DNA of 64,000 nt, taken from a bacterium (GTDB lineage: Bacteria; Bacillota; Clostridia; Oscillospirales; CAG-272). The stretch lies in NCBI GenBank assembly GCA_963627065.1, contig CAVGAA010000002.1, forward strand, positions 45,346-109,345, written 5' to 3'. The notes beneath the pieces were generated by a model. The model saw nothing but the letters and a program-made list of their open reading frames with translations. It made no database searches and was not told the DNA's origin. Numbering within the stretch: the first letter of the stretch is position 1; every line of letters starts with the position of its first letter. Positions 1 through 64,000 of this stretch are shown in pieces. The translations under genes and the position numbers were made by a program.

Positions 1-342
1 GCACAGTTCCAAGCACTCTCCCCCGGAGGAGCTATCAGTTATGTCGAAGTTCCGAATATGCAACAGAATCTCGAAGCCGTTCTGCAAGTGATGAAATTCA
101 TCTATGACCATATTATGTATGCGGAACTCAACACCAAGTCGGACTATTGCCAAGTCTGCGGTTGGGACGGAGAGATCGGCATCGTGGAAGAAGACGGAAA
201 ACTCATTTGGAAATGCCCCAAGTGCGGAAACACCGACCAATCCAAAATGAACGTAGCAAGAAGAACCTGCGGTTATATCGGCACGCAGTTCTGGAATCAG
301 GGCAGAACGCAGGAAATCAAAGAGCGTGTCCTCCACCTGTGA
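1..342 (+). CDS. nrdD: anaerobic ribonucleoside-triphosphate reductase, C-terminal fragment (5' end lies outside the window)
   Basis: Frame 1 is open from base 1. It carries a C-terminal Cys4 zinc ribbon (CQVCG...CPKCG) followed by the glycyl-radical motif RRTCGYIG. nrdG follows immediately. Confidence 0.9.
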   Translation, partial: AQFQALSPGGAISYVEVPNMQQNLEAVLQVMKFIYDHIMYAELNTKSDYCQVCGWDGEIGIVEEDGKLIWKCPKCGNTDQSKMNVARRTCGYIGTQFWNQGRTQEIKERVLHL

Positions 343-343
343 T

Positions 344-868
344 ATGAATTACTGTAATATTAAAAAATGCGACATCGCAAACGGAATCGGCGTCAGAACA
401 ACGTTGTTTGTGTCGGGATGCACCAACCATTGTGAGGAATGTTTCCAACCGGAAACGTGGAATTTTGACTATGGTCAGCCCTTTACCGAGAAGATCGAAA
501 ACGAGATTATCGAGTCCTGCAAGCCGTTTTACGTTGCCGGTTTGACGCTTTTGGGCGGTGAACCGTTCGAGCCGTCCAACCAAAAGGCACTCGTGCCGTT
601 TTTGCACCGCTTCCGTGAAGAATGCCCCGAAAAAACGGTCTGGGCATTCAGCGGATTCACCCTTGACAAAGAACTTCTCGTGAACGGTTCACATCCGAGA
701 TGCGAGATTACCGACGAAATGCTGTCACTTATCGATGTACTGGTCGACGGAAGATTCAAAAAGGAACTCAAAGACATTTCCTTGCGGTTCAGAGGTTCCT
801 CCAACCAAAGAATCATCGATATGAACAAAACCCGTGAGAGCGGAAACATCGTTCTCTGGACGGATTGA
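344..868 (+). CDS. nrdG: anaerobic ribonucleotide reductase activating protein (radical SAM)
   Basis: MNYCNIKKCDIANGIGVRTTLFVSGCTNHCEECFQPETW is the typical NrdG N-terminus with its Cys cluster. The ATG lies 1 nt after the nrdD stop. An alternative GTG start is at 326. Confidence 0.9.
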   Translation: MNYCNIKKCDIANGIGVRTTLFVSGCTNHCEECFQPETWNFDYGQPFTEKIENEIIESCKPFYVAGLTLLGGEPFEPSNQKALVPFLHRFREECPEKTVWAFSGFTLDKELLVNGSHPRCEITDEMLSLIDVLVDGRFKKELKDISLRFRGSSNQRIIDMNKTRESGNIVLWTD

Positions 869-887
869 AACCGACTTTTCAAAACAA

Positions 888-924
888 TCCCCCCGCAATC
901 AAACGGTCGCAGGGGGACTTTTGT
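888..924. terminator. convergent-gene hairpin between nrdG and the SDR gene
   Basis: A CCCCC/GGGGG plus GC/GC stem with one bulge, then CTTTTGT on the plus side. Confidence 0.45.
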
Positions 925-940
925 ATCCTTGTTGACTTTT

Positions 941-1774
941 TTATACTCCGCTGTATGCGTTGAAACCGCCGTCGACCGGAACGATCACACCGGTAACAAA
1001 ACCGCTTGCCGTATCGCTTGCGAGCCACAGAAGCGTACCGATAAGGTCACTCACTTCGCCAAAGCGTTTTTGCGGTGTCGCTGCCAAAATCTTGCCGGTG
1101 CGTGCCGTCGGATTGCCGTCCGCATCAAAGAGCAGGGCACGGTTCTGGTTGGTCACAAAGAACCCCGGGGCAATGGCATTGACACGGATTCCGCAAGGAG
1201 CGAAATGAACAGCCAGCCACTGCGTGAAATTGGAAATGCCTGCTTTTGCGGCACTGTATGCCGGAATTTTGGTCAGAGGTCTGAACGCATTCATCGAGGA
1301 AATGTTGATGATGTTGCCTCCTGTCTTTACCATATCTTTCGCAAAAACCTGCGTGACAAGAAACGCGGAGGTGATATTCAGGTCAAAAACGAATTTCAAG
1401 CCCGATTCTTCCAAGCCGAAAAAGGTCTTGATTTCATCGCTTGTGTCGGGGGACATAGTTTCGTTGTCGCAGGTTGCACGGGGATTGTTTCCGCCGGCAC
1501 CGTTGATAAGAAAATTGACTTTTCCGAAGACTGAATGAACCTTTTCTTTTGCATTTTCAATGCTTGCTTTGTCAAGGCAGTTCGTGCCGATTGCCAATGC
1601 ATTCGGACCGATTTCGTCTGCAACCGCTTTTGCGGCAGTTTCGTTGATGTCAAGCAGAGCGACTTTTGCACCGCAGTTTGCGAGGGCACGGCAGAATTCG
1701 CTCATCAGGACTCCGCCGGCACCGGTCACGACGACAACTTTGTCGGACAGATCGATTTGATAGGGTAATTTCAT
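941..1774 (-). CDS. SDR-family oxidoreductase, probably a D-mannonate/fructuronate oxidoreductase given its context
   Basis: Rossmann motif VVVVTGAGGVLMSE. There is a 4-nt overlap with uxuA, and the gene is the last in the uxaC-uxuA operon. The function is inferred from context only. Confidence 0.6.
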   Translation of the reverse strand: MKLPYQIDLSDKVVVVTGAGGVLMSEFCRALANCGAKVALLDINETAAKAVADEIGPNALAIGTNCLDKASIENAKEKVHSVFGKVNFLINGAGGNNPRATCDNETMSPDTSDEIKTFFGLEESGLKFVFDLNITSAFLVTQVFAKDMVKTGGNIINISSMNAFRPLTKIPAYSAAKAGISNFTQWLAVHFAPCGIRVNAIAPGFFVTNQNRALLFDADGNPTARTGKILAATPQKRFGEVSDLIGTLLWLASDTASGFVTGVIVPVDGGFNAYSGV

Positions 1775-2820
1775 TTTGCTTTTCCAGCCTTTCTACTTTT
1801 TTCGACTGCTTCGAACAGTCCCGTGAGGTAGCACGCACCGAGTGCACGGTCATAAAGTCCGTACCCGGGTTTGCCGTCTTCACCCCAGATGTTGCGACCG
1901 TGGTCGGGACGGACATAGCCGTCAAAACCGCCGTCAACCAACGCTTCCACAATGCCGAGAATGTCAAGGCTTCCGAGATTCGTCTGGTGTCCGCATTCGC
2001 AGAAATCTTTTTCGTCCTCCCAACGAATCTGGCGGAGATGTGCAAAATAGACACGGTCGGCGAATTCCCGAGCCAGTTTCGGCAGATCGTTTTCTCTACC
2101 CGCACCGAGCGAACCCGTGCAGAGCGTAATGCCGTTTTCCTTTTCGGGAACGGCTTCGAACAATTTCACATAACTGTCCCGTCCCGTGATGATACGGGGC
2201 AGACCGAACATATCCCACGGCGGATCGTCCGGATGAATTGCCATATTGATGCCGGCTTCACGGCAGGCAGGCATAATGCCACGCAGAAAATAGACGAGAT
2301 TTTCAAAAAGTTTTTCATGCGTCATTCCCGAATAAGCATCGAGCAGACCACGCAGTTCGGCAGGGGAGTAACTTTCGTCCCACCCCGGGAGATGCAGATC
2401 GTGCGGATCGAGAGCCAGCAGTTCGGCGTGACGGTAGGAAAGGGAATTCGAACCGTCTTCGGCTTGCGTGTGCAGGTTGGTACGCAACCAGTCAAAGACC
2501 GGCATAAAGTTGTAACAAACGCACTTGACACCGAATTTTCCGAGATTGCGGATTGTTTCGGCGTAGTTTGCAATCAGTCTGTCACGGGAGACTCTGCCGA
2601 GTTTGATGTCCTCATGTACCGGAACACTCTCAATGACTTCCATTTCGAGATGCTCTTTGTCGCACAACTCTTTGAGCCGTGCGATTTTTTCGGGTTGCCA
2701 GACCTCACCGACCGGAACATCGTAAACGGCAGTCACGACACCGGTCATCCCGTGTATCTGGCGAATGTACGAGAGCGGAATCGAATCCGACTCCCCGTAC
2801 CAGCGAAATGTCATTTTCAT
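1771..2820 (-). CDS. uxuA: mannonate dehydratase
   Basis: MKMTFRWYGESD...VIESVPVHEDIK closely parallels the E. coli UxuA N-terminus (TWRWYGPND...VESVPIHEDIK). Confidence 0.9.
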   Translation of the reverse strand: MKMTFRWYGESDSIPLSYIRQIHGMTGVVTAVYDVPVGEVWQPEKIARLKELCDKEHLEMEVIESVPVHEDIKLGRVSRDRLIANYAETIRNLGKFGVKCVCYNFMPVFDWLRTNLHTQAEDGSNSLSYRHAELLALDPHDLHLPGWDESYSPAELRGLLDAYSGMTHEKLFENLVYFLRGIMPACREAGINMAIHPDDPPWDMFGLPRIITGRDSYVKLFEAVPEKENGITLCTGSLGAGRENDLPKLAREFADRVYFAHLRQIRWEDEKDFCECGHQTNLGSLDILGIVEALVDGGFDGYVRPDHGRNIWGEDGKPGYGLYDRALGACYLTGLFEAVEKSRKAGKAK

Positions 2821-4178
2821 TTTTCCTGCCCTCCGAGTCCGAGAAATTCTTTTACATTTTCGTAGCAGACGCCACGCACCAACGCTTCGGCGGATGTAAC
2901 GTCATATTCGCCGTTTTCCACATACGTTCCGACCGTATCGCAGAGAATGCGACGGAAGAAATCGAAACGGGGGTAACTTGCATAGGAACGGCTGTCGGTC
3001 AGCATACCGAGATTTGTGCCGAGTACCGCATATTCCGAAACGGTCAGAAGTTGACGGCGGATGCCCTCCACCGTGTCATTGAACCACCAAGCCGCACCGA
3101 TGCGGACATTCGGGAATGCACCCGAGAGGGTTGCGAGAGCCGGAACGAAGGACGGATTGAGCGAATAAAGAACGGTTTTCGGCAGGTCGCCACGTTCGTT
3201 CAGAGTATTGAGAAAAACGGTCATGCGGTCGACGTCTACCTGCCCACGCATAATATCGAAACCGCTGTCCCGTCCGATTTTTCCGAACATTACGCCGTTG
3301 ACATTGCGGTAAGTGCCGAAGTGCATTTGCATGACCATGCCACGCTTGCGATATTCACCGGCAAGGAAATAGAGAACATGGGAAGAAAGCATTGCCAAAT
3401 CTTCCGCCGTTGCCGTGTCACCGACACCGATTGCCTTTTCAAAAAGTCTGTCGGCACAACTTTTTCCGCAGTCTTCAAGCGGAAGAAAATCCATACCGTG
3501 ATCGGAAATCACGCAACCGTGAGCTGTGAAAAATTCAAGGCGGTTCACCATGCAGGCTTTGAAATCGTCAAGCGTACGTATTGGCTTTGCTCCGCAGACT
3601 TTTTGCAATTCGCCGAGTGCCTTTGCATCGAATGTCAGCATTCTGTCGGGACGGAAGGTCGGTGCGACTTTGGTATTGCCGTAAACGCCGTGAGCGGACA
3701 GCGAGTCGGTGGCATCGTTGGTCGTTGCGACAAATTCGACTTTGAATTTGCGAAGAATGTCGGAAATGTGCATATTCTTCAACTGCTCATTCGCAAGATT
3801 CCAGATTTCGTCCGCCGTTTCGGGCGAGAGCGGTTTCGTGATACCGAAAATCAGTTTCAGTTCCAGTTGTGTCCAGTAATAGAGTGGATTGCCGAAAAGT
3901 TTCGGGAAAATTTCCGCATATTTTTTGTATTTTTCGTAATCGCTTGCATCACCGGTGATGAAATGTTCGTCCACACCGCAAAGACGCATGGCACGCCATT
4001 TGTAATGGTCCGCACCGAGCCACAACTGTCCGAGATTGTCAAAACCGATGTCGGCTTGAATTTCGTTCTCATTCAGGTGACAGTGGTAATCGATGATAGG
4101 CAGGTCTTTCACTGCCGAATAAAGATGTTTTGCCTCATCCGAGTGAAGCAGAAGATCGTCTCCGAAAAATTCTTTCAT
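2817..4178 (-). CDS. uxaC: glucuronate isomerase
   Basis: Carries the UxaC hallmark motifs DYHCHL and GADHYKWRAMR...TGDASDYEKY. The stop/start overlaps uxuA. Confidence 0.92.
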   Translation of the reverse strand: MKEFFGDDLLLHSDEAKHLYSAVKDLPIIDYHCHLNENEIQADIGFDNLGQLWLGADHYKWRAMRLCGVDEHFITGDASDYEKYKKYAEIFPKLFGNPLYYWTQLELKLIFGITKPLSPETADEIWNLANEQLKNMHISDILRKFKVEFVATTNDATDSLSAHGVYGNTKVAPTFRPDRMLTFDAKALGELQKVCGAKPIRTLDDFKACMVNRLEFFTAHGCVISDHGMDFLPLEDCGKSCADRLFEKAIGVGDTATAEDLAMLSSHVLYFLAGEYRKRGMVMQMHFGTYRNVNGVMFGKIGRDSGFDIMRGQVDVDRMTVFLNTLNERGDLPKTVLYSLNPSFVPALATLSGAFPNVRIGAAWWFNDTVEGIRRQLLTVSEYAVLGTNLGMLTDSRSYASYPRFDFFRRILCDTVGTYVENGEYDVTSAEALVRGVCYENVKEFLGLGGQEK

Positions 4179-4196
4179 ACAATACCCCTTTCCGAA

Positions 4197-5198
4197 TTAT
4201 AAATGAACGGTTTGATTGGTTTTCCCCGATTCGTACATGGCGAGAATCAGTTCAATGACCTTTGCACCTTCCGTGGCATCAATGGGAAATTTTTCGCCGT
4301 TTGCGATATGACGGTAGAAATCGGCAATGAGTTTTGCATGACCGTTTCCCCAGACACGTTTTCCGCTTGTCGCAGACTTTTCGCCTGCCATGACTTCACC
4401 GTCACATGTCAACGATTCGTTGTCGGCAAAATAGCGGTGACCGCTCTTTGTAATGAGATGCAACTGTGCCGGAAAATCGCCGGATGCGGATGTTGTCGCA
4501 AAAAGGTTGAAGCAGTTGCCGTCCGGTAATCTGAAAAGTGCAGTGGCGGTGTCCTCCACTTCGATAACGCCTTGCAAATGATCGTTGGAAATATGTGCTG
4601 TGACCGATGCCGGCATACCGCAACAGAATTGGAGCAGATCGAGCGTGTGGAGGGCTTGGTTAATCATCACACCACCGCCCTCCGTTGCATATTTCCCACG
4701 CCAAGCACCCGATGCGTAATAATCGGCATCCCGTTTCCAGACGACCGCACCGTAAGCGGACTTGACACCGTCCGATTTTGCAATCTCACGGAGTTTTGCA
4801 AAGTTCGGTTCATAGCGGTTTTGCAGGCAAACGCCGAGCATTGCGGTACTGCCCATTTCGGCTTTTTTGATGCTTTCCAAGTCCGCTATGCTGATTCCGA
4901 GCGGTTTTTCGCAAAGGACGTTGATGTTTTTCTTCAACGCCGATACGATCATCGGAGCGTGCAGGTAATGCGGTGTGCAGATGTGAACCGCATCCGGCTT
5001 TTCAAGGTTGAGCATTCTTTCGTAATCAGTGTAAATCGGAAGATCGAGGGAAAATTTTTGCAAAAGATTTTCTGCATGGGAGCGGTCAATATCGCAGACC
5101 GCCACCAAAGTTTGACCTGCCGAGAGAATGCCCTTTACATGATTTGGTGCAATTGTCCCGCAACCGACAAGTGCTACCCGAAAAGTTTTCGTGTCCAT
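4197..5198 (-). CDS. Gfo/Idh/MocA-family NAD(P)-dependent oxidoreductase
   Basis: The start was moved to MDTKTFRVALVGCGTIAPNH (Rossmann GxGxxA). Its ATG overlaps the upstream TAA (TAATG). The longer ORF-track start would run into the upstream gene. Confidence 0.8.
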   Translation of the reverse strand: MDTKTFRVALVGCGTIAPNHVKGILSAGQTLVAVCDIDRSHAENLLQKFSLDLPIYTDYERMLNLEKPDAVHICTPHYLHAPMIVSALKKNINVLCEKPLGISIADLESIKKAEMGSTAMLGVCLQNRYEPNFAKLREIAKSDGVKSAYGAVVWKRDADYYASGAWRGKYATEGGGVMINQALHTLDLLQFCCGMPASVTAHISNDHLQGVIEVEDTATALFRLPDGNCFNLFATTSASGDFPAQLHLITKSGHRYFADNESLTCDGEVMAGEKSATSGKRVWGNGHAKLIADFYRHIANGEKFPIDATEGAKVIELILAMYESGKTNQTVHL

Positions 5199-6373
5199 TA
5201 TTTTTTCTCCGAGCCGTAAGTGCCTTCTGTGTCGAGAACCGTACCGCTTGTAGTCCGCAAACGGCTGGTTGCAATGTGCTTCTGCAATTCGTCCCAATAT
5301 TCGTCATCGTCAATCGGCAGGGTGACCATGCGGTCCTTCCAAGTCGAAAGGAGCATTGCATCCATCAGTTCGACGCCGTTGATGCCTTCTCTGCCGTCCA
5401 CAAAGAGCGGTTCAAGTCCCAGAATTGCATTGGCAAAGTTGTTGAGAATGCCGACGTGTTGCGGATTTTTGCCGTCCGTTTCCACTTCAATGTCTTCTTT
5501 TTTCGGTTCACCGAAACCGCCTTTGTAAGTTGCGTTGAACTCTCTTTCGGGCGTTTCGAGCTTTGTGAAAATCAGTTTATCGTTTTCGCAGACAAGTTTG
5601 CCTTTGTTACCGAGAATTTCAAAGCGGTTCGTGCCGGGGGTGTCGCCGGTTGACGTAACAAAGACACCGGTTGCCCCGTTCGGATATTCCATATAGGTGG
5701 TGACATCGTCTTCTACCTCAATGTCATGCCATTTGCCGAAGTGGCAGAAAGAGCGAATCTTTTCCGGCATCATACCGACAACCCACTGCAACAGGTCGAG
5801 TTGGTGCGGGCATTGGTTAAAGAGAACGCCACCGCCTTCACCACGCCAAGAGGCACGCCAATCGCCGGAATCGTAATAACTCTGCGAACGGTACCAAGTG
5901 GTGATAATCCAGTTGACACGCTTGATGTCGCCGAGTTCGCCGTTCTGAACCATTTCACGCATTTTGCGGTAAACGCAGTTGGTACGCTGGTTGAACATCA
6001 CGGTAAAGAGCTTGTCCGACTTGGAGGCAAAATCGTTGAGTTCCTTGACCTGCTTGGTGTAAACGCCTTCGGGTTTTTCGCTGATGACGTTCAAACCCGC
6101 CGACAAAGCATCCATTGAAATCTGCGGATGAAAATAGTGGGGGACTGCCACGATAACGGCATCGACCTTCCCGCTTGCGAACATTTCGTGATAATCGGTG
6201 TAAGTGGCGAGATCCGCCCCACCGTCCATAGCCTTGATTTTCTCCAATCGTTCGGGTTTGAGATCGCAGATAGCGGTCAGAACGCCGTTTTCAACCTTTC
6301 CGCCGAGGAAACTTTTTGCGTGTCCGCTACCCATGTTGCCGACACCGACAATACCGAATCTTACTTTCTCCAT
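5198..6373 (-). CDS. Gfo/Idh/MocA-family oxidoreductase (longer, 391-aa form)
   Basis: Motifs MEKVRFGIVGVGNMGSGH, EKP and GEGGGVLFNQCPHQLDLLQW, which are typical of the family. Confidence 0.8.
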   Translation of the reverse strand: MEKVRFGIVGVGNMGSGHAKSFLGGKVENGVLTAICDLKPERLEKIKAMDGGADLATYTDYHEMFASGKVDAVIVAVPHYFHPQISMDALSAGLNVISEKPEGVYTKQVKELNDFASKSDKLFTVMFNQRTNCVYRKMREMVQNGELGDIKRVNWIITTWYRSQSYYDSGDWRASWRGEGGGVLFNQCPHQLDLLQWVVGMMPEKIRSFCHFGKWHDIEVEDDVTTYMEYPNGATGVFVTSTGDTPGTNRFEILGNKGKLVCENDKLIFTKLETPEREFNATYKGGFGEPKKEDIEVETDGKNPQHVGILNNFANAILGLEPLFVDGREGINGVELMDAMLLSTWKDRMVTLPIDDDEYWDELQKHIATSRLRTTSGTVLDTEGTYGSEKK

Positions 6374-7239
6374 ACCAAATCTTCTCCTTCATGATAGCCC
6401 AGTTTCGTGAGCATTTTTTTCACGGATTGCACCGCACAGTCAAAGGCGGTGTCCGAATCTTCAAACGCAATTCCCGTTTTGAGTTTGTGACTGTCGATCT
6501 TTTGATACATTTCGAAAATGTGCAGGTGCGGTTCAACGGTTAAATTGACGGTACCGGTCATTTTTTCGCCGACACGGGTTAAGACTTCCTCATAATGTCC
6601 GTCGCCCATACCGACCGGAACAATGGCTTTTTCTGCCTGAATGGCATCTTTCATGTGCAGGTAAACGGGACGGATCAAGGTCGCCTCGATGCCCTTTATG
6701 GGATCTTGGTCATTCATGACATAGTTTGCCGCATCGAAAATACCGTATAGATTCGGCAGTGCGTTGAGCAGGTCTGCGACCTCCTCCGGATTCTGCCCGT
6801 AAATTTTCGATTCGTTTTCGTGACAGAGCGTAATGCCTGCACGGTCGGCTTCTTCAAGCATCACCGACAACCGACGAAGAACTTCGCTCCGACATTCCGA
6901 AAGTCTGTCCTGCCCGACAAAGAAACTGAACATTCTGATTCTGTCCGTCCCGAGTCTGTGACAAATATCAATGGCACGGTGGAAATCTTTGAGGTGATCT
7001 TCGAAAGGCTTATCGATATCATACTTTCCGATAGGAGAGCCGAGAGCGGAAATGCCGATGTGAGCATCGCTCAATTTCTGTCCGAACGCATCGATTTCGG
7101 CATCGCTTTTCGACAAAATTCCGCCACCGATGTTGCGAGGCTCAATCAGGCGAAGGCGGTTACGCTTTAAGGCTTCAATCTGATGGTCCGGATCGTTGGA
7201 TGTTTCGTCCGCAAAAGCGGAAATTAAAAATTCAGCCAT
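6361..7239 (-). CDS. sugar phosphate isomerase/epimerase (xylose-isomerase-like TIM barrel)
   Basis: The CHENE metal-site motif and overall pattern fit the AP-endonuclease-2/xylose-isomerase-like fold. There is a 13-nt overlap with the downstream oxidoreductase. Confidence 0.72.
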   Translation of the reverse strand: MAEFLISAFADETSNDPDHQIEALKRNRLRLIEPRNIGGGILSKSDAEIDAFGQKLSDAHIGISALGSPIGKYDIDKPFEDHLKDFHRAIDICHRLGTDRIRMFSFFVGQDRLSECRSEVLRRLSVMLEEADRAGITLCHENESKIYGQNPEEVADLLNALPNLYGIFDAANYVMNDQDPIKGIEATLIRPVYLHMKDAIQAEKAIVPVGMGDGHYEEVLTRVGEKMTGTVNLTVEPHLHIFEMYQKIDSHKLKTGIAFEDSDTAFDCAVQSVKKMLTKLGYHEGEDLVWRK

Positions 7240-7254
7240 TTGAAATATACTCCC

Positions 7255-8016
7255 TTATTTTACGATAGGTCTTAAATGCTTGAAACTGTTTTCCACTTCG
7301 CCGAAAGGATTTTCCTTGTCGTTGGCATTGTCCTGTTCGACCAAAATGTTTTCCGTTCCGAGTTCACGGCAGATCGGCAGGAAGGATGCAAAATCGAACC
7401 GTCCCGAACCACATGAGCAAATCTCACGGCTTTCGTCTTTTGACATATCCTTGAAATGAACATTCGCAAGTCTGCCTTTGCCGACACGGTACATGGTTTT
7501 GATGACGTCGTCACCGCCGTACATTACCCAATAGGTATCGAGAATGAATTGCCAATCGGTGCATTCTTCGAGCAGAATATCGTAAATGCGATTGCCCGTG
7601 TCTTCAAGTTTGTCAAATTCGAATGCGTGGTTGTGGTATGCGAAATGCATTCCCGATGCGTTGATTTTTTTGACCGGTTCACGCAACTGTGCGAGAATGT
7701 CACGCAGAGCGGATTCGGTAGTGCGGTATTCTTTCGGGAGCGAACCGAGTCCTATGACATTGCAACCGTAGGTTTTGTGGTCACGAATGAGGGCATCGGT
7801 GTCTTCCAGAATGCGTTTGATAGGGGAGTGCGTGCAGACAATGGGGAGATTCGTTTCTTCCGAAATTGCCTTTACCGTTTCGGCAGGCAGGGGAGCGGCA
7901 CCGGAAAGTTGGACCACCTCATAGCCGATGTCGTGCAATTTTTGAAAGGTTTCTTTCATATCCGCTTCGTTTTGCAGAAATTTGCGGATCGAGTAGAGAT
8001 TCAAGCCGAGTTTCAT
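7255..8016 (-). CDS. sugar phosphate isomerase/epimerase (xylose-isomerase-like TIM barrel)
   Basis: The start was moved to MKLGLNLYSIR, which follows GGAGGTG. Motifs YHNHAFEF and VEQD are present. This is the first gene of the operon. Confidence 0.75.
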   Translation of the reverse strand: MKLGLNLYSIRKFLQNEADMKETFQKLHDIGYEVVQLSGAAPLPAETVKAISEETNLPIVCTHSPIKRILEDTDALIRDHKTYGCNVIGLGSLPKEYRTTESALRDILAQLREPVKKINASGMHFAYHNHAFEFDKLEDTGNRIYDILLEECTDWQFILDTYWVMYGGDDVIKTMYRVGKGRLANVHFKDMSKDESREICSCGSGRFDFASFLPICRELGTENILVEQDNANDKENPFGEVENSFKHLRPIVK

Positions 8017-8109
8017 ATTAATATGCACCTCCAAAAAGAGTATTTTCGTTAACGATTTCATTATACCGCCATATCGGCAAAAAATCAATTGTTAATTTTG
8101 CAAAAAACA

Positions 8110-8138
8110 TTGCAATTCTTGCTCTTTTATGCTATAAT
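8110..8138 (+). promoter_or_regulatory. promoter of the AraC regulator
   Basis: TTGCAA, 17 nt, TATAAT. It ends 28 nt upstream of the ATG. Confidence 0.5.
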
Positions 8139-8166
8139 AAAGGCAACTGGCAAGGGAGGAAATTTT

Positions 8167-8955
8167 ATGCACCGTTATTCATGGTCGCACAGTAGGACCG
8201 AAAGACCGGATGCCGGCAGTTTCGAACGGCATTGCCATTCCGCATATGAACTGTTGTTTGTTCTGCACGGTCACGGCGATTTCATTGTCGAGGGCACACA
8301 TTACCCCCTGCGTGACGGCACGGTTTTGCTCACAAGACCGCACGAATATCACTATGTCCGCCCCGATTCGAACACACCTTACGAACGTTATGTTATCAAT
8401 TTCGATGCGACTTTACCGGTCGGCAGTGTGTCGGATCTGCCGATTTTATTCCCGACCGACACGGCAGAAAAAGGAATTTATTCGGCATCGCCGGATGTCA
8501 TTTCGCATATTGCGGATGCACTGTCGGTTGTCGATTTGCTTGCCGAACAGACGGCAGGGGTTAAGGAATCCGCCGTTCGCTCTGCCGTGACGCAGGCAAT
8601 TCTTCTGCTATTTTTGCAAGGTTCGGACAGTGAAAATGCAACCGGAAATGAAACGGTTTCGGCACTTGTCGACTATATCGGCAAACACTTGACCGAAAAT
8701 CTGTCGCTTGACGATCTGTCAAAAACGTTTTATATCAGTAAATATCATCTGTGCCGACTTTTTCGGGATTACACGGGGATGCCGATTCTGCACTATATCA
8801 ACACCAAACGCATGGCACTGGCGGTGGAGTGGCTGAGCGAGGGAATTCCGGCAGAGGAGGTTTCCGTCCGGTTGGGCTTCGGAGATTATTCCGCATTTTA
8901 CCGCCGTTTCGTCGGCATTTACGGCAAAAAACCGACCGAATTCCGGAAAAAGTGA
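8167..8955 (+). CDS. AraC-family transcriptional regulator (cupin N-domain plus HTH)
   Basis: The ATG follows GGGAGGA. The C-terminus LSLDDLSKTFYISKYHLCRLFRDYTG...FGDYSAFYRRF is the AraC HTH signature. The gene is divergent from the sugar-acid operon. Confidence 0.85.
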   Translation: MHRYSWSHSRTERPDAGSFERHCHSAYELLFVLHGHGDFIVEGTHYPLRDGTVLLTRPHEYHYVRPDSNTPYERYVINFDATLPVGSVSDLPILFPTDTAEKGIYSASPDVISHIADALSVVDLLAEQTAGVKESAVRSAVTQAILLLFLQGSDSENATGNETVSALVDYIGKHLTENLSLDDLSKTFYISKYHLCRLFRDYTGMPILHYINTKRMALAVEWLSEGIPAEEVSVRLGFGDYSAFYRRFVGIYGKKPTEFRKK

Positions 8956-9024
8956 GGTATACCGGTACAAATTTCTTATTGAGTACGCTAAAGGACGTCT
9001 GTACCAAGCCTCTCCAATCGATAT

Positions 9025-9056
9025 AAAAAAGCCCTGCACCCATTGTAGATGCAGGA
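9025..9056 (-). terminator. clpX terminator
   Basis: On the minus strand: TCCTGCA...TGCAGGG stem, followed by CTTTTTTAT. Confidence 0.5.
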
Positions 9057-9099
9057 CTTTCGTTTTATGCAGTTATTTTAAGTGTCGATTGTTGCATTC

Positions 9100-10476
9100 T
9101 TATGCAGTCGTTTTTATGTTGTCTACACTTTCCTTGCCGTTTTCATTCGCATCTAACGGAACATTTTTGAGCAGATCTTTGCGGTAAACATACTTGCAGT
9201 CACCGGTTTTGCGAATGCATTCGGGTGTAATTTCCACCTCCGCAATGTCACGGTGGGAGGGGACTTCGTACATCAGTTTCGTCATGGCATTTTCGAGAAT
9301 CGCACGCAAACCTCTCGCTCCCGTGTTGCGTTCAATCGCCATATCGGCGACCGTTTCGAGTGCTTCGGGCGAGAATTTCAGAACGACATCGTCCATTGCA
9401 AAGAGCTTTTCATACTGCTTTGTGAGCGAATTCTTCGGCTCGGTCAGAATTTTGATCAGTGCATTTCTATCGAGTTCGGAAAGCGACACAATCACCGGTA
9501 CACGTCCGACCAATTCGGGAATCAAGCCGAATTTGATAATATCGTGCGGAATGACATCCTTGAAAATTTCGGTCTTTTTCTTTTCGGCTTTTGTCTTGAT
9601 TTCTCCGCCGAAACCGATCGTTTGGTTGCCCTCACGCTTTTCGATAATCGAATCCAGACCGTCAAAAGCACCTCCGCAAATAAAGAGAATGTTTTTGGTG
9701 TTGATCTGAATAAATTCCTGATTCGGATGTTTTCTTCCGCCCTGCGGGGGAACATTCGAAACCGTGCCTTCGAGGATTTTCAGGAGTGCCTGCTGAACGC
9801 CCTCGCCCGATACGTCACGGGTGATAGAGCGATTTTCGCTCTTGCGTGCAATCTTGTCAATTTCGTCAATGTAAATAATGCCACGCTCCGCAAGTTCGAT
9901 ATCGTAGTCGGCTGCCTGAATCAAACGCAAAAGAATGTTTTCCACGTCTTCGCCGACACAGCCTGCCTCGGTCAAGGTGGTCGCATCGGCAATCGCAAAG
10001 GGAACTTTCATCGTGCGAGCCAAAGTTTGTGCCAGATAGGTTTTACCGACACCTGTCGGACCTAACAGAAGCACGTTGCTCTTTTGCAGTTCGACATCGT
10101 CCGCAGGCGTTTCCTGCACTGCGTTTTTCTTTTTGCCTTTTGCCGTCGAGGTCTTCGGAACGGAGAGAATCCGCTTGTAGTGATTGTAAACGGCAACCGA
10201 CAGAGCAATTTTTGCATCGTCCTGACCGATTACGTACCGGTCAAGCGTTTCTTTGATCTGTTGCGGACGGGGGAGTTCTTCGAGCGACAGTTTGCCGGAC
10301 GGCTTTTTTTTCGTCGAATATTCCTCCGAGATAGAGTCCACCAATTGGTTGCAGGCATCCACGCAATAGTTGCAGATGAAAACCGGATCGCTGGGTGAGG
10401 GGATGAGAAAATCGACCTGCTCTTCGCTTCTTCCGCAGAAAGAACAGTAATGCATACCTTTTTTTGTATTTGCCAT
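9100..10476 (-). CDS. clpX: ATP-dependent Clp protease ATP-binding subunit ClpX
   Basis: N-terminal zinc finger CSFCGR...CNYC, Walker A GPTGVGKT and IYIDEIDK. It lies downstream of clpP. Confidence 0.95.
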
Positions 10477-10499
10477 TCTGCCAAGGTCCTTTCGGGAGC

Positions 10500-11111
10500 T
10501 TATGCTCTCTTATCAATCACTTTGTCAATCAGACCGTACTCCATTGCTTCCTGAGCGGTCATATAATTGTCACGGTCGGTGTCATGTTCAATGACTTCGA
10601 GCGGTTTGCCGGAATTTTCGGCAAGAATCGTGTTCAGCGTTTTCTTCACACGTAGAATCTGCTCTGCCTGAATCTGAATGTCGGTTGCCTGACCTCTTGC
10701 ACCGCCCAAAGGCTGGTGAATCATAATCTCACTGTGCGGAAGGGCGAACCGCTTGCCTTTTGTACCGGACGAAAGCAGAAACGCACCCATGCTTGCCGCC
10801 ATACCGATACAAATGGTGGAAACGTCGCATTTGATGAACTGCATAGTGTCGTAAATTGCCATACCGGCACTGACCGAACCCCCGGGAGAGTTGATGTAAA
10901 AGGCAATGTCTTTGTCGGGATCCTGTGCTTCGAGAAAGAGCATCTGTGCCACAACCAAAGAAGCGGTGGTGTCGTTGACCTCATCTGCCAAAAATACGAT
11001 ACGGTCATTCAGCAAACGGGAAAAAATATCATAGGAACGTTCTCCGTGACCGGTTTGTTCCACAACCATGGGGACGAGTGCCGAACGTGTCAAATCTCTT
11101 GCATCAAGCAT
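10500..11111 (-). CDS. clpP: ATP-dependent Clp protease proteolytic subunit
   Basis: Motifs [19 protein letters not shown] and GMAASMGAF (active-site Ser). The start was trimmed to MLDARD. Confidence 0.95.
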
Positions 11112-11210
11112 TGTATTGTTACCTTTCTTTTTTTGATAAAATGAACCGGAAACGTATTTTTGCTTCCGGTTCATGAAAAATCCGTTTTAACGGTTTAAGC
11201 CTTTCGGCGT

Positions 11211-12500
11211 TTAAGCATTCTTGACGACTGCTTTTTCCTTGACCAGATCCATTGCTTTCTTGACTTTCATATCTTCTGCAACGGAGTCGACCGGAACGGC
11301 CTTGCGGACATCCTCGACTTTCATCTGATAAGCATCTGCGATACGTTGAATTTCGCCGTCAATGTCCTCTTGCGTTGCCTCAATTTTTTCAAGTTCCGCA
11401 ATCTTTTCGAGAGCCAAACGCAGACGGACCTGCTTTTCTGCCTGCGGACGAAGTTGTTTCCGCAGACCGTCCAGATCTATACCGGTGTACTGGAAATAGG
11501 TTTTGAGATCCAGTCCCTGCATTCTCAAACGGTTGTCGTAATCTCTTACAAAGTTCTCTGTTTCGGCGACATACATAGTCTCCGGAATTTCGGCTTCGGT
11601 CTTTTCGATAATGGCGTCGAGAACTTTTTCTTCGAATTCGGAATCTGCCTCTTTCTCATGGCGTTCCGTAATCTTCTTCTTCACGTCTGCCTTGTAATCT
11701 GCAAATGTGTCGAATTCGGTGTAATCTTTTGCAAAATCGTCGTCAAGAGCCGGCAATTCGATGTGCTGAATCTTGTGAATGGTCGTCTTGAAGACTGCAG
11801 GCTTGCCTGCAAGTTCCTTTGCATGATAATCTTCGGGGAAGGTCACATTGACATCAAATGTTTCGTTCAAGGTGTGACCGACAATCTGCTCCTCATAGCC
11901 GGGGATGAAATTCTTTGAACCCAATTTGAGCGGGTAGTCACTGCCCTTACCGCCGTCGAACGGAACACCGTCGATAGAACCGTCGAAATCAATGGTGCAG
12001 ATGTCGCCCATAACGGCTTTTCCGCCTTCTTCAAGGTCGGTTTCACGGGAGTTACGCTCCTGCAGTCTGCCGATTTCCTCGTCAACTTCTTCGTCCGTGG
12101 TTTCGGCAACTTTCTTTTCGGCTTCGATCCCGAAATAGCCCTCGATTTTGACTTCCGGTTTGACCGCAACTTTTGCGGAGAAGACAACACCGTCGGTGTC
12201 GCTGACCGATACGACGTCGAAGTCGGGTTGACCGACAACATTGAGCTTGCTTTCTTTCAAAGCATCTTCATAAGCATCCGGCAGGACTGCATTGAAAGCA
12301 TCTTCGTAGAAATATCCCTTGCCGTACATTTTTTCAATTACCGAACGGGGAGCTTTTCCTTTGCGGAAGCCCGGGACGGTAATTTTGCCCGCATTTTTGT
12401 GGAAGGAGTCACTGACTGCCTTCGCAAACGTGTCCTTATCAACCGAAAACTGTAAGGTCCATTCGCCTACACCGGTCTTTTCGGATTTGATGAGATTCAT
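11211..12500 (-). CDS. tig: trigger factor
   Basis: Ribosome-binding motif GFRKGKAPR, an FKBP-like middle region, and the classic tig-clpP-clpX gene order. Confidence 0.93.
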   Translation of the reverse strand: MNLIKSEKTGVGEWTLQFSVDKDTFAKAVSDSFHKNAGKITVPGFRKGKAPRSVIEKMYGKGYFYEDAFNAVLPDAYEDALKESKLNVVGQPDFDVVSVSDTDGVVFSAKVAVKPEVKIEGYFGIEAEKKVAETTDEEVDEEIGRLQERNSRETDLEEGGKAVMGDICTIDFDGSIDGVPFDGGKGSDYPLKLGSKNFIPGYEEQIVGHTLNETFDVNVTFPEDYHAKELAGKPAVFKTTIHKIQHIELPALDDDFAKDYTEFDTFADYKADVKKKITERHEKEADSEFEEKVLDAIIEKTEAEIPETMYVAETENFVRDYDNRLRMQGLDLKTYFQYTGIDLDGLRKQLRPQAEKQVRLRLALEKIAELEKIEATQEDIDGEIQRIADAYQMKVEDVRKAVPVDSVAEDMKVKKAMDLVKEKAVVKNA

Positions 12501-12552
12501 ATCTTTTCCTCCAAACTTTATGATAGAAAATCAATTTTTGCATACAAAGTAT

Positions 12553-12581
12553 ATTATAATATTTTTTTTGCGATTTGTCAA
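12553..12581 (-). promoter_or_regulatory. promoter of tig
   Basis: On the minus strand: TTGACA (12581-12576), 17 nt, TATAAT (12558-12553). Confidence 0.55.
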
Positions 12582-12605
12582 GTGTTTTTTGAACTTTCTG
12601 CCATT

Positions 12606-13343
12606 TTACCGAAAAAAACTCTCAAAAACGGGCAAAGGTGTAAAATTCAGATAATCGGCGGCACAGTTTCGAAAGGTAATGCCCTCATATTCCCACGATG
12701 GCGGTGTCGTATAAGCCCCGTGAATGTGTCCGAACCAACAGTTTTTAATGCCGTAAGTATGCAGAACATCGAGAATTTCACGGCATACGAGATTGTTCCA
12801 GACCGGCGGAAAGTGCAGAAATACACCGATAGGGGCATCTTTCGCATCACCGACCTGCATCGCCCGAGCCGAGTCCAGACTGATTTTCAGACGAATGACC
12901 TCGCGGTTGACGATTTTTTTGTAATCGACCTCGCCGACCGTCTTTTGCTGGTCCTCATCGGGGAACCACCCCCGTGTACCGGCAACGAGAATGCCCTCCC
13001 GACAGTAAGCATTGTTGAAAAGCAATTTTAAGGACTTCGCACCGATCGATTGCCAAAAGGCTTCGGTTTTGCTCTGCGTCGACCACCAAAAATCGTGGTT
13101 GCCCTTTCCGATGAGTTTCTCCCCGGGGAGCGAGTCGAGAAAGCGAAAATCGTCCGCCGTGTCTTCGAGTTTCAATCCCCACGAAATATCCCCGGGGACG
13201 ATGACCGTGTCGGTCGGCTTTACAACCGCACACCAATTTTTTTGTATTTTTTCGGTATAGCCTGCCCATCTTGCCCCGAAAATTTCCATCGATTTGGAAC
13301 GGTCGGAGGACAGGTGTAAATCTGCCATGACGAATAGGGACAC
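12606..13343 (-). CDS. metallophosphoesterase
   Basis: Motifs DLHLS, GDISW and GNHDFWW...GHIHG are the calcineurin-like phosphoesterase signatures. A GTG start follows AAAGGAG. Confidence 0.75.
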   Translation of the reverse strand: MSLFVMADLHLSSDRSKSMEIFGARWAGYTEKIQKNWCAVVKPTDTVIVPGDISWGLKLEDTADDFRFLDSLPGEKLIGKGNHDFWWSTQSKTEAFWQSIGAKSLKLLFNNAYCREGILVAGTRGWFPDEDQQKTVGEVDYKKIVNREVIRLKISLDSARAMQVGDAKDAPIGVFLHFPPVWNNLVCREILDVLHTYGIKNCWFGHIHGAYTTPPSWEYEGITFRNCAADYLNFTPLPVFESFFR

Positions 13344-13363
13344 GGGAAACTCCTTTCGGGATT

Positions 13364-13412
13364 AGTGAAGATTAAATAGTGAAGAGTGAATAGTGAGGAG
13401 TGAATAAGTAAG
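13364..13412. repeat. heptanucleotide tandem array A (AGTGAAK-like, about 7 units)
   Basis: Units start in register at 13364, 13371 (degenerate), 13378, 13385, 13392, 13399 and 13406. Confidence 0.8.
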
Positions 13413-13467
13413 GTTGCATTTCGCAGGCGAAATGCTTCAATTTACTTCGTTTTATTTTCTTCTTTAC

Positions 13468-13502
13468 GCTAACTGCTAATTGCTAACTGCTAATTGCTAA
13501 TT
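13468..13502. repeat. heptanucleotide tandem array B (GCTAAYT x5)
   Basis: GCTAACT GCTAATT GCTAACT GCTAATT GCTAATT in perfect register. Confidence 0.9.
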
Positions 13503-13603
13503 GTTTTTTTACGGCTACGCAGACGAGCATCGCATCTCAATAAATGAGCGTACTCAGCCTAAAATCTGCTTATAATTTTATATTCAGCGGTTTTTTCTGG
13601 GGT

Positions 13604-13637
13604 GCGGGGACTTTTTTGCCGAAAAAAGAGTCCCCGC
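13604..13637 (-). terminator. hairpin downstream of thrC
   Basis: GCGGGGACT(C)TTTTTT / AAAAAAGTCCCCGC long stem with one bulge. There is no separate U-tract after it. Confidence 0.5.
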
Positions 13638-13656
13638 AAAACAATTATTTCTTCTC

Positions 13657-15165
13657 TTAATCGATAATAATCGGTTTCTTTTTTACGAAATCCAAGACGG
13701 CTTTCCGCATCTCGCCGGCATCGCAAACATCGGTAAAGCGGACCTCCCTTTTTGCAAGCCCTGCCAGCGGATAGGGGATTTTGACATTCGTCAGAACGGA
13801 AAGTTGGTCGAGTGCATCGAGGTCGGAGGTTGCAACCTCGTCGGTGAGAGCCTTGTAAACATTTGATGCAAATTTGAAGGGACTTGCGGTCGAATCGACC
13901 AGCATTACGCTTGTGTCACCACTGTCACGCATATACTGCTCCGCCGCATGAATTGCAACAGCCGTATGCGGATCGGCAAGGTAGTTGCCCTCTTTCCAAG
14001 TCTTGCGAATGGTCTTTGCGGTTTCCTCCTCACTCGTGTAGTAACCGATAAAGGTCTTGCGGATTTCACGGAGCGTGGCGGTGTCAATCTCATACCGACC
14101 GGTTTCTCTCAGACTGTTCATCCATGCAATCGTCTTCTCGGGACCGGCAATGAAATAGAGCAGACGTTCGAGGTTGCTCGAAATGAGAATGTCCATAGAG
14201 GGTGACATCGTCATCTTGAACGGACGGTTGCGGTCGTAAACGCCGGTATCGAGAAATTCGGTCAGAACGTTGTTTTCGTTGGAGGCACAAACCAGTTTTT
14301 CAATCGGCAGTCCCATGCATTTTGCAATGTATGCCGCAAAAATATTGCCGAAATTGCCGGTCGGCACGCAGACATTAAAGCGTTCGCCGGCTTTCAGACG
14401 ACCGGAATTGACAAGGTCACAGTAGGACGAAACATAGTAAACAACCTGCGGAACGAGTCTGCCCCAGTTGATCGAGTTCGCACTGGAAAAGATATAACCT
14501 CTCGTTCTTGCACGTGTGGTCATTTCGGGACTGTTGAGAATCGCCTTGACTCCGTTCTGTGCATCGTCGAAATTGCCCTTAATCGCACAGACATTGACGT
14601 TTGAACCCTGCTGGGTTGCCATTTGAAGTTTTTGGACACTGCTGACGCCGTCGGAAGGGTAAAAGACCATAATTCTGACACGGTCGACATCCCGATAGCC
14701 CTCGAGTGCCGCTTTGCCGGTGTCACCCGATGTGGCAACCAGAATGAGAGCATCCCTTTGCTCACCGGTTTTCACCAACGCACGGGAGAGCAACCTCGGC
14801 ATAATTTGCAGAGCCATATCTTTGAATGCGGCGGTCGGACCGTGCCAGAGTTCGAGGATTTCCATGGAACAGTCGGTTCGCAGACCGACCAGCGGTGCAA
14901 TTCCGCCGACAAAACTTTCACTGTTATATGCCGAACAGCAGTCCTGCAAGAGTTCTTCATGCGTGTAATCGGTCAGAAAACGGCCTAAAATATCGGCTGC
15001 CCGTTCGGGGTAATTCATTTTTCTGAGATTATCGACCGCCTCCCAATCCAATGTCGGGATGTTCTCGGGAACAAACAGACCGCCGTCGGTGGCAAGTCCT
15101 TCTTTAATCACTTCGGCAGATGTTTTCTTCGGGACTGCCGTGCTTCTTGTACTTTTGTATAACAT
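13657..15165 (-). CDS. thrC: threonine synthase (long, about 500-aa form)
   Basis: PLP-lysine region TAAFKDMALQ, N-terminus GLATDGGLFVP, and SGDTGKAA. Confidence 0.92.
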   Translation of the reverse strand: MLYKSTRSTAVPKKTSAEVIKEGLATDGGLFVPENIPTLDWEAVDNLRKMNYPERAADILGRFLTDYTHEELLQDCCSAYNSESFVGGIAPLVGLRTDCSMEILELWHGPTAAFKDMALQIMPRLLSRALVKTGEQRDALILVATSGDTGKAALEGYRDVDRVRIMVFYPSDGVSSVQKLQMATQQGSNVNVCAIKGNFDDAQNGVKAILNSPEMTTRARTRGYIFSSANSINWGRLVPQVVYYVSSYCDLVNSGRLKAGERFNVCVPTGNFGNIFAAYIAKCMGLPIEKLVCASNENNVLTEFLDTGVYDRNRPFKMTMSPSMDILISSNLERLLYFIAGPEKTIAWMNSLRETGRYEIDTATLREIRKTFIGYYTSEEETAKTIRKTWKEGNYLADPHTAVAIHAAEQYMRDSGDTSVMLVDSTASPFKFASNVYKALTDEVATSDLDALDQLSVLTNVKIPYPLAGLAKREVRFTDVCDAGEMRKAVLDFVKKKPIIID

Positions 15166-15192
15166 ATCGTAAAACTCCTTTCGGGGATTTCT

Positions 15193-16128
15193 TCAATTTC
15201 GGTTCAAAGCCGTGTGCAGAACACGGTAAGCGTTTTCGAAAAAGATTGCATTGACCAGATTTTCGGAACAATTGTGACGGAGGAAACATTCGGCAACATC
15301 CGGCAGATAAGACAGGTCTTTCAGATCGTCCGGCAGGTCCGCACCGTCCATGTCACCGCCGAGAGCAAGTGCCTTCTCGGCACCCAGCGAGAGCAGATAA
15401 TCGGCGTGGCGGTAGAGGTCCTCCACGGTCGCAGGATGATCTTTTGCCAAAAAGTTGACATAATCGTTCAAGCCGATAAGCCCGTGACAGTCGATGATTG
15501 CCTTAATCTGACCGTCCCGCAGGTTGCGGGAAACGGGGCAGATCGCATAAGCATTCGAATGCGATGCGATAACGGGACGACCGAATTCCGATGCAATGTC
15601 GAAAATTTCGTCGGCAGACTTGACCGATGCGTGCGAAATATCGGGAATCATACCGAGTTTCACGGCACGGCGGACGGCGGATTCGCCGAAATCGGTCAAG
15701 CCCTTGTCCGTATCGTGAGCCCCACCGATGCAGGTTTCTCCTGCCCAAAGGGGAGTGAAAACGCGGATGCCCATATCGTAAAGTTCGTCTACACGGTCAA
15801 TGTTTTTCTCCAAACCTCTTGCATCTTCAATGCCGAGCAGGAGCGAAACGCCGTTTCCCTTTTCGGGGCAGACATTCGAAATTTTCGCCGTGCCGTCTTT
15901 TACAGAGGAATCGTCACGCAGATTTTTCAGCATGGCACGCACCGACTGCCACGCATCGCTGTCGGAAAGTCGGTAGTCCGACCAAAATGCCATAACCTGC
16001 ACATACTGCCCGAACGGGGAGGCTTTTTTCAGGGAAATTGCAAAATTATTGTCGGCGAGCGGTTGCCCTTCGTTCAGCATTCTGTATGCCGTGTCGCAGT
16101 GTAAATCAAATAATGATAGTTTTTTCAT
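15193..16128 (-). CDS. dipeptidase (M19 membrane-dipeptidase family)
   Basis: The start was moved to MKKLSLFDLHCDT (the family's HxD motif). The ORF-track 5' extension overlaps yraN in another frame. Confidence 0.8.
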   Translation of the reverse strand: MKKLSLFDLHCDTAYRMLNEGQPLADNNFAISLKKASPFGQYVQVMAFWSDYRLSDSDAWQSVRAMLKNLRDDSSVKDGTAKISNVCPEKGNGVSLLLGIEDARGLEKNIDRVDELYDMGIRVFTPLWAGETCIGGAHDTDKGLTDFGESAVRRAVKLGMIPDISHASVKSADEIFDIASEFGRPVIASHSNAYAICPVSRNLRDGQIKAIIDCHGLIGLNDYVNFLAKDHPATVEDLYRHADYLLSLGAEKALALGGDMDGADLPDDLKDLSYLPDVAECFLRHNCSENLVNAIFFENAYRVLHTALNRN

Positions 16129-16135
16129 ACAGTCC

Positions 16136-16537
16136 TCAATAAGCACCGATGAGGTGGTGAATCTTTCGCACTTTCGGCTTTTTTCCGTGGACGGACGGTG
16201 CGAGCGAAACTTCCAGAACGTCCATTCGGGGCTTTTTTCCGGTCGGGTGATACCGCAAATATTCGCTTGCCGCCTGCCGTGTAAAGCATTGCTTGTCACG
16301 GTCGACCGCTTTGCGTGGGGGAGGAAGATTTTCAAAATCCTCGTCCGAGTAAATCCTCGTTTTGACCTCCACAAAGGCGATAATACCGAACCGCACGGCA
16401 ATGATGTCGATTTCTTTTTTGCCTGCGAACCAATTTCGTTCGACAATGCGGTAAAAGTGCCGTTTCAGATAACGGACGGCAAGATCTTCGCCGTAGTCAC
16501 CGGTTACTCGCTTACTTGTTTTCATTCTTTTCGTCAT
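16136..16537 (-). CDS. yraN: YraN-family (UPF0102) endonuclease-like protein
   Basis: [27 protein letters not shown]...AFVEVKTR is the UPF0102 signature. The start is ambiguous (16537 or 16525); both overlap the rnhB 3' end. Confidence 0.75.
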
Positions 16538-17132
16538 CCAGAAAGCGGATGAATTTTTTGCGGTGAATAGGGGACGGACCGTACTGCCGAAGTGCATCCA
16601 TGTGGGCTTTCGTGCCGTACCCTTTGTGCTTTGCGATGCCGTATTGCGGATAGAGTCTGTCGAGTTCCACGCAGGCACGGTCACGGGTGACCTTTGCCAG
16701 AATCGATGCCGCCGCAATTGAGGGACACAGTGCATCTCCGTGAATTATCGCACGGGCGGGGATTTGAAACTCTCTTGCGATATTTCCGTCAATAACGGCA
16801 AAATCTGCGGGAATCTGCAAGCCGTCAATCGCCCGTCGCATGGCAAGCAGGTCGGCTTCGAGAATATTCAACTCGTCAATTTCTTCCACACTCGCCTCGG
16901 CAATCGAATATGCGAGGGCATTTGCTTTGATCTCGTCAAAGAGCAAATCACGTTTTTTGGCGGAGAGTTTTTTGGAATCGTTCAACCCCTCCGGCACATA
17001 GCCCACCGGCAAAATGCAGGCAGCCGCCACGACAGACCCACAGAGCGGTCCACGCCCTGCCTCGTCGACACCGCACACGGCGGTATAGCCTTCGGCACGC
17101 AATTCGTCTTCAATTGTTTGTAACAGAGGCAT
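16512..17132 (-). CDS. rnhB: ribonuclease HII
   Basis: Motifs [10 protein letters not shown] and DSKKLS...HKGYGT. Confidence 0.92.
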
Positions 17133-18015
17133 TTTTTATCGACTCCTTTTTCGGCTTTTCGATTCGGTCGAGCGTTAAATTTCCGATTTTCGCACCGCGG
17201 AATTCGTCGAGAAGGATCGAGGCGGTACGTTCGGTGTTAACCTCTCCTCCCGATACAAGACAGCCACGCTTGCGACCGACTGCCAGAAACAGTTCGTAAT
17301 CGGTCATATCGTCGGGTATTTCCGCAAGTTTATACCTTGCTTTGAACAGTTCGGGGTAAAGATTCCGCATCCGACGGCAAAGGAGCATTCCGAGTGCCTC
17401 GGGATCTAAAATATCATCCTTGATTGCTCCCGTGAGAGCCAAGTTTTCACCGACACGCTTTTCCTCGAATTTCGGCCAGAGAACCCCCGGCATATCGAGC
17501 AGGTCAAGCCCTATCTGCGTAGTCACCCATTGCTTGTCCCTCGTCACCCCGGGGCGGTCTTCGACTTTCGCTTTTCGGTTGCCGGACAGACGGTTGATGA
17601 GCGAGGATTTTCCGACATTCGGAATACCCACGACCATGGCACGCAAATGTTTGCCGGACATTCCTTTGCTTTCGTAACGGGCAATTTTTTCCGCCAGAAG
17701 ACTTTTCACGGCAGGGGCAATTTGGTTCAAGCCGTAACCGCTGACACAGTCGGTTAAAATGCAACGGGTATTTCCTTTTGAGAGATACGCCTGCCAGAGT
17801 TTGTTCTGTTCCGGATCTGCAATCGTTGCTTTGTTGAGCAGGACAAGACGGGGCTTGTCACCGCATAGTTTTGCAATTTCGGGATTGGCGGAGCTGTACG
17901 GAATTCTCGCATCCCGCAGTTCCAGAATCAAGTCTACGTTTTTGAGATTCTCCGAAATCATACGGCGGGTTTTCGCCATATGTCCGGGAAACCATTGAAT
18001 ATTTTCGGACGGCAT
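17110..18015 (-). CDS. rbgA: ribosome biogenesis GTPase A (YlqF/RbgA)
   Basis: [12 protein letters not shown], circularly permuted GTPase motifs (NKATIAD...GIPNVGKSS), and the conserved rbgA-rnhB order. Confidence 0.9.
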
Positions 18016-18026
18016 AAAAACCTCAC

Positions 18027-18683
18027 TCAGTCAAAGACCGTAAAAGGTTTGAGTCGCAGGACGACACGCCCCAAAACACACCGTTCGTCCACAAAACCGA
18101 CGTCGGGATTCCGGCTGTCTTTGGAATTGTTGCGGTTGTCGCCCATCACAAAGAGATATCCCTCGGGAACGGTGGTCGAAAAAATACCGGTTGCGCCGTC
18201 ATAATCGTATGTAAACAGATGGGTATTATACTTGCCGTTTTCAATGCCGGAAGAACGGTTTTTCAGAATCGAATGTTCGTCCTTATACACAACGCCGTCA
18301 ACGGTAATGACACCGGTGTTCGTGTCGACGGTCACCGTTTGACCGCCGACCGCAATCACACGCTTGACGAGCGTTTTTTCGAGATTTTTTTCGGGTTTCG
18401 TCAGGTGAAAAACGATAATATCGTCCTGCTTTGGTGTATAACCTGCACTCACGAGTAGAAGCCTTTCTCCGTCATGCAGGGTGTCTTCCATGGACTGCCC
18501 GTCCACCTCGCAAAGCCTTACACCGAACGTGAAAATAAGCAGAACCGCAAAGACCGACCAAGCGAACATTTCGACATAATCGAAGACTGTCGCACCGATC
18601 GATTTTTTCTTCTCCGTCGGAGCAGGTTCGGTAGGCGTTTCGGGCGTTTCGGGATTTACCGGCAAACCGTTTTCTTCATTCAT
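18027..18683 (-). CDS. lepB: signal peptidase I (bacterial P-type)
   Basis: An N-terminal TM segment, the SM catalytic-Ser box (GQSMEDTL), and [11 protein letters not shown]. Confidence 0.88.
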
Positions 18684-19914
18684 TCTTATTTACCTCGCCG
18701 TCCGGATTGAGAAGCAGTTCCATGAGGTGATAACCGTAGGGAAGATAGAAATTCTTTGCGGTTGCGGTTTCCTCCGAGAAGGTGTCAACGCCGTTCCGCT
18801 TTTTGTCGGAAGACCAGATGAAGAACGGGACAGGGAGAATGGTATGCGTCCGCAGACGGACGGGAGTCGGGTGATCCGGCAGAACCATGACGCGGAAATC
18901 TTCACCGGTGGATTTGAGATAATCGAAAACGGGACGGAGAATCTCCGCATCGATTTTTTCGACAGACAGCACCTTGTTTGCGGTTTCGGCTCTGTGACCG
19001 CATTCGTCCGGAGCTTCCACATGGACATAAACGTAATCGTAACCGTCACGGAACGCACCGATGGCGGCATCGGCTTTTCCACGGTAATTGGTATGCACAT
19101 TTCCGGTTGCACCCTCTACGTCAATCGACTTCATACCGGCACAAAGACCGATTCCTTTGATGAGGTCGACGGCGGAAATGACAGCCCCCTTCAAGCCCCA
19201 ATGTTCGGAGAAATTCGGCAGTTGCGGTTTCTTCCCGGGACTCCACAGCCATGCGGAGTTGGCAGGCTTCAAGCCTCTTTTACGCCGTTCTTCGTTGACG
19301 GGATGATGATTGAGGATATCGAAACTTTCCCGCATCAGATCGTAGAATTCCCCACCGCCGTTTTCCCGTTTCGGCAGATATTCGCCAATCCGCTTGCCTA
19401 AAATATCGTGCGGACGCATAAAGGGGTAGGTATCGTTGCCGTTCTTCCAGACGAGGCAGTGGCGGTAACTGACACCGGTATAGAATTTTCTGACATCGTT
19501 GCCGAGCTTGTCCTGCAAAGCCTTGATGAGTTCGTCTGCCTCGGGCGTTGTGATTTCGTCGGCACTGTGGTCGATGATAATTTTGTCGTCATAATCTTCG
19601 CCGTTGTCAGAGAGCGTGACGACATTGCAACGGTAAGCCGTTTCATCCGGTTGCATTTCAATCCCCATACTGACCGCTTCGAGAGGGGAACGCCCTTTCG
19701 AGTAAATGCGAGGGTTGAAAGAGAGAATTGCCATATTTGCGGTGTCACTCTCGGGGACCATACCGGCAGGTACGTTTGAAACCGTACCGACAAGGGCATC
19801 GTGTGCCAATTCGTCCATTGTCGGCTTTTTTGCCGCTTCCATAGGCGTTTTATTTCCGAGTTCGGCGATTTTTTCGTCCGCCATACCGTCCGGAATCAAT
19901 ACAAAATATTTCAT
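18676..19914 (-). CDS. cofactor-independent phosphoglycerate mutase-like protein (ApgM family; the 'proposed homoserine kinase' subgroup)
   Basis: MKYFVLIPDGMAD is the metalloenzyme-superfamily N-terminus, and VEAPDECGH is also present. The gene heads the operon that ends in thrC. Confidence 0.78.
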   Translation of the reverse strand: MKYFVLIPDGMADEKIAELGNKTPMEAAKKPTMDELAHDALVGTVSNVPAGMVPESDTANMAILSFNPRIYSKGRSPLEAVSMGIEMQPDETAYRCNVVTLSDNGEDYDDKIIIDHSADEITTPEADELIKALQDKLGNDVRKFYTGVSYRHCLVWKNGNDTYPFMRPHDILGKRIGEYLPKRENGGGEFYDLMRESFDILNHHPVNEERRKRGLKPANSAWLWSPGKKPQLPNFSEHWGLKGAVISAVDLIKGIGLCAGMKSIDVEGATGNVHTNYRGKADAAIGAFRDGYDYVYVHVEAPDECGHRAETANKVLSVEKIDAEILRPVFDYLKSTGEDFRVMVLPDHPTPVRLRTHTILPVPFFIWSSDKKRNGVDTFSEETATAKNFYLPYGYHLMELLLNPDGEVNKNE

Positions 19915-20035
19915 GATTTATGACCTCCGTCAAAAAAGGAAGAATTATCACAGTATATTATACCACAGTCAAATGATTATTTTAAGAATAAATTCCGCTG
20001 AAATGTTAAATTTTTTATGAATATATAGAAATTGA

Positions 20036-20064
20036 TTGACACAAATCGCAAAAAAGAGTATAAT
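20036..20064 (+). promoter_or_regulatory. promoter of the 20099 membrane-protein gene
   Basis: TTGACA, 17 nt, TATAAT. This is an exact consensus. Confidence 0.55.
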
Positions 20065-20098
20065 AGGTAGTGATGAAATCTTTCGGGAGGATGTGAAA

Positions 20099-20683
20099 AT
20101 GAAAAACAGGCGTTTGCGTACGGCACTGCTCATCGCCGGAATTTTTGTCGGCATTGCGGTTCTCGCCCTTGTCTTGCTGAATGTCCTTTTGCCGAAAGAG
20201 GAGAACCAAAACGAACAAAACACGGCAAAAACAATCAAATTCTATTCGGTTTATGACGGAGACGTGCGGGAAAACGAAATTTATCTGGAGTTGGACCGCC
20301 AATTCTACCTTTGTGACGATCATTACGGCACGAAAGAGGCGATTGACGAAAATCAGTTCGCGGGCGATGCAAAGCTGGCACTTATCAGGGACTATATCAA
20401 CAGCCTCATTGACGGCTACCCCGATGCCTGCCGATCGCTTATGACCGAAAAAGCCTTGGCGGAAACACCGATACCGGACTTTGCTCAACAGATGATTTAC
20501 CGTATCGAGATTACCGAAACCGAGTCGGGCGGAAACAAAACCGTCTATTGCCTTGAATATCTCATTTACCGAAATAACGGAACTTACAGAACCGACGTCG
20601 GCAGTAACGCATCTAAGCCGGAGTATCTCACGGTGACCGAAATTTCGGACGGTGAATATCGCATTGACGGAATTCGGCGGTAA
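20099..20683 (+). CDS. hypothetical membrane-anchored protein
   Basis: The ATG follows GGGAGG. The N-terminus MKNRRLRTALLIAGIFVGIAVLALVLL is a signal anchor. A consensus promoter lies at 20036-20064. I recognised no family. Confidence 0.55.
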   Translation: MKNRRLRTALLIAGIFVGIAVLALVLLNVLLPKEENQNEQNTAKTIKFYSVYDGDVRENEIYLELDRQFYLCDDHYGTKEAIDENQFAGDAKLALIRDYINSLIDGYPDACRSLMTEKALAETPIPDFAQQMIYRIEITETESGGNKTVYCLEYLIYRNNGTYRTDVGSNASKPEYLTVTEISDGEYRIDGIRR

Positions 20684-20708
20684 AATCGGTAAAAATGATA
20701 AAAAGGGC

Positions 20709-20737
20709 TTGACAAACCGCAGATTGTAGTATATAAT
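20709..20737 (+). promoter_or_regulatory. promoter of the DUF1292 gene
   Basis: TTGACA, 17 nt, TATAAT. This is an exact consensus. Confidence 0.55.
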
Positions 20738-20765
20738 AATGATATACCAAATGATGAGGTGTGAA

Positions 20766-21110
20766 ATGGAAAAAATGAACGATCAGAATCAACTCGTTGA
20801 CGAGAACGGCGACGAGCGTGAATTTTTTACGCTGACCGATGAGGAAGGCAAAGAAATCGAATTTGAACTCATTGACACGGTCGACTATCAAGGCACAACC
20901 TATTACGCCATGATTCCGGCAGACGATGAGAACAAAGCGAAAGAAAACGACGGTTTTCAGGAATATGTCATTCTCAAAAAGGAGAAGGACGAGAACGGCG
21001 AAGATATGCTCGTAACGCTCGATGACGATGATGAATTCGACAACGTGGCAGACATTTTCGACGACAGATTTTCGGAAGAAATCGACTACGACGGCAACGA
21101 AAAGAATTAA
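20766..21110 (+). CDS. DUF1292-domain protein
   Basis: An acidic small protein: FTLTDEEGKEIEFELIDTVDYQGTTYYAM...VILKKE. The ATG follows GAGGTG. A consensus promoter lies at 20709-20737. Confidence 0.72.
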   Translation: MEKMNDQNQLVDENGDEREFFTLTDEEGKEIEFELIDTVDYQGTTYYAMIPADDENKAKENDGFQEYVILKKEKDENGEDMLVTLDDDDEFDNVADIFDDRFSEEIDYDGNEKN

Positions 21111-21403
21111 AGGCAGTACCGAGTAAGAAAGTATTTTTCCTGCTTAGTGCGTGATAACCGGTGACAAAAACCCACAATAAATTAAAGGAGTCTGACCGCA
21201 CGACGGTTTGCAGACCTCCTCACGAACATGATTCCGATTGACTTGTCTCGGCTGTGCGTGGGACGTTGGGAGCAGTAAAGTTGTGTGGACGAGGACACCG
21301 CCCTGACAAAACAGGGTTTTCATTTCCCGATTACACGGCTCGGCGGGTTTCTTGAAATTCCCCCAAAAAGAAAACGGGTAAGCAAAAAGAGAATAAACAA
21401 AAA

Positions 21404-21439
21404 GGCTCACGGAAAACTTCTCGCCGTGAGTCTTTTTTT
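21404..21439 (+). terminator. intrinsic terminator closing the ORF-free segment after the DUF1292 gene
   Basis: GGCTCACGG, an 11-nt loop, CCGTGAGTC, then TTTTTTT. Confidence 0.7.
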
Positions 21440-21549
21440 GCAAAGACAACTTGTAAAATGAAGTTGCAGTAGTAAAAAGATATCTTTTTTATGATCAGTC
21501 CCCAAAGTCAAACGCTTTTGTGGTGCAAAAATTTTTATGGCGAAAAATC

Positions 21550-21578
21550 TTGCATTTTTTCGGAATGTGTGCTATACT
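21550..21578 (+). promoter_or_regulatory. promoter of the sensor kinase gene
   Basis: TTGCAT, 17 nt, TATACT. It ends 35 nt upstream of the ATG. Confidence 0.5.
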
Positions 21579-21613
21579 GTATGCGGTGGATTCTCGGAGA
21601 GGTGGAAAAGTGA

Positions 21614-23335
21614 ATGAGAGCGGAAAACAACAGGACCGGCAAAAAAGGAAAATTTCTGTTCGGCGAATTTTTTTACACACTGTGTATCTTTTTTGTAATG
21701 CTGATTGTGATATTGGCGGTCTTTTCCGTTGTCGCATACAAGGCAAAACTGACCTCCGCACAGAACAGCGTCGACAGTGTGTCCGAATATCTTGTGGCAT
21801 CCTATTCGAGACATATCGATGAGATAAACAATGCCTCGAAACAGACTTTTATTGCAGAGGATCTGTTCGTCAGGCAGGATGAATACCGTGACGGTGGGAG
21901 CAACGACGCCATGTATACTTACATCAACGAGAAGTTCGGTATGCACAACTCCTCGATGATTGTCGGTATGGGGTACATTCCGTGTGAAAACGGCGTATAT
22001 GCCAACAGAGATCTTGTATACAGCGGTGCAAAATCGGTTGCGTTCAGTTACATCGACAGTGCCTCAAAAGCATTGATTGATACAATTGTCGAAAAATGTT
22101 CGGTGCAATCCGGTGACAGCGGAAAAATGGTTTTGATCTATTACGAAAAGTGGGATATGCATATCTTTGCCCGTGTTGTGCGGGACATCCGTTTCGATAC
22201 CTTTGACAATCTTTGCGGTATCGGGTTTGTGGAGGTCAACTCGGCTGTCTTCCGTCAATTGCGAAAATTCGGCAATGTGCTTGACGGGTTCGACTCTTAT
22301 GTGATTTTTAACCGAGAACCGCTTTTGGACGAAGAATTGCCGACCGAAAAACTGACGGACGACGGTTATTACATCTATCACAACGGTTTTTCGCAATATT
22401 GCGACTATTACGGTATTTACGATAAAAGTGCGATCTGGCGGGAACTTCTGCCCGACGGCATTGCGGTTATTATAACGTTTGTCGTCGTAATGGTGCTATT
22501 TATCTGCTTTTACAAACGGAATCACGACAAATATACAAGGGCGTTTGTGTATCTGATTGACGAGTTTCGAAAGATTGGCGACAAAACTCTGCTCACCCCG
22601 ATTGCCCCGACCGAAAATGACGAAAACGTCAACCGTGTCATCGAAACATACAACCGGATGGTAGCGAATGTTGTGGCGGAGAGGGAGAAGAACGAACAAC
22701 TTTCGGAGGAAAAACGGCAGGGCGAATTACAGAGCCTTTACCAGCAGATCAACAAACATTTCGTAATTAACGTCCTGAGTGTTGCACACTCACTGATTCA
22801 GTTGGGACATCTCGACAAGGCGAACGAATGCGTCGAAAACCTTGCGGATTTTCTTCGCTACTCGCTTTCAATCAATGTAACCGAAGCACCGCTCGGAGAG
22901 GAAATCGACTCGGTACTTTCCTATGTCAATCTGCAAAAACTGCGGTTTCCGAACGTCAGTTTTGACTACCGCATCGACGGCGATACGGAGGGGATTATCC
23001 TGCCGAAATCGGTCATTCAACCGCTGATTGAAAATGCCTATGTGCATGGCATCAAAAATAAAAACGGGTGCATTTTCATGGAGATCAATCGCTCCGACAG
23101 CGGACTGAAAATCACGGTTATCAACACTGTACCGGACGGGAGCGGAGAAGACTTCGATGAGGTCAACAGACGCATCTCCGACAACCGCACACCTAATGAA
23201 CATTTTACCGCAAGCGGTCACGGAATCGCCCTGCGGAACATCCGTCGCCGACTGGAAATGAAATTCCGTTCTGCCGAAGTTTATCTTGTTTCAAAAGACG
23301 GAAAGACTTTTGCAACGATCGAAATCGCTCTTTAA
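21614..23335 (+). CDS. sensor histidine kinase (YesM/LytS-type His_kinase plus HATPase)
   Basis: Two TM segments flank an extracytoplasmic domain of about 270 aa. H-box QINKHFVINVLS and N/G boxes (IENAYVHG, GHGIALRNI) are present. The RBS is GGAGAGGTGG. Confidence 0.85.
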   Translation: MRAENNRTGKKGKFLFGEFFYTLCIFFVMLIVILAVFSVVAYKAKLTSAQNSVDSVSEYLVASYSRHIDEINNASKQTFIAEDLFVRQDEYRDGGSNDAMYTYINEKFGMHNSSMIVGMGYIPCENGVYANRDLVYSGAKSVAFSYIDSASKALIDTIVEKCSVQSGDSGKMVLIYYEKWDMHIFARVVRDIRFDTFDNLCGIGFVEVNSAVFRQLRKFGNVLDGFDSYVIFNREPLLDEELPTEKLTDDGYYIYHNGFSQYCDYYGIYDKSAIWRELLPDGIAVIITFVVVMVLFICFYKRNHDKYTRAFVYLIDEFRKIGDKTLLTPIAPTENDENVNRVIETYNRMVANVVAEREKNEQLSEEKRQGELQSLYQQINKHFVINVLSVAHSLIQLGHLDKANECVENLADFLRYSLSINVTEAPLGEEIDSVLSYVNLQKLRFPNVSFDYRIDGDTEGIILPKSVIQPLIENAYVHGIKNKNGCIFMEINRSDSGLKITVINTVPDGSGEDFDEVNRRISDNRTPNEHFTASGHGIALRNIRRRLEMKFRSAEVYLVSKDGKTFATIEIAL

Positions 23336-23400
23336 GCCCTTTGCTTTTGTGGATTTTTTGGTTTTTAATGGAATAAATTTTCTTGTTGGGGAATGTGCTA

Positions 23401-23429
23401 TTGACAAAAAAAGTGTCCTATGATATAAT
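23401..23429 (+). promoter_or_regulatory. promoter of the ABC permease genes
   Basis: TTGACA, 17 nt, TATAAT. This is an exact consensus, between the kinase stop and the permease start. Confidence 0.55.
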
Positions 23430-23483
23430 TTTATGTGAATGAAGCGACACGGCGATGTCTGTGCCGGAAACGGACGGTATGTT

Positions 23484-24476
23484 ATGTTAAGCAGAGAAGC
23501 AAGAAAAGAACTGAAATTAAAAAAGCAGGCGACACGGGAGTATATCGAAGCACTCAACCCGAGATCGACAAAGGATAAAGTCAGAGAATTTTTCCGCACG
23601 GTCTACAAGAACAGATTTTTCTATATTATTCTTCTGCCGGCAATTGTGCTTCTCATCATTTTTGCGTACAGACCGATGTACGGCATTGTGATTGCCTTTA
23701 AGGACTTTCAGCCGAGAAAAGGCATTATGGGATCGGATTGGGTAGGCTTTTCGGTGTTCGAAAAACTCTTTCAGTTGGACCTTTTCGGCAAGGCACTCCG
23801 CAATACCGTCATTATCAACCTGCTCAAACTTGTCATCGGTTTTCCAACCTCCATTATTCTCGCCATCATGATCAACGCCCTGCACAACAAGATTTTCAAA
23901 AACACCGTGCAGACCATTGTGTATCTCCCGCATTTCGTTTCGTGGGTTGTTGTGGCGGGCATCATCTTTTCGCTTTTTGACGACCGCAACGGCGTTCTCT
24001 ATCATTTTTTCTCACTGTTCGGCGAAGTCAATGTGTTCAGCAACGGACCGCAGTTTATTGCACTTTTGATTGTCAGTGACATCTGGAAAGAAGTCGGCTG
24101 GGGAGCAATCATCTATCTGGCGGCACTGTCGGGTGTTTCGGCAGATCTTTACGAGGCATCCTCGCTTGACGGTGCGAATTCGGTTCAACAGTTGTTCCAT
24201 GTAACCTTACCGCAGATTCTGCCGACCGTTTCCATTATGTTGATTCTGCGTGTCGGAGGACTCATTGGCGGAGGATTCGATCAGATTTACAACCTCTATA
24301 ATACGACCGTTTACGAATGGGCGGATGTGCTTGACACCTTTATTTACCGCTACGGTATCGGTGACGGGCAGTTTGAAATCGGAACGGCTGTCGGTCTGTT
24401 TACCAACGTTATCAACATCGTTCTCCTGCTTGCGGCAAATAAAGTGGTGGAACTCATCAACAAGGTGGAGGAGTAA
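23484..24476 (+). CDS. carbohydrate ABC transporter permease (LplB-like)
   Basis: FYIILLPAIVLLIIFAYRPMYGIVIAFKDF plus an EAA-type loop EASSLDGANSVQQLFHVTLP. The start is uncertain (23484 preferred, 23439 possible). Confidence 0.82.
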   Translation: MLSREARKELKLKKQATREYIEALNPRSTKDKVREFFRTVYKNRFFYIILLPAIVLLIIFAYRPMYGIVIAFKDFQPRKGIMGSDWVGFSVFEKLFQLDLFGKALRNTVIINLLKLVIGFPTSIILAIMINALHNKIFKNTVQTIVYLPHFVSWVVVAGIIFSLFDDRNGVLYHFFSLFGEVNVFSNGPQFIALLIVSDIWKEVGWGAIIYLAALSGVSADLYEASSLDGANSVQQLFHVTLPQILPTVSIMLILRVGGLIGGGFDQIYNLYNTTVYEWADVLDTFIYRYGIGDGQFEIGTAVGLFTNVINIVLLLAANKVVELINKVEE

Positions 24477-24481
24477 CGAAA

Positions 24482-25390
24482 ATGCAATACGTATCGGATT
24501 ATTCGAAAATCAAAAAGAGAAAATTTTCGATCAATAAAGTTCTGTATGTCGTCAACATCGTGGTTTTGATCTTTATTTCCTTCACGATGCTCTATCCGTT
24601 CTGGGAAATTCTCGTCAAATCCGTTATGAGCGACCGTGACATCGTCAGCTCGACCTCTTTCTTCTGGCCGAAGAGTTTCCAACTCGAAGGTTATAAAATT
24701 ATCTTTACCGATAAAACTTACGATTTCGGCAGAGCATTTCTCAACTCCGTGTTTGTCACGCTTGTCGATACGGTTTACCAGTTGACCATTACAACGCTTG
24801 CGGCATACGCACTCAGCAAGCAGGACTTGGCAGGACGCAAAATTTTCAATTTCTTCTTCATTTTCACCATGTATTTCGGTGGCGGTCTTATTCCTTACTA
24901 TCTCGTCATCAAAGACTTGGGATTGCTCAATAATATCTGGGTATTGATTATTCCGCAGTTTATCAGCGTTTACAATGTCCTTGTCATGCGTAGTTTCTTT
25001 AAGAGTTTTCCGCACGAATTGGTCGAGGCGGCTAAAATCGACGGTGCGAGCGATCTCAAAGTGTTCGTAAAAATGGTTCTTCCGCTGTCGAAAGCCATTC
25101 TGGCAACCATTGCACTGTTTATTGCGGTCGGCGTTTGGAACAACTGGTTTACGTCCATGCTCTATCTGCAACGCACTCCCGAATATCGCCCTATGGCGTA
25201 TGCCCTGAAAGTAATCATCGACAAGGCATCCATGAACAAAGTTTCCACCGGAAGCGGACAATTTGAAATGATAGGGGAGTCGGTGCAGTATGCCGCCATT
25301 ATCGTTTCGACCGTGCCGATTTTAATTGTCTATCCGTTCCTGCAAAAACATTTCACAAAGGGCGTAATGATAGGTTCTATCAAAGGCTGA
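24482..25390 (+). CDS. carbohydrate ABC transporter permease (LplC-like)
   Basis: EAA loop EAAKIDGASDLKVFVKMVLP. The RBS GGAGGAG lies inside the end of the preceding gene. Confidence 0.88.
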   Translation: MQYVSDYSKIKKRKFSINKVLYVVNIVVLIFISFTMLYPFWEILVKSVMSDRDIVSSTSFFWPKSFQLEGYKIIFTDKTYDFGRAFLNSVFVTLVDTVYQLTITTLAAYALSKQDLAGRKIFNFFFIFTMYFGGGLIPYYLVIKDLGLLNNIWVLIIPQFISVYNVLVMRSFFKSFPHELVEAAKIDGASDLKVFVKMVLPLSKAILATIALFIAVGVWNNWFTSMLYLQRTPEYRPMAYALKVIIDKASMNKVSTGSGQFEMIGESVQYAAIIVSTVPILIVYPFLQKHFTKGVMIGSIKG

Positions 25391-25460
25391 TTTTATAGTT
25401 ATTTTCATTACCGGACGGTTGCGTCACGACCGTCCGGCAGTGCTGTATACAAGGGGTAAA

Positions 25461-26633
25461 ATGAAGGTACAGGTTTTAACTGAAAGTGAAAACTCGCTTA
25501 GCCGAGGCAAAAAGTTTTATGTCGGGTTGTTCGATTTTTTGTCGATGTTCCTGATTTGTGCTATTTTGTTTGTCGGTTTTCTTGCCGTTTTCCGCTCAAC
25601 CGATGCATACGTCGGTATGCAGGATGACATTGACACGTCGAAAAAGGTATTGGCGGATCTGTGCGTGGAAAGCGGACTGACGAAGTATATCACGGCGGAC
25701 GGCGGACAATCGCTCGCTTCTATGGAACGCATTGCGGTCGATTGTGTCAAAGGGCAGGTTCTGGCACGCTTTACGGCGGACGGTGATGAACGCAGTTCGG
25801 ACGGCATTTTTGACGGTATCACGCCTCTCACGGCAGAGAACGATCCCTGCCTGCAATATCTGAATGCATACAGAACGGCACATATTGCCGAATATGCAAA
25901 CGCCGATACAAGCCTCGATGCCGATTTTTGCCTTGAAACGATGCGGAACACCGATTGTTTCGGAACAGAGAAATATCCGATTTTAACGACGGAAAGTGCA
26001 TCTGCGATTTATACCTATCTCACGGACGAAACCGCATCGGACGAAATTTACGCAACCGTCAAGAACGCATATCTGACGGTCGTGAAAGAATGCATCAACG
26101 ATTTTATGGACGGCAACTCGGCTTATGCCGAAAAGCAGGAAAATTACGCCGACGCAAACGAAAAACTTTACCGTGTTTATCTTTACGGGCTTCTTGTGGC
26201 ATATCTGCTTGCGATGATAACCGTTTATTTGATTCTTCCGCTTGTTCTGAAAGAGGGCAGAACCGCATTTATGAAACTGTTCCGCCTGCGGAGCCTCAAT
26301 ACCTTTGACGGCGGAGACATCACAAACGGACAGACGGTGATTCGTTTTGTCTGCCAACTGTTCCTGAACCTTTTCGCTCCGCTTCTCGTTTTGCTCATCT
26401 CTCAGGATATTTCGACCTTCGCCGAAATCATTTTCGTAAAAATATTGCATTTCTTCAACTTTTTCACCGTCGGAACACTGGCACTGATTCTCACATTCTG
26501 TAATATGATTTTTACACTTTACAGCAGGCGAAAAAAACAGACGATTACGGAGTTTGTATCGGGTATGACTACGGTAGAAGACAAGCGGGTGAAGAATGTC
26601 AATCTCGGCGGTATCGACGTAGAATTGAAGTAA
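25461..26633 (+). CDS. polytopic membrane protein, RDD-family-like, with a large extracytoplasmic insertion
   Basis: TM1 is FYVGLFDFLSMFLICAILFVGFLAVF. A soluble stretch of about 190 aa follows, then 3-4 TM segments with KEGRTAFMKLFRLRSL, which resembles the RDD GxTxGxxxxGLR box. The family call is tentative. Confidence 0.5.
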   Translation: MKVQVLTESENSLSRGKKFYVGLFDFLSMFLICAILFVGFLAVFRSTDAYVGMQDDIDTSKKVLADLCVESGLTKYITADGGQSLASMERIAVDCVKGQVLARFTADGDERSSDGIFDGITPLTAENDPCLQYLNAYRTAHIAEYANADTSLDADFCLETMRNTDCFGTEKYPILTTESASAIYTYLTDETASDEIYATVKNAYLTVVKECINDFMDGNSAYAEKQENYADANEKLYRVYLYGLLVAYLLAMITVYLILPLVLKEGRTAFMKLFRLRSLNTFDGGDITNGQTVIRFVCQLFLNLFAPLLVLLISQDISTFAEIIFVKILHFFNFFTVGTLALILTFCNMIFTLYSRRKKQTITEFVSGMTTVEDKRVKNVNLGGIDVELK

Positions 26634-26799
26634 CAAGCGGTATAATTGACAATTGATTGACACAAAATCAACAAAAAATCGTCAAAAACCAAAAAAAGCA
26701 CAACAAGACAAAAAATATTTCCATTTTAATTTGCAACTGTTTGGTGTATAATATTCCTAAACTAAGCGTGCAAAGCCACGCTAATATTTGGAGGTATTT

Positions 26800-28935
26800 A
26801 TGAAAAGGAAGTCCCTCGTACTACTGCTCGCTCTCGCACTCCTGTTCTCTCTTACCTTGGTTGCCTGCAAAAGCACAACCGACGATCCGAAAGCGGAACT
26901 CGATTCAACGCTCGACAAGAACTTTGCAATCGATACGTCGGCAAGAGAAGTCAACTTCGGCGACAGCATCACCATTGAACCCGCATCTGCCAAAGATTCG
27001 AACGGCAAATGGCAGGATGCAACCCTCACGATTACCGATCCCGACGGCAATGTGAGTCCCCTCGAAGCAGGTACTTACACGCCTGAAAAACTCGGAACTT
27101 ACACGGTTACTTACAAAATCGTTGTAGGTGAAGATGAATACACGCGTGAATTCACAATCGTCGTAAAAGACCTCTCCGCTCCTGAAATCAGCGGTATGAC
27201 AGCTGACAGCCTTGCTCTGCTCGGTGCGGAAGTCGATCTCTCCGTAATCGAAGTCAAGGATAACATCGACGGCGAACTTACCCCTGAAATCAGTGTCAAT
27301 TTCGGCGATGAAACCGTCACCGTGACCGACGGCAAATTCAAAGCCGACAAAGAGGGTTGTTATGTCGTAAGCGTAAAAGCCACAGACAAAGCCGGCAACA
27401 AACTCGATAAGAAACTCAATGTTTTCACAAATATCAACTATGAGCAAGGTGTTCTCCAAACCAGCGAATTCTATCCGATGGCGATCAGCGATAAGTTCGA
27501 CAGCTATCGCAAAGGAAACGTTGCAAAAGTCAACTGGTTTGATACCAATGTGAACTGGCTCAATGACTTCTGCCTGCTCGGATCTGATACAACTTTCCTG
27601 TCTGAGGCAAAGTATCTGTCTTTCTGGGTTTATTTTGACGGAGAAGCTACCGACCTCAACAAGTTGGTAATTCAAACCAAGTATACCTATTTTGATACGA
27701 CGGTATACACCGAATACGGTGATAAAGTCGACTACTACTGGAATTTCAAACTGACCGATAAAGCTCCCGATGAGTTGAAAGAACTGTACAAAGCAAGCGA
27801 AGGTAAGTTTTCATATGAACTGGAAGTTAATAAGTGGTATCGTATTGTCATTGACATTACGAAACTCACAAATGCTTCCGAATATGGTGCAACGGCAGAC
27901 GGCTTCCCCATTGACGGACCTTTGAGTGCGAAAGCAGATCCCAAGGGATTTTCTGAACTTCCGTTCGGTTTCGGTATGTGGGACAGAGCCATCGGCGGAC
28001 AGCCCACAAAGGTTGTGGATACCTACATTGACGACATCCGTCTGACAAATACGCTTGATGACGAAACATACAGAACGGAAATCAAAGTCAATGTTACAAG
28101 CAACACTTCTCTGACCGGTCAGGCAAACGATAAGTTTACAATTGAGTACAACGTTACCCCCGAAAACAGTGGAAATGTCACATTCGCATCTACCAATGAA
28201 GCAGTTGCAACGGTAGACGAAAAGGGCGTTGTTACCTGCGTTGCCAAAGGACAGGCTCAGATTATTGTTACATCTGTCAACGATACTCGTAAGTCGGCTA
28301 CAATCGGCATCACGGTTCTCGGTGAAGGTGACAAAGTCCGTGACGAAAACAATATGCAGGTATTTTCCGGTAGCAAATCCATCGGAAACTGGGAAACGGA
28401 AGGAAAGTACAACCTGATTGAGCATATGACATGGGCAAGCAACGATACCGATAAAGGTGTTTGCAACCACTCGGAACTTGTCAGTGTAACGATTGCTCAC
28501 GGCAATGTTAACAGTTACACAATCCTCAACAATGAGGGTAACGCCACCTTCTCCGCAGGTGAGGGCAGCCCCGTAAAAATCAACGGTGGCTGGCAGGCAT
28601 TTGTAGGCGGAACGGACGGACTTTTGTTCGTATTTACGGCTAAAGAAGACGTATCTATCAAGACTACCGGCGATACGCAGGAAAACAGACTCGGCGGCTG
28701 GGTTTCCGATACGCTGTGGCAGTGGGTAAAAGTAAAGGCTGACGGAACAACCGAAACCCTGCACGAATTTAAGAACCCCGAATTTGCAAATGTCGAATCC
28801 GATTGGTTCGAAATCGAAGCCGGTGAAACCTTCATTTTGTTGGTAAGAGCTAACGGCGACACAGACACGAGAAACTTTGAACTCTTGCCGTTTGTGTATG
28901 TTTGCCCCATGCTTGAATTAACTGCCGAATCATAA
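26800..28935 (+). CDS. surface lipoprotein with Ig-like repeats, a CBM-like middle region and a Big_2 domain
   Basis: Lipobox LTLVAC follows the MKRKSLVLLLALALLF signal, and the RBS is GGAGG. Two Ig-like modules are present (DLSAPEISG...KATDKAGN). The DTYIDDIRLTN stretch is CBM-like. The Big_2 signature is NVTFASTNEAVATVDEKGVVTCVAKGQAQIIVTS. Confidence 0.7.
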   Translation: MKRKSLVLLLALALLFSLTLVACKSTTDDPKAELDSTLDKNFAIDTSAREVNFGDSITIEPASAKDSNGKWQDATLTITDPDGNVSPLEAGTYTPEKLGTYTVTYKIVVGEDEYTREFTIVVKDLSAPEISGMTADSLALLGAEVDLSVIEVKDNIDGELTPEISVNFGDETVTVTDGKFKADKEGCYVVSVKATDKAGNKLDKKLNVFTNINYEQGVLQTSEFYPMAISDKFDSYRKGNVAKVNWFDTNVNWLNDFCLLGSDTTFLSEAKYLSFWVYFDGEATDLNKLVIQTKYTYFDTTVYTEYGDKVDYYWNFKLTDKAPDELKELYKASEGKFSYELEVNKWYRIVIDITKLTNASEYGATADGFPIDGPLSAKADPKGFSELPFGFGMWDRAIGGQPTKVVDTYIDDIRLTNTLDDETYRTEIKVNVTSNTSLTGQANDKFTIEYNVTPENSGNVTFASTNEAVATVDEKGVVTCVAKGQAQIIVTSVNDTRKSATIGITVLGEGDKVRDENNMQVFSGSKSIGNWETEGKYNLIEHMTWASNDTDKGVCNHSELVSVTIAHGNVNSYTILNNEGNATFSAGEGSPVKINGGWQAFVGGTDGLLFVFTAKEDVSIKTTGDTQENRLGGWVSDTLWQWVKVKADGTTETLHEFKNPEFANVESDWFEIEAGETFILLVRANGDTDTRNFELLPFVYVCPMLELTAES

Positions 28936-28946
28936 TCGGTTACTGT

Positions 28947-28980
28947 GGTGGGCTCCGAGACATTCATTTCGGAGCCCACC
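28947..28980 (+). other. 12-bp perfect intra-operon stem-loop after the Big_2 lipoprotein gene
   Basis: GGTGGGCTCCGA, a 10-nt loop, TCGGAGCCCACC. There is no U-tract. Confidence 0.7.
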
Positions 28981-29012
28981 TATACTTAAAAAGAAATAAG
29001 CGAGGAGATCCT

Positions 29013-30704
29013 ATGAAAAGAATAATTAGTCTTGCATTGGTGTTGCTCATGCTTTTGTCGGCACTGACTGCCTGCAAGAAATCTGGCACCGGAGACGATT
29101 TCGAATATGATGAGGACCGATACACATCCGACGGTCGCCTTGTAATATCCTTCTTCGGCGTAGATATTGACTCTCTGCAGTCTCCAACGGACGCCACACA
29201 AATGGTGCTTGACTACATCGAGAACAAATTCAACGTCAAGTTCGATTTCATCAGCGGATCGGCGGACGGTTGGAAAACGGTCCTGAACCAGAATATCGGC
29301 GGAGGCGACGTTCCGGACATTTGGTTCCATGAGGTCGATCAACCGCAATATTCGAAGTGGCTCAAAGACGACATTCTGACCGATTTCGAACCTTATCTCG
29401 AAGACTATCCGAATATCAAAAAAGCATACGAAAGATATGACATCGATCAGATGCGTAGTTATCTCGGCGGAGGACTGTACGGATTCCCGCTCGTTTTGGA
29501 TGACTCGGTCGACGAAGACCTTGTAAATGTCCATGCAATGTACTATCGCCGTGACTGGTATGACAGCGTTGTTAAAAAAGGCTATGTTGCGGAAAGCGGA
29601 AAGACCATCAAAGATCCGGAAGACGCAACCTTTGACTATAACGATTTCTATGATCTTATGGAAGCCTTCACAAAAGGCGATCCCGACAACAACGGAAAAG
29701 ACGATACATACGGCATGGTCCTGACCAAGGACGGTGGCGTCTACTGGTGGTATCCGATCCTCTCGATGTTTGACTGTGCAAACAGCCAGTGGTACTACAA
29801 CGAGGAAACGGGACGGCTCGAACCGAACCTCATCAACGAGAAGACCAAAGCGGCACTTGATTTTATGGCAAAAATGTACGACAACGGTCTTATCAACCAG
29901 TCTTATGCAACTACCGGTACGACTGCCCGTATGAAAAACGAATTTCTGAACGGCTCTGCCGGTTGTATGGTCTTTAACGCACAGTTTGAGCATGCAGTCG
30001 GAATTCTGCAATATATGGAGCCCTATATGCTGGATGAAAACGGCAATAAAGTTAAGGAAATGAGCGATGTTGTCCGCGGTATGCCGGTTGTGACGAATGT
30101 AAACGGCGAAAAGAAAATCTGGGGACATACCAATAAATACGGTTACCGCTCCATTAACAAATTCTGCTCCGAAAACAAAAAACGCAAGATTCTCGATATT
30201 ATGGAGTGGATGCTTTCCGACGAGGGCATGACTATGCTCAATAACGGTATCGAAGGCGTGCATTACCACCGTGAAAACGGAAAAATCGTCAGCGATCTTC
30301 CGTATTCGGCAGGCGGACAGCAATATTCCTTCTTTAACAGCAATGTTGCCCGTGGCGTTTACTTCCTCAAAGGGCTTGTCAGCTGGTCCACACCGATTTC
30401 GGAAGTGGAAAAATATCACGATGAGGCGGTTCAGATTCTGACTTCTTGGAAGCAGGAGTATCTGGAAGGTTCAATTACGGCGTACTGTGCAATTGACACC
30501 GCATATTCCACCACTGCAAAGGAACTCGAAGACATCACAACCATTGCATTCCAGAAGATTGTCGGAAAATCGACGGCTGCGGAACGGCAGAAGACGTGGG
30601 AAGAATATGTTGCAAATTATAAGCAGAAGGGCAATTCCTACATCAACGCAATCAACCGCAGTGCCGATGAAATCGGAATTCTGAGCAAGTTTGCGTCAAA
30701 TTGA
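29013..30704 (+). CDS. ABC transporter extracellular solute-binding lipoprotein (LplA-like, about 560 aa)
   Basis: Lipobox LSALTAC. Its size and its position next to LplB/LplC-type permeases support the call. Confidence 0.82.
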   Translation: MKRIISLALVLLMLLSALTACKKSGTGDDFEYDEDRYTSDGRLVISFFGVDIDSLQSPTDATQMVLDYIENKFNVKFDFISGSADGWKTVLNQNIGGGDVPDIWFHEVDQPQYSKWLKDDILTDFEPYLEDYPNIKKAYERYDIDQMRSYLGGGLYGFPLVLDDSVDEDLVNVHAMYYRRDWYDSVVKKGYVAESGKTIKDPEDATFDYNDFYDLMEAFTKGDPDNNGKDDTYGMVLTKDGGVYWWYPILSMFDCANSQWYYNEETGRLEPNLINEKTKAALDFMAKMYDNGLINQSYATTGTTARMKNEFLNGSAGCMVFNAQFEHAVGILQYMEPYMLDENGNKVKEMSDVVRGMPVVTNVNGEKKIWGHTNKYGYRSINKFCSENKKRKILDIMEWMLSDEGMTMLNNGIEGVHYHRENGKIVSDLPYSAGGQQYSFFNSNVARGVYFLKGLVSWSTPISEVEKYHDEAVQILTSWKQEYLEGSITAYCAIDTAYSTTAKELEDITTIAFQKIVGKSTAAERQKTWEEYVANYKQKGNSYINAINRSADEIGILSKFASN

Positions 30705-30717
30705 CAGAGAGGTACTC

Positions 30718-32679
30718 ATGAAAAAAATCATTACGGCAATTCTGCTCATGGCGACTTTTCTCTCATGCTTCGGCTGTAATAATCTCGGAACAAAAGGCGA
30801 TTCAGAAAATAAGGGGTATGTTGATTTGGCAGGACAGAAGGCAAGCAAGGAATTTACATTTACGGACGCAAATCTTCCGGCGGAAGAACAATTGTACCCG
30901 TTGTCGCATGACGGAAAAACTTATTACGTAAGTAGTTCGACCGGTGACGATGCCAACGACGGTCTGTCGCAGGAGAAACCGATTAAGACGATTGCAAAAG
31001 CAAACACACTGTCGCTGAATGCCGGCGATCAGGTATTGTTCAAAAGAGGAGACAAGTTTGTCGGCAGGCTGTCATATACCGATCTGAACGGTACGGCAGA
31101 TAACCCGATTACCATTGCTTCTTACGGAAACGGCACAACCCGTCCGACCATTACAAACGGCAATCAGCCGTGGAGTGCGGGACTTGTCGTATCGATGCTT
31201 AATTGTAGCGGTGTCGTGGTTCGCGACCTCAAAATCGATGTTTATTCATCAAGCCGTTTCCAGCGGAACAACAGCACGGGCGGAATTTATTTCCGCTACG
31301 AGTATGTCGGCGAACGGAAATTCAGCAACATTTACATTGTCAACAATGTTTTGCGTGGTTACGATTACAACGGCGAACACAAAGACGAAGATACGGATGC
31401 AACCGGTATCAACATTACATCAATCGAAGCAACGCATGACTCATCTCCGCTCGGAGTTCTTGACGGAGCATGGGTGCTCAACAACGAAGTCAGTTACTTC
31501 GGTCGTGTCGGTATCCGTACGGGCGGTTGGATCAATGAGAGCGGTGGACAGAACGAAATGCACCGCAACAAGTATCTCAACATTCATTTAGACGGAAACA
31601 CCGTTCACCATATCGGCGGACTAGGTATGTACATTCAAGGCGGTAAAAACTGCACGATTGACAGAAATCTGGTGTACCAGACCGGTATTACCACCGATAC
31701 CAAGATGATTGAAGGTCAGTGTGCAATTATGTATCTGTGCAGTGAGTATTCAACCTGCCGTTACAATGTTACATATGACGTGTACGACGGTAATGTCGGC
31801 TGGGATGCCATGGGCATCGACATCGACTGGAACACCGACTATATCACGGTGGAGTATAATCACTGCTACGATTGCTTGGGCGACGGTATCGGCACCATGT
31901 CTAACCAACACAGTGTGATTGCACACAACCGTCTGGAAAACAATCAGGGAAAAACCAATCATACGGGTTCACTTGTGCTTGACAACTTTACCAATCGCCA
32001 ATATCCCGTACCGGACGATTTCCATTCCATTACCTATTGCAAGGTGTATGACAACCTTATCATACATACAAACGATGATGTGCCTGCGTTTGCCTGCAAA
32101 GTAAATAACGGCGATCAGGACTATGTCGGCAACGAATTTGTCGGCAACCATGTGGTATTGAAGTCGAACAGCAATCCTGCAAACTTTACGTGGATTGACG
32201 TTGCGGCCCCTCTGCAATGGTACAAGTTTGCAAACAACAAGTACTATTCGGAAGAGGTCGGTGCATTCAAAGTTTCCGATGCCACGACCAATACGAACCT
32301 CAATTACAATGAGGGTGCAAGAGAGTACGAAATCACAAAGGAAAAGGCATTCGAAACATGGCAGAAGCGTGATTTGGGAGCGACCTATGAACTCCGCACC
32401 GATGCTGCACCGACCGCCGTCAAGAGTGTCGACTGCACCTACGAAAACGGAAAACTGAACATTCAAATCGGCGGAAAGGACGACAGCGTCTGGCACTATA
32501 ACGTCTATAAAGTCGCCGATGACGAAACGGCTTCCTACCTCAATATGATAGGTCAGACGGACGGCGACAGCCTTGTCTATGACGTCACGGCAAAAGGCGA
32601 ATTCTATATTGTCGTACAACCCGAATCGAACGAGGGTATCTACGGACCTGCAATGAAAGTCAAGGTTACAATCAACTAA
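30718..32679 (+). CDS. lipoprotein with a right-handed parallel beta-helix (pectin-lyase-fold) domain; candidate glycan depolymerase
   Basis: Lipobox LSCFGC. The N-cap pattern is YYVSSSTGDDANDGLSQEKPIKTIAKANTLSLNAGDQVLFKRGDKFVG. Periodic N/G/I-rich coils follow. No GH or PL family can be assigned by eye. Confidence 0.62.
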   Translation: MKKIITAILLMATFLSCFGCNNLGTKGDSENKGYVDLAGQKASKEFTFTDANLPAEEQLYPLSHDGKTYYVSSSTGDDANDGLSQEKPIKTIAKANTLSLNAGDQVLFKRGDKFVGRLSYTDLNGTADNPITIASYGNGTTRPTITNGNQPWSAGLVVSMLNCSGVVVRDLKIDVYSSSRFQRNNSTGGIYFRYEYVGERKFSNIYIVNNVLRGYDYNGEHKDEDTDATGINITSIEATHDSSPLGVLDGAWVLNNEVSYFGRVGIRTGGWINESGGQNEMHRNKYLNIHLDGNTVHHIGGLGMYIQGGKNCTIDRNLVYQTGITTDTKMIEGQCAIMYLCSEYSTCRYNVTYDVYDGNVGWDAMGIDIDWNTDYITVEYNHCYDCLGDGIGTMSNQHSVIAHNRLENNQGKTNHTGSLVLDNFTNRQYPVPDDFHSITYCKVYDNLIIHTNDDVPAFACKVNNGDQDYVGNEFVGNHVVLKSNSNPANFTWIDVAAPLQWYKFANNKYYSEEVGAFKVSDATTNTNLNYNEGAREYEITKEKAFETWQKRDLGATYELRTDAAPTAVKSVDCTYENGKLNIQIGGKDDSVWHYNVYKVADDETASYLNMIGQTDGDSLVYDVTAKGEFYIVVQPESNEGIYGPAMKVKVTIN

Positions 32680-32696
32680 ACAAATGCTTTTCGGTG

Positions 32697-32721
32697 GGCT
32701 ACCGGTTTTTGCCGGTAGCTC
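32697..32721 (+). other. intra-operon stem-loop after the beta-helix lipoprotein gene
   Basis: GGCTACCGG, loop TTTTTG, CCGGTAGCT. There is no U-tract. The 5' flank GGTGGGCT is shared with the 28947 hairpin. Confidence 0.6.
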
Positions 32722-32763
32722 CCGTCGGCAGTACGCTATTTCGCAAACGATACGGAGAGATAT

Positions 32764-34386
32764 ATGGCTAACATCAAGCTTAAGAATGTTTATAAAATTT
32801 ATGACGGTGCGGTTGAGGCCGTCAAGGATTTCAACCTCGAAATCAAGGACAAGGAATTTGTAGTTTTCGTCGGTCCGAGCGGTTGCGGTAAATCGACCAC
32901 TCTGCGTATGATTGCGGGACTTGAAAAAATCACGGCAGGCGATATTTATATCGACGACATCCGTATCAACGATTTGGAACCCCGTGACCGCAACATTGCA
33001 ATGGTCTTCCAGAACTACGCCCTGTATCCGCACATGACCGTGTACAAAAATCTGGCTTTTTCTCTGAAAATTTCAAAGACGAAAGTGCCGGTTTACGACG
33101 AAACGGAAACGAATCGCATTATAGCGGAACTCGGTGAATGCAACCGTGAGCTCAAAAATCTGCAAAAGACCGCCGGCAACCAAAAAGACGGCAAAACGGC
33201 AGAGAAGATTGCAAAACTGCAAGACAAAATCGCAACTCTGCGGAATCGCCTTGAAGAAGCAAAGAAAAACCGCAAGCAACTCTATTTCAAGGACGAACAG
33301 GCAATCAGGGATACAAAAAAATCCATTGCTTTCTATCGTTCACAGATTGCGGAACTCGGCGAATATATTCAAAAAACTTCGGCAAAACTCGATGCAGGTG
33401 AATATGCAGGAGAAGAAGGGGACAAAATCCGCTTGGCACTCGACCGTTGCAGAAAACGTGTAACCGATTTTACCTATGCAATCGAAAATGAAGAAAAAAT
33501 TCTGCATAAACTCGAAACCGAAGAAGTTCCGATGTACAAAATGCAGTACCTTTCGAAAGAGGAAATCGACAAACGGGTGAGAGAAACCGCTAAAATGCTG
33601 GAAATTTCCGAGTTGCTCGACCGCAAACCGAAGGCACTGTCCGGTGGTCAACGTCAGCGTGTCGCAATCGGGCGTGCGGTGGTCAGAAATGCAAAAGTCT
33701 TCTTAATGGACGAACCGCTCAGCAACCTTGACGCAAAACTGCGTAACCAGATGCGTTCGGAACTCATTCTTCTGCGGAACAAAATCAACTCGACCTTCGT
33801 TTATGTTACCCACGATCAGACTGAGGCAATGACACTCGGCGACCGCATTGTCATTATGAAAGACGGTGTCATTCAGCAAATCGGAACACCGCAGGATCTC
33901 TTCAATCACCCCGTCAACACCTTTGTTGCAGGCTTTATCGGTTCTCCGCAAATGAACTTTTTCGATGCAAGACTGAACGAAAATCTGGATGTGGAACTGC
34001 TCGGCAAAACCGTTGTTACGGAGAGCAGTATGAAAAAGCAATTGCAGGCAAAGAATATCGCCCCGCAGGACATCGTACTCGGTGTCCGTCCGGAATACAT
34101 CACGCTTACAACGGCAGATGACAAAAATGCCATTGCCGGCACAACGCTTGTCAAAGAACTCATGGGCAGTTCGATGCACATTCACGTTGAAACGGGTGAA
34201 AACAAAAATATGATTATGGTCGTTCGCATTCTCGACGTCGGTCAGGAATTCCTTGACGGACTTAAAACCGGCGAGCCGATTTATTTCAAGTGGAATCCCG
34301 TGGTTGAGTGTCTCTTCTCGAAGGAAACGAAACAAAACTTTTTGCCGATAGAGGACAAATCGAGCGAAAATACAAAGGAAAACTGA
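32764..34386 (+). CDS. MalK/MsmX/UgpC-type ABC transporter ATP-binding protein with an internal insertion of about 155 aa
   Basis: Walker A GPSGCGKST, Q-loop MVFQNYALYPH, signature LSGGQRQRVAIGRA, Walker B FLMDEPLSNLD, and a C-terminal TOBE-like domain. An extra Lys/Glu-rich helical segment lies between residues ~108 and ~262. Confidence 0.9.
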   Translation: MANIKLKNVYKIYDGAVEAVKDFNLEIKDKEFVVFVGPSGCGKSTTLRMIAGLEKITAGDIYIDDIRINDLEPRDRNIAMVFQNYALYPHMTVYKNLAFSLKISKTKVPVYDETETNRIIAELGECNRELKNLQKTAGNQKDGKTAEKIAKLQDKIATLRNRLEEAKKNRKQLYFKDEQAIRDTKKSIAFYRSQIAELGEYIQKTSAKLDAGEYAGEEGDKIRLALDRCRKRVTDFTYAIENEEKILHKLETEEVPMYKMQYLSKEEIDKRVRETAKMLEISELLDRKPKALSGGQRQRVAIGRAVVRNAKVFLMDEPLSNLDAKLRNQMRSELILLRNKINSTFVYVTHDQTEAMTLGDRIVIMKDGVIQQIGTPQDLFNHPVNTFVAGFIGSPQMNFFDARLNENLDVELLGKTVVTESSMKKQLQAKNIAPQDIVLGVRPEYITLTTADDKNAIAGTTLVKELMGSSMHIHVETGENKNMIMVVRILDVGQEFLDGLKTGEPIYFKWNPVVECLFSKETKQNFLPIEDKSSENTKEN

Positions 34387-34387
34387 T

Positions 34388-35767
34388 ATGCTGACCGTTT
34401 ATTTTGTCGACGACGATTCGTTGAGCATTGAAGAAATGAATACGATTATCGACTGGAATCAATTCGGTTTTCAGGTCGTCGGCGGAAACACCGATCCGGT
34501 CATGGCACTTGCGGAAATCAACGAAAAAAGACCTGACTTGATTTTTTCGGACATCCAGATGGACGAAATGTCCGGTCTGAAAATGGTCTCGTTGATTGAG
34601 TATCCAGCAAATGTCGTCTTTTTCAGTGCCTATGACCGCTTCGAATATGCGGTGGATGCGATCAAACTCAAAGCATTGAATTTTCTGACAAAACCATTGA
34701 AAAAATCGGAACTTATGCAGATTGTAAGCGAAGTTTACGAAAGAGAAATCAAGAAATTCAACGACAGAGTTTTCATAATGACCAGTCGAAGCGATGTCGG
34801 GGACGACTCGAAAATCGAGTTGGAACGGCTCTTTGAAAGATCCCGCCTCCTGCCGTCCGCAGTTTACCGGCCGATTGCCGTTTGCGGAGAGCAGATTCCG
34901 CAGGTGTTCGTCACACGGTTGCGGGAAACCTCCTCCTTTGTACATAAATTGTATGAAGACGAAAATATGTATATCGCACTTGCCTACAACCCCGATGTCG
35001 AAAATCTGAAAAAATGCACAAATCTCGGCGGAGCGAATGTTGCCGTCGGCGAAGAAAAGCAGGATTATCACGGCATTTACGACGCACTGCGACATATCCG
35101 TGTCAATTCCAAAATGCACTTTTTCCGCAAGAAAAACAGTATCGTTGTTACGGATGAATTCCAAAGTCAAGCAACCGAAATCGTGAATAAACTGGTCGAT
35201 TGCGACAACCTCGGCGATTTTCAGGTGTCGGTGAAAATCTTGTATGACAAATTGGGATCGGCGGTGCTGTGTTCGGACGTGCAACGCATTTACGTGACGC
35301 TCGTGTCTGGACTTTTCAAATTCGGACTCGACACCAATGCAGGCGAAATGCTGTCGTTGTCGGCACTCGATATTTACGACGATTACGGCGAAATGCTCGA
35401 TGATGTTTGCTCTTATTTTGCAGTCAACGAGGAGAGCGAATATGCGGACGGTATTATTTTCAATATCGTCGAGGAAATGAAAAAGAACATCGGGGCAAAA
35501 CCGTCACTGTCCACATTTGCAAAAAAATACGGCTACAATACGACCTATCTTTCCATTGTGTTCAAACGGACAATGGGAACGTCTTTTATGAATTATCTCA
35601 CGGAACTTAAAATGAACTATGCGAAAACATTGATGGTAACGCACCCGAAACTTTCCCTCAAAAGCATAGCAAACGAGGTCGGGTACTACGATTATTACCA
35701 CTTTTCGAAGATGTTCAAGAAATTTGTCGGTTGCTCGCCGACAGATTTCCGCAGGGACGATAAATAA
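34388..35767 (+). CDS. response regulator with AraC-type HTH output (YesN-like)
   Basis: Receiver motifs VDDD, FSDIQM and LTKP. The C-terminal AraC HTH is YGYNTTYLSIVFKRTMG...GYYDYYHFSKMFKKF. The ATG lies 1 nt after the ATPase stop. Confidence 0.88.
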   Translation: MLTVYFVDDDSLSIEEMNTIIDWNQFGFQVVGGNTDPVMALAEINEKRPDLIFSDIQMDEMSGLKMVSLIEYPANVVFFSAYDRFEYAVDAIKLKALNFLTKPLKKSELMQIVSEVYEREIKKFNDRVFIMTSRSDVGDDSKIELERLFERSRLLPSAVYRPIAVCGEQIPQVFVTRLRETSSFVHKLYEDENMYIALAYNPDVENLKKCTNLGGANVAVGEEKQDYHGIYDALRHIRVNSKMHFFRKKNSIVVTDEFQSQATEIVNKLVDCDNLGDFQVSVKILYDKLGSAVLCSDVQRIYVTLVSGLFKFGLDTNAGEMLSLSALDIYDDYGEMLDDVCSYFAVNEESEYADGIIFNIVEEMKKNIGAKPSLSTFAKKYGYNTTYLSIVFKRTMGTSFMNYLTELKMNYAKTLMVTHPKLSLKSIANEVGYYDYYHFSKMFKKFVGCSPTDFRRDDK

Positions 35768-35838
35768 CCGATAAAGTCGGTAAATAACGGAAGATTGATT
35801 ACTTCCGTTCAGAACTTTAATCCGCAAAACAATGCAAA

Positions 35839-35887
35839 AGAACCATACCTTTTGAGCGATGAACTCATTGGGTATGGTTCTCTTTTT
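35839..35887. terminator. bidirectional terminator between the response regulator and ispH/S1
   Basis: An 11-bp stem AGAACCATACC/GGTATGGTTCT, flanked by AAAA on one side and CTTTTT on the other. Confidence 0.65.
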
Positions 35888-35958
35888 CGGCACTTACACA
35901 GACTTCTCAAAAACCTGTCCGAAGCCGTTGTGTGACCGTATGTTTTGGCGGTTGTGAA

Positions 35959-37989
35959 TTATTCTGCGTCTGCGGAAGTTTCTGCTTCGGGAGCGTAGTC
36001 CTCGGGCATAGCCTCGGCTTCGGCAACCTCGTCTTCAAGCAGGGAACGAATGGAGAGGCTGACTTTCTGCTTCTCATCGTCAATGTCGATGATGCGTGCA
36101 TCGACTACCTGACCGACTTCGAGAACGTCGGAGGGCTTTGCAATGCGTTGCATAGCAATCTGCGAGATGTGAATCAAACCGTCAACGCCGTCCATAATTT
36201 CGGCAAATGCACCGAATGGCATCAGGCTGACAATCTTCACGCTTGCAACATCACCGATAGCGTACTGCGAACGGAAAATGTTCCAAGGATTGGTTTCTTC
36301 GGTTCTGTAACCGAGGGAAATCCGTTTTGTTTCGGGGTTGAAACTCTTGACGAAAACCGTCAGAGGCTCGCCGACCGTGACAACGTCTTCCGGCTTGTGA
36401 ATGTGTTTCCAAGAGAGTTCTGTCAGGTGAACCATACCGTCAACACCCGATCCGAGATCGACGAATGCACCGTAGGGGGTGGTGCTTCTGACAACACCGG
36501 TGTAGACCTTGCCGACTTCGATGTCAGCCCAGAATGCAGCCTCTTTTTCACGGCGTTCCTCACGCTGAACAAGACGGATCGAACCGATTGCCTTCTTGCC
36601 GGCTTTGGTTTCGATGATGCGGTATTTGACGGTCGTTCCGACCAAGGTCGAGAGATCGCCGTCCTTCGGGACACCGGTCTGCGATGCGGGGATAAAGACA
36701 CGGTTGGCGTTGTTGTAAACTACGACACCGCCTTTAACAGCCTCAGCGACTTTGCCTTCCAGAACGGTTTTGTTCTCGCAGGCATCCTCAACGTTTTTCC
36801 AGTTGCGGTCGGAGTCGACTCTCTTTTTGGAAAGTTCGGCAAATCCTTCCACGTCGCTGACACGGATGACGAACGCTTCTACTTTGTCACCTTTTTTGAA
36901 ATTGTCGGTTAACTTGTAAGCAGGATCGTCGCTAATCTGGTCAGCTTTGATATAGCCGGTTACGCTTGAGCCGACATCAAGCAGCAATTCAGCATCGGAC
37001 ACCTGTGTAACGGTACCGGTAACAACATCTCCTGTATTTAAAGTAACGCATTGCGTTTCGTCGAGCATTTTTTCGAAATTTTCATTCATTTCGCTCATGG
37101 TTTTATATACCTCCTCTATTTCATTGCACGGTGTCGATGCACCTGCAACAATTCCTGCGTGATGTGTTCCCGCCGGTATCCGACGATCCCACGTTGCAAC
37201 CGAAGTGATCCGACAAGTATTCGGACATGCGGAACGGCAAATTTCGGCAAGTTTTTCGGTATTGGAACTTTCCCGTCCCCCGATGACGAGCATCAGGTCG
37301 CAGGTCCGTGCCAACCGATTCGCTTCCGACTGGCGTTCTTCGGTCACTCTGCATATTGTATCATAAATAACTGCATTTGTACAGATATTTTGCAAAACTT
37401 TTTGGCAGTTGTGCCAATTGCCCAAATTCAAGGTCGTTTGAGCGACCATAACGGGAACTTTTTTGTCTATTTTGACGGTCCCGTTCGGCGAAATGCCCAA
37501 ACGCAGAGATTCCGCATCGGGAAAGACGTATTTTTCACCGTCAAACCAACTTAGAATTCCGACGACTTCCGGATGTGCCTCGTTTCCGATGACAAGCAGA
37601 ATTTTGTCGCCTGCGGAATTTTCTTCGGCGATTTTGTGTATTTTTTTGACGTAAGGGCAGGTGCAATCGATCCAACGGAAATACGGATTTTCCCTTGCAT
37701 GGCGGTCGAGCAGTTCGGCGACCTCTTTGGTGCAACCGTGAGCCCTGACCAGTACCGTGACGTGACGGCTTTCGCAGGCGTTTTCCGCCAGTTTCGGCAA
37801 ATCCTGCTCGCATACCGCCAAGACACCCCGACGGCGAAGCGATTCGTTGTAAACTTCATTGTGGATGAGATGCCCCAGCGTAACGACTGTTTCATTATTC
37901 TTGGCATCTTTCAGTGCGACTTCCAATCTGTCGGTCGCACGCCTGACACCGAAGCAGAAACCGGCGTGCTCGGCAAGCGTAACTTTCAT
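35959..37989 (-). CDS. ispH: bifunctional 4-hydroxy-3-methylbut-2-enyl diphosphate reductase / ribosomal protein S1-domain fusion
   Basis: The N-terminus is LytB/IspH (HAGFCFGVRRA, three Cys ligand regions). About 380 aa of repeated S1 OB-fold modules follow (GxVxxVxxFGAFV-type). Confidence 0.9.
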   Translation of the reverse strand: MKVTLAEHAGFCFGVRRATDRLEVALKDAKNNETVVTLGHLIHNEVYNESLRRRGVLAVCEQDLPKLAENACESRHVTVLVRAHGCTKEVAELLDRHARENPYFRWIDCTCPYVKKIHKIAEENSAGDKILLVIGNEAHPEVVGILSWFDGEKYVFPDAESLRLGISPNGTVKIDKKVPVMVAQTTLNLGNWHNCQKVLQNICTNAVIYDTICRVTEERQSEANRLARTCDLMLVIGGRESSNTEKLAEICRSACPNTCRITSVATWDRRIPAGTHHAGIVAGASTPCNEIEEVYKTMSEMNENFEKMLDETQCVTLNTGDVVTGTVTQVSDAELLLDVGSSVTGYIKADQISDDPAYKLTDNFKKGDKVEAFVIRVSDVEGFAELSKKRVDSDRNWKNVEDACENKTVLEGKVAEAVKGGVVVYNNANRVFIPASQTGVPKDGDLSTLVGTTVKYRIIETKAGKKAIGSIRLVQREERREKEAAFWADIEVGKVYTGVVRSTTPYGAFVDLGSGVDGMVHLTELSWKHIHKPEDVVTVGEPLTVFVKSFNPETKRISLGYRTEETNPWNIFRSQYAIGDVASVKIVSLMPFGAFAEIMDGVDGLIHISQIAMQRIAKPSDVLEVGQVVDARIIDIDDEKQKVSLSIRSLLEDEVAEAEAMPEDYAPEAETSADAE

Positions 37990-38675
37990 TGCATTTTACC
38001 GATGCCGTACTGCTCGAAAATGAGTTTTTGCAGGGCAGACGTACATTCATCCGGTTTCATCCAAGAGTTGTCGAAAACCGTGGCATCGGGTGCGGCAACG
38101 GCAGGGGCGATTTCACGCTCTCTGTCCTGCTTGTCACGTTGCTTCATATCGGCAAGGACCGATTCGAGGTCGGTTGCAATACCTTTTGCACACAATTCGT
38201 CATATCGCCGTTTTGCACGGCATTCGTCCGAAGCGGTCAAAAAGATTTTGACATCCGCATGGGGGAGAATCACCGTTCCGATGTCCCGACCGTCCATAAT
38301 GACGTTTGTCCGCTCGGCAATGTCCCTCTGCGTATCAAGCAGAAACGCACGCACGGACGGAATGGCGGAAACGGCCGATGCATACATGGAAATTTCGGGC
38401 GTGCGGATTTTGTCGCCCATGCATTCCCCGTTGAGGTAAACCTGTTGCGTGCCGTCCGCATCGTAACGCAAATCCAAGTGAACGGAGGGAAGAAGTTTTG
38501 CAACGCCCTCGGCATCTTTCGGATTCACGCCGTTATCTCTTGTATAGTACCCGACGGTTCTGTATAATGCACCCGTATCGACGTAAACGAAACCGAGCCG
38601 TTTTGCCAATGCTTTGGCAACGGTGGATTTTCCCGCACCGCTCGGACCGTCAATTGCAATTTGAATCGTTTTCAT
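37986..38675 (-). CDS. cmk: cytidylate kinase
   Basis: MKTIQIAIDGPSGAGKSTVAKALAKRLGFVYVDTGALYR. The start was trimmed from the ORF-track extension. There is a 4-nt overlap with ispH/S1. Confidence 0.92.
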   Translation of the reverse strand: MKTIQIAIDGPSGAGKSTVAKALAKRLGFVYVDTGALYRTVGYYTRDNGVNPKDAEGVAKLLPSVHLDLRYDADGTQQVYLNGECMGDKIRTPEISMYASAVSAIPSVRAFLLDTQRDIAERTNVIMDGRDIGTVILPHADVKIFLTASDECRAKRRYDELCAKGIATDLESVLADMKQRDKQDREREIAPAVAAPDATVFDNSWMKPDECTSALQKLIFEQYGIGKMQ

Positions 38676-39948
38676 CGGATGCAAAATCCTCCCTGATTTG
38701 TTCTGCGACACCGAGTCCGGACGCATGACCTGTGGAAAATGCAATCTGGAGATTGAAACCTCCCGTGTAAGCATCCACATCTATGACTTCGCCTGCAAAA
38801 TACAGACCGTGCACCAATTTAGATTCCATTGTTTTGGGCGAAATTTCCGAAACTTTCACACCGCCACGTGTGACAATTGCCTCACGCAGAGGTCGAACGC
38901 CCGAGAGCGGAATGCGAAAACATTTGAGCGTTTTTACAATTGTTTCACGCTCCGATTTTGTAATCGAATGGACCTTTTTATCCTCCGGAATTCCGCATAT
39001 TCCCACAAAAGCAGGAATCATTTTCTGAGGTAACAGATCGGACAGTGCATTGATAAAGTCACGGTTTTTATATTTTTCAAAATCCGACAGTACCCGAAGA
39101 TTGAGTTTCTTCTCATCGAGTGCCGGTTTGAGATCGATTTGCAATTCGTATTTTTTCGGAGCAATATCCGAAAGGTGAGCCGATGCCGAAAGAATGACAG
39201 GCCCCGTCACGCCGAAATGCGTAAAGAGCATCTCGCCGAAATCCTCGTAAACCGTGCGACCGGTGTCGCAGGTGACAATTTTTATCGCAACATTGCGGAG
39301 CGACAAGCCCTGCATCAAGGCACACAAAGGACTGTCCGAAGTCAGGGGTACGAGCGACGGATGAATGTCGGCAACCGTATGCCCTGCCTCTCTCGCAAAG
39401 CGGTAGCCGTCACCGGTCGAACCCGTAAGGGGATAGGATGCACCGCCGGTCGCTATGACAACGGCACTCGCAGGATAAAATCCGCTTTCCGTTTCAAGTC
39501 CCGTAACACGGTTGTTCTCGATTGCTATTTTTTTGACTTCCTCGTGAATGATTTTCACGCCTGCACGGTGACATTCTTTTTCGAGAGCCGATACAATATC
39601 GCCTGCACGGTCGGACACGGGAAATACCCGTTCGCCACGTTCCACTTTGAGCGGAACGCCCAAGCCCTCGAAAAATTCTTTGACATCCGCATTCGAAAAG
39701 TTTGCGAAAGATGCGTACAGAAATCGTGGATTGGTCGGAATATTGGAAAGAAAAGTGTCACGGTCGCAATCGTTTGTGAGGTTGCAACGCCCTTTTCCGG
39801 TAATGCCGAGTTTTCGCCCGACACGGCTGTTTTTTTCGAAAAGGAGTGTCTGAACGCCGTTTGTTGCCGAGGTAATTGCCGATAGCATACCGGCAGGACC
39901 TGCACCGATTACGGCAACGGAGGGGGTGTCAGGATTTTTTCTTGTCAT
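38650..39948 (-). CDS. NAD(P)/FAD-dependent oxidoreductase (HI0933/BaiN-like flavoprotein)
   Basis: VAVIGAGPAGMLSA...GRKLGITGKGRCNLTN is the family signature. The start was trimmed to MTRKNPD. Confidence 0.8.
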   Translation of the reverse strand: MTRKNPDTPSVAVIGAGPAGMLSAITSATNGVQTLLFEKNSRVGRKLGITGKGRCNLTNDCDRDTFLSNIPTNPRFLYASFANFSNADVKEFFEGLGVPLKVERGERVFPVSDRAGDIVSALEKECHRAGVKIIHEEVKKIAIENNRVTGLETESGFYPASAVVIATGGASYPLTGSTGDGYRFAREAGHTVADIHPSLVPLTSDSPLCALMQGLSLRNVAIKIVTCDTGRTVYEDFGEMLFTHFGVTGPVILSASAHLSDIAPKKYELQIDLKPALDEKKLNLRVLSDFEKYKNRDFINALSDLLPQKMIPAFVGICGIPEDKKVHSITKSERETIVKTLKCFRIPLSGVRPLREAIVTRGGVKVSEISPKTMESKLVHGLYFAGEVIDVDAYTGGFNLQIAFSTGHASGLGVAEQIREDFASDENDSNCN

Positions 39949-40792
39949 ACACTTCGTAAAAGTCCCAGATTTCTTCCAACTCTTTGAGCCGTTTGGAAAC
40001 ATCGTCTTTCTTGATGCGGGAAACCGCAACGATGAGTGCGTTGATGATACTGAGCGGAGCAACCAGCGAATCGACAAAGGATGCCATATCGCTCTGTGCC
40101 GCCAATAACTGATCTGCGTTGACTGCCAGAGGGGACTGACGGCTATCGGTCAGGGCAATGATGTTTGCGTGCTGTTTCTTTGCATATTCAACCGCATTGA
40201 TGACACGGCGGGAGTAGCGTGGAAAACTGATTGCAATCATCACGTCGCCGTCGCCGATGTGCATAATCTGTTCGAACAGATCGCTGGCGGATGTTGTCTG
40301 CACGAAACGGACATTGTCGAAAATCATGCGGAAACTGTGGTTCAGAAATCCTGCGAGATAGGAGGAGGAGCGGACGCCTAAAATATAAATGGTTTTGGCA
40401 CTGCAAATCTTTTTGACCGCTTCGTCAAACGCCACTCTGTCGAGTTCGTCATAAGTCCTGCGAATCCGTTCCGCATCCGAGAGCAGAACCTTTTCCGGCA
40501 CGTTTCCGTCACCGATAATCTGGTCCGTAACCTCCATACGCTGAAAAGAGGTCAGACGGGTGCGAATGAGTTTTTTGAGGGAATGTTGGAATTCCGGATA
40601 GCCCTCGAATCCGAGTTCGATTGCAAAACGAACAACGGTGGATTCCGAAACACCGACCAGAGTACTCAGGCGGGAAGCCGTGAGATAAGCCGCTTTGTCG
40701 TAATTTTTGAGGACATATTCCGCAATGCGTTTTTGCCCTTTTGAGAAGGACGGCATTCCTTCCTCAATTGTCCTCAGTAAATCGTCGTTCAT
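39929..40792 (-). CDS. MurR/RpiR-family transcriptional regulator (HTH plus SIS domain)
   Basis: KGQKRIAEYVLKNYDKAAYLTASRLSTLVGVSESTVVRFAIELGFEGYPEF plus a SIS-like C-terminus. The start was trimmed to MNDDLL. Confidence 0.85.
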   Translation of the reverse strand: MNDDLLRTIEEGMPSFSKGQKRIAEYVLKNYDKAAYLTASRLSTLVGVSESTVVRFAIELGFEGYPEFQHSLKKLIRTRLTSFQRMEVTDQIIGDGNVPEKVLLSDAERIRRTYDELDRVAFDEAVKKICSAKTIYILGVRSSSYLAGFLNHSFRMIFDNVRFVQTTSASDLFEQIMHIGDGDVMIAISFPRYSRRVINAVEYAKKQHANIIALTDSRQSPLAVNADQLLAAQSDMASFVDSLVAPLSIINALIVAVSRIKKDDVSKRLKELEEIWDFYEVYDKKKS

Positions 40793-41221
40793 TCTAAAAC
40801 GTCCCTTTCCGACAGCAACCGTTTTGGCTGTCGCCGTTCTATCGGACAGCCCGATGAAAATCGGGTGTCTTTTCGGCAATACAAATTATTATACACCAAA
40901 AAAGCAAAATTGTCAACCCGTTTGGGAAAAAAAGACGTGAAGTGAACCGATTTTACACGAAAAAAGACAAAAATCACCTCTAAAAGCACTGAACAAGCGG
41001 AATGTCGGCTTTTCGAATCCGCGTTGACACGGCTTTCCGAATGACACATTTACCTATCATAAAGTCTGACCGTCTGCAAGCGATTTCTGTATTTCATCGA
41101 TTGATTTATATGGGTTATGATTTTCAATATGCAATTGGCAAAGCATAAAAAGAAAGTAAGGTAACATTTTTGTGGCTTTACGGCTTTCCCGATTTTGTAA
41201 TATATATTCTTTGATTTGCAA

Positions 41222-41250
41222 TTGACAAACCTTACAATAAATGTTATACT
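41222..41250 (+). promoter_or_regulatory. promoter in the AT-rich junction
   Basis: TTGACA, 17 nt, TATACT. It ends about 125 nt upstream of ORF 41376. Confidence 0.45.
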
Positions 41251-41375
41251 GATAGCGAAATAAGAATCTTTGCGGTTTTTATTGGCTAAATCTCACAAAA
41301 AACTGCACGTTGAATTTGTAATTAAACGAATTTCATTTTAAGAAACCGAGAACAGAATTTGTAATCATTTACGGG

Positions 41376-41924
41376 ATGGAAAGGGTTTGCTACTATGCGG
41401 AATCGGCACAGAACTACGCAAATTATAAGACCGATGACCTTGCAACCAAGAACTTGACCGATGCACAAAAGGCACTTCACTCAGCTGACACAACCGCAGC
41501 AATTACGGCAACCGCAGGTCTTACGGTAACGGCAAACGAAAGTTACAAGTGGTTTTCCACTGCATTGCGTCTGGAAAATACCGTGGCAATCCGCATAAAG
41601 TTTACCGCACAGAGCCTTGAAGGACTGACGGTTAAAGTGACTATGAACGGAAGAACCGTGGCTTACGGCGAAAGCAATATCACCGACGAGGGAAATGGGT
41701 ATTACTCTATCATCTTCAACAATATCGGTGCTAATGAATACAATGATTCCGTCACTGCAATTATGGAAAAAGACGGCACACAGATAGGAGAAACATTGAC
41801 ATACAGTGTTTCGGCATACATCCGTGAGGCTGTACATTCCGAATCGACCACCGAAAAGACACTTGCTTTGGTTCGGGCTTTATGGAGTTACGGCGAATCC
41901 GCAAAAGCGGTTTCCGAATCGTAA
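41376..41924 (+). CDS. hypothetical protein, possibly a 5'-truncated remnant of a larger surface-protein gene
   Basis: It has no signal peptide and a weak RBS. It opens mid-motif (CYYAESAQNYANY) and ends with a matching motif (LWSYGESAKAV) around a beta-rich core. AT-rich non-coding DNA lies immediately upstream. Confidence 0.4.
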   Translation: MERVCYYAESAQNYANYKTDDLATKNLTDAQKALHSADTTAAITATAGLTVTANESYKWFSTALRLENTVAIRIKFTAQSLEGLTVKVTMNGRTVAYGESNITDEGNGYYSIIFNNIGANEYNDSVTAIMEKDGTQIGETLTYSVSAYIREAVHSESTTEKTLALVRALWSYGESAKAVSES

Positions 41925-41938
41925 AGGAGGATTGCGAA

Positions 41939-42064
41939 ATGATGAAAACTTTTGATTATATTACTCCTACGGCTGAATTTCTGCCCATTTCCGATATTGA
42001 TTTATTGACTGCCAGTGGGGGCGGTGAAAGTTCGATTGAACTTGACGAGTTTGAAATTCACTGA
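41939..42064 (+). CDS. 41-aa acidic small peptide (hypothetical)
   Basis: A strong SD (AAAGGAGG) sits 8 nt upstream of the ATG ATG start. The sequence is MMKTFDYITPTAEFLPISDIDLLTASGGGESSIELDEFEIH. A 9-11-bp hairpin follows. There is no homology evidence. Confidence 0.35.
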   Translation: MMKTFDYITPTAEFLPISDIDLLTASGGGESSIELDEFEIH

Positions 42065-42078
42065 TTAAATTAAAAAGA

Positions 42079-42110
42079 GACTGCCGTTCGCACAAACGTG
42101 TACGGCAGTC
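42079..42110 (+). terminator. terminator-like hairpin after the 41-aa ORF
   Basis: A 9-bp perfect stem GACTGCCGT/ACGGCAGTC with a 14-nt loop. Only TT follows, so the function is uncertain. Confidence 0.35.
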
Positions 42111-42137
42111 TTACCGTGCTGAAAAGGAGACATCACC

Positions 42138-43184
42138 ATGCGAAAAATGCTTTGTGCCGTATTTGCCCTCGTTCTGATACTCGGAGTTGTGTTCCTTCCG
42201 TCCTGCACGGGCAAAAAGAATAATCCGACATCTACGGACAGCAAACGTACAAACGAAGTACCGACAATCGAAATACCGACAACAGAGCAGGAAACATCAC
42301 CGGTCACGCCGAAAACCGTGGTGGATCTCATACTCTTTATGGGGGACATCAACATGGCAGGAAGAGGGGATAAGACCGCAGATATTACCGTTCCCGCGGG
42401 ACATGCTTATGAATTCCGTGCAATCAGTGATCCGACAAAACTTTATCCTATGACCGCCGATTTCGGCATTGCCGAAAATCTGGAAAACGGCATTGACGAC
42501 GGAAAAAATAAGAGCGGTTCGCTCGTCTCCTCTTTTTGCGAGGAATACTATGCCCAAACCGGCGTTCCTGTTGTAGCGGTCTCAGCAAGTGTGGGCGGAG
42601 TTAATATCGCAGGTTGGGAAAACGGCAAGGGAATTTTGGAAGATGCCATCGATCGGTTGGAGAGTGCAAAAGCGTTTCTTTCTTCGTCCGAAACTTATTC
42701 CGTTCGACATATCTTTATGGTTTGGTCGCACGGAGAAACCGATGCTGTGGAAAATGTGACGGCGGATGTTTATCGAGACGGAGTTCGTACTGTGATTCGC
42801 ACTATGAAACGGCGTGGGGTTGAGAAGTGCTTCCTTATCGGTTGCGGTTCACGCATCGATGCGGTGGCAGGAGTACAGACTATCCGAGAGGCACAGAGTA
42901 TGCTTTGCAGTGAAATGTCGGAGATCGTGCCGGTCTCCACGGCATTCTCCTCTCTGGACGATGAAATGGTAGCCCCCGATCACTATACGCAGACCGGCTA
43001 CTGCAAGGTCGGTATCAATGCAGGATCGAACGCCGGACGATGGGTTCTTTCGCCCGATGACTACGAAATGACGGTCACCAAAACACCCGTGGAAGAGCAT
43101 GATGATTTCAACGGCAACGGTATTGAACTGCCGGAAGATTCTTTTTTGCAGAACACAGAGAGGAAATACATATGGAGGTTCTGA
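42138..43184 (+). CDS. lipoprotein of the SASA/DUF303 carbohydrate-esterase-like fold (sialate O-acetylesterase-like) with an atypical active site
   Basis: Lipobox LPSCTG. LILFMGDINMAGRG aligns to the family block GQSNMxGRG, with Ile in the Ser position. A WSHGETDA block is also present. Confidence 0.6.
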   Translation: MRKMLCAVFALVLILGVVFLPSCTGKKNNPTSTDSKRTNEVPTIEIPTTEQETSPVTPKTVVDLILFMGDINMAGRGDKTADITVPAGHAYEFRAISDPTKLYPMTADFGIAENLENGIDDGKNKSGSLVSSFCEEYYAQTGVPVVAVSASVGGVNIAGWENGKGILEDAIDRLESAKAFLSSSETYSVRHIFMVWSHGETDAVENVTADVYRDGVRTVIRTMKRRGVEKCFLIGCGSRIDAVAGVQTIREAQSMLCSEMSEIVPVSTAFSSLDDEMVAPDHYTQTGYCKVGINAGSNAGRWVLSPDDYEMTVTKTPVEEHDDFNGNGIELPEDSFLQNTERKYIWRF

Positions 43185-44008
43185 CCGAAGCAAGTGCACT
43201 GAATGTAAAAAATTGTGCCTTAAAACGGTTTGCACCGGATGAAGTGCATGTCACGCGAATTTACGGATGCAGTGTGCTGATCCTGATGACAGAAGGAATT
43301 CTTCGCTTTTGCGAAGACGGTGTTTTGATTGAACTGGAAAAAGGTGAGTATTACATTCAACCTGCAAACCGTTTTCAAAGCGGTTATCTCGGTAAAGAAC
43401 CGCTACTTCCGTTCTTTGGAAAAGCACCGAATTATTATTACTTTGAATTCGAGGGTGGCGTTTACGGTGATTCCGAGAAGGATAACGGAATTCCGTTGCG
43501 TGGGACTTGGGACGGTGTGATGATGACTTCTGTTTTACATGCTTGCGAGCTTGCAAACGACCGACTTGCGAATGTCAATCGATTCATGTGCAATGCATAT
43601 CTGTACAAGATACTCGGTTTATTGTATACAAATCGCTCTGAAATAAGTATGAAAATGCAGTTTGTTTCAAAAGTACGGGATTATGTCGATTCGAATTATT
43701 CGAGTGTCACTCTGGTTGATGATATGGCACGCCATTTCGGCTATACACTCGATTATATTTACAAACTGTTCCAGCGGGAGTACGGAGTATCGTTACACCG
43801 ATATTTGCAGACCGTTCGTATGGAGCAGGCACTTTGTATCATTCGGAATACCGACACTCCCATAATACAGATTCCAAGCATTGTCGGGTATGCAAATTAT
43901 ACCTCATTTTACCGTACATTTCTCAAATATTACGGTGTCAGTCCGCAAGCTATGTTAAAAGAAACATTGCCAAAGCGAAAGAATGACAGCCGGAAAGACA
44001 ACATATAG
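43172..44008 (+). CDS. AraC-family transcriptional regulator
   Basis: The C-terminal HTH is MARHFGYTLDYIYKLFQREYG...GYANYTSFYRTFLKYYG. There is a 13-nt overlap with the upstream gene. Confidence 0.85.
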   Translation: MEVLTEASALNVKNCALKRFAPDEVHVTRIYGCSVLILMTEGILRFCEDGVLIELEKGEYYIQPANRFQSGYLGKEPLLPFFGKAPNYYYFEFEGGVYGDSEKDNGIPLRGTWDGVMMTSVLHACELANDRLANVNRFMCNAYLYKILGLLYTNRSEISMKMQFVSKVRDYVDSNYSSVTLVDDMARHFGYTLDYIYKLFQREYGVSLHRYLQTVRMEQALCIIRNTDTPIIQIPSIVGYANYTSFYRTFLKYYGVSPQAMLKETLPKRKNDSRKDNI

Positions 44009-44023
44009 GATAAAGGAGTCCCC

Positions 44024-45862
44024 ATGTCGGCAAACTACACATTTTTTACATCGAAGGAAATCAAGCCGTGCGGTTGGCTTCGAAGGCAGTTGGAAATCGA
44101 GGCGAAAGGTCTGTGCGGAAACCTTGATAAGGTCTGGCGGGATGTCCGTGACAGTGCATGGATCGGCGGAAACTGCGAGGGTTGGGAGCGTGTCCCGTAT
44201 TGGCTGGACGGTGCAATTCCGCTTGCATATCTGCTTGACGATGCCGATCTGATTGCACGCACACGGTATTACATCGACTGCATTTTGGCACGGCAGGAAT
44301 CGGATGGTTGGATCTGCCCCGTTTCGTCGGAAGAACGAAAAAATTACGACACGTGGGCAGTTCTGCTCATTTCCAAAGTCTTGGTGCGGTACTATGAATG
44401 CTCGCAGGACGAGCGAATTCCGTCTGCTCTCTACCGCCTGATGAAAAATTATCACGACCTGTTATCGACCGGTAAACTTACGCTGTTCGAATGGGGAAAA
44501 TACCGTTGGTTCGAAGGCTTTCCCGCATTGAATTTACTGTGGAAGAAATACGGTGAAGATTGGATCAAAGCACTTGCCGAAAAACTTGCTGCGGACGGCA
44601 CGGACTACCGTATGGCGGAACATCTGTGGGAGCGACCGCTGAACAAGTGGACTTTCGACACGCACATTGTCAACATCTGCCAGATGCTCAAATCCGAAGT
44701 CCTTTCCTGCGACTTGTTGGGGCGTGACTTGCAGGGACTTGCCGACCGTTATGTCGAAAAACTCGAAAAATTCAACGGCACGGCGGTCGGTACGTTTACG
44801 GGCGACGAATGTCTGTCCGGTATCAGTCCTACGCGGGGGACGGAACTTTGTGCGGTCGTGGAACTTATGGATTCCATGGAGCAACTCTATGCCTACACGG
44901 GAAACGCAAAGTGGGCGGAGCGACTTGAACTTGTTGCTTTCAATGCCCTGCCGGCGACTTTAACCGAAGATATGTGGGCTCATCAATATGTACAAATGGT
45001 CAACCAAATCGACTGTACGCCTTTCCCCGGACGTTCCCATTTCCGCACGAACGGAAGCGAGGCACACCGCTTCGGACTTGAACCGAATTTCGGTTGCTGT
45101 ACCGCAAATTTCGGGCAGGGTTACCCGAAACTGGCACTATCGACGTGGATGTCTGCAAAGGACGGAGCGTTGTCGGCTGTTGCACTGCCCTCCGAATTGA
45201 GAACCGTTTGGAAGGATGTTCCCGTTACCGTGACGCTCGAAACAGACTACCCATTCCGTAATTTTATGCGTTATCGCATCAAAGCCGATGCCGATACGGA
45301 CTTTTGTCTGTCGGTGCGGATTCCGTCCTTTGCAAGGCATCTGACGGTCAACGGCAAGCCGAAATCCAAGCGTGAAATTCTGAAATTTTCCGGTTTTCGG
45401 GCAGGGGAAACGGCAATCGAAATCGCCTTTGACGCGGAACCGTGTTTAACGGCAAGACCGCACGCCATGTCGGTTTTGCGGTACGGTTCGTTGGTATTTT
45501 CACTGCCGGTGCAGTCGGAGGTCCGGAGGGTAGAGTACGAGCGGAACGGCGTTGAACGAAAATATCCGTACTGCGACTACGATTACAAAGGTGTTTCCGA
45601 TTGGAATGTTGCCTTTGTAGGAAAAGAATTCCGTGTGACAGAACATCCGATAGGAGATATTCCGTTCTCGGAGAACAATCCTCCGCTGACGGTTGAAACA
45701 TCGCTCTGTCATATTGATTGGGGCTTGACTGACGGATTTGAAACCGTTCCGGCGAGCGTACCGATGCATCGCAAACCGTGTGATGCCCCCGAAATCCGCA
45801 CTTTGATTCCTTACGGTTGCACCATGCTCCGCATGACCGAATTACCGTATGTGAGAGAGTAA
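44024..45862 (+). CDS. DUF1680 / GH127-like glycoside hydrolase (beta-L-arabinofuranosidase-domain protein)
   Basis: The N-terminus KPCGWLRRQLEIEAKGLCGNLDKVW...GGNCEGWERVPYWLDGAIPLAYLLDD matches my memory of this family. It is clearly coding, but the family call is tentative. Confidence 0.6.
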   Translation: MSANYTFFTSKEIKPCGWLRRQLEIEAKGLCGNLDKVWRDVRDSAWIGGNCEGWERVPYWLDGAIPLAYLLDDADLIARTRYYIDCILARQESDGWICPVSSEERKNYDTWAVLLISKVLVRYYECSQDERIPSALYRLMKNYHDLLSTGKLTLFEWGKYRWFEGFPALNLLWKKYGEDWIKALAEKLAADGTDYRMAEHLWERPLNKWTFDTHIVNICQMLKSEVLSCDLLGRDLQGLADRYVEKLEKFNGTAVGTFTGDECLSGISPTRGTELCAVVELMDSMEQLYAYTGNAKWAERLELVAFNALPATLTEDMWAHQYVQMVNQIDCTPFPGRSHFRTNGSEAHRFGLEPNFGCCTANFGQGYPKLALSTWMSAKDGALSAVALPSELRTVWKDVPVTVTLETDYPFRNFMRYRIKADADTDFCLSVRIPSFARHLTVNGKPKSKREILKFSGFRAGETAIEIAFDAEPCLTARPHAMSVLRYGSLVFSLPVQSEVRRVEYERNGVERKYPYCDYDYKGVSDWNVAFVGKEFRVTEHPIGDIPFSENNPPLTVETSLCHIDWGLTDGFETVPASVPMHRKPCDAPEIRTLIPYGCTMLRMTELPYVRE

Positions 45863-45950
45863 GACATTAAACCCTGATTAGGAACTGTCACAAATGCGAA
45901 AAAAGCATACATGGCAGTTCCTTTTCTCATGTTTATGCAGGAAAAGCACA

Positions 45951-45988
45951 AAAAAGGGGGCTTTCTTCGGAAAGCCCCCTGAAATTTT
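45951..45988. terminator. bidirectional terminator between the GH127-like gene and lacZ
   Basis: GGGGGCTTTC, a TTCG loop, GAAAGCCCCC. AAAAA lies upstream and GAAATTTT downstream. Confidence 0.75.
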
Positions 45989-45990
45989 AG

Positions 45991-49088
<3,098 letters not shown>

Positions 49089-49119
49089 TCAATTCCTTTC
49101 AAACTGAAAATTACCAAAT

Positions 49120-49159
49120 TATCGAAAATATAATCGAAAAATCATCGGGAAAATCGAAA
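49120..49159. repeat. clustered ATCGAAAA direct repeats upstream of lacZ
   Basis: Exact octamers lie at 49120, 49132 and 49152, plus a degenerate ATCGGGAAAA at 49143. Confidence 0.75.
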
Positions 49160-49341
49160 AAAGCAGAAAATCTCCGAACGGATTTTTACGATATTTACAG
49201 ACAAATACATTATACCATATTATTTTTGTAAAGTCAATGTTTTTATGTTACATCTTTTTCTGATTTTCAGCCTCGTCAGGTAACAAAATCACATCCCCCA
49301 CCGACATAACGGCAGAGAATGTGAAAAAAGCAAGATGTTTG

Positions 49342-50700
49342 TCAGTTCTTCAAACTGTGAACCGGTGCGGGAATGCGACCGCCACGGCGAATGAATTTCG
49401 ATGGAGAATAAGTATTGAGGGGCATAACCGGAGCCCGTCCCAACAGACCGCCGAAATTGACACTGTCGCCGGCTTTTTTTCCGTATGCGGGAATCAGGCG
49501 TACGGCGGTTGTCTTGGTATTGACAACACCTATGGAAATTTCGTCCGCAATAATGCCGTTGATGACGTCTTCCGGCGTATCGCCCGGGATTGCTATCATA
49601 TCCAGTCCGACCGAGCAGACCGCCGTCATCGCCTCGAGTTTTTCAATCGACAAAGCCCCACGTTCGACCGCCGAAATCATACCGGCATCTTCGGACACGG
49701 GAATGAACGCTCCCGACAGTCCGCCGACGTGTGACGATGCCATGACACCGCCTTTTTTGACGGCATCGTTGAGCATTGCGAGTGCCGCAGTCGTGCCGTG
49801 TGCCCCGCAGGATTCCAGCCCCATTTCTTCAAGAATGTAAGCGACCGAATCGCCCACGGCAGGGGTGGGGGCTAACGACAGGTCCACAATTCCGAAAGGT
49901 ACACCCAATTCTTTTGCGGCGTCCGATGCGACCAGTTGTCCCACACGGGTAATTTTGAATGCGGTTTTCTTAATGACCTCCGCCAAAGTCGAGAGATCGC
50001 AGTCACCGGCACGCCGAATGGCGGATGCAACCACCCCGGGACCGCTGACGCCGACATTGATAGCTGTTTCGGGTTCGCCGATTCCGCAGAATGCACCTGC
50101 CATAAAGGGGTTGTCCTCCGGCACATTCGCAAACACCACCAGTTTCGCACAACCGATGGAATCTTCGTCACGGGTGAGGTATGCCGAGCGTTTGATGACA
50201 CTGCCCATACGGGCTATGGCATCCATATTGATGCCGGCTTTCGTGCTTGCCACATTGACCGACGAACAAATATTTTTCGTTTCGGCGAGGGCCTCGGGAA
50301 TAACGGAAATCATCGCATCCGCCCCACGAGTCATACCTTTCTGCACGAGTGCCGAAAAACCGCCCAAAAAGTTGATGCCGAGCGTATCTGCGGAACGCTG
50401 TAACGCTCTTGCGATTTTCAAGTATCCCTCGGGCGTGGCGTCTCCGCCGATGAGAGACACCGGCGTGACAGATACCCGCTTGTTGACAATCGGAATGCCG
50501 TATTTTTTCTCAATGGAGCAACCGACCGAAACGAGCCGTTCCGCCGTATGCGTGATTTTATCGTAAATTTTGGTGCAGAGTCTGTCAATGTCGTCACTGA
50601 CACAGTCCCAAAGAGAGATACCCATGGTAACGGTGCGGATGTCGAGATTTTCCTCCCGAATCATCTGAATGGTTTCCAACACATCCTGCGTGTTAATCAT
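49342..50700 (-). CDS. UPF0210 (DUF711, 'PFL family') protein
   Basis: The N-terminus [27 protein letters not shown] is the UPF0210 hallmark. It is paired with the upstream ACT protein. Confidence 0.85.
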
Positions 50701-50715
50701 GATGCGGAATCCTCC

Positions 50716-50985
50716 TCACACGTGGTGCATGGTGTTGAAAATATCTTCGTGCATGGTATGCACGTCCAGACCTCTCGCACGACCGAGTTCGTTCAGTGTA
50801 TCGACAAATTTCGAAAATTCGATCGTCAATCCGTCAATCGATGCCAACATAATCATGGCAAAATAATCCGAGAGAACCGTCTGCGTAATGTCCTGAATAT
50901 TTGCACCGTATTTTGCACAGACACCTGCGACGTCGGCAATGATACCGACACTGTCCTTGCCCGTAACCGTAATAACCGCTTTCAT
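50716..50985 (-). CDS. ACT-domain protein (UPF0237)
   Basis: MKAVITVTGKDSVGIIADVAGVCAKYGANIQDITQTVL. The start was trimmed and the RBS is AAGAGG. Confidence 0.8.
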   Translation of the reverse strand: MKAVITVTGKDSVGIIADVAGVCAKYGANIQDITQTVLSDYFAMIMLASIDGLTIEFSKFVDTLNELGRARGLDVHTMHEDIFNTMHHV

Positions 50986-50996
50986 ATAAATACCTC

Positions 50997-52169
50997 TTAT
51001 CTGACCGAATTCAAAAACTTTTCGATTCTGCGTAAAGCCTCTTTGATATGGTCGGTCGAGTAGCAATAGGATGCACGGATGAAACCCTCACCGCCTTTTC
51101 CGAATGCCGTCCCGGGGACGACCGCAACACGCTCCGCATAAAGGAGCTTTTCGCAGAAATCGTCGCTTGACATACCGGTCGAGCGGATGCAGGGAAACGC
51201 ATAGAATGCACCCTTCGGTTCACGGCAGGTCAACCCCAATTGATTGAACCCGTTGACAATGAGCCTGCGACGCATATCGTATTCTTCTTTCATTGTCTCC
51301 ACCGCTTCGTCACCGTGACGGAGTGCCTCGATTGCCGCATACTGTGCGGTCGTGGGGGCACACATAATGGCAAACTGGTGAATTTTTGTAATCTGTTTCA
51401 TCAAATCGGCAGGACCGCAGGCAAAGCCCATACGCCAACCGGTCATGGAAAAAGTCTTGGAAAAGCCGTTGACCACAACTGTGCGTTCTTTCATATCGGG
51501 GATCGATGCGAGCGTCACGTGCTTTTTACCGCCGAAAGTAAGCTCCGAATAAATTTCGTCCGAGAGAACCAAAACGTTTGTGCCTCTCAAAATTTCGGCG
51601 AGTGCCTCCAGATCTTCCCGCTCCATAATTCCGCCCGTGGGGTTGCAGGGATAGGGGAGAATGAGCAGTTTCGTCCGTTCCGTGAGTGCGTTTTTCAGCA
51701 TTTCGGGCGTGACTTTGAAATCGTGTTCCGCAGTGGTTTCGAGAATCACCGGTACACCGCCGACCAATCGCACGAGCGGTTCGTAGCAGACATAACTCGG
51801 TTGCGGAATGATGACCTCATCACCGGCACAGACAACCGAACGGATCGTGCCGTCAATCGCTTCCGAACCGCCGACCGTTACGAGAATTTCGCTTTCCGGC
51901 TCATATCCGACACCGTATTTGCGTGACATCCAAGCCGAAATTTCCGCACGGAGTAGTTCCAGACCTCTGTTTGACGTATAGCGGGTTTTGCCTGCTTCAA
52001 GCGAGAGAATGCCCGCTTTGCGGATTTCCCAAGGCGTCGGAAAATCGGGTTCGCCCACACCGAGCGAAATCACGTCTTTCATCGTGCCGGCAATATCAAA
52101 AAATTTGCGTATGCCGGAGGGTTTGATCTCCTGAACAATGGGAGATAAAAGTTTCGAGTAGTCCATCAC
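50997..52169 (-). CDS. pyridoxal-phosphate-dependent aminotransferase (class I/II, AspC-like)
   Basis: Motifs SGIRKFFD, LGVGEPDFPTP, NPTG and SKTFSMTGWRMG (PLP-Lys). Confidence 0.88.
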   Translation of the reverse strand: MMDYSKLLSPIVQEIKPSGIRKFFDIAGTMKDVISLGVGEPDFPTPWEIRKAGILSLEAGKTRYTSNRGLELLRAEISAWMSRKYGVGYEPESEILVTVGGSEAIDGTIRSVVCAGDEVIIPQPSYVCYEPLVRLVGGVPVILETTAEHDFKVTPEMLKNALTERTKLLILPYPCNPTGGIMEREDLEALAEILRGTNVLVLSDEIYSELTFGGKKHVTLASIPDMKERTVVVNGFSKTFSMTGWRMGFACGPADLMKQITKIHQFAIMCAPTTAQYAAIEALRHGDEAVETMKEEYDMRRRLIVNGFNQLGLTCREPKGAFYAFPCIRSTGMSSDDFCEKLLYAERVAVVPGTAFGKGGEGFIRASYCYSTDHIKEALRRIEKFLNSVR

Positions 52170-52648
52170 AGCAGATAACTCCCACGTTCGTCCGAACCTT
52201 CACCGAGCAGTTGCACGTCCATTTCCTTGTAACGGCGAAGGACGAAATGCGTGGCGGTCGAGGTAACCGATTCAATGGTGGAGAGTTCCTTTGCGACAAA
52301 TCTTGCCACGTCGTGCAGGGTTCTTCCCTTGACGACAACATTTAAGTCATAAACACCGGACATCAAATAAACCGATTCGACCTCCGGATACTGCATGACC
52401 TTTGCGGCAACGTCTTCAAATCCCAGACCTGCTTTCGGCGTGACTTTCAGTTCGATAATGGCGGAAACGTACGCATCGTTCAATTTTTCCCAGTCGATAA
52501 CGGCTTTGTACCCTCTGATAATGCCTGCCGCTTCGAGTTCGTCAATCTCTTTTCTGACTTCTTCTTCGGTCATACCGAGCATAACGGCAAGTTCCGCAGG
52601 CTCGGTGCGTGCATCCTTGCTGAGCAGTTTCAACAATTTCGTGTTCAT
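52166..52648 (-). CDS. Lrp/AsnC-family transcriptional regulator
   Basis: MNTKLLKLLSKDARTEPAELAVMLGMTEEEVRKEIDELEAAGIIRGY plus an RAM-like C-terminus. The RBS is GGAGG. Confidence 0.88.
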   Translation of the reverse strand: MNTKLLKLLSKDARTEPAELAVMLGMTEEEVRKEIDELEAAGIIRGYKAVIDWEKLNDAYVSAIIELKVTPKAGLGFEDVAAKVMQYPEVESVYLMSGVYDLNVVVKGRTLHDVARFVAKELSTIESVTSTATHFVLRRYKEMDVQLLGEGSDERGSYLL

Positions 52649-52665
52649 AGCATAAACCTCCGGAA

Positions 52666-53169
52666 TCAATCTTCAATCAGTTCGATTTTTTCGATTACGA
52701 CGGGTTCGCAGGGAACATCGTCATACCAACCGACGCTGTGGGTTCTCGTCGATGCGATTTTGTCGACCACATTCAGCCCCTCCGTGACCTTGCCGAACCC
52801 TGCATACTGCCCGTCCAGATACCCTGCATCGCCGTGCATGATGAAAAACTGACTGGATGCCGAGTTGGGATCGTTCGTGCGTGCCATGGAGAGAACACCC
52901 TTCGAATGGTGCAGGTCATTTGCCCCGAAACCGTTTGCGGCAAATTCGCCGTAAATCGAGCCTGCCTCTTTTTCTTCAAAATTTTCGCCGTAACCGCCCC
53001 CCTGAATCATAAAACCGCTGATGACACGGTGAAAGACCGTGCCGGCAAAAAAGTTGTCTTTGACGAGCGAGAGAAAATTCGCAACGGTCTTCGGGGCTTT
53101 ATCGGGATAGAGTTCGGCTGTCATTTCGCCGAAGTTTTTTACTGTGATTTTAATTTTCGGATTGTTCAT
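52666..53169 (-). CDS. peptidylprolyl isomerase (cyclophilin type)
   Basis: Motifs FHRVISGFMIQGGG, SMARTNDPNSASSQFFI and GFGKV. Confidence 0.92.
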   Translation of the reverse strand: MNNPKIKITVKNFGEMTAELYPDKAPKTVANFLSLVKDNFFAGTVFHRVISGFMIQGGGYGENFEEKEAGSIYGEFAANGFGANDLHHSKGVLSMARTNDPNSASSQFFIMHGDAGYLDGQYAGFGKVTEGLNVVDKIASTRTHSVGWYDDVPCEPVVIEKIELIED

Positions 53170-53560
53170 TTTGTTTTGTTTCCTTTCTTTCTGCCGGATA
53201 GGCAATCGAAAACAGATTTTCGATGCGTTCGGTCTGATTTGTTAAATAAAGATATGCAAACAGAACTTCCATACCGGTTGCTCTGCGATATTCGGAGGGA
53301 CTTGCACTTTTCGGAATGTTGAGATGTCCCGAATTGCGTCCCCGTTTGAACCATAACAGTTCGTCTTCGGTCAAAATCGGCAATAGCCGTTCCATAGCAT
53401 CCGACTGTGCGGAGGCTCTCACGTAATTCAACGATGCCGAATTGAGATGCCCTGCCGTGGAAAGTCCCGAATCGGCGACAAGCGTACGGCGTACCAGCAG
53501 TTCGAGAACACTGTCGCCGAGATACGCAAGTGCCGGAATGCTCAAATCATTCGGAGTCAT
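53150..53560 (-). CDS. mrnC: Mini-ribonuclease 3
   Basis: Motifs ALAYLGDSVLELLVR and SAQSDA...RGRN...EYRRATGMEVLFAYLYL. Confidence 0.85.
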   Translation of the reverse strand: MTPNDLSIPALAYLGDSVLELLVRRTLVADSGLSTAGHLNSASLNYVRASAQSDAMERLLPILTEDELLWFKRGRNSGHLNIPKSASPSEYRRATGMEVLFAYLYLTNQTERIENLFSIAYPAERKETKQNEQSEN

Positions 53561-54257
53561 TTTCGGTGTTTCCTCCGACCTTTTCGGCTTTTTGCTCTTT
53601 TACGACTTTTACGGATTTTTCTGTCTTTCCGCCTTTTTCGGATTTTGCGGGCTTCTTGACGGGCTTTTCTTTTTTGCCGTCCTCCCGCTCTTTTTCATCT
53701 GCGGTGTCGGGATAGTGGTCTTCGAGCAGTGCCTGCGTAATTGTCTTCAGATAGGAAGAAATGGAGGTCAACGCCAAGAGAATGACCGCAAAATCCTCCT
53801 CTTTTTCAATGTCAAGCCCTGCACTGCGGAGAAAAATTTTAATGAATCGGCAGGCATTCTTCCGCTCATAAGCCTTGATGTCGAGGTAACGCCGATAAAT
53901 ATCGGTGAGCATACTGCCGTCAAAACCGTCCACTCGGTAAAGATTCTGCAAAATTCGCTTGATTTCCCCAATCGAGAGCGTATTTTTCATGGCATAGACC
54001 AAAAGAATCTGCAAAAACTGGTCTTTCGTGTATTTTTTTCCCTTGATCGGGGAAATCAGTCCGTCCTTGGAGTAATTGTTGACCATAGTTTTTGTCAAAG
54101 CCCTGTCATAAAAGCGTGGCGAACCTTCCCGCAACTTTTCCGACGCAAGACTTGTAATCTGGTCGAGATAAAGGTCAATGGAAGGAATTTCTTCCGGTTT
54201 CAGGTCGGTGTCGTTTACGGCATCCCGCACCAAATCGTTCAGTGTTTTTTCGTCCAT
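53547..54257 (-). CDS. DUF1836-domain protein with a Lys/Glu-rich tail
   Basis: IPSIDLYLDQITSL...TKTMVNNYSKDGLISPIKGKKYTKDQ resembles DUF1836. Confidence 0.68.
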   Translation of the reverse strand: MDEKTLNDLVRDAVNDTDLKPEEIPSIDLYLDQITSLASEKLREGSPRFYDRALTKTMVNNYSKDGLISPIKGKKYTKDQFLQILLVYAMKNTLSIGEIKRILQNLYRVDGFDGSMLTDIYRRYLDIKAYERKNACRFIKIFLRSAGLDIEKEEDFAVILLALTSISSYLKTITQALLEDHYPDTADEKEREDGKKEKPVKKPAKSEKGGKTEKSVKVVKEQKAEKVGGNTENDSE

Positions 54258-54474
54258 TTTACTCCTCCGATGTACATATCATCCGGAAACGGTCCTGCAA
54301 AATATCGTTTTGCAAGTCAATTTCGGAACAGAACCGCAAATATTCCGATATGTTTTTTCTACATTTGTGAATATCAAATCCGTATAATATGGTTTTCAAT
54401 ACCATTATACAGGATTTCAGGCGAAAAATCAAGGGGGAGAGCGAAAAAACTCAAAAATATTCGAAATGATTCCA

Positions 54475-55884
54475 TTATTTCAGCAGACCTTCCATTTCGC
54501 TCAGAAGCCAAGTGGACGAAATGGCATTCATATTGTTGATGAACAGCACTTTTTTGATGCCTTCCTGCTTGACGTAATCCTGCAGGGACATTCCCATGCG
54601 GTCGACAAAGAAACGGTAGTCCACCACATAAACGGTTTGATATTGGTCAACGAGGAAGGGGACGAAAGCGTTTCCGAAAGATTCTTTTACGACAAGGATT
54701 TTCGATCCGTCCGAGAGATTCGGATTTTTGATTACCGAGTGAGCATTGTCACCGGCAATGAAACAGTTGTATTTCCAGCGAGGTCCGTAGAAATAGCCGT
54801 TCTCCGAACCGTTACCGGTTTTCGTCTGAATGATAGGGTAACTATCGGTGGTGATCTTTTTCTCGTTCTCCTTGCCGTAGTTTTCGAAGGTGTAAACCGT
54901 CATTTTGTTTGTCGCATTCGGCAACCAAGCCTCGACATAGTCCTCTTTGAGCGTGACGTCGGTTACTTTCGCTTGGAGTGAGCCTTTGAAACCGGTAAAG
55001 GTCATCGACTTCCAACTGCCGAGATCGAGCGGTGTTGTTCCGCTCTCCGCACAGAATGCACGGTAAGCGTAGTAAGCCCCTCTTGCGGTCCAGTGGTGGT
55101 CGGTACGGAAATAGAGATATTCGTCTTTGTGTGCCTGCAATTCGGGAAGAATCGAAACTGTTTTTACACCGCTGTTGATTTTGGCGTAGATTTTCGTAAT
55201 CGATTCTTCGGCATCCGATGCACCGATGCTCCGTCGCTCACCTGCACTCATATTGACCGAGTAGGAGAGCGGTACGACAATATCGTAGAGTTCCACATCC
55301 GGCATGACCTCGTGAGCCTTGTTCAGAACATTTGCATATCTTGTTGCTTTATCTTCGTTGTAAACGTAAATTTCGTATGCACTGTCACCTTTGATGTAAA
55401 TGCCGTCGGTCGGTTGCTCAATCGAAACATCACTGCCGTCATCACCGTCCTGCTCCTTGTCTTTGTCGGTCGGCGTTGTGGGGGTAATGATCCGTGTCGT
55501 GCGGATACCGTACAGTTTTTCCAGCGAATGTTGCACGGAAATCAGACCGTCACGCAGGGGGTAGGTGTCGGCGTACCAAGTCGAAACGGCGGAAAAGTAA
55601 GAACCGTCACAAAAACTTTCAAGTGTAAAATGCGGAAATTCCGCAAGTTTCCGCCCTTCGACCTCGGACGTGGACGGTCGCAGAAAAATGAGCAGTCCCA
55701 CTATGGCGATGACGAGGAGCATTCCGAAAAACCCCAAAATTTTCGCAACGTCCGTTTTTTCTTTGGCGTTGAGCGTTACGGGGTGACCTTCCGCCGATTG
55801 CTCGGAGGACTGCTGTTCGGAAATTTGTTCGGGAAGTTTTTGCTCGGAGGGCTGTTTTTTCGGTTGCATATTTTGCGTATCCAT
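54475..55884 (-). CDS. DHHW-family protein (SGNH-like partner of MBOAT acyltransferases)
   Basis: The literal motif FRTDHHWTARGAYYAY, an N-terminal TM anchor after a Gln/Ser-rich tail, and a position immediately downstream of the MBOAT gene. Confidence 0.75.
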   Translation of the reverse strand: MDTQNMQPKKQPSEQKLPEQISEQQSSEQSAEGHPVTLNAKEKTDVAKILGFFGMLLVIAIVGLLIFLRPSTSEVEGRKLAEFPHFTLESFCDGSYFSAVSTWYADTYPLRDGLISVQHSLEKLYGIRTTRIITPTTPTDKDKEQDGDDGSDVSIEQPTDGIYIKGDSAYEIYVYNEDKATRYANVLNKAHEVMPDVELYDIVVPLSYSVNMSAGERRSIGASDAEESITKIYAKINSGVKTVSILPELQAHKDEYLYFRTDHHWTARGAYYAYRAFCAESGTTPLDLGSWKSMTFTGFKGSLQAKVTDVTLKEDYVEAWLPNATNKMTVYTFENYGKENEKKITTDSYPIIQTKTGNGSENGYFYGPRWKYNCFIAGDNAHSVIKNPNLSDGSKILVVKESFGNAFVPFLVDQYQTVYVVDYRFFVDRMGMSLQDYVKQEGIKKVLFINNMNAISSTWLLSEMEGLLK

Positions 55885-55896
55885 TTGAAACCTCCG

Positions 55897-57327
55897 TCAG
55901 AATTGGAAATAAAGGAAAGGGTTGTAGGTGTTTCCGACAAGGCAGAGGAACGAAAGCACCAGAAGGACAACCGGCGACACAACGGACACGGCACTGCCGA
56001 GTCCACGCCATGCGGGGGAAATTTCCTCTGCCGTGCGGAATTTTCCCCTCAACCACGGGAGTACGGGCGTGCAGGCAACCATAGCGGTCAGGAGGAAGAA
56101 CAGATTGTTCAGGAGCGTCAATCTTGCCGTCAGATCCCAGAATCCGTGCCGGAAGAAAAGGCAGGCGAGAGCCGAACCCATTTGCGAGAGGTCTTCGAAA
56201 TAGAAGATGATCCAGCCGAACCAAACGGCAAGCAAAAGTGCGAGGTGACGCAAAATTTTCAAGGGAATCGGCAATTCTTTGCCCGACTTGACGTGCAGGA
56301 GTTTTTCACCGACAAGCAGGATGAACCAGTAAAGTCCCCACAGAACGTAGTTCCACGATGCCCCGTGCCAAAGCCCCGTCAAAAGCCACACGACAAACAG
56401 ATTGAAAATCTGCCGTTTCAGTCCTCGCCGATTGCCACCCAACGGAATGTAGACGTAATCACGGAAAAAGGTGGAAAGGGAGATGTGCCAACGCCTCCAG
56501 AAATCGGTCGCCGAATCGGCACAGTAGGGGTAATTGAAATTTTCGCAATAGTGCAGACCGCACATCAAACCCATGCCGATTGCCATATCCGAGTAAGCCG
56601 AAAAATCAAGGTAAATCTGGAGCATATAAAAGACCGTTCCGAGAAAGACCGTTCCGCTCGAAGCCGTTGCAAGTGACGTGGCGGAGAGTGCCGTATCGGC
56701 AAGAGAACCGCAATAATTCGCAAGAACAGCCTTTTTCGCAAGCCCTATCGCAAACCTTGTAACGCCTGCCGATATGCCGGAAAGGTTGATTTCACGCCGA
56801 CGGAGTTCGGCACAAACGTCGCTGTAACGGACGATAGGACCTGCTACGCATTGATGAAAGAGCGACGCATAGAGCAGGAGGGTAAAGTAATTTTTCTGCG
56901 GTTCGGTTTCCGCACAGTAAACGTCAATGACATAGGAGAGCAGTTGAAAGGTGTAAAAGGAAATGCCGACGGGGAGGACGATGTTCGGCAGGACTGCGGA
57001 AAAGCGGAAAATCGATTGCAAAGTCGATGCGAGAAAGTCGGAATATTTGAAGAACCCAAAAATGAGAATGCAGGAGGCAACCGTCATAAAAAGGACGGTT
57101 TTGCGGTAAAAAGCGATCTGCAAAGAACCGAGTAGGCGACCGGCAAGCCAGCAGATAAAGGTCATAACGGCGAGCAAAAGGAGCAGAGCCGGACCGCTCC
57201 ACGCATAGAAAATCAAAGAAAATATCAAAAGTACCGCATTTTGAGCCTTGACGGTCCTGCGTGTATAAACGAGTGCCATACAAAGCACAAAAAAGACAAA
57301 AAGGAAAAATAAAGACGAAAAGACCAC
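55897..57327 (-). CDS. MBOAT-family O-acyltransferase (AlgI/DltB-like)
   Basis: A polytopic protein with the conserved His region WRRWHISLSTFFRDYVYIPLGGNR. A GTG start (VVFSSLFF) lies 7 nt after AAAGGAG. The longer ORF-track start lacks an RBS. Confidence 0.85.
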   Translation of the reverse strand: MVFSSLFFLFVFFVLCMALVYTRRTVKAQNAVLLIFSLIFYAWSGPALLLLLAVMTFICWLAGRLLGSLQIAFYRKTVLFMTVASCILIFGFFKYSDFLASTLQSIFRFSAVLPNIVLPVGISFYTFQLLSYVIDVYCAETEPQKNYFTLLLYASLFHQCVAGPIVRYSDVCAELRRREINLSGISAGVTRFAIGLAKKAVLANYCGSLADTALSATSLATASSGTVFLGTVFYMLQIYLDFSAYSDMAIGMGLMCGLHYCENFNYPYCADSATDFWRRWHISLSTFFRDYVYIPLGGNRRGLKRQIFNLFVVWLLTGLWHGASWNYVLWGLYWFILLVGEKLLHVKSGKELPIPLKILRHLALLLAVWFGWIIFYFEDLSQMGSALACLFFRHGFWDLTARLTLLNNLFFLLTAMVACTPVLPWLRGKFRTAEEISPAWRGLGSAVSVVSPVVLLVLSFLCLVGNTYNPFLYFQF

Positions 57328-57511
57328 CGAAAAACTCCTTTCAGATAATGAACAAAAAGAGGGAAAAACAATCAATAATATTCTACCATAAAAGCCCCGA
57401 AAATGCAATACCAAAACCGAAAAAATGAGCAATTGAGGTGAAATAAAATCGGGAGGAAATAAAAACACAATTTTTTCGGAAAATCTTCACACAAAAAAAT
57501 GAAAAGAGGGG

Positions 57512-57540
57512 TTGACAAATCCTCCGAAAAGGTGTATAAT
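57512..57540 (+). promoter_or_regulatory. sigma-A-type promoter for the riboswitch and surface-protein operon
   Basis: TTGACA (57512-57517), a 17-nt spacer, then TATAAT (57535-57540). This is an exact consensus. Confidence 0.6.
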
Positions 57541-57542
57541 AA

Positions 57543-57618
57543 CGGCGATAAGAGCAAGATAGTCGCAAGATTATTACGCAAAGCTATAGGGGCTTATTGA
57601 GCCAGCCAGTTGCCGAAT
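57543..57618 (+). promoter_or_regulatory. candidate c-di-GMP-I (GEMM-I) riboswitch aptamer
   Basis: AGCAA, then a GCAA-capped 7-bp hairpin (57558-57575), then ACGCAAAGC (57576-57584), then a second hairpin (57591-57603), then AGC-CAGUUGCCGAAU. The order and sequence of the blocks match my recollection of the Vc2 aptamer. This was not verified with a covariance model. Confidence 0.6.
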
Positions 57619-57655
57619 CACCGTTTTGTACGGTGGTTGGGCATTTTTCATTTTT
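57613..57655 (+). terminator. intrinsic terminator acting as the riboswitch expression platform
   Basis: CCGAAUCACCG (57613-57623) pairs with CGGUGGUUGGG (57631-57641), with one mismatch and one G.U. UUUUUCAUUUUU follows. The 5' arm overlaps the aptamer 3' box. Confidence 0.6.
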
Positions 57656-57684
57656 CAGGGAAAAATCGGAAAGGAGAGCGGAAT

Positions 57685-58506
57685 ATGACGGAACGGTCCA
57701 AGAAAAAAATGAAAATTGTGTCCTCACTCGTTATGTGCATTCTGAGTTTGTTTTCCGGAATCACGCTGTCGCTGTCTTGGTTTGCGAAAAATCGGGAAGT
57801 CACCGGCACGGGAATGCGGTTGTCAATCGACGGGAGCGGTCTTCTGCTCGGTTGGGAGTGCTATTCGGTTGTCACCGACACGGAAGGGGACAATTTTTAC
57901 TTTGAAAAAATCTCCAATGACGATGCCAAACTCGGGACATACAAACTGCTCGAAAACAAATACCAACTGCTCGTCAAACTCTGCTTTCAGATTGACATCG
58001 ACACCGTGACCGTAACGGCGAAGACCTCGACCGACTATTTTCAGGGGGACGGCGAAGACGAAAGGCATTTTCTGCTTGACGGGGACGGCAAATACAACGG
58101 CGAAACGAAAGATTACGTCAATTCACTCTGCGGTGTGGTGAGCCTTTCGACCTTGACGGGCGAGGTGAAAACCGACAGTGAGAATTATGACTGTTACATT
58201 GAAAACCTGCCGACCGATACGGCGGTTTTTGTGGACGATACGAAAAACACGGGTGCGAAAATTCTGCCCGAAATTACGATCGGTAGCAATATCGTAACGA
58301 TTGACGGTACAATCAAACTCAGTGACGGCACGGACGAAAAATGCAAAGTCGTGTATCTGTTGATGTCCTATGACAGAGATCTGATTGCAAAAGTCTTTTC
58401 GGCAAATCTCGGCAACCCGAATATCAGCGGTGTGGTCGGTACGGGTAGTGTTGTGCCGTCTGTTCCGTTCGATTGCGATTTCGGCATTTCCGTGAAAGAA
58501 GGTTAA
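57685..58506 (+). CDS. secreted or membrane-anchored hypothetical protein with a WFAKN N-terminal motif (273 aa)
   Basis: The RBS is AAGGAGAG. The N-terminus has a basic n-region, a hydrophobic core, then LSLSWFAKNREVTGTGMRLSIDG. This resembles the TasA/camelysin SipW-type signal-peptide pattern. I recognised no other family. Confidence 0.6.
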   Translation: MTERSKKKMKIVSSLVMCILSLFSGITLSLSWFAKNREVTGTGMRLSIDGSGLLLGWECYSVVTDTEGDNFYFEKISNDDAKLGTYKLLENKYQLLVKLCFQIDIDTVTVTAKTSTDYFQGDGEDERHFLLDGDGKYNGETKDYVNSLCGVVSLSTLTGEVKTDSENYDCYIENLPTDTAVFVDDTKNTGAKILPEITIGSNIVTIDGTIKLSDGTDEKCKVVYLLMSYDRDLIAKVFSANLGNPNISGVVGTGSVVPSVPFDCDFGISVKEG

Positions 58507-58509
58507 AGC

Positions 58510-61029
58510 ATGGGAGAAAACAGAGTGAAAAAAAGAATGGTCGCAACGCTGGCGATCCTGTTTGCCGTGCTTTCGGTGAGTGTCGGAACGCTGTGTTGGT
58601 TTGCAAATAATTCGGTTAATTTCCCGACCGATTTCGGCGGTTCTGCGGAAACGGCATATTTCGGCGGAGGGGACGGCTCTGCCGACAATCCGTATATCAT
58701 CAACAACAAAGTACACCTTTACAACCTTGCATGGTTGCAGTATCTCGGTTATTTCAATATGCGGAGCGACCTCAATGACGGAAAATCCCAGACCTATTTC
58801 AAATTGACCGCCGACATCGATATGGACGGACTGTCCATTCCGCCGATCGGTACGGAACAGTACCCCTTTGTCGGCAATTTTGACGGCAATCACCACACAA
58901 TCCGTTGTGTCAATATTTCCAATCGGGAGAACGATTTAACGATAAGACCAACCGATGCAAAATTTGATGGCACGGGCGATGATGCTCTTTTAACCACAAT
59001 CGAAACAGATGAGAGCAATCGGAGCGAGGTGAGCATTGTAGGGCTATTCGGCGTGGTCGGCGATTATAGCGACTATGTGAGCGGGGACGACGGTTATTCG
59101 GCAATCTATACCGATTTCGATGCAGGCAAAATCACCCTCCAAAACTTTTATGTCGATAAAATTCACGTCACGAGCGGTTCGGGTGCAACGCTGGTCGGAC
59201 TTACGGCAGGTTATGTGAGTGCAAACCTCTCGAACATCGGCATTTACCGCAGTGACATTACTTTAACGGCAGGCACGACGGAGGGATCGACTTTGGCAGA
59301 CGGAGCGATTTCCTATTACGCATTGGTCGGGAACAAGTCCGCAAAAACGAAAGCGACCGACTGGGGGAGCAGTGACGACGGAAACGACTGGGGCGGTTCA
59401 ATCGATATGCGAACCCTCGCAAGACGTGTCAACTATATGATGGCGACATCGGAAAATGCATATTACCAATATGTCCATATCGCAACATTCCGAAATGACA
59501 ATTACCATTTGTATGCAAGCTCCCAGCGTGTCAAAAATTATATTTTCGAATACGGTTACAATCCGAACGGTTCGCAATCATTAGGAACTGATGCAAACCT
59601 GCTCGGCGGAAGTTATAAAACAAGTTCTTCGACAACGGAAAGCCTCTATACGGTTTTGCCGATCAATGTCAACAAATCGGCAATGGGATTAGACAGCGAT
59701 GACGAAACGGAAACGGTATCAAGAACGGTTTATAAATATAACGGAAGTTTCAACACGGGTTTCGATGTCTTTTATCCCACATCGACAAAGACGAATGCGA
59801 CATTCAAATTAAATACGGAATATAAAAATGCCACATCCGAAACGGTATCGAATAATACGGGGTATATTGTCGGATTGGGAACGACAACGAAAACGAGTGC
59901 CGTGCAAGGTGCAATTCAAATCAATGTTCGTTTGCGGTCTTCCTCATCTTCCGTTAAAAACTCCTTTAACGGAACGAGTTACGGTGCGTCGACTTTTGCC
60001 CTGATAACCTACTGCGGAGTCGGGGATTCCGGTTTTTGCTTTATCAAAGACAGTTACAATACGACCGATTCCGGCTATACCGGACCTACGGGACTTGGTC
60101 AAGTAACATTGTCGGAGGCGACTTACCTCAACAAAGAGGCGGACGGAACATACCATTACGAAAAAGTGCGGAGTGATTCCAATTTCGAACGGTATATGGG
60201 AATCGGAGACGGCAACACGAATATTTACGGTTTGTCTTTCAATAGCCAGTACGGCTTTGGAATCAACAATGCCTCAACGGTTATTTCTTATGACGGTGAG
60301 AACGGAACGGAAAAATTGGTGACCGGTGCTATCAATTTCAATGTTCAAGATGCGGGAATCATTACTGCTATTGTCGGAACATATTACGGTTCAGATGTTG
60401 AACAAAATGCATTTACACTTTACAAAGTCGACAAAGAAGGTTTAACCGTCGGTTCTTCCGCATCGAGCGGAGGCTTGACAACCGTCAACCAAATCTATGA
60501 GTATAACGGCGAATATTATATCAACGAAAATCCGAATGACAGTGGAACATTACGGTATGACAGAACTTGGTATGCAAAAGGTAAGAAAAACGGAAATATT
60601 CCGTGTAACTATGCCTGCTATATCGAAATACCGGTTCCGGCAGGCGATTATGTCATCGGTTATGACGGAGTCGACACAACCTGCCGTAACGGCTATCTGA
60701 TGTACCTTGACATCGGTGCGAACGGATCGGGGAGCGGTTCGGGCAGTAGCACGTCCTATACCATTTCCGGCGTGCAATTCGTCAATACCGACACCGTCAC
60801 GAACGAAACCTACCCGACCTATACCGCAGTGACCTTCAAACTGACCGATGCGACCGGCGAAGTCAAAACGGTTCTTTTCGAACGCAAAGGCGAGGTGGAC
60901 GAACTCGACACGGCAGTCGCGTACCAAAGCACGGGCATCACGGCAACCCCGAACCCGACCGCCAAAGCCGAAGAAACAACCATACAAAAATCAACCCATA
61001 CCGATGACGAAACAGGCAACACCGGTTAA
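58510..61029 (+). CDS. large secreted hypothetical protein with a WFANN N-terminal motif (839 aa)
   Basis: Its N-terminus parallels the upstream gene (VGTLCWFANNS). DNPYIINNKVHLYNLAW...KLTADIDMDGLSIPPIG...PFVGNFDGNHHTI then resembles the beta-helical module common in Firmicute surface proteins. It is Thr/Ser/Gly/Asn-rich, has a GSGSGSGS linker, and has no LPXTG. Confidence 0.65.
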   Translation: MGENRVKKRMVATLAILFAVLSVSVGTLCWFANNSVNFPTDFGGSAETAYFGGGDGSADNPYIINNKVHLYNLAWLQYLGYFNMRSDLNDGKSQTYFKLTADIDMDGLSIPPIGTEQYPFVGNFDGNHHTIRCVNISNRENDLTIRPTDAKFDGTGDDALLTTIETDESNRSEVSIVGLFGVVGDYSDYVSGDDGYSAIYTDFDAGKITLQNFYVDKIHVTSGSGATLVGLTAGYVSANLSNIGIYRSDITLTAGTTEGSTLADGAISYYALVGNKSAKTKATDWGSSDDGNDWGGSIDMRTLARRVNYMMATSENAYYQYVHIATFRNDNYHLYASSQRVKNYIFEYGYNPNGSQSLGTDANLLGGSYKTSSSTTESLYTVLPINVNKSAMGLDSDDETETVSRTVYKYNGSFNTGFDVFYPTSTKTNATFKLNTEYKNATSETVSNNTGYIVGLGTTTKTSAVQGAIQINVRLRSSSSSVKNSFNGTSYGASTFALITYCGVGDSGFCFIKDSYNTTDSGYTGPTGLGQVTLSEATYLNKEADGTYHYEKVRSDSNFERYMGIGDGNTNIYGLSFNSQYGFGINNASTVISYDGENGTEKLVTGAINFNVQDAGIITAIVGTYYGSDVEQNAFTLYKVDKEGLTVGSSASSGGLTTVNQIYEYNGEYYINENPNDSGTLRYDRTWYAKGKKNGNIPCNYACYIEIPVPAGDYVIGYDGVDTTCRNGYLMYLDIGANGSGSGSGSSTSYTISGVQFVNTDTVTNETYPTYTAVTFKLTDATGEVKTVLFERKGEVDELDTAVAYQSTGITATPNPTAKAEETTIQKSTHTDDETGNTG

Positions 61030-61091
61030 ATTCCGACTCGAAAAAATTGACACTCGGAGAACTTTTTTTTCGCAAAAAATCGGAAAAACGC

Positions 61092-61120
61092 TTGACAAAT
61101 TTCGAAAAATATGTTATAAT
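61092..61120 (+). promoter_or_regulatory. promoter of the MATE leader
   Basis: TTGACA, 17 nt, TATAAT. This is an exact consensus. Confidence 0.55.
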
Positions 61121-61132
61121 CCATACATACGG

Positions 61133-61181
61133 CGTGTAGCATTTCTGCGTAAATCCAGTTGCAGATTGCTACACGTTTTTT
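61133..61181 (+). terminator. terminator-like hairpin 1 in the MATE leader
   Basis: CGTGTAGCA...TGCTACACG, with an inner CTGC/GCAG pairing, followed by TTTTTT. It starts about 6 nt after the predicted TSS. Confidence 0.55.
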
Positions 61182-61245
61182 ATGTTGCCGAGCGAATATC
61201 GGCGAAAAAACGGTCAATTCTATGGGCAATCGTGTGGCAGAAAAT

Positions 61246-61288
61246 GCGTAAATCCGGATTCGTTCGGAATTATGCGTTTTATTTTTAT
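61246..61288 (+). terminator. terminator-like hairpin 2 in the MATE leader
   Basis: GCGTAAATCCG / CGGAATTATGC (one mismatch, one G.U), followed by GTTTTATTTTTAT. It lies just upstream of the RBS. Confidence 0.45.
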
Positions 61289-61308
61289 GCTGTTTAGGAG
61301 GGTAAATT

Positions 61309-62715
61309 ATGGACAGCGAAAATCAGTTTTTAGGGACGGAGCGTATTGGCAAGCTGATGCGTAAGTATGCCGTTCCCTGTATCATCTCGTTGCTGGTCGG
61401 TGCACTTTACAACATTGTTGACCAGATTTTTATCGCAAATGCAAGTTATCTCGGCTCTTTCGGAAATGCCGCAAATACCGCCGTTTTTCCCGTGACGGTG
61501 GTGGCTCTCGGAATTGCGGTGTTTATCGGCGACGGCTGTTGTGCATTCGTAAGTATTGCACTTGGAAGGAACGCCCGTGAGGACGCCCACAAATCGGTTG
61601 GAAATGCCGTTGTTCTATGCGTGGCAAGCAGTATCGTGCTGACAGCAGTCTACCTGATTTTCAGTGAACCGATTCTCAAACTTTTCGGCGGAACGGTCAA
61701 TGAGGAAACACACGTTTTTGCCAAAGAATATTTCTTTTATATCACGCTCGGCATTCCGTTCTATATGTTCGGGCAGGCGATGAACCCCATTATCCGCAGT
61801 GACGGAAGTCCGAAATTCGCTATGGTAGCCACCGTCTCCGGTGCTGTTGCGAATATCATTCTGGATCCGCTCTTTATTTACGGATTTCATTGGGGTATGA
61901 TGGGAGCGGCAGTTGCAACTGTTGCGGGGCAGGTACTCACGGCGGTTCTGTCGGCTTGGTATCTTGTACACATGAAAGTTGTAAAACTGAAAAAGGAAAG
62001 TTTCAAGCCGAATCTGAAACTGATCCCGAGATTTTTAGTTTTGGGGCTTACCAGTTTTTTGGCACAAATCTCGCTTGTCATCTCTATGGCGGCAGTGCAG
62101 AATATGTGCATGAAATACGGTGCAAAAGATTCCGTATTCGGACAGCCTGAGTATGCCCAGATTCCGCTTGCCGTGCTCGGTATCGTGATGAAATTCTTCC
62201 AGATTGCCATATCGATTGCAATCGGTCTAGCGGCAGGATGCATTCCGATTGCCGGATATAATATCGGAGCGAATAAAAAGGACCGTGCAAAGTCGCTGTT
62301 CACACGGTTGCTGTTGGTCGAGTTGATTGTCGGTGCGGTTGCACTGGTCATTGTGGAGGTATTTCCTTTGCAGATTGCAATGCTGTTCGGTGCGGCAAAC
62401 GAGAGCGAATATTATGCGGACTTTACGGTCAAGTGCTTCCGGATTTATCTGTGCCTGATGCCGGTTGCAACCATGAATAAAGGCACGTTTATTTACCTGC
62501 AGGCACTCGGAAAAGCATTTGCATCCACAGCGGTTTCCATGACGAGAGAAATCATTTTCGGCGTATCGCTCCCCATTGTTATGCCGTATTTTTGGGGACT
62601 TGACGGACTTTTGTGGTCATTCCCCGTGGCAGATATTCTGACATTCATCATCGCCGTGTTCTTCATCCGACAGACCTACCGTGAACTGTCCGATACGAAA
62701 AATAGTGAAAAGTGA
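61309..62715 (+). CDS. MATE-family efflux transporter
   Basis: Twelve-TM pattern. The N-terminus KLMRKYAVPCIISLLVGALYNIVDQIFIA is typical of MATE/NorM-like proteins. The RBS is TAGGAGGG. Confidence 0.9.
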   Translation: MDSENQFLGTERIGKLMRKYAVPCIISLLVGALYNIVDQIFIANASYLGSFGNAANTAVFPVTVVALGIAVFIGDGCCAFVSIALGRNAREDAHKSVGNAVVLCVASSIVLTAVYLIFSEPILKLFGGTVNEETHVFAKEYFFYITLGIPFYMFGQAMNPIIRSDGSPKFAMVATVSGAVANIILDPLFIYGFHWGMMGAAVATVAGQVLTAVLSAWYLVHMKVVKLKKESFKPNLKLIPRFLVLGLTSFLAQISLVISMAAVQNMCMKYGAKDSVFGQPEYAQIPLAVLGIVMKFFQIAISIAIGLAAGCIPIAGYNIGANKKDRAKSLFTRLLLVELIVGAVALVIVEVFPLQIAMLFGAANESEYYADFTVKCFRIYLCLMPVATMNKGTFIYLQALGKAFASTAVSMTREIIFGVSLPIVMPYFWGLDGLLWSFPVADILTFIIAVFFIRQTYRELSDTKNSEK

Positions 62716-62819
62716 AAATCCGAGAAGTTGAATAGGAAATTATACGCCGCATGGTTTGTGATATTTGCACAAATTGTGCGGTGCATTTTTGTGCAATAAG
62801 TAGAATTTTCAAAATAAGG

Positions 62820-62848
62820 TTGACAAAAACGAATTTTTGTGGTAAACT
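62820..62848 (+). promoter_or_regulatory. promoter of the secreted-repeat-protein gene (long leader)
   Basis: TTGACA, 17 nt, TAAACT, with a TGg extended -10. It lies about 300 nt upstream of the ATG at 63149. Confidence 0.5.
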
Positions 62849-63148
62849 ATTAACATTAAAGATTGAAAAGTGCATATAGTCGATTTGTGCGTGACTTGCG
62901 GTGTAGCAACAGTATCCCGATTTTATTCTTATTTAGTATAACTAAACGGTTAGTTATTAACTAAAAATTGGGAATAAAAAAGCCAAAAAAGGCAGGGGAG
63001 TGGTGATGCCGGTCGCCGTTCCGTCGATGAAAACAGTTTTCAATTATAAGGTCACCTCTGAAACACAAAACGAATAAAGTGAATGAACTTTTTTGTTTAA
63101 CATTGCACATTTGATTTTAGAGATGCCCAAAATAGGAGGTTTTTCAAA

Positions 63149-64000
63149 ATGAAAAAGATTTTCAGCATCGTCCTGATTCTCGCAATGCTTCTCACCCTCC
63201 CGATAGCCGTTTCGGCAGACACAACCGCCACCCCGACGGCAACAGACATAACACCTGTGAAGGGGGCATTCAAGAACGGCAGTCAATTTTATATGTATGA
63301 TTACAACTCTTTTGATTCTGCAACGGGCGATACCCTGTTTTCTTGCGACGGTGAATTCTTTACCGTCAAACCGTCCGCAATGAACAACAGTTACAATCGT
63401 TCTAATAGCGGTGCGGTTCTCCAATACCGCAAAGCCATGAAAGGCGCTTACGAACTTTCTTACCAATGGAAGCTCAACAAAACCAATAAAGACAGCCTTA
63501 TGACCTTCTTCTATTGGCAGGATTACGCAACGAGCGGAAATAATGCCGGTCGTTCCTATGAAACTTCGCAACGCGGTACGGGATTTACGCTCATGACATC
63601 TGTCGCCGATGGGAAGGTAAACTTCTCGGTTCTCAGTTATGATGCATCGTCAACCTATGCAAAGGTCACCGCAAGCACACCTGCACCGACAGACGACATT
63701 TTGACCGGAGCATCTGAAAATGCGGTACTCAATATCAAAATGAAATGGGCAGACAACAAACTCACGGTCAGTGCAACGCTCGCATCGGATGAAACCAAAA
63801 CCACGGGTGATGCGATTTTCGATGCATCCGCAAAAGCGAATGTTCTCGAAGCGGTTAAAGATCCGGCAGGCTTTGCATTTGTCCTGAATGCGGGAGCGGA
63901 TGCGGATGCTTGTTCCGCAGTCGGTCATATCTCCTACAAGGATTTGACCGCCGAAACGCCGACTGCCACCGATATTACACCGGTGAAGGGTGCATTCAAA
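63149..64000 (+). CDS. secreted repeat protein, 5' part (continues beyond the window; not in the ORF track because no stop is reached)
   Basis: AGGAGG sits 8 nt upstream of the ATG. The signal peptide is MKKIFSIVLILAMLLTLPIAVSA. The frame is open to base 64000. The segment TPTATDITPVKGAFK recurs 242 codons later. Confidence 0.6.
   Translation, partial: MKKIFSIVLILAMLLTLPIAVSADTTATPTATDITPVKGAFKNGSQFYMYDYNSFDSATGDTLFSCDGEFFTVKPSAMNNSYNRSNSGAVLQYRKAMKGAYELSYQWKLNKTNKDSLMTFFYWQDYATSGNNAGRSYETSQRGTGFTLMTSVADGKVNFSVLSYDASSTYAKVTASTPAPTDDILTGASENAVLNIKMKWADNKLTVSATLASDETKTTGDAIFDASAKANVLEAVKDPAGFAFVLNAGADADACSAVGHISYKDLTAETPTATDITPVKGAFK

Follow-up and report, generated by a model that had tools for sequence, protein, structure and literature searches.

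A candidate transcriptional ON switch of the c-di-GMP-I class in the leader of an uncharacterised, putative surface-protein operon of a CAG-272 clostridium

The prototype of the c-di-GMP-I (GEMM-I) riboswitch class, Rfam family RF01051, is the Vc2 aptamer of Vibrio cholerae, in which A47 is said, in the work of Smith et al. and of Kulshina et al. from 2009, to intercalate between two ligand bases. Another description mentions A47 only for its backbone contact with the ligand (PMC5888326), while C92 forms a Watson-Crick pair with the second base of the ligand (PMC6140456, PMC5888326) and the base at position 20, either G20 or A20, provides a Hoogsteen contact to the first (PMC6140456). Vc2 binds c-di-GMP with picomolar affinity and cGAMP at 10 uM, whereas its G20A variant binds c-di-GMP at 53 nM and cGAMP at 120 nM, and a natural clostridial A20 aptamer, Cbe 1-2 of Clostridium beijerinckii, binds them at 30 nM and 463 nM respectively (PMC6140456). 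The published A20 aptamers bind both c-di-GMP and 3',3'-cGAMP, ranging from the cGAMP-selective Gs1761 to the c-di-GMP-preferring Cbe 1-2, and their affinities, in the tens of nM, lie orders of magnitude apart from those of the picomolar G20 aptamers (PMC6140456). As to regulation, Bc2 of B. thuringiensis BMB171 is a GEMM-I transcriptional ON switch for cap, the gene of a cell wall-anchored collagen adhesion protein (PMC4933901).

Here we analyse a window, the whole 64-kb stretch of forward-strand DNA from 45,346 to 109,345 of contig CAVGAA010000002.1 (assembly GCA_963627065.1), from a CAG-272 member of the Oscillospirales (Clostridia). By computation we find in it an aptamer belonging to the class, whose fold covaries among relatives, a terminator which overlaps this aptamer in a conserved manner, and a conserved cassette of genes downstream. 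The explanation that fits the whole best, and that we consider likely, is an ON switch of the c-di-GMP-I class, with c-di-GMP as its likely ligand and exported proteins as the predicted products. The correspondence with Bc2 would lie in the siting of a GEMM-I aptamer within the 5'-UTR of a Firmicute gene, in terminator/anti-terminator competition and in a surface adhesion protein being up at high c-di-GMP (PMC4933901); in contrast to the collagen-binding adhesin of that system, two AWF..N proteins of no known family stand here, and the window switch is a prediction from sequence. With pilM of Geobacter metallireducens the window shares an adenine at the G20-equivalent position and the logic of an ON switch with mutually exclusive aptamer and terminator, the latter sequestering the ligand-pairing cytosine, C75 in pilM and C57613 in the window (PMC9262584). 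However, pilM senses 3',3'-cGAMP in a Gram-negative deltaproteobacterium and serves pilus and exoelectrogenesis genes (PMC9262584), whereas the setting in Clostridia, the interchange of A and G among orthologues and an EAL neighbour in relatives point to c-di-GMP for the window. Cbe 1-2, the aptamer of Nelson et al. (2015), is alike in being a natural clostridial GEMM-I fold with A20, which takes c-di-GMP and cGAMP through the same pocket (PMC6140456), and presumably differs in sequence and gene context. The features of the locus are collected in Table 1.

Table 1. Coordinates of the regulatory leader and the operon, numbered from the first letter of the window.
Feature	Position	Strand	Description	Basis
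Sigma-70-type promoter	57512..57540	+	TTGACA 57512-57517, 17-nt spacer, TATAAT 57535-57540	Sequence, 12/12 matches
c-di-GMP-I (GEMM-I) aptamer	57543..57617	+	Full length	RF01051 match, custom-model score, covariation
A57553	57553	+	Vc2 G20-equivalent; GEMM-Ib-type signature	Model position 11 G versus window A
First arm	57554..57579	+	Junction pairs G57554-C57579 and C57555-G57578; hairpin 57559-57564/57569-57574; GNRA loop GCAA 57565-57568	Rfam structure line
A57580	57580	+	Equivalent of A47; first A past the ACGC junction; adenine in all 69 related aptamers	RF01051 alignment
Second arm (P3)	57582..57611	+	A57582-U57585/A57608-U57611, G57589-G57590/C57606-C57607, G57591-C57593/G57601-C57603	RF01051 alignment
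C57613	57613	+	C92-equivalent; also pairs with G57641 in the terminator; C in 67/69 related aptamers	RF01051 alignment
Intrinsic terminator	57611..57655	+	Stem 57611-57624/57630-57643, loop 57625-57629, U-tract UUUUUCAUUUUU 57644-57655	MFE fold
Ribosome-binding site	57670..57676	+	AAAGGAG, 8 nt upstream of the start codon ATG at 57685	Sequence
Gene 1	57685..58506	+	273 aa, no known family; N-terminal basic stretch, transmembrane helix, then LSWFAKNREVTGTGM	
Gene 2	58510..61029	+	839 aa, no known family; basic stretch, transmembrane helix, GTLCWFANNSV, then beta-rich domains	

The assignment to the class is carried by the covariance models. A first-pass annotation of the sequence had proposed a c-di-GMP-I aptamer and named an Infernal search with RF01051, and with RF01786 (c-di-GMP-II) as a control, as the means of checking it. 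RF01051 matches 57543-57617 of the forward strand over the whole of its length (model positions 1-87) with 54.2 bits, the gathering score being 35 bits, and the control finds nothing in 57400-61400 even with the limit set at E<=10, which bears the proposal out. With 4227 Rfam families run on the 64-kb window, the E-value of 8e-8 is far beyond chance, and no other match in the window exceeds a gathering score. Two related clan models had lower scores than RF01051 and were suppressed, and the other Rfam families with hits at E<=10 in 57400-61400 amount to eukaryotic snRNA and snoRNA noise, with nothing credible among them. A custom model, R1, scores the aptamer at 82.8 bits and finds only this one in the window, and independent RF01051-class scores of 50-63 bits were obtained for 18 related aptamers from 13 related loci. 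The window RNA is a genuine member of the known c-di-GMP-I riboswitch class, and ordinary in kind.

The fold is that of the class in most of its particulars. The five blocks that had been recognised by comparison with Vc2 all map, in the same order, onto the RF01051 model: the GCAA box, the GCAA-capped hairpin (57559-57574), ACGCAAAGC (57576-57584), the second hairpin and GUUGCCGAA (57609-57617). With Vc2 the window RNA has in common the three-helix junction, a first hairpin capped by a GNRA loop, ACGCAAAGC as the junction, the equivalents of A47 and C92 and the 3' GUUxCCGA tail. Vc2, however, has G20 and an extended P3 carrying a tetraloop receptor, as against A57553 and a P3 that is 12 nt shorter in the window. 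By this same 12 nt P3 falls under the Rfam consensus length, 15 consensus positions being replaced by 3; as regards the tetraloop-receptor contact, the GCAA loop at 57565-57568 corresponds to a GNRA loop in 23 of 23 seed relatives, and the receptor side is the P3 that is without the 12 consensus nucleotides. In 23 relatives the share of paired cells is 97.5%, as compared with 17-43% in slid controls, and 10 of the 19 pairs have changed on both sides, including all six of the first hairpin and pairs 43/70, 50/64, 52/62 and 53/61 of the second arm. The earlier pairing of G57554-C57555 with G57578-C57579 reappears in the Rfam alignment, both pairs being invariant in the 23 relatives. Not so the proposed register of G57583-C57584 with G57605-C57606, which is unsupported by covariance model and covariation; these favour A57582-U57611, G57583-U57610, C57584-G57609 and U57585-A57608, with G57605 lying within a conserved unpaired AG and C57606 having G57590 as its partner. 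The reading AUAG-GGCU in the second arm likewise needs correction, the sequence having four Gs at G57589-G57592.

The aptamer lies close behind a promoter which had been described as TTGACA-17-TATAAT and which is indeed there, with 12 of 12 matches; relatives carry strong promoters at similar positions. Transcription would start near 57546-57548, and a start near 57547 would leave a closing helix of only ~3-4 pairs (G57547-C57619, A57548-U57618, U57549-A57617 and G57552-C57614). This P1 helix is a candidate only, having two possible registers, neither of them consistently supported on inspection of relatives. The caveat, raised in the first reading, that the 5' strand is short for a closing helix is softened by a distance of 13-16 nt between the -10 box and position 20 that recurs in 14 relatives with strong promoters.

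The competing terminator suspected from the sequence is real. In the MFE fold of 57543-57660, U57611-C57614 are paired with G57640-A57643 and A57616-U57624 with A57630-U57638, forming a hairpin with a dG of -21.5 kcal/mol followed by the U-tract at 57644-57655, and the terminator state has -35.6 to -38 kcal/mol as against -19 for the ligand-free aptamer state. The aptamer 3' end and the terminator 5' arm have nucleotides 57611-57617 in common, including the ligand-pairing C57613, so that the two structures are mutually exclusive, as had been claimed. The overlap is kept in ~48 of 69 related aptamers, where the terminator 5' arm begins 3-11 nt inside the aptamer; the terminator stems of the related aptamers covary, and their sequences vary by lineage. 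Because of the shared nucleotides the design reads as an ON switch, and together with the conservation of the overlap this supports the earlier proposal of transcriptional control; we infer from it the direction of regulation in vivo.

In such a switch, transcription from the promoter at 57512-57540 would put the beginning of the aptamer very close to the 5' end of the transcript, where 57543-57617 would fold as a GEMM-I three-way junction. Without ligand, 57611-57617, C57613 included, would pair with 57637-57643 and complete the strong intrinsic terminator, transcription would stop at the U-tract and the operon would be off. Binding of a cyclic dinucleotide during transcription would allow the aptamer to keep 57611-57617, such that the terminator could not nucleate and RNA polymerase would read through into both genes. 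We regard it as very improbable that the element works instead as an OFF switch, that it acts at the level of translation, or that it is the decayed and non-functional remnant of an aptamer ahead of a constitutive terminator. The P3 cut down relative to the Rfam consensus and the short P1 would be in keeping with such readings, but competition of aptamer and terminator for the same nucleotides is ON logic, in which a separate anti-terminator is neither needed nor visible; the ribosome-binding site at 57670-57676 lies outside both structures; and a high-scoring full-length aptamer with compensatory changes, whose overlap is kept in dozens of lineages, does not look decayed.

The transcriptional ON switch would govern two genes that are translationally close-packed, gene 2 starting 3 nt past the stop of gene 1. 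Their description in the first-pass annotation as an uncharacterised surface-protein operon was fair, for on both proteins Pfam gives no match and NCBIfam a single far-sub-threshold one, and both have an N-terminal basic stretch and transmembrane segment. They also have in common an N-terminal "AWF..N" export-type motif. A word-indexed homology search with the gene 1 protein, alone and as a 25-sequence profile, returned essentially only itself, whereas an exhaustive phmmer search found 106 cluster representatives; the gene 2 protein has >1300 relatives, none of them named. An AlphaFold model of the gene 1 protein from a 3-sequence alignment was unusable (pLDDT 33.7) and was discarded. For the gene 2 protein an AF2 model (pLDDT 77) gave one significant Foldseek match, a partial one to 3n6z, a structural-genomics "putative IgA1 protease", followed by weak CBM-like beta-sandwich matches, and no function is assigned from these.

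The layout of aptamer, overlapping terminator, ~270-aa gene and ~830-aa gene recurs at ~45 related loci in gut Clostridia and Bacilli, and the cassette is conserved at 44 loci, a gene 1 homologue occupying the same slot. The operon next to it in relatives opens with a gene for an EAL-domain protein (PF00563, 60 bits), is preceded by its own GEMM-I aptamer, with G20 in 8 of 9 distinct sequences, and includes a SipW-like peptidase (NF046067, E 4e-15, under the NCBIfam equivalog cut-off). A cassette product and a protein of this SipW operon have an N-terminal module in common (hhalign probability 96.6%, E 6e-10). Given the shared AWF..N motif and the SipW-like peptidase of the neighbouring GEMM-I operon in relatives, the products would be exported, processed cell-surface or matrix proteins made at high c-di-GMP. 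Cap, the adhesin under Bc2, is presumably an LPXTG-type protein.

A parallel of another kind is the tapA-sipW-tasA operon of B. subtilis, which encodes secreted matrix proteins bearing a special signal peptide that is cut by the dedicated SipW signal peptidase, and which is regulated by protein repressors, not by a riboswitch. The likeness consists in the adjoining SipW-like gene in relatives and in products with a common N-terminal motif. The differences are that the mature proteins here are without detectable sequence similarity to solved structures, that a regex screen of ORFs of at least 180 aa finds no sipW gene in the window and that the NCBIfam model of the SipW-cognate signal peptide has no match among the window's proteins. 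Kinship of the products with TasA or camelysin is unsupported by sequence, because searches of PDB sequences with profiles of the small-protein family and of the "TFAWFSMN" family of the SipW operon gave nothing meaningful; what is shared is a family-specific AWF..N motif only. On the 44 ORFs of 180 aa or more in the window, motif regexes yielded no credible GGDEF, EAL, HD-GYP, PilZ, CD-NTase or SPase I protein, and no cGAMP-synthase gene; a lone "EAL" motif match was dismissed, the N-terminus of its host protein reading, as we take it, like that of UxaC.

One question then is which ligand the aptamer serves. The first-pass annotation had overlooked A57553 at the G20-equivalent position. The guanine on which selectivity for c-di-GMP depends, conserved in the model, is here replaced by the adenine that defines the GEMM-Ib subclass (PMC6140456), a substitution that leaves the assignment to the GEMM-I fold unaffected. 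Of the earlier claim of a c-di-GMP aptamer, the class is upheld by RF01051, but exclusive specificity for c-di-GMP is not to be assumed, because the contact is made by A57553, which may loosen ligand choice. Of 45 distinct cassette leaders, 27 have A at position 20, 17 have G and one has C, counts that lack phylogenetic independence; the base flips among near-identical orthologous leaders, and the closest relatives of the window also have A. Since the canonical G20 contact is not conserved in the window, the identity of the ligand rests on analogy and context. On these grounds c-di-GMP is most likely the physiological ligand, being favoured because position 20 alternates between A and G in orthologous leaders and because the EAL/SipW operon with its own GEMM-I aptamer adjoins the cassette in relatives. 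With A57553 at this position, c-di-GMP would be expected to bind via a protonated adenine, with an affinity below that of G20 aptamers, and by analogy with the published A20 RNAs the window aptamer probably also binds 3',3'-cGAMP in vitro.

A GEMM-Ib switch with 3',3'-cGAMP rather than c-di-GMP as its physiological ligand would leave architecture and ON logic unchanged, and we consider it improbable. A57553 does occupy the position whose G-to-A change defines cGAMP-binding GEMM-Ib (PMC6140456), and A is the majority base in the cassette leaders, but A20 by itself makes for a bispecific and not a cGAMP-selective aptamer, both in Vc2 G20A and in Cbe 1-2, the latter preferring c-di-GMP (PMC6140456). 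Moreover, the alternation of A, G and even C in orthologous leaders is hard to square with a change to another signal, the operon alongside the cassette in relatives has a gene for an EAL protein, of the family of c-di-GMP phosphodiesterases, the regex screen of the window brought up no cGAMP synthase candidate, and the characterised selective examples come from Geobacter, where different genes are controlled (PMC8835794, PMC9262584).

A less remote variant, though still doubtful, is that the A20 aptamer is by design a c-di-GMP sensor of lower affinity, or one that senses both c-di-GMP and cGAMP, forming a two-threshold circuit with the G20 aptamers of the same genome. The G20 leaders, with their high affinity, would then respond first, and the adhesin cassette would follow only once the signal had risen further. 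In several relatives (L007, L013, L026, L005 and L008) a single genome has A20, or C20, before the cassette and G20 before the adjacent EAL/SipW operon, and the picomolar and tens-of-nM affinities of published G20 and A20 aptamers would suit such a division (PMC6140456). But there are exceptions, since L003, L012 and L016 have G in both places and in L019 the cassette is preceded by G and followed by A; the cases counted are not independent of phylogeny, and the window holds a single aptamer. Returning to c-di-GMP as the favoured ligand, we may ask in what system the switch would take part. As a speculation, which we hold to be possible but rather unlikely as a whole, the riboswitch, the small gene and the large gene would be the output arm of an undescribed c-di-GMP-controlled, SipW-dependent surface-fibre or adhesin system, widespread in gut Clostridia and Bacilli, in which the frequent change from G20 to A in the leader, raising the c-di-GMP threshold or adding a response to cGAMP relative to the G20 aptamer of the EAL/SipW operon, would make a two-tier riboswitch circuit.

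Taken alone, the element adds another GEMM-I riboswitch to those that standard Rfam annotation should flag. Its interest lies in the company that it keeps, two unnamed protein families in a fixed cassette behind a putative cyclic-dinucleotide ON switch at ~45 related loci, which gives these family-less proteins a functional hint, namely that they may belong to the cell surface or matrix and be produced at elevated c-di-GMP. That orthologous leaders have now A, now G at the G20-equivalent position would likewise constitute a natural experiment, outside Geobacter, on how the affinity or the choice of ligand is tuned.

The leader of the operon for the 273-aa and 839-aa proteins is a conserved riboswitch of an already known class, very probably a transcriptional ON switch. 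When the 64-kb window was compared with all 4227 Rfam families, the sole match above gathering score was RF01051 (c-di-GMP-I), at 57543-57617 of the forward strand (model positions 1-87; 54.2 bits, cut-off 35; E = 8e-8), in agreement with the first-pass annotation, which had proposed this class from the sequence and named the model that would recognise it. A permissive rescan of 57400-61400 (E<=10) gave no match to c-di-GMP-II, the control named there, and two related clan models scored below RF01051; the other matches, to eukaryotic snRNAs and snoRNAs, were dismissed as noise. Direct reading reproduces the leader as first given, two small slips apart; among its letters one G was missing from the run G57589-G57592 and the remainder stands. 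The pairing first drawn for the lower stem of the second arm is not supported: Rfam alignment and covariation give A57582-U57611, G57583-U57610, C57584-G57609 and U57585-A57608 instead, G57605 lying within a conserved unpaired AG and C57606 pairing with G57590. Its score, fold and covariation, and its agreement at two of three ligand contacts, place the element almost certainly within RF01051.

The comparative evidence comes from scanning genomes with a profile built on large-protein relatives, which yielded 80 loci, mostly from MAGs, of gut Clostridia and Bacilli/'Mollicutes'-type lineages. A custom covariance model built from 23 leaders and searched back across the window and all these loci (906 kb) found 69 aptamers, just one of them within the window; independently, 18 aptamers in 13 sampled loci exceeded the Rfam gathering score (50-63 bits). 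Standard pairs fill 97.5% of the pair cells in the seed of 23 sequences; sliding the partners by 1-3 columns lowers this to 17-43%. Two-sided changes occur in 10 of 19 pairs, including all six of the first hairpin. Of the distinct aptamers, 45 precede the large gene by 0.8-2.1 kb, and hence lie ahead of a small first gene, and four are immediately ahead of the large gene. Several Bacilli-type loci (L057, L038, L050, L068, L076, L034) carry two or more GEMM-I aptamers within 10-15 kb, some on the opposite strand, which suggests clusters of riboswitch-controlled units around large-protein paralogues.

In the minimum-free-energy fold of 57543-57660 the dominant hairpin (-21.5 kcal/mol) pairs U57611-C57614 with G57640-A57643 and A57616-U57624 with A57630-U57638. 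Its 5' arm takes up the aptamer's final seven nucleotides, including U57611, the second arm's last pair, and C57613, the equivalent of Vc2 C92 and partner of one ligand base, so that the sharing of nucleotides between aptamer and terminator, as originally proposed, is recovered. Likewise, about 48 of the 69 aptamers are followed by a hairpin and U-run whose 5' arm begins 3-11 nt inside the aptamer; since this overlap recurs with stem sequences that vary by lineage, it is a conserved design rather than chance. Folds constrained to keep the aptamer pairs reach about -19 kcal/mol at best, whereas the terminator state lies at -35.6 to -38 kcal/mol, and termination is therefore the default. Without ligand the terminator would form and transcription stop, read-through requiring ligand-stabilised folding of the aptamer during transcription; this combination makes the leader very probably an ON switch. 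Because ribosome-binding site and start codon lie outside both structures, control is transcriptional.

The exact promoter noted at first reading is confirmed, its -10 box ending 13 nt before position 20 (Vc2 numbering). The short 5' strand raised there as a caveat would not be peculiar to this leader: among relatives with strong promoters (>=10/12 matches) the spacing falls into two groups, 13-16 nt (14 cases, L026 among them) and 21-28 nt, so that aptamers starting nearly at the transcription start are common in the group. The closing helix remains a candidate because covariation fixes no register.

Features of the window and of the second operon found in relatives
Feature	Position	Strand	Remark
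Sigma-70 promoter TTGACA-17-TATAAT	57512-57540	+	12/12 consensus matches
Candidate closing helix	G57552-C57614, U57549-A57617, A57548-U57618, G57547-C57619	+	putative
U-tract UUUUUCAUUUUU	57644-57655	+	directly 3' of hairpin
RBS AAAGGAG	57670-57676	+	outside aptamer and terminator
Gene 1 ATG	57685	+	outside aptamer and terminator
MBOAT-family O-acyltransferase	55897-57468	-	divergent from riboswitch promoter
DHHW/AlgX-like SGNH protein	54475-55884	-	divergent from riboswitch promoter
Relatives' operon, gene 1			EAL-domain protein; PF00563, 60 bits, cut-off 31
Relatives' operon, gene 2			256-aa membrane protein
Relatives' operon, gene 3			230-280-aa protein, N-terminus ...TFAWFSMN..V.A.GM
Relatives' operon, gene 4			SipW/archaeal-type signal peptidase I homologue; NF046067, E = 4e-15, below equivalog cut-off
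Relatives' operon, gene 5			~520-aa polytopic membrane protein

The third contact bears on the ligand. At the position preceding the G-C junction pair on its 5' side, where the Rfam alignment has a conserved G, the window has A57553, overlooked at first reading and the hallmark of the GEMM-Ib variant. In Vc2 this G20 contacts one guanine of c-di-GMP, and aptamers of the GEMM-Ib type, which bind cGAMP, are defined by an A in its place (PMC6140456). Affinities of wild-type Vc2 are picomolar for c-di-GMP and 10 uM for cGAMP, and those of its G20A mutant 53 nM and 120 nM; Geobacter Gs1761 RNA prefers cGAMP, whereas Clostridium beijerinckii Cbe 1-2, with a natural A20, binds c-di-GMP at 30 nM and cGAMP at 463 nM, via a protonated adenine (PMC6140456). 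Thus A20 allows cGAMP binding without dictating the ligand. Position 20 varies between distinct cassette leaders, 27 of which have A, 17 G and one C, and near-identical orthologous leaders flip there (G in L018/L019, A in L023/L027/L060, C in L013); the closest relatives, with large proteins 61-63% identical, also have A. The A47 equivalent (A57580) is A in 69/69 aptamers and the C92 equivalent C in 67/69. Such interchange of A and G in one regulatory slot would be easier to explain by a single common signal, and c-di-GMP is, to our knowledge, the sole ligand that binds tightly to both versions. We consider c-di-GMP the likely physiological ligand; the window aptamer itself may be selective, bispecific or just a c-di-GMP sensor of lower affinity. 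The C-bearing leader (L013 5004-5078, UAAUC-GCAAA) still reaches 55 bits against RF01051, and its terminator overlaps the aptamer as elsewhere; we know of no published ligand data on a C20 variant.

In at least nine relatives (L013, L007, L003, L019, L008, L012, L016, L014, L005) a second RF01051 aptamer, with G20 in 8/9 distinct sequences, directly follows the large gene and heads a conserved five-gene operon (L013 8757-13990), making a two-aptamer circuit possible; its predicted EAL domain ties the relatives' neighbourhood to c-di-GMP turnover. The window lacks this operon, the gene after the cassette being that of a MATE transporter, and the cassette of the closest relatives likewise has no such partner, its neighbours being unrelated housekeeping genes. 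Cassette and riboswitch are therefore a self-contained unit, and one which relocates as such, given that the neighbourhood in L081 (8818-12472) and L084 (860-4512), between Fe-alcohol dehydrogenase and glycyl-tRNA synthetase genes, is wholly unlike the window's.

The regulated proteins are uncharacterised, as first held: neither has a Pfam family, and NCBIfam gave a single match far below threshold. The large protein has >1300 database relatives, none named and none with a Pfam domain. The small protein is fast-evolving; a word-indexed search returned just itself and exhaustive phmmer 106 cluster representatives. In 44 loci the same-slot gene is homologous to it (28-39% identity among Clostridia members, one outlier at 15%), with common blocks LG.Y..L..YQ.L.K, N.LSSVV, SYD..L..VFS.N.GN and IPF.CDF. 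The likeness of its family to the 'TFAWFSMN' protein of the relatives' operon is limited to the first ~49 residues (profile-profile, hhalign: probability 96.6%, E = 6e-10), comprising a basic stretch, a hydrophobic/transmembrane helix and (A/S)WF..N..V.G.GM; the large protein carries the same motif (GTLCWFANNSV). This module thus occurs in three otherwise unrelated families (window 57685-57830 and 58510-58620; L013 10737-10880). Plausibly it serves in export or processing as a signal common to these families, with the SipW-like peptidase as the cutting enzyme, a reading that stays conjectural because the curated NCBIfam SipW-cognate signal model does not match the window proteins; it may constitute a distinct SipW-type signal-peptide class missed by current curated models. 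In the AlphaFold model of the large protein (pLDDT 77, from an 86-sequence alignment) mostly beta structure follows an N-terminal helix. One structural match is significant, to the Bacteroides ovatus structural-genomics entry 3n6z, named 'putative IgA1 protease' (226 aligned columns, probability 0.99), and the remaining matches, to CBM32/CBM35-type beta-sandwiches, are weak; the model would suit an anchored surface or glycan-binding protein. The small-protein model (pLDDT 34) is unusable.

Upstream, the divergent MBOAT and SGNH genes would form an AlgI/AlgJ-type pair, predicted to acylate a surface polymer; their adjacency to the riboswitch is not kept in the closest relatives. Just past the operon lies a second perfect TTGACA-17-TATAAT promoter with extended -10 TG (61092-61120), followed by a ~190-nt leader before the MATE efflux gene (ATG 61309). 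This leader folds unusually well (-60.4 kcal/mol, z -4.55) into two strong hairpins that share the 11-mer UGCGUAAAUCC and each have a U-run behind them; 61092-61310 has no Rfam match at E<=10, and the leader could act as an attenuator or represent a regulatory leader not yet described.

The window element resembles the GEMM-I ON switch Bc2, which de-represses an adhesin gene of B. thuringiensis at high c-di-GMP (PMC4933901), and in mechanism it is similar to the GEMM-Ib ON switch of Geobacter pilM, in which the cytosine that pairs with the ligand is tied up in the terminator (PMC9262584). Its interest is modest, and lies in an A20 variant in a clostridial setting with natural A/G alternation, in the linking of cyclic-dinucleotide signalling to two unnamed protein families and, in relatives only, in the possible two-aptamer circuit.
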